In this document: positions 1 to 64,000 of the stretch, one piece after another
Layout of the letters: each line of letters starts with the position of its first letter
Numbering within the stretch: position 1 is the first letter of the stretch
Assembly (NCBI RefSeq): GCF_036588685.1
Contig: NC_086385.1
Span: 38,711,216 to 38,775,215, forward strand
Source: Mytilus trossulus
Lineage: Eukaryota
DNA length: 64,000 nt
Reading direction: 5' to 3'
The notes under the pieces: generated by a model
The model's database searches: none
Told to the model about the DNA's origin: nothing
Seen by the model: only the letters and a program-made list of their open reading frames with translations
Made by a program: the position numbers and the translations under genes

Positions 1-250
1 TGATGGTCAAAGTGAAAAGGATTCGACAACTATTCATTTTAACGCCTTGTGTCTTCATTGTTAGACTTTCCTAACATTCATAAGCTTAAAAAAATAGAAA
101 AATCAAATTTAAGATTTTGTTTTTTAAGCTTTAGATATACTAATACAAAGGCTATCTTAAAGGTGGAGTAAACATTCACGTATTTTGTCTGAAAAACAAA
201 CACAGTCGTTTGATATTTTATAAATATTCTGTATGAATTTGTTTATATAG

Positions 251-583
251 AGCATATGTCATGTAATAAGACAGTTCATTCGGTGAACGTTACCGTAGGA
301 GAAAATTTGATTCTAACCTGCACTTGCTATAACAAAACCAATGGTCAATGGATGGGTCCAAAAAAAGAATTTGAAGATTCCGGGGATTCAATACCATACA
401 CACAAGGCTTGAAACTGAACAAAAAATTGAACAAATCAAAGTATTCAATTTTTGGTGGATATAAAATTAAAAAATGCAACTTAAAGATTTCTAACTTCTT
501 GTCTGAGGACGATGGTGCCTACCAGTGTACCTATGCTGAATCATCAACAATGTACATAGATGTATACAACGTAGTTGCGACAA
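251..583 (+). CDS. Ig V/I-set domain exon
   Basis: VTVGENLILTC...QW...CNLKISN...EDDGAYQC gives the B-strand Cys, C-strand Trp and D-x-G-x-Y-x-C motif. Acceptor tatag|, donor |gtaagt, symmetric phase 1-1. Confidence 0.9.
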
Positions 584-3500
584 GTAAGTAGAATCTACTT
601 AACACATATGTCTTAAGTAGTTTTGTGTAATAGTCTGTTAAAAGCTATTTAAATAGAGAAATAAAAATCTGAATTACAGTACAAAATGACAATGCCCATA
701 CAAAATGTATAAAATCTTATTAACAATGAGGATAAGCATATCAAACATTATCAAGTTGTCAAAGTAAGACAATTAATTACATGTAGATCATTTAGCAGAG
801 TGATTAATTCTGTAAAAATGTTTTGCTGACTGGTGTTTGTCGAATTTCTATTGTCAATATTTTTTAAAACTTATACTGCGAATTACTTATTTCCATCGTA
901 CCAATTTTCGATTATATTTTAAGTGTCAAAATTAGAGTCGATCGTTCAATGACACAATTTACATCGACTGACCCATTTTACCCACTCATCCATATCATAC
1001 AGCCTAAACAAATAATGACATTACCGATCGGCTGAAATACATATATGCGTATTTTACCATGGATGTGTACTTAACGGTAATAAAGAACATCAGAATTAGG
1101 ATTTTAATGAAAATCTAATCAATCACACGCCTGTCGACATACATACTTGGGCTACTTGCGGAGACCAAGTTATTCTAAATATTTTGTTTGTTACCTCCTT
1201 TTTTCGAATCAAAACCATATTTTTTTTTTGCATATATCAAATGGTATATGATGTACAGAGCATACAAACAATAATTCTGTAAACTGGTAGTATATTGAAA
1301 GAGATGTGCATGGGAATGACACTCTTAAGAATTGATGGATATCGTGCTGACTCGTGCTGTTGTAGTCCAACTGTTATCACTCGATATTTTCGTGGGTTCA
1401 TATTGCGCAGTGTTTAGTTTTCATTGTAGTATATTGTAGACGTGCTTGTTTATCGTGTATTGTTTTATTGATTTCTTTGAATATATTTGTCTTTAGATTG
1501 GTATTAAGTTTATCTGATTGTGGATTTGTTAGGTTTTGTCGTCGTGTTGGTTTTCTTTTTAATGGCGTCTATAATTAAACGACGTTTGAGCCTTGTTTAA
1601 TGTATTCTTGCAAAAATTAAAATCACCAAAAATACTGGACTCTGAGGAAAGTTCAAAAAGGAAAGTCCCTAGTCAAATGTTAATACCAAAAGCTCAAACA
1701 TATCAAACGAATGGATAACAACTGTCATATTTGATTTGGTACAGGTATTGTCTTAGGTAGAACATGGTGGATTTAACCGGATTTTATAGATGGCTAAACC
1801 TCATTTTGTATGACAGTTGCATAAAATTCCATTATATCGACAGCGATGTGTGAACAAAACAAACAGACACAATTGAAAAAAATGTCAATTGTACAGGTTA
1901 AGCAGTCAACTATGTGTTATCAACTTAATCAATCTGGACAAACAAGTATATTAACAAACATTAATCATGTCAAAATTAACCATGCACATGCAATTTATGT
2001 GTCTCCGCATATCTATTTCGTAGGTGCACAGTATGTTACAGATGTGTCTTTAGAGCATCATGTAAACAAGAGCATGACAACAGAAATATGCACGCTTGAA
2101 ACAAATTGTAGGTTTGTTTTCGTTTAACTGATTATAATTAATTTGTTTAAATTATTTATTGATATAATTATTATGAATTTGAAACTAGTGAGAGATTTTT
2201 TTTTTTTTTAAAGTCTTTACTCACTAGCTTGTACTATGTTGTTTTGTGTCCACAATTATTATTATTTTAATTTTTGACACGACCAGTCGTTTTTTTCTTT
2301 AATATATCTAATAAATGTGGACTAGCATGCCAGATGATGCATGTCGGACTGAATAAGCTTTCAGTATCTGAAAGTACCCCCATTTCAGTTTTTGTTTTTG
2401 TTGATTTTTTTTGTACTTACCATTACGATCAATAAATCAATCATTTTCTATCCTTTTTTGCAGTTTCTTTTTCTTCTAAAAATATAAAGTATGTGGCACT
2501 TATGTCACATCGAATAGAAAAGGGGAGTGAATTTACTTGTATGCTAAGTATGTTTTTTTATTTATGCGTTAGTATAAATAATTTTAATCTGAACGTTTGC
2601 TCATCCATTTGAATTGATTAAAACTGTGTCATTCATTGGCCTTTTGCAGTTGACTATACAGTATGATTTTTCCTTATACATGTATTTTTGAAAGCCAGTT
2701 ATACTTTAATTTATTTAGCTGAGCAAAGTATTTACGGATCATGATTTATAATTTGCTTTTATCTCAAACTATTGCTTTTCAACCCAACAATATTCTTTGC
2801 AGATCAGGTCAATTTCTATTAATCATATTTTTTTTTTATAATTTCGACTTATTATTTTTTCATTTTTTATCTACATAATTTGATTATGCACAAGGGACAT
2901 GTTTTGTACACGTAAATTTAAAATACCAGTGATAGTAATTGTTTTTATCTGTAATTTAACCGTTTTTGTCTCATATTCCCGTGTGTGACATATGACTGAT
3001 TTTGTATCTGTTACTTTGGTGCATATGCTTAATCGATTGATGATAATTGAAATCGACGTTAAACTTTAGCTATTTACTAAATAAAATAACAAAAAAATAT
3101 GAAATAGTTTCAAGCTCAGTTTGATGGATTAAGTGTCTTTTAATTCCGAATTATTAAGCCGTTACTTCTTGGCAATTAAATTTAGACAGCGTCAGAAACA
3201 TATAATATTGCAACATTTACTATCAACATCTAGTATCTATATATATTTCATTTAACATATTGTTATTATAAATTGTGGTCTGCAATACTACCTGGAACTA
3301 TTTGGTAGAAACACAGAATAAGAACAGAGAAAGAACATTCTATTTTCTCAACCACACGGCTAATTATTAATCAGGTAAAAGATACAGACAATACATTATA
3401 AGTGTGCTTGATAATACATATAACATATACCACAGTTGTTCAATAAAAAAAGAGGAGAATCATTTCACACAGTATACAAAGGAGGATAACTCCTTGTCAA

Positions 3501-6500
3501 GATCAAATGTTCATTAACTTTGTTTAAGTAACACAATTGTAATCAATTACAGCTGATTAATGATTACAATTGCAATTATCCCAAGCCTGGTTATCTTTCT
3601 GTTTGCTATGTGATATCATCATATCGATGTTATCGTTGTTTGATCTGTCTGATCTAAAATGATGATATTTTGTTAATTTATTTTTCTAGATACGAACACA
3701 CTTCAAACAAAGTTCTTGTTGAAACAGTGGATTTTGCCAGTGATTGTAGTTTTAATTACATTGGTCGTAGTAACAGTTATTTTACTGTGGCATAAAAAAG
3801 GTACGGTGTAAAATTATGTTTGTTAATAAATATATTCGTTTTAATAATAAAAAAAATCTATATAAAAAATAGCGCAATGGAAGGGAACATGTATGTAAAT
3901 GGAAAAAACACATGAATACTAAACTTCCAATACGATGGCAAACAAATATTTTTTATTTCTCCGTGTTCTCTTTAATTAAAGTGTGTTATAGCTACATGAA
4001 TAAGCATCAATTAGTTTGTGCATAATATGGTGTGAGCTGGACAGGGTTTACACTTACGGCATATCAAGCTCATGGAGAACCAGTAAACCGGAGAACGCTG
4101 CCACGATATATAAGATTGACAATAACATGCATTAAAATGATAATTAAATCGAAGTATACAGCTATTAAAAAACAAAAAAACAAAAATCGAATTTTTCTTT
4201 CTCTTTTTTAATCTATAAAACTTTTTTTTGTTTTCAGACAAAGTGGAACACAAATCAAGGTATTCCTTGTCCATATGTATGTCTCTTTTAAGTATCCGTA
4301 AAATTATTTAAAAGTTCTATCAAAAAACATGAATAAGCAGTTTGTAAAGTTTTAATTTCTTGAAAGCTGGCTGCAAGGGGAAATCAATTATGTGCGGTGT
4401 AAATTAATTATACATTACATGCTATCTAAAATATAAAGGAAATGCTACTATTTATTTGAATTTGAAGGTTGATTGGATATTCTTTAAGAATATCGAATAT
4501 ATACTTACAAACGCACTTTATTATATGTAATGCGTACATTCTGGTGTTTAGAAACGTTATCATGGTGTTTTATTCATCAGAAGACTCTTTTAGTAATTAT
4601 GTTTACTTTTTAGAAATTTGTATATTTGTTCCCCCATTGCTTGTCTCGGACATTTAAAGTAACACTTTGTATAGTTGTTGTAGATTAAAAAAATATATTC
4701 GCACGAAAGTTTTGAAATGTGTTAGCCAAGGCTCCGTGTTGAAGGCCGTACTTTAAGCTATAATGGTTTACTTTTTAAATTGTTACTTGGATGGAGAGTT
4801 GTCTCATTGGCACTCACACCACATCTTCCTATATCTATTAAATATAAAATGTTTGGTAAATGAAATTATAAATAGTTATAGGAATATATGGTATGAGTGC
4901 CAATGAGAAGGCTCGCCATCCAAGTCACCATTTATAAAAATAAACCATTAGAGGTCAAGGTACGGTCTTCAACACAGAGCATTGCTTAACATCGCAAGCT
5001 ATAAAGAGCCTCAAAAGATTACTGTGTAAAACCATTTAAACGGGAAAAACAACGGTCTAAACTACATAAAAAACAAGAAACCTTATGAAGCACACCGACA
5101 AACGACAACTATTGAACATCAGATTTCTGACTTAGGACAGGTGCAAACAATTGCAGCGGGATTAAACGTTTAAATGGAACCAAACCTTTTCCTTTATCTG
5201 AAACAATATTGGTTCGTCCCCGTTAGTATCTTTTCCAAACGTATAATTTCCTGTCAAAAAATTATGACAAGTAAACAAAAATTATGAGTACAACCAATAA
5301 CGTCAGTTATATAGTCTTTTATTGTGCGAATCTGTTACGGGTTGTTTTAAGTAACTTCTTTTTCTGAAGAACATGCCAAGTATAATACATTTTGTCTTTT
5401 TTTCAGACAGATTCATAATATTGAAACTTATCCTCGAGGTACTAATTTTCATTCTTAGATGTGTTTGTTTATAATTTTAAAGGAGTGGCATTCATGCTAT
5501 ATTTACACCACAACGATAGATGTATTAATGCAATAATAATAAAGCAAACGATTTTACAAGTATATTTACAAATGGAGATGAAATTGGAGTCTTGCGCTCA
5601 TCTGATTATACATTGATACATCTTATCATTAAAAAACGGATAGGTAACACTTAACATATCCCCAATGCCGTTCGTCATTCCAAGTCAGGTCAATCTTGAC
5701 GACGTGTGGACCATAAACTGCTTATAGATTTGTCTTCTCTGTATTCTGTTATCCGCTTATCTGTTACATGTTTGTGTAGTTTCGTAAAATAAATATAAAA
5801 AATAAGAACTGTTATTACTGCCCATGAGGCAACTCTCCACAAGAGACCAAATGACTCAGAAACTAACACATTTGTGTCATCGTTTGGCCTTCAACAATGA
5901 GCAAAACCCATAACGCATTGTCAGCTAAAACAGGACACGAAATCACAAAATGAATAATGTAAAACAATGCAAATGAGAAAACTAACGATATTATTAATGT
6001 ACAAAAAAAATGAACGAAAACCAAACAGCAACAAACAACACCGACTGAATTAAGGGTTCCTTACTTAGGACATAGACGTTTGTCCAATGTGGCATACTTC
6101 AAAAACCGTAAGATGCAGTTATAAGTGTATCCGAAATCAAAGGCCAAAAACATATTTGACTAAGGATTTAATGTACACTTTTGCAACATTTAGATGAGAG
6201 GTTGCAGCCAAAATTTTCATAACGAGCCTTTCCTTAACCGGTCAGGCGAATAACAATTCACAAAGTCATCATGTTCTGACAACATTTTTTAAATGCATGT
6301 GGTGCATCTTGAAAACGTTTTAAGTAGCATATGAAACAAATTATTCTAATGACTGAATTTATACTAATATGTATTCTCAATAGTTATCAAATGCTTGTAA
6401 TTTTGCCAGACGAGCGTTACGTCTACATAAAACTCATCAGTGACGCTTAGATCAAAATAATTTGAAAGCCAACCAATACAAAATTGAATACATTGAGGAC

Positions 6501-9500
6501 TCAATATTTACACAAATATAAGATCACACGTCGTCTGTTATATAAATTAATCATAGTTTATACTTTCCTTTATAATTTAGATGATTCTATCGAAAATCAA
6601 CTGTACCAGACATCTCAATTTCTTGAAATAAACAATTTTCCTGGACAAAATAGAGTATGCCAAAATAAAGTTTTGTCATCTTCTCAGTTGCATGCTGATC
6701 AGAGATATAGAGGTTTGAATAAAAATATATATTTATTTTCTAATAACTATCTTACTGTTATCTGAAACAAACATAACATACTTCTCAGGTTAGGGGAGGG
6801 TTGGGATCCCGCTTACATGTTTAACCCCGCAACATTATTTATGTATGTGCCTCTCCCAAGTCAGGAGCCTGTAATTCAGTGGTTGTCGTTTGTTAATGTG
6901 TTACATATTTGTTTTTCGTTCATTTTTTTTACATAAATAAGGCCTTTAGTTTTCTCGTTTGAATTGTTTTACATTGTCTTATCGGGGCCTTTTATAGCTG
7001 ACTGTGTGGTATGGGCTTTGCTCATTGTTGAAGGCCGTATGATGACCTATAGTTGTTAAGGTTTTTGGTCTTTTGTGGATAGTTGTCTCATTGGCAATCA
7101 TACCACATCTTCTTTTTTATATTCTTATGTCAAAATATGATCACATAATCAAAGATGCATTATACATGTATGATACTAAACCCCTAACGGGAAGGATTAT
7201 GCCTGATATGATGACGACATAATCTTTCAATCAGTTTAATTGAAGTCTGAAGCTGGCATGTCATTTAACTGCTACTAGTCTGTTGTTATTTATGTATTCT
7301 TGTCATTTTGTTTATTTTCTTTGGTTACATCTTCTGACATATGACTCGGACTTCTCTTGAACTGAATTTAATGTGCGAATTGTTATGCGTTTACTTTCTA
7401 CATTGGCTAGAGGTATAGGGGGGGGGGGGGGCGGTTGAGATCTCACAAACATGTTTAACCCTGCCGCATGTTTGAGCCTGTCCAAAGTCCGGAGCCTTTG
7501 TCTTTTGTTAGTCTTGTATTATTTTTCATATTAGTTTCTTGTGTACAATTTGGAGTTTAGTATGTCGTTTATTATGACTGAATTATTATATCTATTTGTT
7601 TTGGAGCAAGCTGAAGGACGCCTCCGAGTGCGAGAATTTCTCGCTGCATTAAAGACCTGTTGGTGACCTGCTGCTGTTGTTTGTTCTATGGTCGGGTTGT
7701 TGTCTCTTTGACACATTCCCCATTTTCATTCTCAATTGCATGTACTGATAATGTCTATTCAGAGGGTCTAAGAGATTGTAATATAGTTTTCAGTGATCAT
7801 GGAATAGTATCAATTAAGGAACTTTAAGCATTGGGAAAAGAAATTAGCTATAGTTATCAAAACAGTTACGACGTATGGACGGTGTAATAATGAAAGTTGT
7901 ATTGTGTCATTTGTAAAAGATAAATGGAGTACGATGCAGTGGGGATCGGAATAACGTAGATTGTAATGTACTTTGTTACATAATATGTACAGGGTGTAGA
8001 CATTCCTTGGTATTACGGTTTTTGTTTGAGGCTTGAATGTGTGTATATAAATTGGTACGAAAGTGATGTATCATCATAAACTTGAAAATATATTTATTTT
8101 TCAGCAAGAGTAACAAAAAAAGAAACCGGCCATTGTTCTAGAGATATAGTATCTCGAGGTGCCAATGTACAGGTAAGACTTATTAAAATAATGCATAACC
8201 TACCAATTGAAAAAAAGGATTTCCAATAGAATGACCAGAATAATACAAAACAGCAAAACAAGGAATTCTGAATTTTTCTGGCACGATTTCATTTGAAGCT
8301 TACATAAGTATTTGCCCGTTTAGATATTATGTAAATCTAAAACATGGACATCTGCTTTATGTAAGCTTCAATAACCTCATTGAACCATATTTAAAGTTAT
8401 AATTATACTTTGAAGAAAGCCATGCTTCGACTGTTATCACATGCCTTTCCGTAATGTTATCGCATGGCATTCCGGTGATACTCGACAAATTCCGGAAAAT
8501 ACACCTCAATGCTACGATTTTACTGAAAAACATAACAAAGTAATTTACAAAACAATCATTTGGATACTGGAAAGTATATTATGTAAACTAATAAAAAATT
8601 AAATAATAATATATAAAAAAAAAAATATTAAATAAATGCATTATTCAAAAGTATCAAACATAATTTGAAAAGTGTTCATTATGTATAATGTTGATTTTTT
8701 TTTTGTCGATTCATCCTTTTTAAAATATTTTTCTTTTCTGTTGAGTCATGTCGAATGTCGAATGTACTAAATTTGGGGTCCGACGTCCATGAAATTTTCC
8801 CTCTTTGAACGTCTATTTGGTAACCACATGAAAGGATCAGTATATGAATCTGTTATTTTTCTCGATTGTTGAAGCATAAAATTATGATAAAAAGATCATT
8901 CCATGCGGCTCTTGGGCTGATATTGAACATAGGGCTGATAATACATGCGATATGAAAAATGCCATGTAACAATCTGATATTATCATATAATATAACCTAT
9001 GATATTTACTGTATGATAACAGCATTAAATTAACGTAAATTCTATATTTTTCGAATTGGTGCTTAGCAGACTGATATGAAAAGTTTATCACATTCTTCGA
9101 CTGTTATCACATGCCTTTCCGTAACGTTATCACATGGCATTCCGATGATACTCGGCACATTCCGATAAATACACCTCAATGCTACGTTTTCACTGAAAAA
9201 CATTACAAAGTAGTGTACATAACAATTAAAATAAAATTTGAATACTGGAACAAAAACCAATCAAATTATTAAATAAATACATTTTTTAAAAGTTTCAGAC
9301 ATAATTAGAAAGTTACTTTAAAAAAAGTTTACTTTTCTAAACAGTGTTCATTATGTATATTGTTGATTTTTTTTGTCGGTCCGTCCATAATAAAATGATT
9401 TTCCTTTCTGTTGAGGCATATGATTGAAAGATTTCATATCGAATGTACTTAATTTGGGGTCCGACGTGCGTGAACTTTTCACTCTTTGAACTTCTATTTG

Positions 9501-9926
9501 GGGATCACGTAAAAGGATCAATATATGAATCTGTTATTTTTCTCCATTGTTGAAGCATACGATAAAAATATCATAACATGTCATTTTTCATATCGCATGT
9601 TTTATCAGTCCTCGGTCAATATCAGCCCTCGACCCATGGGGCTCTTGGGCTTATATTGAACCTAAGGCTGATAATACATACGATATGAAAAATTCCATGT
9701 AAAAATCCGATATTCTTTCTCCATGTTCTCCTTAATCATTGCATTTACGTTATTTCAGATAGACGCAGTTAACATGAACTACGCTGAAGTAGCGTTTAGT
9801 GTCCAGCCTTCAGCACACAGATTCATTATTCATGGTAATGATGATAGAACAGTTTATTCTGAAATCGATCATGCAATTAAAGCAGAACCTTTACCATCGT
9901 CAAGCAGTGAAAGTGATGACGATTGA
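251..9926 (+). CDS. Spliced immunoglobulin-superfamily type I membrane receptor (single V/I-set Ig domain, TM helix, tail with ITIM/ITSM-like motifs); 5'-partial
   Basis: Seven AG/GT-bounded exons splice into one open frame with compatible phases: 251-583 (1-1), 3690-3800 (1-1), 4238-4259 (1-2), 5407-5438 (2-1), 6581-6712 (1-1), 8105-8172 (1-0), 9759-9926 (0-stop). No signal-peptide exon is seen in the window. Confidence 0.85.
3690..3800 (+). CDS. Stalk and transmembrane exon
   Basis: tttttctag|...|gtacgg. Reads NTNTLQTKFLLKQWILPVIVVLITLVVVTVILLWHKK, a hydrophobic helix followed by basic stop-transfer residues. Confidence 0.88.
4238..4259 (+). CDS. Cytoplasmic micro-exon (DKVEHKS)
   Basis: Polypyrimidine tract ttttttttgttttcag| and donor |gtattc; the phases link the neighbouring exons in frame. 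Confidence 0.6.
4720..5200. repeat. Two inverted copies of an interspersed repeat related to a Penelope-like 3' end
   Basis: 4720-4838 (...gttgtctcattggcactcacaccacatcttcctatat) is mirrored by 4877-4980. Related copies lie at ~5815-6070, 6790-7120, 19000-19370, 26605-26765 and 58580-58980, the last being the 3' UTR of the RT element at 58580-61340. Confidence 0.65.
5407..5438 (+). CDS. Cytoplasmic micro-exon (RQIHNIETYPR)
   Basis: ttttttttcag|...cgag|gtacta; phase 2-1 fits both neighbours. Confidence 0.62.
6581..6712 (+). CDS. Cytoplasmic exon containing ENQLY (NxxY-like)
   Basis: tataatttag|...agag|gtttga; lies in the frame of ORF 6484..6765. Confidence 0.7.
7170..7737 (+). mobile_element. 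Penelope-like retroelement 3' UTR fragment
   Basis: Reverse complement of ~11260-11830, the 3' UTR of the RT-bearing copy. Confidence 0.75.
8105..8172 (+). CDS. Cytoplasmic exon (ARVTKKETGHCSRDIVSRGANVQ)
   Basis: tttttcag|...cag|gtaaga; phase 1-0. Confidence 0.7.
8425..9715. repeat. Tandem pair (~670 bp spacing) of a hairpin-bearing non-autonomous element in the last intron
   Basis: cttcgactgttatcacatgcctttccgtaa... occurs at 8425 and 9095. A long palindrome (tcatatcgcatg...atcagccc / gggcttatat...catacgatatga) lies at ~9575-9705. Confidence 0.65.
9759..9926 (+). CDS. Terminal exon with MNYAEV (ITIM-like) and TVYSEI (ITSM) motifs and an acidic Ser-rich end
   Basis: tatttcag|ATA GAC...; in the frame of ORF 9723..9926; ends SSSSESDDD*. 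Confidence 0.85.
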   Translation: MDAVNMNYAEVAFSVQPSAHRFIIHGNDDRTVYSEIDHAIKAEPLPSSSSESDDD

Positions 9927-11259
9927 AGTACCGTATGATGGGTTATTTTCGCGGGTGTATTATTTCGCATTTTTTATTAAAAAGGTATGCGAAATATGTA
10001 TGCGGTTATTATTTTGGCGGAATCAAAAGTTAAATAATATCTTTGCATGTACACTTTTAAATTGGCGAAATTTATTTTTGCGATCTCGTTCTATCCTCGA
10101 AATTAAGCGAAAATGTACATCTCGCGAACATATTCCGCTTTACGGTATGTTTGAGGCGTTGACAACAACTTTCCTCCAGAGGTTGATACAGCAACCTTTA
10201 ACTCTAATATTTTCTAACTTGTTATTTATGTTATAAGAATAACTTATGGTTAAGCTTTCTATTAAAGAGTTTCAAAACCTTAATAAATTACTAGAACGGA
10301 GTGTATAATCTTTTTCGATAAAAGAACATTGGGAAACCACTGTTTTTTCATAAAACAATCAATCAAAGCTTGACATTTAGCAGGACACAGTCAATTTATC
10401 CTGGTGAAATATCAGTCAAGAAAAGCTTTTACTATAGAATAAACTATTATAAATCAGATACGCAAAATCATAGGTACATGTGCAGTTCAATGTATAACCA
10501 AACAAAAATCAACAAAGATACGGTGTTTATATATCCAAACGTGGCTGTGATGCCCATGTATATAGTGGTGTCATATATTTTTACAAAACTAATCAATAGC
10601 ATCAATGGTTAACTATATTACCTAAGCTGTATTTGGCAAAATGTTTTTTTGGAATTTTGGTCCTTAATGCTCTTTCTTCGTACTTTATTTGGCTGTTTAA
10701 ACTTTTTTGGATTCGAGCGTCACAGGTGAGTCGTTTGTACACGAAACGAGCGTCTGGCGTAGAAATAAAATTTTCAAATGTTTATGTTGGGGGTAGGGAT
10801 GTATAAATACACATCCAGGTTCATTTTCTATAACAAGATTACTTTATCTATTTATGATATAATACATCTTTAATACAGGTGTAATCCCAACTATTCTACT
10901 GTCCATTGATACCTTTATTTGGCATTGCACAAGTCATGTCTTTTTTGACTGTCTATTACGTAAAATACCAAATCATTGGGACGTGTTTTAGTAAATTTTA
11001 GTCTTTGATGCATGATTTGTTATTTTTAATTGTATTTTGGCTTTTAACTAGCTTTCCATAACTGCAAGTACTCTCAAATCGATTAATTTTTAGTTCTGTG
11101 CTCATATTTTGAACTCAATTTTTTTTGTTTTTATTTACCTGTGTAGATTCAGATTCAATAGTTAATTGAAGTCTCACCACTCGTGTAATATACTAGTAAT
11201 ACATTCTAATATACAAATAAAACATTGCGTATAACATGAAATATAGGATAACATATATC

Positions 11260-12666
11260 ATAAAATTGAGAATGGAAATAGGGAATGTGTCAAAGAGACA
11301 ACAACCCGACCATAGAAAAAAACAACAGCAGAAGGTCACCAACAGGTCTTCAATGTAGCGAGAAATTCCCGTACCCGGAGGCGTCCTTCAGCTGGCCCCT
11401 AAACAAATATATACTAGTTCAGTGATAATGAACGCCATACTAATTTCCAAATTGTACAAAAGACACTGAAATTAAGATAATACAAGACTAACAAAGGCCT
11501 GAGGCTCCTGACTTGGGACAGGTACAAAAATACGGCGGGTTTAAACATGTTTGTGAGATCTCAATCCTCCCCTATACCTCTAGCCAATGTAGAAAAGTAA
11601 ACGCATAACAATATGCACATTAAAATTCAGTTCAAGAGAAGTCCGAGTCTGATGTCAGAAGATGTAACCAAAGAAAATAAACAAAATGACAATAATACAT
11701 AAATAACAACAGACTACTAGCAGTTAACTGACACGCCAGCTCCAAACTTCAATTAAACTGACTGAAAGATTATGATTTCATCATATGAACATCAGGCACA
11801 ATCCTTCCAATTAGAGGTTAAGTAGCATAACATCATAACATATATGAGAAAAACATAACCCGTGCCATGCCAACAACTGGTTTTTGAATAAATATGTTAA
11901 GTTCCGATGCAAAGACCCTATAAGTGAATCAATATTAACGCCAAAATATGCAATCTTTAATGACCTGACAACAATATCGTAACTATATCCCTTCTTAATA
12001 AGTCTATTCAAAGGTTTTGTTAGTTTCTGAGGTGAATACTGACACCTTTGTGCTTTATAAAGAATATTTCCATAAAAAATTGGATGTGAAATACCTGAAC
12101 GTATAAGAAGTCTGCATGTTGAGCTATATTTACGAATGATGTCCTTATACCGATGATAAGATTAGTTAATGTTTTGACTAGTTTGTGATATCAAAAACCC
12201 TGGTGTAATAATTTTTCAGTAATACATACATTTCACTCGTTAAAATCTAAAACATTGTTACATACACGAGCGAATCGTTCAAGTTGAGAAATATAAACAC
12301 CGTAAGATGGTGACAAGGGATGATTAACGAAAGGAAATGAAAAATCATCTGTTTTATCATAATATTTAGTATTCAGCTTTCCATTAGGGATATAGATATC
12401 AAGATTAAGGAAAGGGCAGTGGTCATTGTTAGTATTAGCTTTATTTAAAGTAAGTTCAACAGGATAAATTTCTTTAGTGTACATACTGAAGTCGTCATTA
12501 TTGAGAGCCAAAATATCATCCAAATATCTAAAAGTATTATTAAATTTGTTTATCAGATGTTGTTTCGATGGGTCTTTGCTTATTTTTGTCATAAATTGTA
12601 ACTCATAGCAATACAAAAACAGGTCCGCAATAAGTGGTGCACAGTTAGTCCCCATTGGAATTCCGT
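11260..12666 (-). mobile_element. 5'-truncated Penelope-like retroelement (RT pseudogene plus 3' UTR)
   Basis: GIPMGTNCAPLIADLFL, FRYLDD and YGVYISQL..FARVC motifs, with downstream stops and frameshifts. Confidence 0.9.
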
Positions 12667-12725
12667 ATATAAAACATATTGTATATTAAAACTAACAGTA
12701 AAATATCATTAGCTTAAAAATACTA

Positions 12726-15700
12726 CAGTGAGTTGACTACGGGTGTTACCGTTTACCTGTAGCTATTGTTTAACCAGATTGAAACATTGACAATACAATA
12801 GGGACATTTAAATTGACCAGTTGGTTTGGTAGATTTGAATCTACCTTGATGCTATCTGTACAGTTTTTTATTCACCTAACCAAATCTTTCCGCATGCTTT
12901 TTTCCTGAGGTATTTCTTATCCTATCACTTCACTTGTTTAATTACTGTTGTAGTACAACTGAGATAGTGTTTTTTAAAACTTATTTATGTTTATAATGGC
13001 ATCAAGGCTTCAATTTTTATCTTTGTTGAAAAACGTAATATGCATTCAGTCTAAATTAGTTTATATGGTATAAATAATACTAAAATATGACCACTTATAT
13101 TTGATAACAAGACCTAAACTTATTTCATGTTCTTACATAAACTAAACACTGTGAATTAGATAAAAAAAAAAATCATGTTTTTTTATTAGAGATTCCTTAA
13201 ACAGGTAAAGAAATTCACATTGTTTATAATTTGTCTTTTTGTTATGGAAATGGATGTTTTCCCTGAAATAATTAATCATTCAAATGCCAAAAAAACACAA
13301 CATTTAGACAGAAAAAGAGAATCTTTTTTACTGTCATTTAACATTTTAGAAGAAGGTAAGCCAGACTGTCTGTTTTAATAAGGGAATTTAATTGCATGTC
13401 ATACATGTCATATAATTTAGTACATTTCCTCTTTAATGTTTTCATAGCTAAATACTATGCGTGCTTAGATTTCTTGTATATTGTTGAATAAAACAACTTC
13501 TTAATATCTCTTTGGCCTTTAAATGGGAAATAACTCAAAATAATTTGTTTTGGACATGTTCCTTGTACAAATTATTAATGTATATTCATACTGAAATATC
13601 AAAATCATATTTGAATGAACTATTTAATTTACTGTACATATTTTATATCTCATCCAGTATTTTATTTTCTTTATCTGAAATAATTTATAACATTTTTTTC
13701 TAATTTTATGAACATGATGAAAGTTTTCGAAGATTTGTTCATGCATATAAATCTCTAAAAAAGGTACATAATTTTGCAATATTTGATTATTTCCATTATC
13801 ACATTTAAAATGCGTATCCTCACTTTACAACAATTTTGGATAAGTTTATTGGTATATTTTCACTATATCAACAATACTTGATTTTATTATATCCACGGTA
13901 TTGCTTTTTTATTTCATTTATATGAATATATTTCAATTAAGAAATATTAGATCCATAATTTTATAATGATTATTTCCAATTTCACAATTATATTATCTAA
14001 ACATTAGGAATATTTTGGAATATTTTACTTTTTCATTTCACTTTATCACTACATTAGACTATATCCACTTTATGAATTTAACATTTTGTTTCATTTCCAT
14101 GATAATTCGTATGATATATATCCCATTTAAACAGGTGAATCACTTTTATAATATATCCCAAAATTTATAATGAATGTGTTGCAATTATTTCTCCTTCTTG
14201 CATTCAAGTTTGATTTTTTTATAACCTTTTAGATAACTTATTCAATATTATGCAAATTGAATTTCCTTCAGTAAACCCTTTTTTTCCACAAAAATCCTCT
14301 TATAATAAATGTCAAAGAAAAACACCGCAAATATCATAATCCAAAATGAAAATCTTGAAGGGAAATTATAAAGAAATGCACAACTTTTAATCCATCTGAA
14401 AATTGGAACTGAAATCACCTGGATAGCTCTTTCATGTGTCACTGACAAATGGACAATCCTATGTATGAGGGTTACAAATTTAAAGATCTGAATCATGTAT
14501 TATTTAAAAACAGTTATCATTTTCATACATACATGACATATAAATATGCAGTTAACAAAATATTTTACTGATTAAGATTTTATAGTAGATTTTAGAAATA
14601 TTATCAATACTGGGGATTTAAAACAATGAAAACCTAAAAATATTTCTACCTTTTCAATTTTTTGATAGAATAATCCTAAGTCAACATGGTCAAGAAAAAT
14701 TTCAGGAAAAAAACATGCTGAAATTTTTAGTTAGGTGAATAAAAAACTGTACAGGTAGCATCAAGGTAGATTTAAATCTTACAAAACCAACTGGTCAATT
14801 TAAATGTCCCTATTGTATTCACGGGTGTCATTCGGTGTATCGAGAGAAATGATCGTGAAAGAATATCTAACGGCGGTCAAGTTTTGAGAGACGATCGTGA
14901 AAGTTCTGGTAACGGATCGTGAAAGGCATTTAATGTACATTCTTGTTCAGAATCTTTGAAAAAATCGCTTAATTTTCCAAATGCGGAACAAATCAAAAGA
15001 ATATGTCTGTCAAAATGGTTTAATTCCTCAACTTAACTGTGGAAGAAGATAAAGAAAATATGACGTACATTTTGAAAAAAACACAAAAGGCGCAGTACGT
15101 GTCTATGAAATTAATTACAAATAACAGGCTTTTTGTACCTATAATGGTCATATTTCAGAATATCATGATATATTTGAAATTTAATCTTTGGTGTATCTGA
15201 AAGTACAGTAAAATTAAAGTATGTTCTTCCATTAAAAGCGTTAATTAGTTTATTAAAAACTTGAATTTGTTGAATTTCCATCAAACTTGATCGTGAAAGA
15301 TCAGGCAATTTAACGTATTATTTCGATCGTGAAAGAAAATGCGTGACTAGACTTAATACTAGTAAGTGTGAAAAATTCAGCTCTGTGAATCGGTCTAGTG
15401 CACTTCATGAAGACCGACACTAGTTAGCCAATAATATGGATATGCAACGTTTAAACCAAAATGTTATCCATCAAACAAAAAATCATAGCAAAAACAGCAC
15501 ATTTCATGTGTCATTTGGGATTGAACGATAACCAACATTTTGTGCAACAGAACTTTTTAAGTTCTTTATAAACAACGCAGATAAGGATTGATTCAAGTAC
15601 ATACTATAGAATACCAAAACGCAAATGCTGTAATGTCTTGTTTGCTTTACTCATGATAGTATATTTGTTGAACGTCTATAATATCAAGGGTTTTACTAGA

Positions 15701-17123
15701 AGTGTCAAATGCGCTTAAGATTGTCAATGTTTCATAAAAAAAAGGTCAAGGTCAGATGAACCATGCTATACAGATCTCTTCAAATATCCCGTACACCAAA
15801 TACATGTGTTCCGATCCTAACAGTGCCTTATTATAGAAACTGACAAATGTAAAAGTTATGCTTGGCCAATTAATTCGAAACATAAGGTCAAAAGTATATG
15901 AACCCTGACCGATAGCCAGACATAGACATCTTACTATCATGTAATAAATCAAACATAATTGAAGTCATCATGGTCATATAAGAAACATGCAGACAGATAT
16001 GTACACCATACACGAAACACCTTGTCGCTATAGCATACAGATATATATTCAAAAGGCCAAACAACATAAAACAAACAATGCCGAATGATGCATGATTATG
16101 AGTTCAATGTTAGTTGAAACCTTGCACAAGTCGAAAATATATACCTTACAATTATAACAACAGACATTTATCCTAAAGTTTAACGAATCCTCGATACGGA
16201 CTTCACCACTAAAATGAATCTTCATCCATGAAATGAGGCAAATCCTGTCTGACGGACATAAGTTCCAATATACAAAATATGGGTATCCTATAACTCATGA
16301 TAAGTGAGTACTTCACATGACAATTAAAAACTTCATCCTACAATCATCCAACTATTTTACAAACAACATGTTCACAAATGCCCAAATAATAATTTTAGTG
16401 AATTTCAGCGTTTTGTCACCCATTGTCTTTTCTTATTGCCGTAGTTGTTATTTCTTTTCATTTTCTGAAAATATTAATACTTTGAAATGCCTAAACTTTA
16501 ACCTATTGAGGATGTTGACCTATCTAGCCTTTCTCAATACCAATAACAAATATCAATTATCTTATAATGGAAGAATAATTTGAACATCTTCGTAGCATCA
16601 GATCTTTCACGATCCTTTTCAAGATCTTCAAAAATGCGGTACGTGATCTTTCACGATCCAAAAAATCAATTTTGTGTAAACAGTTCTTTATTTACCAAGT
16701 TTTAGATTATATTTATACAAAAAAACGTATTTGTTTACATTTTTTATGTCATTGAAATGTCGAGAAGCAATCTGCCTTTTGTCGTTTTGTAATAACTATG
16801 TACTTTTGAAACTGGATATTCTGACATACTGATCATAATGTTGAACCATTTTGACAGACAGTTTTATTTTGTCGTAAATGTGTCTGTGTAATTAATTAAA
16901 TTAGAATATTTACTGACCTTTTATATGTCTTCTCGATTAAATGTCTTTCACGATCCGTTACCAGAACTTTCACGATCATCTCTCAATACTTGACCGCCGT
17001 TAGATATTCTTTCACGATCATTTCTCTCGGTAAACCGAAAGACACCCGTGGTATTGTCACAATGTTTCATTCTGGTTGAACAATAGGTACAGGTAAACAA
17101 TTACACCCATAGTCAACTCACTG
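12726..17123. mobile_element. Non-autonomous Tc1/mariner-type element with ~180 bp TIRs; right TIR interrupted by a second element
   Basis: ta|cagtgagttgacta ... tagtcaactcactg|ta. The left TIR (12726-~12905) matches 14702-14819 plus 17051-17123. Confidence 0.8.
14820..17050. mobile_element. Non-autonomous DNA transposon with CAC...GTG ends and 5-bp TSD (Transib-like)
   Basis: ~115 bp TIRs starting CACGGGTGTC; TSD GTATT at 14815-14819 and 17051-17055; reiterated GATCGTGAAAG motifs in the TIRs and subterminal regions. Confidence 0.8.
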
Positions 17124-17906
17124 TAACACATATACAAGTGCCATTCTATTCAAAATTATGAGAGACTAATATTAAAGAATTAATTATATACAATATTTTA
17201 CATAATTTCAAAACTACATATATCTAAGATTTCAAATTCATCATCAGCTATATACAAATACAAAATTTGTTTTTCTACATAAAATATTAAAGAAGGTTTT
17301 AGCAACTACCTGGCAAAGTTCTTCATTACTGATTTTTTTTTTTTTTTTGTCAATAGACAAGTTAAAAAATTGATTGTTATATTTTACTGATTCATTAAAC
17401 AATACATTTTGAAGGTCTGCATATAAAGGTGTAATACCATAAAATCTTGGTACGTCACATCCGGTTGTATACGAAAGAAGGTCGAGAAAAATATTCCCTT
17501 GAATTTGACAGTTGTACGTTATTGATCCTACATTGCATTGCAGAAAAAAAAAATCTGTGTCATAAACATATGTCTTTGGTATTTCAAAAAGCTATTTTTT
17601 TTTAATTGTGATTTCCATAGAAAATTTTGTATTCTTGAGGTTGCATGGTGACTAAATCTTGTACACAGATAGAATAAGGGGAGAAATTTGATAGGTTAAC
17701 TTCCAATGATGGTTATTTTCTTATTTGCAATAAAATGTTATGTGGAACTTTTCTATAGTACTGGACAGGATAAAACATTACTCATGCCAAGTATTTCTTT
17801 ATTTGAAACAAAGATAAATACTGCACTTTTTTTGAAAAGTGCAAATTTAACAAAGACTAATAGGGGAAAATCAAAGGTGGTATTACACCTAAAGGACATA
17901 AAGTAA

Positions 17907-18122
17907 TTACATGTTTCTCATCTCCAATTTGTTTTTACACATAAAACAAAATCTTTCATTTATTGGCTTATTCTCATATCGTCCTGTTTCTATTTTAAGT
18001 GGCGCAACGCCACATCTAAATTTTGCATAAACACTTCTAAATTTAATATCAAATGTGTATTTAGTTTTATTCAAAGGAGTTTTGTCCAATGTCAAAGTTG
18101 TCTTTCCGATTTTGTTTGACAA
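17907..18122 (-). pseudogene. CR1-group LINE ORF2 C-terminal fragment
   Basis: AKFRCGVAPLKIETGRY...ERFCFMC, the same motif as the CR1 copies at 29381 and 34274. Confidence 0.75.
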
Positions 18123-18144
18123 ATCACTACCAGTTTTATGTCTT

Positions 18145-18915
18145 ATGTGTTTACATTGTTACAAAGATCAAATATATTCCTTAATTTTATACAAGTAATT
18201 GTGTTATAAACATTGTTTCAAAGATTAAATGTATTCCTTAACTGTATAACTGTGTTATAAACATTGTTTCAAAGATCAAATGTATTCCTTAAGGAGGCTC
18301 GCGGGTACAAAAAATTCAGCCAAAAATTAACCATTTGTTTTCATTACAAATTTTATTTATTACCTTGAATAGTTGTTACTTTATCATATGGTACAAAAAT
18401 CATTCCAAAATATCAATTCGTGTTGGCTCCAGGTGACTTTTAAAATGTAGATATCATTGAAAAATCTCCCTTTGGTGCAAAAATGCCATTTTGTGGTAGT
18501 AGAATTGAAATATCTTTTTTCACTCATCGGTGACTCATATTTTTTATTGTTGTTTTCGAATAAGCTGAACATAAACTTAATAATTTAATAAATTTAAGCG
18601 ATTTCTGTAATTTAGTTCTTTTTTCTCTCTCGATATTACCGCTATTTTTCCTATTAGTTCAACAGAAAAAAGGACATTAACAAAAATGTATGCTTCTTTC
18701 GAAGGCAGATTGTGAGCGTAAATGAACGGTGACCCTATTTTTTTATTTCATTTTTCTATTAAGTTTAAGATAAGGTTCATTTATAGAAAAATATAGAGAA
18801 ATCCTAAATTAAATACAGACAGATAATTTAGACCCTCAAGCCTCCTTAACTGTATAAGTGTGTTATAAACATTGCTTCAAAGATCAAATGTATTCCTTAA
18901 CTGTATAATTGTGTA
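18145..18915. repeat. Minisatellite (~51-58 bp unit tgtgttataaacattgtttcaaagatcaaatgtattccttaactgtataa) interrupted by a MITE
   Basis: About four units are visible, on both sides of 18293-18845. Confidence 0.75.
18293..18845. mobile_element. TTAA-targeting MITE with GG termini (Kolobok-like)
   Basis: ttaa|ggaggctcgcgggt ... accctcaagcctcc|ttaa. A second copy in the opposite orientation lies at 58989-59499. Confidence 0.8.
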
Positions 18916-21404
18916 AAAAACTATGTTTAGTGGTTTCTTTTAATATGCTTTTTGATTGATTCAAGCTATAACAATTGATGGTTCATAGTGTGACTTTCTA
19001 TTTTGTGATGTTGCATTAGTTATTCAGATAAAGATGAAGGTTGGAGCCTGTTAAAATATTTAAACCCGCTGCATTTGTATCCACCTGTCCTAAGTCAAAT
19101 AACTGTTATTTAGTGGTTTTTGGTTGTCGTTTGGTGGTTCATAAGTGTTTTGCATATCCGTTTTTTATATAGATAAGACCATTGGTTTTGCCTGTTTGAA
19201 TAATTTCACACTAGTATTTTTTGGATCACTTGATAGCTTGCAGCTGTTTGGTGTTAGCCAAGGATCCGTGTTGAAGGTTGAAGAAATTTGACCTATAATA
19301 GTTTACCCTTACAAAAATGTAGAACATTGGATCGAGTGTTGTTTCATTGACACTCATACCACATCTTACTACATTTTTACAAATATTTGTATGGAGGTTT
19401 GAATTTTAAAAGGTGCTGCTTTGATTTAGTAGAGAAGGTACTTGTTTAAATCAAACATGAAAACCTCAAAATCATCGGAGTTCATGATTTTGGTCAGACG
19501 TTTTGTTCTAGAAACATTACATAATAACATATCTAGTTTAAGGTGTGTTTTAAACTGTAGCTGATACAGTTTCCCATTGCCGGTGGTCCTGCGTTCTGTT
19601 CCTAGCACCATATCTATCCCACTAACTAAACTTTCGAACCCAATATTTCATCTATAACAGATCGCTAGAGAGATGTGTTGGACAGTTTTCCGCTTCTTTA
19701 TCGGAAGAAACATGGAAAATTCATTAAAACACTTGATCTGTTCTTCCCTCATTCTAACATCAATATACATTGGGAAGTACGGACATTTCGAGTTTACCAT
19801 CTTATACAATGCATAGCTTTTTCATATTTGAAGTCTATATCTGCATCTTCAGTTACTGAGGTGCAAGGCTTTTCTATACCATTACATCATAGTTGAATCG
19901 TAACGGTACACTATAATTGTCTAAGCGCTTAGAAAGTTGCCGTAAAAAATCGGTATGATAATCGTAATTTAGTGGCATTTTTCTTGTTTGATAATCAGAT
20001 GGAATAGTAGCTACTGAAGAATAATAAATGTATCTGCAAGCTTTTTAATGGTATTTTGAGTGTAAAAAAGGTCCAGTAAAACGATGACATTAACACAAAA
20101 TAAAAAAAATGAACTTACAGGTTAATATCTAGGACAAGACATATATATATATATATCGATTTATAACAATATGCATAACCTTTATCAATATCCCACATCA
20201 CAAAAGTGGAATCCTTAGCACTTTATTGCTCCAATTAAACGTCCCGTACACTGTACCACATTTTAATATGCCATATGTTTTGCCTTAAATATCGCATATA
20301 TCCAATATCGACATAATCAATAAAAAGTGCAAATTAACCTCCCTTATCCAAATTTTCCCTATAACCACGGTGTGACTGTGGATTACTTCCTATATAAATA
20401 TATAAGTTATAACATGGATCAGATTTTTGATCGTCGACAATATATAAAATGGTGGTTTTTTTTTCAATTCCAGCAGCACGCAAGGAATGACACCACCATA
20501 TCCCCCGTGACATATACATGCCTTACTAATCGTAAGATAACTGACAGTTTTAAGTTCCCTTCAAATGTTTATATTCAGGAATGGGTTCACATTTTGATAA
20601 AAGGAAATAGGGGGTGCTATTACCTAAACGATTATTCTAAAATTCTGCGCCAAATGAACAAAATTTTCCATCAGTAACTTAAATACTTTTATTGATGGAT
20701 ATGAGTGTTCATATTGCCCTTTTCCTTATATTTCATTAGAAAAACATATAGTTTAATCATGGAGTGAAATGTATTCAGGTTAAAATAGCCGTTCATATTT
20801 TTTTTCTAACCCAAAAAGTAAGTAAAAAAGAATATGGTAATTATGCAAGTATAAAAATAAACCTTGTTACCTTCAATATTTTTTCTCTACAATAACTCCC
20901 ATGCATATGTATGAAAGCATTCTTTTCATATACCAAGTATTTATGATTTCTTGAATTAGTGTATTTCTGATATGGCGGAATATGCGCTAGGATTTCTTAT
21001 ATCTTGTAAGAAAAATTAAGGCCACACAAATTTGATATATGTTTTATCTTCGGACTTTTAAAGAACCATATAGGAACATAAATCCATGTTTGCCAATGAA
21101 CTCCGCGTTAACATGTGTCTTACTTCATAACACACAAAGCATCCCAACCTTTCTCTTCTAAAACTGTTATCATTAAATTGATGATGTTAAAATTTATAGT
21201 AAATGTCAGTGACGGTCATGAAGTAGCTAAGCATTTTATAGTTTTTTATGGGCTATACAACTTTTCACACATTCAAAAAGGTGTGACATCAATAGAATAC
21301 CAAACAATATGTCTTTCTAATTCTAAACATGTTTATATCATGATGACATTTGTCTTTAAATGTTAAAATAAACTCATCGTAGATACCGGGACTAAATTTA
21401 GTAT

Positions 21405-21450
21405 ATACGCCAGACGCGCGTTTCATCCACAAAAGACTCATCAGTGACGC
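21405..21450 (-). ncRNA. Minimal type I hammerhead ribozyme motif within an interspersed repeat (~21368-21556)
   Basis: Minus strand reads GCGUCA-CUGAUGA-GUC-uuuugug-GAU-GAAAC-GCGC-GUC^UGGCGU: conserved core, stem I CGUCA/UGGCG, palindromic GCGC loop III. Degenerate copies at ~6405-6448 (-) and ~10715-10762 (+). Confidence 0.75.
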
Positions 21451-24400
21451 TCGAATCCAAAAAAGTTAAAAGGCCAAAAAAAGTACGAAGTTGAAGAGCA
21501 TTGCGAACCAAAATTCCTAAAAATTTGCCAAATACAGCTAAGGTAATCTATGCCTTAAAGTTTCTCTCATTTCCATATTTTGTATCATTCCTAGTTCCTG
21601 GATTTTTTTTGTATTTTAACATAGTCCATGTTTCACCATTTCCAAATTTCCTGAAGCTTAAAGATCAGACCGGTTTCTTTTTTTATGTTGTAGTGTAAAC
21701 GCACTGGATTAAATAAGATCTATCTCGATCGATCTTGTTTGTGCAATGTAAACGAGAACTGGTCTTTTTAAGATCGATTCAAATAAAGATCGATTCAATT
21801 TTGTTGCCAGTGTAAACGGGGTCTAACTCTTGACAACAAAGTGCTACATTTGAGAAAAATGACTAAAAAGATTTTACTTATTTCTGCCATCGCCATTTTG
21901 GGATTTTCTTTATTCCAGTTACGATTATCAGTTTAAAACAGTGCTAGTATTATATGTTATCCTTTTTAAATCTTGATTTACTCGAAGCGTTTTTTGCTAT
22001 CTCACGTGTAAGTGAGTTTACCAAAAAATTAATCTGTTGTACCGTGGTACTGCAATTTTTGGCTGTTGTTCAGACGGAAAACAGGTAATTTAACGACATT
22101 CGTCATAGATAAATATAGAGATAACCCTACTATAACATGTATTAGCATGTCCTATCGTTATCATATGGCAAAATTTGAGGTACTTTGCTAATTTGCATAT
22201 CGGCCATTTTGCCTGATCATGACGGCAGCCATTTCAATAGGATTATATATGCCCCTTTAATAAAAATGCCAATATGCCAATTCCTATGCTGAATCACCAA
22301 TTTAAATGAATTGTACATGTTTTAAGAGTTCTCTTCGTGTACAAATGAATACTGTCTACTTTGAAAATTTTCGGCCTTTTTAGTTTGAAAATCGGAAGCA
22401 TAACCGTAATATACTTGCTATATAAAATAGCGAAAAATCCTTGAAAAATCATAGAAAAGCAATGTTTAAAACAGAAATCAAGATACAATAAGATATTGTT
22501 CAAGATTTGTCTGCATATAGGGACCCACATTGTAAATTGAATATTACAGTTGAATAACTTTTAATTTACCTGCTTTCTTAATTTTTCGGTCAAATTCTTT
22601 TTAAAACGATTATGATTACAACCTTCCGATTTCATAAAAAGTCAAATTTTCAGCTTTTTCCATTAGAATTACACGACATTTTTGTAAATATCCGCCAAAG
22701 GCAATTTTCAAAATCACAAACGTTTTAGATCAATGACGAGAAAGGACTAGGTTATACGCAAATTTGATATAATTTATATTTTCAATCTTAGACTAAGGGA
22801 AGTAATTTTAAATCAAAAGGGGCAAAGTCACGTGCTGTAAATGTAATCATATGAATAAAGTACCCTTGATTTTGCCATATGTAGTACTTTTTATCCGCAC
22901 GTCCTTTAGTTTCAAGATATGATAATTTATTCATTCATTTTGACGAGTTATCGCTAACACGATATATACTGTCAGACGTGTTGAAACAATGAGTTATTTT
23001 TTTTTTTCAAGAGAAAAAAAACCACTAACCTTTGGAAATCAAATACCATTCGCAACATAGCGATCACTCGCGGATTACATGACAAACCTATAAACAAAAT
23101 AAAAGGTGTTATGTGAGCGGTACTTTATTGGGAATACATTATTAATTTTTGTAGTATTAATTATAAATTTTCATTTTAATACACGTATAGAACATATCTA
23201 AACTCATGTGAACAAAATTATAAAAAACATTTGTAGATATCTGTGGTCATATACTATTGCATTCACTGGTATTTAAGAGATAATCGTAACTGGAATTACG
23301 ACTATTCCAATATGGCGACGGCAGATATTGGTAAAATCTTTACAGTCATTTTTCTCAAATGTAGCATGTTTTTGTCAATAGTTACTCAGCTGCAATGTTT
23401 TTCTATACCATTACATCATATTTGAATCGTAACGGTGCACTGGAATTGTCTGAGCGCTTTGAAAATTGCCGTTGAAAAAATCGGGATGATAATCGTAACT
23501 CGGAAAAAAAGATAATCGTAATTATGTTATTAAAAAATGAGAAGATAATCGTAACTGGATATAGTGTTTTATTGATATTGACACTAAAAACGTATATCTG
23601 ATAGCACATGATGAAATTATGGTGATGAATTAATCACGTTACAATATCTTATCTTATTTTTTTTGTGCATATATTATTAATAGTTCGAATGAAAACAACT
23701 ACATACTATTATATCATAAAATTGGAAGGGTGAACAAGCTTCAAGAAATTTGGAAATGGGAAAAACACGAACTATGATAAAATACAGAAAACTCCAAGAA
23801 CTAGGAATGTCACAAATGTTAAAAATGTACTGGGCATGCTTGAATATTGTAAAAATAATGTGCTGTCTGATCTGTCAATTGTTATTCAAAAGGTAGAAAA
23901 GATGCGTGTCTGATTAAAAAATGCAATAAACAAAGATGTATTTCTGAAGATGTATAATTTGAAAATGTATACTGTATATATTATGAAATATGTTGTGAAT
24001 TATATTGTGTATAATATGCTGTTACTAAACTAAACTAAACAAAATATGGGAATGAGCGAAGAGGCAATTTTAAAGGAAGTTATGATATATGTCAATAATT
24101 GACGGGCGAAATGCATGTGTCATCCTACATCAGTTTTGTTATTAAGATAGTTAAAACCATTGATATATACTGAATAACAAACCTATCAAATGTAGTAAAT
24201 ATTGTTTTAAATCATTTATTGCAGGTGGCTATATGTGCTATGTCTGTCCCCGGGAATTCACGGCTGATTCGATTCTAGCCCATACCCTATTATGCCATAA
24301 TGAAGTAGAAAGTTTAGTATTCGCCAGAGACAGTTTGACGAGAAATTAGGAACTACAGTTTTGCACTTTTGGGATATGGGATATTGCTGATCCCCCTCCA

Positions 24401-24565
24401 TTTTATCAACAAAAATAACCCTTAAACGCGCACATAACATTGAAACTTTAAAAGAAATTAAAATGTCTACTTAACACAATACCTGACTCGACACCTGCTT
24501 CATTTTCCATATCTTAATCAGGTACATGTATATATTAAAAGGTTATGCAGTGTGGTCAGTTAGAA

Positions 24566-25656
24566 GGGCGTTTTACAGTAAAAGCTTTTAGTGTGAATTT
24601 TAGACCTAAAAAAATGAAAAATCAACTTGTCGAAAAAAAGATTCTGGAGATATTTTTAATACCTCTATTAAAGACATATTTGTAAATAAAAAGTGCAATC
24701 TTAAATACTCTTTAAAATGATATCATTTAGATAATTTATGTACTGTTTCGTAGGGGAAATTTGTCCACTACGAAACTGCTTTTAAACGCACATCTTTATG
24801 CATTTAATGTCTTCTATAGACATTCCAATTTGTTTTACTTTATAAATTAGAAAGATCTCATGTTTTCCTAAATTTGAGAACCATTTTCTATCGATAAAGA
24901 TTAGACATTACTTTACATATGAACGTGCAACTCATGTTACGTAGTGGACATTTTGATGAGTGTTGAAGTGGACAAAACCGTTTTGATCGTAGTGGACAAC
25001 AAGTGTCGTAGTTGACATCAACCCTATTCAATGTTGATAAAAACATACTGAAAATTTCATGAAACTAACCCTTGTTGTTTGTTTTGAACGAATATAATTG
25101 TAAAAAAGAAAACATCTCCACTACTTGTTTCGTAGGCAACCGTTTTGTAGTGGACATATTTTCATGATTTGTCCCTCACAATCACTCTTTTGCAACAGTA
25201 ACAAAAAAGATTCTATTCACCAAAGCACGTACTTAGCTGTACACTGATATCTTTTTCATAATTTTAAAACCAGATACTGAAGGAGATTTGAACTGTTTCG
25301 TAGTGGACATTAACACACATACGGTATCACTCTGGTTATTTGATGTGCTCTTTTTTTGCCAACAATTCAACTGCCGTTATAAATCATAACTTCTTTTGTA
25401 AGACCCTTATGTTTATATTTCTTGCAAACATTGAGTATAAATGATGAACAGAGGGTCTAGGCACATGCCATTTTGGTTATTTTGAATCATTCAGGAATCA
25501 AAATCTTATTAATCCCTCTAAAAATAGTATGTTTCTTTGCTTAAGAATGTTAAATCATATTCCATATACTGACTGCACAAAAATCACGTGTAAAGATCAA
25601 ACACATTTTTTTTAAAGTGGCTGGGCGAGAAATCACAGTTTTATTGAAAAACGCCC
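24566..25656. mobile_element. Probable MITE with gggcgtttt...aaaacgccc ends and reiterated cgtagtggaca motifs
   Basis: Short TIR match and about six internal motif copies; no clear TSD. Confidence 0.45.
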
Positions 25657-27489
25657 GTAAATCGAGATATATAAGTAAATTGCCCTAGATATTAACCTGT
25701 AAGTTTCTTCATTTATATTAATTTTTCCGTTAATGTCATCAATTAACTGGACATTTGCATTTTAACACACAAAATACAATTTAAATGCTGAAAGACACAT
25801 TTATCATTTTTCAGTTACTATATTCCGATAAAGAAATTACGATTATCAAACAAGAAAAATCCCATAAAGTTACGATTATTATCCCATATTTTTTAACGGC
25901 AATTTTCAAAGCGCTTAGACAATTCCAGTGCACTGGTACCATTCACATATGATGTAATGGTATAGAAAAACCTTGCAGCTGAGTAACCATTGACAAAAAC
26001 ATGTTACATCTGAGAAAAATTACTGTAAAGATTTTACCTATATCTGCCGTCGCCATATTTGGATAGTCGTTTTTGCATTGCTAAATCTTAATAATGAATA
26101 TTTTTTGTCGATAAATTCTGTAGATAAAGATATTTTTTTTACTTACTTACATGTTGCAAGCAAGGCTCTATATCACTAATCTCTGGCAATCAGACGTACA
26201 TTTTACATTGTAAATATGACAAGCTACATTTTTGGAGTATTTCTAGAACATGCCGCCATAGGAAAAAAATCTTAGTTAACATGACAGAATACCGAGAAAA
26301 TGTCTAAAATTTACGATTTTGTAAAATATCCCCCCTTTGACCATTGATTGCAGTTATAAAAATCTACACCACTTTAGCACTCTACGACATGCCTTAATTA
26401 AAGGATATCATATTTGTCTGCAAAATAGGACCAAAATTAGCCGTGAGGTATCTCCATTAAATTTTCAAATTTAGTTATACTAATTTATTTGTCACCGTAC
26501 TATATATTTTTAGAATTATAGACAACCCCATAAACACTTGGGAGGGAAACGATGTTTTTTTTACATATTTTCACGCCGTAGATACTTTTCTTGATTTATT
26601 GTTAAAAAGAAGATGTAGTATGATTGCCAATGAGACACAAGAGACCAAACAACATAGAAAGTAACGACTATAGGTCAGCGTACGGCCTTCAGCAATGATC
26701 AAAGCCTATTCCGCGTAGTCAGCTATAAAAGGCCCCAAAATGAAAAATGTAAAATTATTCAAAAGAAACAACAAGATAAACACCCTTTGAGACATATTGA
26801 GACAAATTGGTAATGATGTTTTCCAGCATGACACTAGCAGGCCACACAAAATTTCCCCGGGAAACATATACACATGGAAAAAAGTATTGCAACACCCAAT
26901 TGAATTTCAAATTAATAAAAAAAAAAAACACTCTTTATATTGTTTTGTGATATAATTTATTGAAATAGAACGAGTTAAACACTATTTAGATCTTACCTGA
27001 GTTTAAACAATAAATGTCGACTCAATAAGTTATAATCTGCACATGCAGCTACTGTACCTGTAGACAATAAAACAGATGTTTTTATCCTCATTGTTTTCAA
27101 CACTTTAAATAACAAAGTCTGTAACGTAATGTGATTGACACAATGTAATGGGTCCTCTACAACTCTCAATTGCAGCAAGATAGCAGATTATGAGCTTGAG
27201 AGAAGCAGGTATGTCGCTGCGACACATTGCAAGTATTGTTGGTCACAACCATTCCACTATAAGTCGGTTTTTTTTATAAAAAAATACAGGATGCAAATGA
27301 TGTTAAAAACCTACCGAGATCAGCAAGACCCTCTATAACATCAGCTAGAGAAAACCAAGCCTACTAGAGGTTGGTCAGAAGAAAACCCTTTGCAAACAGT
27401 ACAATCCTAAAAAGAGAGTGAGTGGTTGCCATACAGGATACGTTCAACAAACAGTGCGAAATCGACTCACGGCTACTGGTTATCGTTGA

Positions 27490-27625
27490 AAACACCGTTT
27501 CGCAAACATTTGCTTACGAAGAGTCATAAGGTGGCCCGTATCCAATGTAGTGCAGAGCTCACCAACGTTGGAAATTAGCATCTTGGAGGAAGATGCATTT
27601 GTCCAATGAAAGTCGGTTTATCTTT
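27490..27625 (+). pseudogene. Tc1-like transposase fragment
   Basis: Reads HQRWKLASWRKMHLSNESRF, resembling the W..V.FSDESRF motif around the first catalytic Asp. Confidence 0.45.
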
Positions 27626-28541
27626 CTTGTCCTGTTCACCTAAACTAAACTGCACTTAACTGAACGGTAAACAAGCGTCTGTTATCGAAAGGACTGTAAA
27701 TTGGCACATCACTGTGCAATATGTTATGCTAAAAATCACAATGCTTCTCAGCACTCAACTTCATTTCAATTTCGTCAATCAAACAGTGTTTCCACACAGC
27801 AGTCATCTCAACCAGAATTCAATATGCATGGTTCAAAAAACGAAAGAACTTCAGGTCGTTAGACCCACACACATGGACCGAATTACTGCAAACATCAGGT
27901 TTTGATTACAATTTTATTATTGATAGTGTAACTAATGGTTTTAATTTGATGAATAATTTGTTTCACTCTAATTTTGTATGTGATTATAATAAAAACCTTT
28001 TATTATTAAAAACTACAAGTCAGCATTAGAAAATTCTGATAAGGTTGACCTGAAATTAAGGTCCGAATTTAAACTTGGTAATTATATTTTGTGCAATGAG
28101 ATAGAGACTCCGAAACTTGTAAGTGCTCTTGGTGCAAATACAAAAACCTAACGGTTCAGTAAGATTTATTCATGATGCAAGTCTACCAGAGGTTGGCGGT
28201 ATAAACTATTATGCAAGTGATACATCATGTAATATATGGACTTAAAGATGCATGTAAAATTATTAAACAGGATGATTTCCTGGCAAAAGTGGATTTGTCA
28301 AATGCATATAGAAGTTTGAAAGTGCATTCTTCCAATTACCCATATACTGGGTTGCACTGGAGATTTCAAGGTGATAATCGGGATACATTTTTCTATGACA
28401 CTAAGTTACCTTTTGGAGCAGCTCAAACCCCAGGTATTTTTCAGAGACTTAGAAGTACAGTGTGTAGAATTATGAAATCAAAATATAATTTTTGTGTTAT
28501 TGCATATTAAGATGATTTTTTAACTATAGAATCTACATATG

Positions 28542-30547
28542 TTATATATTATTAATTAATTGTTTAAAAACAAAAAGTGTTGTATTCAGAAACAGAGGAC
28601 AAGTTAAAGCAAATGAGAGATGGTATTTAAATGGAAATTCAATAGATATGTGTGATGAATTTGTATATCTGGGTATTTTATTTAGATATAATGGTTATTT
28701 TACATATACTCAAAAATCATTAGCAAACCAAGATCGTAAAGCATTATTTAGTCTGTATAGTAAATTGCAGGATGACTGTTTTAATTTTGAAACTATGCTG
28801 TCATTGTTTGACACGTATGTAGCAAGTTTTGTGGATAATAGTTGTGAAGTTTGGGGAAATCATAAATGTGATGATATTGAACAAGTTCAAATGAAATTTT
28901 TAAAACGTATATTAAAGGTGAAAGTATCTACTGTTAATTATATGGTTTATTGTGAGTTGGGACGATACCCTATGTTTATTGAAAGATATTGTCGAATGTT
29001 AAAATATTGGTTTAAGCTATTATGTACTGATAACTGTATTCTTAAATGTTGTTATGAAGAAATGCTCGAGAGATGTAATAAAAAACCAAACGACAAATAT
29101 AACTGGGCCTGTCGAATAAGAGACATATTATACATGTATGGGTTCCAGAATATTTGGTTATATCAGAGTGAAAAAAGTGTGGATTTGTTTTTAAGTGAAT
29201 TCAAAGATAAAGGGTAGCTTTCATAGTTAAATGAACTCATTTTTAAAGACCCGCCAAAATGTATGTTGTACAGATATGTATTGTATTTGACCCCAACATG
29301 TTACAATTTTATATTAAGATCATGCTGTAAATTATATTTATAAACCGTTTATTTGTAAATATTGCATATCTGCTCACTGTTTGAATACAGAAACTGGTCG
29401 ATTTTATAATATCGAGAGACATCTGAGACTTTGTAATATGTGTGATAAACAAGTTACTGAAGATGAATATCATTTTATTTCATTATGTGAAAAGTATAAT
29501 GAACTTCGAAAGAAATTTATCAAACCATATTATTGGAGAAAACCTTCTAATTTTAAACTCATACAACTGCTATCTGTTCATAATGTAAAGGAACTTAACA
29601 ATTTAGGGAAGTTTTTATTTCTGGCCGAGAAGGCACGTAATTAATTTAATCATTATGAATGCTTAATATGTGTTATGTTTTATTATACTCTGCTGTACTG
29701 GTATATGGGTATACTTACTTATATGATTATTTGTCTAATTGTTTAAATAGAGAATAATACATGGCAAAATCCGTATCACATGTCGTATCATCCCGAGACA
29801 TCAATATCAGCCCGAGGGCCTTAAGGCCCGAGGGATGATATTGGTCGAGGGTGATACGGCATGTGATACGGATTTTGCCATGTATTATACGCTTTATCAT
29901 ATATTTCAACAGAAGAGTATTATAGTATATGAACTGTTTTCTGATCCATAGCACTGGGTTACCTTCAGTTCTGCTTTTGTCTTGTTTCAAAGCTTTAAAA
30001 TAACTGCTCAATTATTTATACGAAGCATTTAGGTTACCTTACAATCTGTTGTTTTGAAAATATTTTGTTTATTATTGTATATATTTAAGTGTTTTGTATT
30101 TTTTATAGTTGCATTGAGTGGGCCAAAAAATATGTTGTAAAAACTTTATGTTCGTTACGTCACATACAATATGAAAACTTGATGTACGTGACGTTACATA
30201 CCAAACAATGACGTCATTCCAAAAAATTACCTTTTTTTAGAAAAAAAATTCTTAAGCAAAAAAAAAACCTAAAAAAACTGACTTTAGTTAAAAAAAAAAA
30301 AAAAAAGGTATGCGATACGGGTTTTACCATGCGATACGGGGTATGCGATACGGGTTTAGCCATGCGATACGGGGTATGTGATACAGGGTAGATGATACAG
30401 ACTGGAAAAAAGAACCTTTATTAGATATACAAAATAGCTGTATTTTGTACTAAATATATGATAAATGTAAATATATTTCATTGATGTAATTGAATATTTG
30501 TAATATTTATATTCTATAAGCTGTATTGCTTACGAATAAAAGATTAT
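28542..30547 (+). mobile_element. 5'-truncated CR1-group LINE inserted in the Ngaro RT
   Basis: ORFs 28648..29217 (YLGI, CEVWG, ELGRYP) and 29381..29644 (ETGR..C..C...EDEYHF); aataaa-attattat tail; flanked by tatg, and removing it restores RT IESTYDRC. Confidence 0.85.
29735..30465. mobile_element. Hairpin-bearing non-autonomous element inside the CR1 3' UTR
   Basis: ~140 bp palindrome at 29752-29890 centred on ggccttaaggcc; atgcgatacgg repeats at 30310-30395. Confidence 0.6.
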
Positions 30548-31430
30548 TATGATAGATGCTCTGCTGCTGTAACTTGTTTGATTAAGCTATTGCGTAAATT
30601 AGGTTTTTACATAAATTGTACTAAAGTTGAAGGACCTTCACAGCGTTTAATATTTTTAGGTATTTTGATAGATACATTTTAGTTAACTCTGAGTTTACCA
30701 GGTGATAAGTTAACAGAATTTTTTAACTTGTTATGTGATTTTAAAGGTAAAAATAGGGCTAGTAAAAAACAAATAGTCTCTTATTGGGAAGCTTAATTGG
30801 AGTTGAAAGGTAATAAAGGGGGGTCGAACTTTTCTTATGCGCTTGCTAGACCTCAAGCATTCTTTGAAAGGAAGCCAGCATAAAGTTATCTTGTCAGAAG
30901 ATTTTCAAAAAGACTTAAAATGCTGGATTCAATTTATACATGAATTTAATGGAACAGTGAATTTTATAAACAACAAACCAATAACCAACATTCAAACAGA
31001 TGCGTGCAATTTTGGTGAAGGCGCATTCTTTAACAGCGATTACTTTTATATTAATTGGAAAATTTACATGCCAGCAATTGCGAATTTTCGTATCAACATA
31101 AAAGAGACAGTCACACTTATTTTGGCCATTTTTCATTGGCACGAACAGCTACGAGAAAAACGTCATGGCATTTACAGATAATATGACAGCACGTTCTATA
31201 ATAAACAAAGGCATGAGCTTTGTTCTCGTGTGTCATCGGCTTTGTATTTTACAGGGGGAAGAGCTTCGTGCAAGACTGTATAGTAGTGTGCAGACATACA
31301 AAGCCTGTGGGTGGTCAGAAGGGACAAAGCGTACATACAGGACTCAATTGAATTGTGTTCATACCTTTTGCGAATTATTAGACTTGGCCTTAGTGCCCTT
31401 TTCAGCAGATAATGTGTGTTTATATATAGC

Positions 31431-32072
31431 AAAAGAGGGACGAAAGACACCAAAGGGACAGTCAAACTCGTAAATCTAAAACAAACTGACAACGCCATGG
31501 CTAAAAATGAAAAAGACAAACAGAAATACAATAGTAAACATGACACAACATAGAAAACTAAAGAATAAACAACACAAACCCCACCAAAAACAAGGGGTGA
31601 TCTCAGGTGCTCCGGAAGGGTAAGCAGATCCTGCTCCACATGCGGCACCCGTCGTGTTGCTTATGTGATTACAAATCCGGTAAATAGTCTAATTCGGTAG
31701 GTCAAATTCATGAAAGGGAAGGGGATTGTAGTTACGACGTAAGGAACATATCCGATATCATTTGTGAAACGGTTATTCCATAACGGTCAACCAACTCGTG
31801 ATGGCGTCCGTAAAATTTACGAAGGGATGATTTCAACTTCACCATTTGGAACTCTTGGTTTAAAAGCTTCCTTGTGAGCAGTAACCCTCTATCAAGAAAA
31901 TCATGATAGGAAATGCAAGCACGGGAATATCGTATCAATTGGGAGATATATACCCCGTATGCAGGTGCTGCTGGAATGTTGCTAATTAGAAATGGAAAGT
32001 TCACAATTGGAAAGCTGAAATCATCTCTTTTGTCGTAAAGTTTTGTCTTCAACCGACCCTCATTGTCAATTT
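31431..32072 (-). mobile_element. 5'-truncated Penelope-like element inserted in the Ngaro YR
   Basis: TKLYDKRDDFSFPIVNFPF...AYGVYISQLIRYSRAC plus 3' UTR; same family as 33616-34195. Confidence 0.88.
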
Positions 32073-33615
32073 GCAAGTTGATGTGAAATCGTTTAAATAT
32101 TGTACAATTGTGAATTATTTGAATATTATTAAGCATTCACACAAACCAAATGAACTAGAGGAGCCAACCGCCGGTAATTGGTAAAGTCAGAAAGTTTTAA
32201 ATGGAGTTCGTCGTTCTATAGGTGATGCAGAGAAAGGTGCAGAATTAATGACACATCGATTACTCTTAATAATAAAAGCTAATTTAGATTTGAACTCGCA
32301 AAATGATATTTGTATTTGGTCAGCTTGCTTAATGGGATTTTATGGATTATTACGTCCAGGATTTGTTTTTGCATTCAGGAAAATAAATAGAGCATAGAGA
32401 TATCCAAATTTGTGATGTTCACTATCATAGGAATGGTTACGGTATTGAGCTTCAGTAGACGAAAACAGTACAATTTCGTGAACGAAAATTAAATATTGTG
32501 TTACCCTCCATAGTTGGGCATCCATTGTGTCCAGCTTCAGCAATAAAGGAATTATTGCATTTTCATTTTAAACGTGGTGCACAGGAAGACGCACCTTCAT
32601 TGTGCAATTTATCGTATCAGATGTTTATTTTACCCATAAATAGCATTTTAATTAGCAATGATGTCAAACAGCATATAACAGGTCACTCTTTTCGACGGGG
32701 CGGTGCCACTTGGTGTTTGCGCATTGGGATGTCAGACAGTATGATAAAGGATATTGGAATGTGGAAAAGTGATGCATATTTGCGGTACACAGAAGTGGAC
32801 CTCAGCAGAAAATTCGACATTGTGCAATCTGTTGGTGCTAGCCTTCCGCCTAACTAACTTGGTAATTCCCCCCTTTTTGTTGGTTGGGCTGGTGATTGTC
32901 TACCCTTCATTGTACTGATTGCATAATTAATTGCATTTTCTTATTGGCCCATTACATAGCCTTATATTTATTTATCATATATATCTATTTTGCCAAACTT
33001 GGAATCAATATAAGAGATTCAGTGAATACCGACTTTGAAGTAAAATGGTACTTCCTACTCCATTCTTGTTGCAACGTTATAAGCGGTTTATGCAGTGATA
33101 AATAAATGATGTAAGCAGCCGCATGGCGCAATTTTTGAATTCCCCAACCACCCATTCCAGTAGCATTATTGAATGGGCGTGGTTAAGCATAGATTATATA
33201 TGTCACTTTTGCCTTATATCAATTATAGAATACTGCATGTATTATTATTTTTTTTTTATCTTTTGTGATTATTCACATATGTTTAAGCTTTCAGAATTAC
33301 ATTCTGAATTGACTTTAAGAGAATATGAAGTATTTGGGGATTGTCTACCTTTCATTGTACTGATTGCATTATGAATTCATTTTCTTATTATTAAAATTTG
33401 GCCCATGACATAGCCTTATGTTTATTTATCATATATATATATTTTGCGAAACTTGGAATCAAAATTAGAGTTACCGGTCTTAAAAGTCGAAACACACAAT
33501 TGATAGGTGATTTTTTTTTCGCACAATAGGATGGGCACCTTTATAATAATAATTCTTTTTTTATTCCGTAAGCAAATATACAGCTCATAGGATTAAATAC
33601 ATACACAAATTATAC

Positions 33616-34195
33616 AGTTTCCAATTGTGAACTTTCCATTTCTAAGTAGCAACATTCCAGCAGCACCTGCATACGGGGTACATATCTCCCAATTGATACG
33701 ATATTCCCGTGCTTGCATTTCATATCATGATTTTCTTGATGGAGGGTTGCTGCTCATAAGGAAGCTATTAAACCAAGAGTTCCAAATGGTGAAGTTGAAA
33801 TCATCATTTCGTAAATTTTGCGGACGCTATCACGAGATGGTTGACCGTTATGGAATTTCACAAATGATATCGGATATATTCCTTACGTCGTAACTACAAT
33901 CCCCTTCCCTTTCATGGATGTGACCTACCGAATTAGACTTTTTATCGGATTTGTTATCACATAAGCAACACGACGGGTGCCACATGTGAAGCAGGATCTG
34001 CTAACCCTTCCGGAGCACCTGAGATCACCCCTTGTTTTTGGTGGGGTTCGTGTTGTTTATTATTTAGTTTTCTATGTTGTGTCATATGTACTATTGTTTG
34101 TCTGTTTGTCTTTTTTCATTTTTAGCCATGGCGTTGTCAGTTTGTTTTAGATTTATGAGTTTGACTGTCCCTTTGGTATCTTTCGTCCCTCTTTT
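33616..34195 (+). mobile_element. Penelope-like 3' fragment (copy 1)
   Basis: NFPFLSSNIPAAPAYGVHISQLIRYSRAC plus 3' UTR. Confidence 0.85.
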
Positions 34196-34273
34196 ACATA
34201 AACATATACAGCATTAATTTATAGCGGAGGTTGTTATACAATTTACATTGGTTATAAAGGTACATAACAAAAA

Positions 34274-35028
34274 TCAAGTGTTACGAATTTTCTCTGCCTC
34301 AAACAGGTATTTACCCATATTATTTAATTCTTTAATATTTCTTACAGATAGTAATTGAACTAATTTGAAGGTAGATAGGTTTCTATAATAATATATCTTA
34401 ATATATTTACATCTGACATTTACATATTTATCACACTCTAATATAAAATGATAATCGTCTTCAATTACTTTCTTATTACACATATTACAAACACGCTCAT
34501 ATCTGGAAATATTTAAGAATCTTCCAGTTTCTACATTAAGTGAATGTGAATTGATTCTATATTAAGTTACATATGACTGGTATAAACTGTTCAATGGTCG
34601 ATTCAAATAAAATTGCAAAGTATGTCCATCATGTATATATTGATATAAATTACATTTTGAAGTATTTCCAAAAAATAAAAAGGCTTCAGCAATATAATAA
34701 TCAACAATTCTTATTTTAAATTCATGCAAAAATAATTGACTATTTCCAACACTTTGTGGTAACCATATATCATTAAATCCATACCTGTTTATTATGTCTC
34801 TTATTTTACAACTCCAATTGAGTTTATCATTCGGTTTGACAAAACTAGATTCGTACATATCTTCATAAATACTATTCAATATACAAGTATTAGATTCTAA
34901 TATCTTCAACCAGTAACGAACCATTCTTACATATCTATTTACATGTAAACAAAGGTAAACGCCCAAGTTCAAAATATACAATTTGGTTTACAGTGTTTTT
35001 TCTCACTTTCAAAATTCTTTTTAAATAA
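34274..35028 (-). pseudogene. CR1-group LINE 3' part (copy 1), split by the composite element
   Basis: YLKRILKVRKNT, YWLKIL and EDDYHFILEC motifs. Confidence 0.85.
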
Positions 35029-35234
35029 CCGCGGTGAAGTATGTCCATTATTCATAGTTCATTATTCATTATTCAGTAATGAATAAATAAATAGTTCACT
35101 ATTCACTATTCAATATTAAAAAATGAATAACGAATAATGGAATAGTTTATGTTTCATTATTCAACTTGTAGCGGTGAATAGTAAAATAAATAATTAAAAA
35201 AAAATTGACCGTGACACTATAGCTATATCCTGAT

Positions 35235-36585
35235 TCGAAATGACAATTAGAGTGTTTACGGAGGAACTTATTGCCACAATACGCGTAAAAATGAGGAAAT
35301 AGCTAACTTTGAATAATGAAATGGATATTTTGAATAATATAATGGACTGCTATGACCCTTCAGACCCTAATTACAGATAAATGTTATACCCAAATCGAAA
35401 GTTTATCAAGAGAGGAACAAAAGGTATATAGTCAATATGTTCCGCTACGCATATTAGAGGAGAAACGAAGGACTTAAACATCAAACTACGCGTGCAAATT
35501 AAGAAATAGTCAATTTTGAATAATGAGATGGATATTTTGAATAATATAATGGACTGCTATGACCTTTCAGACCCTAATTACAGATATATATTATACCTCA
35601 ATCGGAAGCGTATCAAGAGAGGAACAAAAGGTATAGAGTCAATTTGATCCGCAACGGATATTACAGGAGTAACGAAGGACTTAAATATCGAAATACGCGT
35701 GAACATTGAGAAATAGCCAATTTTGAATAATGAAATGGATATTTTGAATAATGGAATAAACTGCTATGAACCTTTAGTCCCTTATTACAGATATATATTA
35801 TACCTCAATCGAATGCGTATCAAAAGAGGAACAAAAGGTATATAGTCAATATGTTCCGCAACGGATATGACAGGAGTAACGAAGGACTTAAATATCGAAA
35901 TACGCGTGAACATTGAGAAATAGTCAATTTTGTATCATGAAATGGATATTTTGAATAATGGAATGGACTGAAAGGACCCTTCAGCCCCTTATTACATATA
36001 TATAGTATACCTCAATCGGAAGCTTATCTAGAGAGGAACAAAAGGGTATATAGTCAATTTGATTCGCAACGCAATTTTGAATAATGAAATAGATATTTTG
36101 AATAATGAAATGGACTGCTGCGACCCTTTAGCCCCTCATTATAGATAAACCTTCAACCCCATACGAAAGCTCATAACGAGAGGAACAAAAGGTATATAGT
36201 CAACATGTTCCGCAACGCATATTAGAGGAGAAACGAAAGGCCTTAATATCGAAATACGCTTGAACATGAAGAAATAGCTGATTTTGAATAATAGAATGGA
36301 CTATTGCAACCCTTCAGGCCCTAACAAATGGCAAAATTTATACACCAAATTACAGCTTTTGATGGCGAAATAAACTGAGTATACACGATATGTGCTGCAA
36401 TGACCATTATAGGGGTTACAAAGGACCTAAATTCCAAAATACGTGTGAAAATGAAGAAATACCCAATTTTGAATAATGAAATAGATATTTTGAATAATGG
36501 AATGGACTGCCGCGACCCTTTAGCCCCTAATTATAGATATAAATTATACCTCATTCGAAAGTTTATTAAGAATGGAACAGTAGTA
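35235..36585 (+). repeat. 207-bp tandem array in the left TIR (copy 1)
   Basis: The acgcgt anchor recurs at 35281, 35488, 35695 and 35902 (exactly 207 bp apart); later units carry deletions. Confidence 0.9.
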
Positions 36586-37033
36586 TGATTATGAGAGTTC
36601 TGCCACACACCCATTTTGAGGTTGGGTCGAGGGAAAATGTGTGGAAGAAAGAAACACACACAAAAAAGTAAAAATTCACGGATAGAAAAAAAAAAACGGA
36701 TTTTAAGATTACAAATATGTCTGATCGCAGATAGAAATTAGAATACTGCGCAAGAGGTAGAACTTCTGAAAGAAAATTGGCCACTGTTAAGGCCAATCTA
36801 GAACAGTGCTGCAATGATGAGGAAATTCACAAATTGCGAGAAGTAGGGCAGGACTCACCCTGGATTAGCAAAGACATTAAAGATGTTGACACGAAGTTAA
36901 GGTCTGCAAAATTATAACCTTGTGCTGGAAAGGGGAATCTTTTCGCACATGAGTGTGTGAGAGATTAAACAAGCTGCTGACTACCGTCTTGGTAAAGAGA
37001 GAGACCGATGGAGCTGTGCAAATTGTGAGCTAT

Positions 37034-37514
37034 TGTACCGACTGGCGAACAAGATCTTCCAGGACATCGCTATAGGTGCGTGTGGAGTTGCCTGAAAAGT
37101 ATTTCAACATTTTCTCTTTCATGGTGCGGTTCCAACGATTGAAAATACGCGACTTCTCTTCCCGGTGGAGTAGAGATCGATCCCATGTTTTTGAAGCAGC
37201 TGATTTACATGTTTGTTGTAAAACTCAGTGCCTTTGTCTATATATATCTTCTTGGGTACACCGCTTGGAAGGCATCCCGGCCCGCAGCGTCACCTCCTTC
37301 TTGTTCTTGCGTGGTATTAGCCAGCCATATTTGGAGAAGACATTGATAATATTATGCTCAGGATAAATTTATTTCCCTTGTTGTCCCTGGAGAAGTCACT
37401 CATATCAACGAGGTCGACCTCCCTGGTCTCATTCACACCCCTAAATGCTACACAGCGTTTATGAATCTAGCGTCGAACTGGTTTGTGCAACTCATCAGTT
37501 AGCTCATCGGTCCA
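37034..37514 (-). pseudogene. Polinton-type retroviral-like integrase, 3'-truncated (copy 1)
   Basis: Across frameshifts the minus strand reads WTDEL..ELHKPVRR, EVDLVDMS..NKG.KFIL, NVFSKYGW, PKKIYIDKGTEFYNK and NRWNRTMKEKMLKYF. Confidence 0.85.
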
Positions 37515-37925
37515 GACCGAATCGAACTTTGGTACCGATGATGGATCCAACGATGCTGAAGTTCAAGCGTTCGCGTGTGGTAGAGTTGGGAATGGTTTTA
37601 AGCGAGGCTAGCATAGTTTTGTCACATATAGAGTTGCGTGCGGTTGCATCCTTGTGCTGGGCATAACAAAGATCGTGCTGATATGCTGCCTGGTCAACTT
37701 GATTAATGGGTTTTGACCAAGCCTTCGGGTGCCACCGAGAAGTAGACGCTTGCTTAGTTTAGTCCCTGGCCGGATAAAGTTGTGTCCGGGTACATGCATT
37801 TCAATGGATAATCGGTTGATTAGTTTGTTCATAAACCATGTACCGGTTGTAGCAACAGACTGAGACTTATCGGCATCATACACCTTGCAGTTTCCAACCT
37901 TTCTCCGTTGCATGATGCTGGTCAT
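37504..37925 (-). pseudogene. Parvovirus-VP1-type phospholipase A2 (copy 1)
   Basis: EMHVPGHNFIRPGTKLSKRL, then after a frameshift KPINQVDQAAYQHDLCY. Confidence 0.85.
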
Positions 37926-38000
37926 TACCTCGCTGGTGTTAACTGTGTCCGTCTTCCTACGACTGTCACCCAGAAAATCATCGCTATTTTATTTTAATAA

Positions 38001-39178
38001 ATGAACGTTACAGATATTTCCTACAGTGCCAGAGCACCCACGAGGAGTAATTACTACATCCTTTCTCAGCGATCGATAAGACGGTTGATCATTGGGAAGC
38101 CGGACTGTGGTAAGAGGACGCTGCTGAACAACCTATTCCTGTGCGATGGATGGCTCCGACTACAATCGATTGTACGTCTTCGAATAATCGCTTCACCAAC
38201 CATCTACCAGCTGTTGGAGCAAGCGCTGGAAAAAAGCTTCCCTAAAGAAGATATCCGAGACCTCCTACAGTGCAAGGGAAAGTCACCCCACTCGATGATC
38301 GATGTGGTTAACACCTTACCACCACCATGACACCCGAGTGGTATCGACACTATTTATGCCCCACCTACAATAGTAAAGGTGGCATTAGGTTTTCTGGTCT
38401 GTGCGTCCGTTCGTCCGTCCGTCTTTCCAGCCGTCCGTCCTTCCGTTCGTTCAGGTTAATGTTTTTGGTCAAGGAAGTTTTTAATGAAGTTGAAATCCAA
38501 TCAACTTCTAACTTAGTGCACATGTTACCTATGATATGATATTTTTAATTTAATTTCCATATTAAACTTTTGACCCAAGTTTCACGGTCCATTGAACATA
38601 GACAAGGATATTGCAATTTTCAGGTTAAAGTTGTTGGTCAAGGTAGTTTTTGTCCAATCAACTTGAAACTTTGTACACATGTCCTTAGGTAATGATCTTT
38701 CTAATTTAAATGCCAAATTATATTTTTTATCCCAATTTCACGGTCCACTGAAAATAGAAAATGATAAAGGGAGTGGGGCATCCGTGTACTATGGACAAAT
38801 TCTTGTTTCTTCGAGCAAGGGAGCGATGTACCAGACCACGAAAACTTGATCCCAGCCGTAAGAACCTCATGGTGTTCGACGACTTGATGCTGAGAAAACA
38901 GAACACGTAAGAAGACAACGTCGATTGTTTTTACCTGTGCCAGTACTACTTCACACTGCCCCGCCAGTCGATCCGGAAGAATGCAAACTTCCCCTGCCTC
39001 TTCTAAAAATATCGATCACATCCGACGCTATCACTGCAACGATCTCACCAAGGAACAGTTTGACGCTCTGTGTAATCATTGCTGGTCCAATCCCTATGGA
39101 TTTGTAACCATCGATTTTACAAGCACCAAGGCAAATGGAAAATATCGATGCAAATTAAATGAGTTCTATGAGGTATAA
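38001..39178 (+). pseudogene. A32/FtsK-like packaging ATPase (copy 1), interrupted at 38353-38806
   Basis: Degenerate Walker A IIGKPDCGKRTLL, Walker B NLMVFDD, then YLCQYYFTLPRQSIR and PYGFVTIDFT. Confidence 0.85.
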
Positions 39179-51778: not shown

Positions 51779-52369
51779 ATTGTTCCCACCATCCCCCAAT
51801 TCAATGGTTTTAAACCCGACTTCCAGGCCTAAACAACATATCCTCACACTTCCAATCATACTGTCCTAATCAAAAATATAAAAGTCGTGGTAATCATACC
51901 CGGTGCGCCTGGGTTTTTTTTTCATCCCATAGCTCACGATTTGCACAGCTCCATCGGTCAAGACGTTGTTCAGCTGTTTGTTAAGTCTTTCACATCCCCA
52001 AGTGCGGATATTTTTCTCTTTCTAGCACAAGATTATACTTTTTGCGAACCCACACTTCGTGTCATCATCGTTAATGTTTTTGTCATTCCATGGTGAGTCC
52101 TGACCTACTTCTCGCCATTTGAGAGTTTCCACGTCAGTATTTTCCAAAATTTCTACCTCTTGCGCCATATTCTCTCTCTGATCAGACATATTTGTAATCT
52201 TACAATCCATTGTGTTTATTCTATCTGTGAATTTTTTTTTGGGTGTGTTTTCTTTCTTCCACAAAGATACAGTTTCCCACGACCCAAACCACCAACGTTT
52301 TGCCCTCTTAACCTCGTCAACGAGCGTGCAAGATTTCCGGATTTCTAGGTCCGGTCCCAGCGAAATTCC

Positions 52370-53660
52370 CCTAAAAATGTTCACGCGTATTTCCATATTT
52401 AAGTCCTTCGTTACTCCGCGGAATAAATTGACTATATACCACTTGTTTTGTTTCTCTCTTTATAAGCTTCCGAATGAGATATAAGGTAGATCTGTAATTT
52501 AGGGCTGACGGGTACTAGCAGTCCATTCCATTATTCAAAATATTCATTTCATTTATCAAAATTGAGAGTTTCTTATTTTTCGTGCATATTTTGGCATTTA
52601 GGTCCATCGTAACCCCTCTAATGGTGATTGCGGCACATATTGTTTCTTCTCAGTTTATTCCTCTATTAATAAGCTTTGTTGTGACGTATAAATATTTCCT
52701 TAGTTAAGAGCTGACATGTTGCAGCTGTCCATTCCATTATTCAAAATTAGATATTTCTCAATGTTCACGCGTATTTTGATGATTTAATTCCTTCGTTTCT
52801 CCTCTAATAGACCTTGCGGTACATATTGACTATATACCTTTTGTTCATTTCTTAACAAGCTTTCGATTGAGGTATAATATATATCTGTAATCAGGGACTG
52901 AAGGGTCATAGCAGTTCATTCCATTATTCAAAATATCCATTTCATTATTCAAAATTGCCTATTTCTTAAATTGCACGCGTAACGAATATTTTCGACCTTC
53001 GTTACTCCTGTAATATGCGTTGCAGAATATATTGACTATATATCTTTTGTTCCTCACTTGATAAGCCTTCGAATGAAGTATGATATATATCTGTTATTCG
53101 TGGCTCAAGGGTCATAGCAGTTCATTCCATTATTCAAAATATCCATTTCATTATTCAAAATTGGCTATTTCCTAATTTGCACGCGTAATTCGATATTTTA
53201 GTCCTTCGTTTCTCCTCTAATATGCGTTGCGGAACATATTGACTATAAACCTTTTGCTCCTAGCTTGATTAGCTTTCGATTGAGTTATAATATATATCTG
53301 TAATTAGGGCTTGAATGGTCATAGCAGTCCATTTCCTTATTCAAAATATCCATTTCATTATTCAAAATTGGCTATTTCTCAATGTTCACGCGTATTTTGA
53401 TATTTAAGTCCTTCGTTACTCCTTATATGAGTTGAGGAACATATTGACTAAATACTTTTTGTTCCTCACTTGATAAGCCTTCGATTGAGGTATAATATAT
53501 ATCTGTAATTAGGGGCCGAAGGGTCATAGCAGTCCATTCTATTATTCAAAATATCTATTTCATTATTCAAAATTAGCTATTTCCTTATTTTTACGCGTTA
53601 TGTGGTATTGAGGTCCTCCGTAAACTCTCTTATGGTAATTGCGAATCAGGATATTGCTAT
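52370..53660 (-). repeat. ~207-bp tandem array in the right TIR
   Basis: acgcgt at 52767, 52975, 53181, 53388 and 53593; reverse complement of the left array. Confidence 0.9.
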
Positions 53661-53792
53661 AGTGTCACAGTCAATTTTTGTTGTGTATCTATTTCACTAT
53701 TCACCGCTTCAAGTTGAATAATGAAACATAAACTATTCCATTATTCATTATTCATTTTTTAATACTGAATAGTGAATAGTGAACTATTTCAT

Positions 53793-54075
53793 TTTTCTGT
53801 CTATGAAGAAATAACATAAAAAAGTTGGTGCACACTGAAAAATGCGCGTAGCGGGTTATTTAACAGTGTGCACCACATTTTTTATGTTATTTCGAATAGA
53901 CAGAAAAAATGTTACGGTCATTTCTTATAATTTAATTCTAAATTCCATTTTAAACCGTAGAAAACCATGAAAAAACGTTGATGACGTCACGGTCACATGA
54001 CTAAATTATGTCTATGGGCTCATAACAAAATATCGTCAGCCAATCAGAAGACGCGTTACATCCAAAATTAAATTA
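53793..54075. mobile_element. Hairpin-bearing ~280 bp element inserted in the right TIR
   Basis: Absent from the left TIR; palindrome tttctgtctat...tggtgcacactg / cagtgtgcacca...atagacagaaa. Confidence 0.75.
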
Positions 54076-54127
54076 TTATTGAAAAATGAATAATAAAACT
54101 ATGAATAATGGACGTACCTCAGCGCGA

Positions 54128-54240
54128 TTTTTAAATAATACAAATGAAGCATTTCTATATCCCTTATGGAAACCCCACATTTCACAACCATAATTCACAA
54201 TACTTGTTACATATGTATCAAATAAGGATAATGACAGTCT
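54128..54240 (-). pseudogene. Upstream part of the split CR1 LINE
   Basis: LFDTYVTSIVNYGCEMWGFHKG...MLHLYYLK joins YLKRILKVRK at 43465. Confidence 0.85.
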
Positions 54241-54278
54241 CAGTGTTATAACAATCATCATAAATCTTAGTTTATTAA

Positions 54279-55269
54279 AGCTGGGGTCACACATTCACGA
54301 TTTTACTACCGTCATTGACAGGACCATTCCGATTAAAAAAGATTAAAAATCTGATCAAGATCCTGTGAATCGTGAATGGAAATTCAAACTTAAATTAAAA
54401 TTTGTAAAAAAAATAATTTGATCACGACAACAATCAGATAGTGTTCAGGAAGCGTCGATATTCAACCGTTTCTTAGCGAATTAGTCCCGATAATCCCGTT
54501 GTGAATAAGCATCTTATCCGATTTGTATTTTTCGCCAGGTAAATTTCGACCGAGTCTGTCACGACTGCGTCCCGACTCTACCGAATGTAATCCGACAAAG
54601 ATCAGACAGTGACCAGACATTGAACCGACGCTGACGGAAGTTATCCGTTCGAAAACTGTCGGCTTATTCGGGATGATCAGGTACTGTCGGAACGTAATCC
54701 TATCATGATCCGCTATATCGCATTGCAAACGGCTTTGTCTGGTCTCAGCCGCATGGTATTCTGTAATTGTCGGGACTCGGACGTGGGTATCATTGACGAA
54801 TTTCGTATTAATAACGGGACTGTTTCGGAACGGTTTCGGCAAAAAACGGTTGGCAATCGACAAGATCTGGATGCAATCTGGACTCAATCGGCAGAAAAAC
54901 AGCTATGAAATTACTCCAGATCATTCCCGTTCCACAGGACAACGTCCAGAATACACAAGACATTGTCCGGAATTCGATCCGATACAGCAGAATCTGTCAC
55001 GACAAAGGCACAATAGTAATCCGACTAGACAAAATCGGCTGAGTTGCCCCGAATGTTACGGGACGCACCTAACTGTCGGGGTGCTTTGCCGAACTATTCG
55101 GAACCTTCCCGATCCGTAGGGATCTGTCACGAACTAAAACGACTGCGTTCAGACAACGATAGGACATTCCAGATAATTGAGGATACTAATCCGACTTTTT
55201 CACTTTTCGTGTCGTAATGTGGTCTGATCTCAAACGGGAGCAATAATCGGCAATGTGTGAACCCCGCAT
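54279..55269. mobile_element. Non-autonomous PIF/Harbinger-like element
   Basis: taa|agctggggtcacacatt ... aatgtgtgaaccccgcat|taa; interior rich in tccga/tcgga motifs. Confidence 0.7.
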
Positions 55270-55749
55270 TAAACAATATTTACTCAAAACGTGCATGAAA
55301 TATAAGTATACAATATAAATACAGGGATTTGGTAACAAGAAAAGCTTTTATAAATCCGTCTCCTTTTAAAAAAAATGACATAATTAGGAACATATTATAT
55401 AAGAAACTCGTATAATCTAATTTTCAATTCTCATTTAACATGTTTATTTTGTGGTTTGCCCGTTACTCAGAAGTCAGTTTGATCGAAAAATGTGATCAAC
55501 TCTTTTTATTATAATTATGGTTCATGTATCTGAGAAATATGTAAATGTTCCGAAAAAAAGGTAACATTAAATCAAAGTTTCAACATCTAAATCGATTTCG
55601 ACATAAAGATAATTGTTATGGACCAAATCTCCCTGTTTCTAAAATAAATCTTTGTACAACTTTAAAAATATTGTCGTTTTCCTCATCAATGTTGAGTTTA
55701 CTACCTGATACTAATGTTTGTACGTTATATATTGGTAGTATAGAAATGG

Positions 55750-57830
55750 TTTGTGCCCTGATGAGTCTCTAATTATGACTTTCTAGCAAATAGTGTTTGC
55801 TGCTCTCAACTTGCCCACATTTATAGAGGCTGGAAAGAACAATATTTTTTAGGAAAAGGTGTTAATTTAAGTCACTGCAGTTCAACCGGAGTCTGACGTG
55901 AAGTTTTTGGCCTTTTCTACAACCAGTCTTATAATATGTAGGGACTTTCTTAGTATCTCGATTTATGTAATTTTTAAGTGTAAATTTTGATGGATTACAT
56001 CTAACATCTTGTGGAAGCCTGTTCCATTCACAAATAACAGAGGGTAGTAAAGAATTTTGATAAAAGGTAGTTCTACAGTTCATATTTTGGACATTTAATG
56101 CACTTCTAGTATTATAGTTATAGACTTGATATAGTTGATGAGGTACGAGACTACAAAGATAATTAGGAGCTTGATCATGAAACATTTCGTGAAATTTAAT
56201 AATGTTATGTCTGGATCTTCTTTCACTCAGAGATACCCAACCAGTATCATAATAAAGATTAGATTTAGAGCAAAGCTTAGTTGCACCTGTGACTATACGA
56301 GACGCTTCTATTTTAATGCTCTCTAGTTTGTCCTTTAAATAAATTGGTATATTATCCCACACAGTATCGGCATATTCAAGAATAGGCCTGATAAAAATGA
56401 TATATATAACTTGTAGATTATTACGTGACAGCTTAAACTTTATACTCCTCTAAAGATTTAATTATAAGCGAGGCGTAGCTTTATGAATAATATAGTTTAC
56501 ATGACTTTCCCCAACAACCTTTTTCTTGAAAAATCAACCCTAAATGTTAATGTTCTTCAACCTCTTGTATCAGTGTATCATTCATATATATTGGTGGATG
56601 ATGGGGTTTTGCTCGTTTTCTAGATATGGTCATGGTTTCAGTTTTTCTTGGATTAAAATTAACAAGCCATTGTTGAGACCATTGGTGATTTTTTTCTATA
56701 TCAGAATTTATTAATTCAGATGTAGCATACTCGTCCTCAACAACTATATATAATAACGTATCGTCAGCAAAAAGTCTGATGTTGCATGATATGTCACACA
56801 CAATATCGTTTATGAATAAAGTTTGTAATAATTTTATAACAGGAAAAGAAATTAAATAAATATTTAAAAACACATTTTCCATCGTTTTACCAATAATAGA
56901 TAACAGAGAGATTGGTCTATAGTTTGATTAAATTTATTGAGAACCACTCTTAAAAACTGGTATCACATTTGCCATTTTCTATTCGTACGGATAAGTGCAT
57001 AATTGAAGTGACTTATTGAACAACAGAGCCAGGGGATAGCTTATTAATAATTCTAAAGCAGCATATTTAAGAATTCTGGACTAATGCGATCGGGGCCTGT
57101 TGCCTTAGACACATCTAACAAGAGAAGTTGGTCATAAACTTCCTCTTGCGTTATAATTATAGTATCTAATGTATGAATAATTTCATCTAAATTTAGTTCT
57201 GGGATATTAAGTGTTACAGATGACTCATCAACACTCGATTGATCCCAAAAGTAAGGATTAAATGCATTTGCTTTTTCCTCATTATCGTCTAAGTAGGTAT
57301 CATTTAATAAAATAGGGGGGTAGTCTGAGGATTTGGAAGGAAATCCAGCCAGGTTGCGCGATTTTTTTCCATCAATTCTTACTGGAATCTACGTTTGAAT
57401 GTAATAATTCACATTGTTTCTAAAATAACTGGTTTTTGCTAGTTTAATCAAGTTTACGCATTCATTCACAATTTTCTTAAAGTTTGCCCAAGACTCAGCA
57501 GACAGCTTTTTGTGTGAACGTTTCCGTTTACGAATTTGTCTCCTTATGAGTGACGTCATCCAAGGAGAATTTTTCGTGCGAACAACAATTAGTTTACTTG
57601 GTAAATGCTTGTTAGCAGCATCTAGAATTTTTTGTGTAACAATGGAGATTGCATTATTTAAATTTGTATCAAATAATGTGTCCCAGTCAACTTGTCTTAA
57701 CTCCTTGCAGTAGCGATCGAAGTCCCCTTTTTCAAAATCCCAAACCTTACGTTTAAATTGGGTGTATTTCGGTTTGTGCAAATTAAGTATTCCACTTACT
57801 GGACAATGGAACCTAGTGTAAAAAATCTTA
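55750..57830 (-). mobile_element. Decayed CR1-group LINE ORF2 (RT)
   Basis: SPWMT, YRPISL, IRLFADDT, WLVNFNPRKT, RPILEYADTVWDN and HVRLRLNCSDLN. Confidence 0.88.
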
Positions 57831-58089
57831 CTCAATAAACAAAATATAGCCTTTCCCCTGTTCAAATAGTGTTTTCTGTGTTACAGCAAAAGTACTGTTA
57901 TAGTTTATGAGTAGTCTGATCATTCAATGTATGTAATTTTTTGCATTAAAAATAAAATGTATTTATCGCTAATTGTAACTATCCTATATGTACTATGTAT
58001 AAATTAGTGTAATAGTCTCAGGTCATCGATTAAATTCAATAATGATTATTTTGTTAACCCATGGAAGAATTTTTTTTCATTTCTATGTA

Positions 58090-58575
58090 TTTTTACACAC
58101 CCGTCACAATTTTGACAGGACGTATTATTGTATACATACGTCTGTCCATCTGTCCTTCCTTTCATCCGTCCGTTCCTCAATCTATCAGTCATTCTGTCCG
58201 TCCGTCCATCTATCTATCCTTCTGTCCAGCGTAAATATGTCGCACCCTAACTTGAGAACAGCTAATCTGTTTTTCATGAAACTTAAAAGAGTTATTTCTT
58301 ATAATGGTCAAACGATCTGTAAACCTTTCAGTGAAAATCAAATTAAATCTTTTTTGAGTTATAGGACTTTGTAAGTACATTAGGAGTGTGTTTTTAACAT
58401 GTCGCGCCATATCTCAAAAACGATTGGTTATTATTGCATCAAACTTTACACACTTCTTAGTTATATAAATCTTAACTTCTGCATACTTTTTGGGGATTAT
58501 TTAAATTTTGTTTAAGCGTTATTTAGTTTTTTTTGTAAAAAAAAGGGGGGTTCACATATTGCGGTGTATCTCAAA
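58090..58575 (+). mobile_element. HINE/DINE-like element
   Basis: T-run start, short hairpin, degenerate (GTCC/ATCT)n tract and an internal repeat. Confidence 0.5.
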
Positions 58576-58579
58576 TATA

Positions 58580-61340
58580 AAAAAAAGAGGACGTGGTATG
58601 ATTGCCAATGAGACAACTATCCACAAAAGACCAAAATGACACAAACATTAAAACAACTATAGGTCACCGTACGGCCTTCAACAATGAACAAAGCCCATAC
58701 CGCATAGTCAGCTATAAAAGGCCCCGATAAGACAATGTAAAACATTTCAAACGAGAAAAATAACGGCCTTATTTATGTAAAAAAAAAAATGAACGAAAAA
58801 CAAATATGTTACACATAAACAAACGACAACCACTGAATTACAGGCTCCTGACTTGGGACAGGCACATACATAAATAATGTGGCGGGGTTAAGCATGTTGG
58901 CGGGATCCCAACCCTCCCCTTACCTGGGACAGTGGCATAACAGTACAACATAAGAACGAACTATAAAATTCAGTTGAAAAAGGCTTAAGGGGGCTCCTGG
59001 GTATAAATGATTTTTTTTTTCTAATATAGGATTTCGCTATATTTTTTCATAAATGAACTTTATCCTATACTTAAAAGAAAAATGAAATAAAAAAATGGGG
59101 TCACCGTTCATTTAAGCTAAAATCTGCCTCTGGAAGAAGCATACATTTTTGTAGATGTCCTTTTTTTCTGTTGAACTAATAGGAGAAAAAGAGGAAAGAT
59201 CGAAATAAAAAAATAACCTAATATAAGAAATCGCTTAAATTTTACAATTATTTAGTTTATGTACAGCTTATTTGAAAACAATAATAAAAAATGAAGGTCA
59301 CCGATGAGTTAAAAAAGATATTTCAAATTTAAGGCCAAAAAATGGCATTTTTGCACCAAAGGGAGATAATTTGGAGCTTTTTCAATTTTTAAAGTCATCT
59401 GGGGCCAAACGAAATCATTTTTTTTGGGTTGTTTTTTGTACCATATCATAAAGTAACAACTAATAGTGTAATAAATAAAACTTGTACCCACGAGCCACCT
59501 TAACTCATCAGATAGACAAAAAGTACAAGTGGACGTGGCCAGGTACTTATACATCCCGACACAAAAAGACACAATGAACAGATCTGAGAGTACTCACAGT
59601 TATCTGACAGCTAGTTCAAAGCCACTAACAACTAATAAAAACATCATGCATCTAAGACTAAACAATCAATCCGTACACATCCAACATCCAAACAATTTAG
59701 TGTAAAGACGTCATAAACAGCCGGAGAAAAACATGACCTTGTGCAATGCCAAATTACACGTATCGACAGATTGTAGATCCATTAATATGTATATGTATAT
59801 AACATACTAGTAATATTTAGTAAGCTTTTAATCTACTGATAACAACATCAATATTTATACCAATATAAACAATATTCAATGATCTTATTACAGTGTTGTC
59901 TTGAATAGGTAACCTTTTAGAATAAGTTTATTTGAAGGAGCGACAAATTTACATGGATCATCTAAATTTCCGGGCACGGTTAACAACATTTCCGTAAAAA
60001 TGAGGATGTGCTATCCCGTTTGAAATAAGTTTTCTACAGGTACAACCAAACTTCAAAACCAAATTTTTATATCTATGAAAATTTTTTAAAGGTTTTAAGT
60101 AATTTATGGTAACGATATCCCTGGTTTAATAATTTACCAGTAATACATAGGTTGCGTTCGTTAAAATCAAAAACGTCACAACAGACACGGGCATAGCGAA
60201 CAAGTTGTGAAATATAAACATCACCATCTAAAAATGGAAAATTAACAATAGGGAACGAAAAATCGTCTCTTTTGTCGTAAATTTTAGTGTGTAGTTTCCC
60301 GTTTTAAACGGAAATATCTAAATTCAGGAAAGGACAGTTATTAACGAATAAATTTTATATATTTAACGTAAGTTCCTTGGGGTAAATTTCAGCAGTATAT
60401 TGAGACAATTCTTGATTATTTAACGAAAAAATATCATCAAGATAACGGTAAGTGTTGAATTTATCAATTAAATGCAATTTCGACGGGTCTTTACTGAGTT
60501 TAGTCATAAACTGTGATTCTTAACAGTACAAAAACAAGTCTGCTATTAAAGGGGCACAATAAGTGCCCATGAGGATACCTACAACCTGTCGATAAACTTT
60601 GTTGCCGAAACGTACGTAAATATTATCAAGGAGAAAATTAACAGCTTCAATCATCTCATCACACCTCCAGTAAGTATATCTAGCATATTTACCTTTCTCA
60701 TTAGAGAAGAAGGCTTTAAATGAGTTGCAGCAAATATATCTACATTCAGCTTTAACAAACGACCATTTACTTAAATAGGAAAACTTTTGTTTAATAAGAT
60801 AGTGTGGAAGTGTAGTGTAAAGAGTAGAAAAATCAAAACTATTAACAGAATCAAAAAGACCATCAAAAGCCCGAAATTTATCTAAAACATCCAAAGAATT
60901 GTTTACACTCCAAAAATGGTTTATACCACTATGTTCATATATTTTATTACAAAAGTTTATGATAAGCTCTTTAATAGTAGTTAATGAACTAGTTAAGAGC
61001 TATGTAGTTTAGGTAGCCAATACATCGTAGGGACCTTCAAATGTTCAGAAGAAGCCTTACGCTTTGATGTGGTTGTGATATGCTTGTTTACTATACGACT
61101 CTCTGTGGAGCGGATGGACTTGAATGTAGATGAATTTAAAATTTCGTTCTTAAGAACGTCAGTGTAGTATTTACGTCAAACCACCACCACATTGTTGGCT
61201 GCTTTGTCGGCCGGTACAAACACAAACCGCTTTGAAAATATTTGAAGTTTATGTCTTATTCTGGAAATAGATGTGTAATGTACTCTATTATTAACTTCTT
61301 AATTATTTTTAAAATGTGATATTATCTTATCTACCATCTC
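58580..61340 (-). mobile_element. Penelope-like retroelement (decayed RT plus 3' UTR) with a MITE insertion
   Basis: FVPADKAANNVVVV, SFDFSTLYTTLPH, QVVGILMGTYCAPLIADLFLYC, RYLDD, KIYDKRDDFSFPIVNFPF. Confidence 0.9.
58989..59499. mobile_element. Kolobok-like TTAA MITE (second copy)
   Basis: ttaa|gggggctcctgggt ... acccacgagccacc|ttaa; reverse complement of 18293-18845. Confidence 0.8.
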
Positions 61341-61562
61341 GAAACCTATATAAAAATATCATAAAGTTATAAAATAGTTAGATATCAGTGTTTGATATTG
61401 AGTATTTATTAATTTTATATTCCATTTAAAATTAGTTTAAAGACAATAATTAGAAATAAGGGATACGCCTTTCATTAGGAAAATGTGTATTACTATAACT
61501 ACCAAGGTCTAAAAGTGCCCGTTTAAAATATATCTAAACACGCCGTGCATGTTTGTTTACAC

Positions 61563-61657
61563 ACCATTATTCCGACAGCCCATTAGTCCGACAGCCCATT
61601 GGTCCGACAACCCATTAGTCAGACAACCCAATACTCCGACAACCCATAAGTCCGACA
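61563..61657 (+). repeat. 16-bp tandem repeat (ccattagtccgaca[a/g]c) x6, probable subterminal repeat of a TIR element whose other end starts at ~63968
   Basis: Inverted units tgtcggaataatgg appear at 63969-64000. Confidence 0.7.
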
Positions 61658-61899
61658 CTTATCAAGTCAAGTATTAGGGTATCAGGGTACAATAAAACTT
61701 GTCTGTTTGTATTATTACGTTTAGATATTAAGAAATACAACAATGTATGACATAAGGCTCCGTATATACAACATAAGGCTGAGGTAGTTCGAATACTTTC
61801 TATGCACTCAATTCGAAATCTGTATATAGAATAGAACAGAAAATATTATTTCATTTTCCAAATTAAAGGGTATATAAACGGCATATAAATCAAAAACAA

Positions 61900-62330
61900 C
61901 CAGTGAAGGTGCGAGCTACTGATGATGCCACCGCACAAATACTTCGTTGTTGAGTTGTGACTCTGAAAAAGCCTCACAACGTATAGATGACTTATATAAA
62001 CCTTGAAACCAAATTTCAGAAATCATTGTATTGTAGTATTTCAGTTCCTGCGAAAAATGTGACGAAAATTTTCAACTTGTTCGTGTGAAAAGTGTTCGGT
62101 AAACAGGAATTTGTTGAGTAATGAATCCGAAAACGTATCACACGATATAGCCGACTTCGATAAACCTTTCAGAAATCCTTGTGATGTCGTTCATGAAAAA
62201 GATGCAACGAAAATATCCATGGAACGGACGGACGAACTGACGTACTGGCTGACTGACGAGTGGACGGTTGAATGAACGGACAGACAGAGGTAAAACAGTA
62301 TATTCCCACTTTTGCGAATCGGCGGTATAA
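61900..62330 (-). mobile_element. HINE/DINE-like element
   Basis: Internal ~150 bp repeat, (GGAC)n-like tract at 62220-62288 and terminal ggtataa. Confidence 0.5.
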
Positions 62331-64000
62331 TGCTTGGGTCAACATTAAGACTTTATATTACTAATATCATAGTAATATGATATAATTATCTTTATAACAC
62401 CGTAAGCCTCAGTCACAATCGGAGCCAAAACAAAATAGAAAAAACCCATGCAACTAGCACATTGATATCAAATACTAGTCAGGATCAAACCATGTACTAC
62501 ATAATTCGAAAGAACTAACAATATAATCATCATTTTTTCCCCTATAATAGTAAAGTTTTCTTGTGTTTACATCGAAGATTTATAATATTTATCTAACTTT
62601 TCAAAGTTACATGTGCTAGACTAAATATGCTCAAAGAGTTCCTCCCTCAAATTTATATAATGTGACCATTCGATTGAAAAATGACGCTCATCCTCAACTG
62701 TATTAGCTGTACAATACGATTTTTTGAATATCTGGCATTTTCAATTCTAAATGTAATGGGTGAGTACCGATTCTTAATTCACATATGAACTTCCTTTCTT
62801 AAGATCAATGATAACTAAATATTTTTCTCCTTGAAAACAATATTTAAATGAAAAATAAGTGTCAAGTTTGCCACACAACAGATAATGTAGTAAGTTTTTA
62901 CAATTATACAATTTGAGAAAGACACAAGGAGGACAAAAATGTCACACATTGTCTTAAATTTTATACTACTGTACATGTAATTGGCATTGGCTTTTATACT
63001 GCACTCGTTCTATTTGAGCAGTCAAAATACGTTGACTATTTATTTCTATGTCATAAACAGTCACTGACCCGACATCACTTTTCCTCATGAATATTTAAAA
63101 AAATAGAAGTTGCCGAAATGTTCATGTCCGTCATATTTGTTTTTCGTAATAAGTTTTGTTGTTAATCATCAGTCCTGAACTTCCTTCAACTATTATAAAA
63201 GAGACATATTTTTCTAGTTTTTGAAATAAGCTCGGGATATACAAATAAATTGAGTGTCATCTCTCAGACGATGTCTGATCGATCGCTATTGGAAATGCTG
63301 TGTACGTACTGGCTCCGTATTTCGTGGATTCACATTCCCGATTATGGTACCGTATTCATAATTGGAATTGCTAATCTTTTCTGAGCACATATTTCGTCCT
63401 ATTTGTCATCTTATTTTTTAGGATCTAGGAATGTATTTGTCTCTTTGTTTTTCTCAATTTGACTGACACTACATTAGTCCCTTATTTCTTCGACAAAATG
63501 TATTTAAATAAAACTCAGACTAGTGATACAAGAGGTAGAAAGTGTTGCGACCAAAGAGGGCGGGTAGTGTTATCCAACTCCGATATATTTCTTTAGGTAG
63601 TTAATAGTGATGAAACCTCACTCCACTGATACGCGAAAGGGGGTAACCGACGATCTAGTGAAAGAAGGTAGATCAAGACACACACAAAAAACACAGCGAA
63701 CTAGAACAGCACATACTGACAGTGGACACATAAACGACGAAATGTAAACTTTTTAAGAAAAATAAAATACCAAGACACGTAAAACGAAAGAGGGACCAGG
63801 GTAAGGACTGAGCAGTTGCAATCAGCATGTGTATTAACTCCAATATACTAAGGCTTATATCCCGCATGGAAAGAATAATTGGGATCAAAACGGACAACTA
63901 CAAATATTACAGAGAACGGAGTTGGTCTTTTTAGAGAAAATTTACCCATACACATAAGAAAAATGCAATGTCGGAATAATGGCCTGTCAGAGTAATAGGA

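Follow-up and report, generated by a model that had tools for sequence, protein, structure and literature searches.

In a 64,000-nucleotide stretch of Mytilus trossulus DNA (hereafter, the window), we characterized a gene that is best explained, with fair though not high confidence, as an inhibitory member of a paired Ig-receptor family, located in a tandem cluster whose genes carry either ITIM/ITSM or ITAM-like tails. Related Ig domains on mostly different, likely activating tails in a variable cluster suggest that molluscs have paired on/off immune receptors resembling those of vertebrates. Because the cluster reaches outside the window, an earlier note on this DNA, which described an intact receptor with one Ig domain and tandem tyrosine motifs, could not see this main point.

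The focal gene is predicted from the DNA as eight exons, bounded by AG and GT, that join into one open frame within positions 251-9926 of the plus strand. The note had counted seven exons, but dropping exon 4, 5 or 7 singly destroys the frame. The Ig exon (251..583, phase 1-1) is followed by a stalk exon with one unpaired cysteine (2024..2107); this exon is in frame, but it is the least supported and aligns mostly to gaps in two related protein models, P0020 and P0009. The transmembrane exon (3690..3800) encodes an uncharged helix of 21 residues at about 3728-3790 and shares its donor context with the gene's counterpart in a second cluster (C40, see below). Two in-frame micro-exons of 22 nt (4238..4259) and 32 nt (5407..5438) account for 18 residues, with no gap in the alignment to P0020, a RefSeq mussel model (XP_076089058.1) that matches the focal protein from signal peptide to terminus. 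The tail continues in exon 6 (6581..6712, 63% identical to P0020), which carries an [DE]NxxY motif at 6592-6606 and ends at a non-ancestral donor, in an in-frame exon of 68 nt (8105..8172), found in both the P0020 alignment and the C40 counterpart, and in a last exon (9759..9926) that finishes with a serine-rich/acidic end and a stop codon. The signal peptide sought by the note was found outside the window, in two small leader exons (L061:7319-7367 and 8679-8720) that lie 2.7 and 1.3 kb before its start; with them, the gene encodes a predicted type I membrane protein of 346 residues with an Ig ectodomain, an uncharged transmembrane helix and a tail of 143 residues, close to the 140 or so first proposed. 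All the motifs that the note had named lie on the plus strand where it placed them. In the C40 counterpart, splice sites occur at equivalent positions for five of the focal exons. The gene model is partly confirmed by comparison with relatives, with a corrected exon count and a reservation about the exon 6 donor.

The last exon contains an ITIM-like motif (9774-9791, MNYAEV) and an ITSM (9849-9866, TVYSEI), their tyrosines being 25 residues apart as first reported. TVYSEI agrees with the strict consensus T-x-Y-x-x-V/I in the available part of PMC8631942; MNYAEV, with methionine at -2, departs by this one residue from the strict ITIM, S/I/V/L-x-Y-x-x-I/V/L. The six frames of the window hold 503 ITIM and 44 ITSM patterns, so that such motifs are by themselves weak evidence and the support comes from relatives. 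The two-tyrosine exon was matched 35 times in the genome. A strict ITIM is present in 28 of 30 family last exons, an ITSM in 26 and the exact spacing of 25 in 24; across 29 aligned paralogous exons both tyrosines are invariant, as is a glycine in the conserved linker between the two motifs, although these exons were gathered by similarity, which favours motif conservation. The [DE]NxxY motif recurs in 23 of 24 full tails. Pfam offered no family for either exon 6 or the last exon. The last-exon module is bivalve-wide and recurs, for example, in a protein of Crassostrea gigas.

The Ig exon matched the Pfam V-set model with an E-value of 1.3e-5 (25.7 bits, slightly below the cut-off of 26), and its AlphaFold model (pLDDT 90) retrieved V-type domains by Foldseek, namely NITR, CD96, light chains, Necl-1, CD8 and CRTAM, with E of about 1e-6. 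Neither PD-1 nor CD300 chains were among the best 50 Foldseek rows, and orthology to either is unsupported; the named sequence relatives are all bivalve. Together with the invariant tyrosines and the PD-1-like spacing, this favours the note's view that an inhibitory-type architecture arose by convergence. The genome also encodes an SHP2-like SH2 exon with PTPN11 as its top match (on C12, another SH2 exon lying 6.6 kb off), though SHP2 phosphatase exons were not found in 40 kb. A Syk candidate on C4 proved CSK-like, and Syk was not identified in the genome. Strand B bears a Cys-x-Cys (319..327) made of the canonical first cysteine and an extra one, strand E a further extra cysteine (475..477), and strand F the canonical second cysteine (526..528); the strand B pair and the strand E residue never vary across an alignment of 29 Ig exons. 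The second disulfide suggested earlier is plausible: all four cysteines occur in 38 of 44 Ig domains, the extra pair being lost jointly in three and by one member in three, and the two extra residues are likely bonded partners.

The focal gene lies in a 0.7-Mb tandem cluster (C13, 38.49-39.19 Mb) where 13 Ig exons accompany 11 ITAM-like tails and 2 last exons of the ITIM/ITSM type; the corresponding figures for C40 (0.54-1.32 Mb) are 21, 16 and 4. The focal gene is therefore a minority member among mostly ITAM-like relatives. All the cluster genes are on the same strand, and several are broken. The two clusters are collinear, yet no more than 83 kb of the roughly 700 kb can be aligned, with a mean identity of 86%, and apart from repeats nothing on C40 matches the focal gene at the DNA level. 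C40 is probably the second haplotype of the C13 cluster, but could instead represent a duplicated locus; the C40 counterpart (dS 0.8-1.3) is too divergent for an ordinary allele of the focal gene. Both tail types also belong to closely numbered loci in M. californianus and share a single contig in M. coruscus.

The two tail types are unrelated (hhalign probability 0.2%), and a common origin was rejected. Among 23 long ITAM-like tails, in which a single exon encodes the transmembrane segment and the tail, a strict ITAM was present in 11 (shuffled mean 0.17, maximum 2) and missed by 12, while 22 fit a relaxed ITAM and none carries an ITSM; the ITIM-consensus sites found in 16 are within the shuffled range. 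Ig exons were paired with tails by nearest downstream position (1.2-27 kb).

Ig domains and tails have different histories. For a stricter Ig tree, 12 of 44 rows were removed (distal Ig domains, one Ig lying 27 kb away from its tail, possibly fused draft models and distant loci); of P0009, probably an upstream Ig-FN3 gene fused to a relative of the focal gene, the transmembrane-proximal Ig alone was retained. In the remaining 32 rows, a clade of the 7 ITIM-type Ig domains was rejected (AU p = 7.5e-56). A clade of the Ig domains of the four genes with the focal tail subtype was also rejected (AU p = 2.7e-6), whereas their last exons do group (support 66/71); this group was set by tail similarity but named once the first tree had been viewed. 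Some ITIM-type genes have Ig domains 68-85% identical to those of ITAM-like genes: those of P0020 are 80-85% identical to the Ig of an ITAM-like gene, and that of the C40 counterpart differs from its ITAM-like neighbour by a dS of 0.25, as against 1.0 from the focal gene. Between C13 and C40, the 3' half of the cluster's second ITIM gene agrees at 94-96%, but its 5' half, which includes the Ig exon, at only 68-80%. Variation among the aligned Ig domains falls in the C-C' and FG loops. At the level of relatives, ectodomains thus seem to have been exchanged between tail types. The focal Ig itself is at most 61% identical to any ITAM-like Ig in the C13 and C40 stretches and the retrieved proteins, its dS to two tested neighbours is 0.9-1.1, and no flanking DNA is common to the focal gene and ITAM-like neighbours; the focal gene therefore does not belong to a recently formed pair in this assembly. 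A conversion tract between its 5' half and any neighbour was sought and rejected, none being seen outside the Ig exon (66-72%).

All together, similar Ig domains occur on tails with opposing motifs and both types share one cluster, which at the level of the family is, as read from the genes, the genomic signature of paired receptors of the CEACAM1/CEACAM3 type. We infer the expression, phosphorylation, partners, signalling direction, ligand and immune role of the focal receptor as follows. Its single Ig domain would recognize a ligand displayed by host or microbial surfaces. Once phosphorylated by a Src-family kinase, the last two tyrosines would bind the tandem SH2 domains of SHP2 (or SHIP) and thereby restrain haemocytes from activation; the NxxY site might dock a PTB adaptor. 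The commoner ITAM-like neighbours would draw in adaptors of the Syk, Grb2 or Nck type and promote activation. Any microbe or foreign cell abusing the brake would then also set off its activating twin. Unequal crossing-over or conversion may shift Ig exons between tail types and alter the gene content of haplotypes.

In vertebrate innate immunity, the pairing of activating with inhibitory receptors whose ligand-binding exons are exchanged is a textbook feature. As in the vertebrate pairs described in the accessible text of PMC5112662 (ITIM/ITSM-bearing CEACAM1 with ITAM-like CEACAM3, and the Xenopus Ceacam pairs), the mussel Ig genes are clustered, opposing motifs lie in the receptor itself, Ig exons appear swapped between types and, in some pairs, the ligand-binding exon varies more than the tail. 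The systems share no demonstrated homology, however, and mussel ITAM-like genes exceed ITIM genes by about 4-5 to 1. Unlike the inverted Xenopus pairs of that source, all the mussel genes face one way; unlike CEACAM pairs, the transmembrane segment and ITAM-like tail share an exon, the focal gene has no near-identical recent partner, and no dN/dS exceeds 1. With PD-1, as far as available sections of PMC7078208 and PMC8631942 describe it, the focal protein shares one V-like Ig, a stalk, an uncharged transmembrane helix, an ITIM-like motif followed 25 residues later by an ITSM (Y223 and Y248 in PD-1; PMC7078208) and alanine at pY+1, frequent in phosphatase-recruiting ITIMs. PD-1, a single gene, lacks the extra cysteine pair, the NxxY site and the linker with its invariant glycine; the focal gene belongs to a large shuffled family and is not an orthologue by any test.

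In oysters, each signal type has a precedent in the parts of the papers available: CgNCAM1, with two ITIMs, co-immunoprecipitates with CgSHIP2 (PMC11841013), and CgIgR, with an ITAM, signals via CgSyk (PMC6994640). These receptors, like CgIgIT, CgIgIT2 and CgSiglec-1, resemble the mussel genes as Ig-transmembrane proteins with tyrosine motifs. Haemocyte signalling was demonstrated for the oyster proteins. The oyster receptors have 3-5 Ig domains, unlike the mussel single-Ig gene, and are described singly, with no cluster or common ectodomain reported in the text available. ITIM-bearing Ig receptors being known from oysters, and also as Hydractinia Alr and Botryllus FcoR, the tandem-motif receptor alone is a modest point and not a novelty among invertebrates. 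In literature drawn largely from outside subscription journals and supplements, we found no report of a paired-receptor cluster in a mussel or other mollusc.

The invertebrate ITAM/ITIM clusters described in PMC9546547 and PMC12582321 are cnidarian and tunicate, respectively; a mussel cluster with paired logic, if true, would carry the principle into protostomes and suggest that convergence has occurred more than once. It would also supply candidate genes, two signalling modules and haplotypes that can be typed for the question of how the haemocytes of bivalves distinguish self from non-self, with a bearing on disease resistance in farmed mussels. Transmissible neoplasia affects Mytilus and Mya, and a bearing on it is more speculative. 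The conserved last exon may also serve as a simple marker for candidate inhibitory receptors across bivalves, currently labelled uncharacterised or nephrin-like. A bolder reading, which we think unlikely, makes the cluster a haplotype-variable protostome counterpart of vertebrate leukocyte receptor clusters, with true paired receptors, two plug-in signalling exons and Ig exons that an arms race swaps between brake and trigger. The cluster would then be the self/non-self locus sought in bivalves and could govern acceptance of transmissible haemocyte cancers.

The family might instead serve adhesion or development. FRS2 and PZR are scaffolds that recruit SHP2 as a positive ERK regulator, and nephrin docks Nck/Grb2 for actin; the focal tyrosines and the other tails could act likewise, in a cluster under neutral birth and death. 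The last-exon module is also attached, in 32 of 43 scanned cases, to a long Ig/FN3 ectodomain, a Y-D-E-I-like site is present in 21 of 23 ITAM-like tails, and whole-exon dN/dS, which the note had proposed to check on the Ig domain, ranged from 0.13 to 0.82 in 19 informative or control pairs (pairwise Nei-Gojobori), never exceeding 1. Relatives are named nephrin-, turtle-, NCAM-, DSCAM- or hemicentin-like in databases, but automatically, and an oyster receptor first called NCAM1 is a haemocyte inhibitory receptor according to the available text of PMC11841013. Weakly similar Ig domains in neighbouring genes, broken copies, shifting gene content and Ig-exon exchange are typical of an immune cluster, and we consider the adhesion reading improbable.

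Slightly less probable still is an allorecognition locus, in which the Ig domain would bind self alleles, homophilically as in Hydractinia Alr or through a polymorphic ligand as in Botryllus, ITIM-type receptors signalling self and ITAM-like ones rejection, for instance of foreign or neoplastic haemocytes. Both complexes are, in the text available, IgSF clusters in which some tails bear ITAM or hemITAM and others ITIM (PMC9546547, PMC12582321), and FcoR copy number varies between haplotypes (PMC12582321). The poor alignment of C13 with C40 and the unmatched focal gene would fit such a locus. Alr tails are, however, unalignably diverse as against two fixed mussel tail modules, and the canonical disulfide, whose cysteines the focal Ig retains, is missing from domain 1 of Alr (PMC9546547). 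Alr and FcoR are linked in those sources to a mapped allorecognition trait, while the mussel locus has no linked phenotype. C40 may, as said, be a duplicate locus. Divergence between haplotypes is moreover unspecific, given the wide presence/absence variation across mussel genomes.

All the focal exons are stop-free, but the note's term "intact" needs qualifying for exon 6, which in the C40 counterpart ends 9 nt further at a GT absent from the focal gene, so that the focal frame relies on a weaker donor (6712/6713) or on skipping of exon 6. Least probable is a decaying copy or truncated decoy that reads into the intron after exon 6 to an in-frame stop at 6765, before both tyrosines: the methionine at ITIM -2 and the broken cluster genes would fit it, but a frame-keeping GT lies 9 nt upstream of the lost one, the 132-nt exon can be skipped in frame, and the last exon shows a dN/dS of 0.13 on the path to the C40 counterpart.

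The tyrosine motifs named in the earlier note were all found in place, and its exons do join in one open frame; however, eight AG/GT exons are needed, not seven. These comprise the Ig exon (251-583), a stalk exon (2024-2107), a transmembrane exon (3690-3800), two micro-exons (4238-4259 and 5407-5438), the sixth (6581-6712) and seventh (8105-8172) exons, all AG/GT and in frame, and an in-frame last exon (9759-9926). The predicted product has an Ig domain, a stalk, an uncharged transmembrane helix and a 143-residue tail. The signal-peptide exon that had been sought proved to be two leader exons lying upstream, outside the window (L061:7319-7367 and L061:8679-8720), encoding a signal-like peptide and bringing the total to 346 residues. 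Since a scan of the window's six frames turns up 503 matches to the ITIM pattern and 44 to the ITSM pattern, motifs alone are no evidence, and support was taken from relatives. The RefSeq model P0020 (XP_076089058.1, Mytilus galloprovincialis) aligns with the protein from start to end at 44-48% identity, with no gap over the micro-exons. Splice sites of the Ig, transmembrane, sixth, seventh and last exons match those of a counterpart on contig C40 (the C40 counterpart). Its exon 6 extends nine bases further, to a GT absent from the studied gene, which thus needs a weaker donor or exon skipping to stay in frame; otherwise a stop follows at 6765. From these comparisons we conclude that the gene model is real. 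The last intron also carries an internal duplication (8421-8878 versus 9091-9559, 78% identity).

For the last exon, 47 candidates were scored and 35 genome matches obtained, spread over 8 contigs. Across 29 aligned copies, both tyrosines and one linker glycine are invariant at a mean column identity of 42%. Strict ITIMs were present in 28 of the 30 copies fetched, ITSMs in 26 and both in 24; the first motif of the studied gene, previously called ITIM-like, misses the strict consensus, one of only two such copies. Tyrosine spacing is exactly 25 in 24/30 (range 24-29); the PD-1 tyrosines are Y223 and Y248 (PMC7078208). A third motif, [DE]NxxY, occurs in 23 of 24 full tails and resembles PTB-binding sites. 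In the linker between the tyrosines (9810-9845), Phe and Ile are near-invariant alongside the fixed Gly, more conservation than a loose linker would usually show; the stretch may fold or bind a partner. The module was found on 43 database proteins (37 with names, all Mytilus) and on 243 cluster representatives. Named homologues mark the host as a Mytilus-type mussel. Twenty long representatives were picked by hand; the 17 named ones are all bivalve (Mya 8, Mytilus 4, and one each from Saccostrea, Crassostrea, Argopecten, Tegillarca and Mactra). Ig or FN3 domains were detected in 32 of 43 long matches scanned, and no family in 11.

The Ig domain scores 25.7 bits against Pfam V-set (cut-off 26), and AlphaFold predicts a confident beta-sandwich (pLDDT 90). 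Foldseek matched this fold to a mixture of V domains (E about 1e-6) with catfish NITR11 and CD96 at the top, and neither PD-1 nor CD300 was among the matches listed; the receptor lies outside both families by descent, in agreement with the convergence proposed earlier. Four cysteines are invariant across 29 paralogous exons and kept in 38 of a wider set of 44 domains, where the two extra ones are jointly absent in three and the strand-B one alone in three. This pattern makes the suggested second disulfide likely.

The Ig exon has 48 genome matches, the best of them concentrated on C40 and, on C13, in the surroundings of the window. The two database proteins that it retrieved (about 60% identity) finish in a different tail, as does the gene immediately upstream. 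This second-type, ITAM-like tail is a single-exon transmembrane-plus-tail module with 36 genome matches, unrelated to the ITIM module. Mapping over 695 kb of C13 gave 13 Ig exons (1 broken), 11 second-type tails and 2 ITIM/ITSM exons; 780 kb of C40 gave 21 (2 broken), 16 (4 broken or partial) and 4, respectively. All cluster modules lie on one strand. A strict ITAM (D/E-x-x-Y-x-x-L/I-x(6-12)-Y-x-x-L/I, from PMC6994640) was found in 11 of 23 long second-type tails (shuffled mean 0.17), a relaxed one with a 9-residue spacer in 22, Y-x-N in all 23 and an ITSM in none; ITIM-consensus sites, in 16, were within the shuffled range. RefSeq models P0001, P0199 and P0210 confirm Ig and second-type tail in one protein. 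All 32 proteins retrieved with this tail, in a search of limited sensitivity, are from Mytilus; both tail types have close locus numbers in M. californianus and share one contig in M. coruscus. Most second-type tails (21/23 copies, e.g. L061:2760-3290) terminate in W-L-[VI]-I-Y, and the ITAM-like transmembrane helices combine a patch rich in Gly with a polar residue (Asn, His or Gln) close to their inner end. A smaller group (2 Ig exons, 3 ITAM-like tails) lies at C14:57.78-57.85 Mb. Two adjoining ITAM-like genes at C13:38675741-38690608 are near-identical (98% in Ig), by sequence a very recent duplication.

Over the tree of 44 Ig domains, the tail label switches 13 times, the same frequency as with shuffled labels. 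On a stricter 32-domain set, a single clade was rejected for the 7 ITIM-type domains (AU p 7.5e-56) and for the four genes of the studied tail subtype (p 2.7e-6), whose last exons, unlike their Ig domains, do cluster together (66/71, not starred). The Ig of the C40 counterpart shows a dS of 0.25 against its ITAM-like neighbour, with which it has non-coding upstream blocks in common, versus 1.0 against the studied gene. P0020 Ig domains are 80-85% identical to those of an ITAM-like gene on C40. Between C13 and C40, the second ITIM gene is 68-80% identical in its 5' half, then 94-96% over 12 kb of its 3' half (dS 0.45 in the Ig, 0.03 in the last exon). At the studied gene itself, no other Ig exceeds 61% identity to its own and the exon shares no flanks with other Ig exons, which counts against exchange there. 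Also on the contrary side, no pair tested gave a dN/dS above 1. C40 is reverse-collinear with C13 and 94-99% identical near both ends, but the chained alignment covers only 83 kb at 86% mean identity. Most probably C40 represents a second haplotype whose gene content differs, less probably a duplicate locus.

In paired receptors, conversion keeps binding domains similar on opposing tails (PMC5112662), and in all family-level sequence tests run the mussel cluster behaves as such a family; anatomy, motifs, cluster and Ig/tail incongruence are established. Phosphorylated ITIM/ITSM docks SHP1/SHP2 (PMC8631942). We lean, with some reserve, towards a receptor that would brake haemocytes via SHP2 or SHIP, while its ITAM-like neighbours would activate. 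An SH2 exon on C12 best matches PTPN11; its phosphatase exons were not found in 40 kb, nor was a Syk gene identified in the genome. An adhesion role for the receptor appears unlikely and allorecognition slightly more so; a decaying or truncated copy, which the missing exon 6 donor might suggest, is about as unlikely. Returning to the kinases, two SH2-like exons, possibly tandem or alternative, are separated by 1.1 kb in a CSK-like kinase gene at C4:57.23 Mb (L207:1827-3158). CSK normally has one SH2.

Oyster CgNCAM1 is a known ITIM-bearing Ig receptor (PMC11841013), and CgIgIT, CgIgIT2 and CgSiglec-1 are reportedly others from oysters (see also the review PMC11999971). An oyster ITAM receptor with Syk is described (PMC6994640), and IgSF clusters with mixed ITAM and ITIM tails occur in Hydractinia (PMC9546547) and Botryllus (PMC12582321); an ITIM/ITSM Ig receptor in a mussel is thus of a kind already known. 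Apparently new is a mollusc cluster in which Ig exons would be exchanged between two fixed opposing tail modules, none having been found in the literature searched, which comprised few subscription journals.

Elsewhere in the window, 33606-42040 and 42042-50485 form a head-to-tail 8.4-kb duplicate (99.5% identity) containing broken double jelly-roll capsid-like pieces (PF21738), which may be the decayed remains of a Polinton-like element or else reflect an artefact of assembly. Reverse transcriptase and tyrosine recombinase fragments (28205-28510 and 32459-32857), both below Pfam cut-offs, are consistent with a decayed DIRS-type retroelement.
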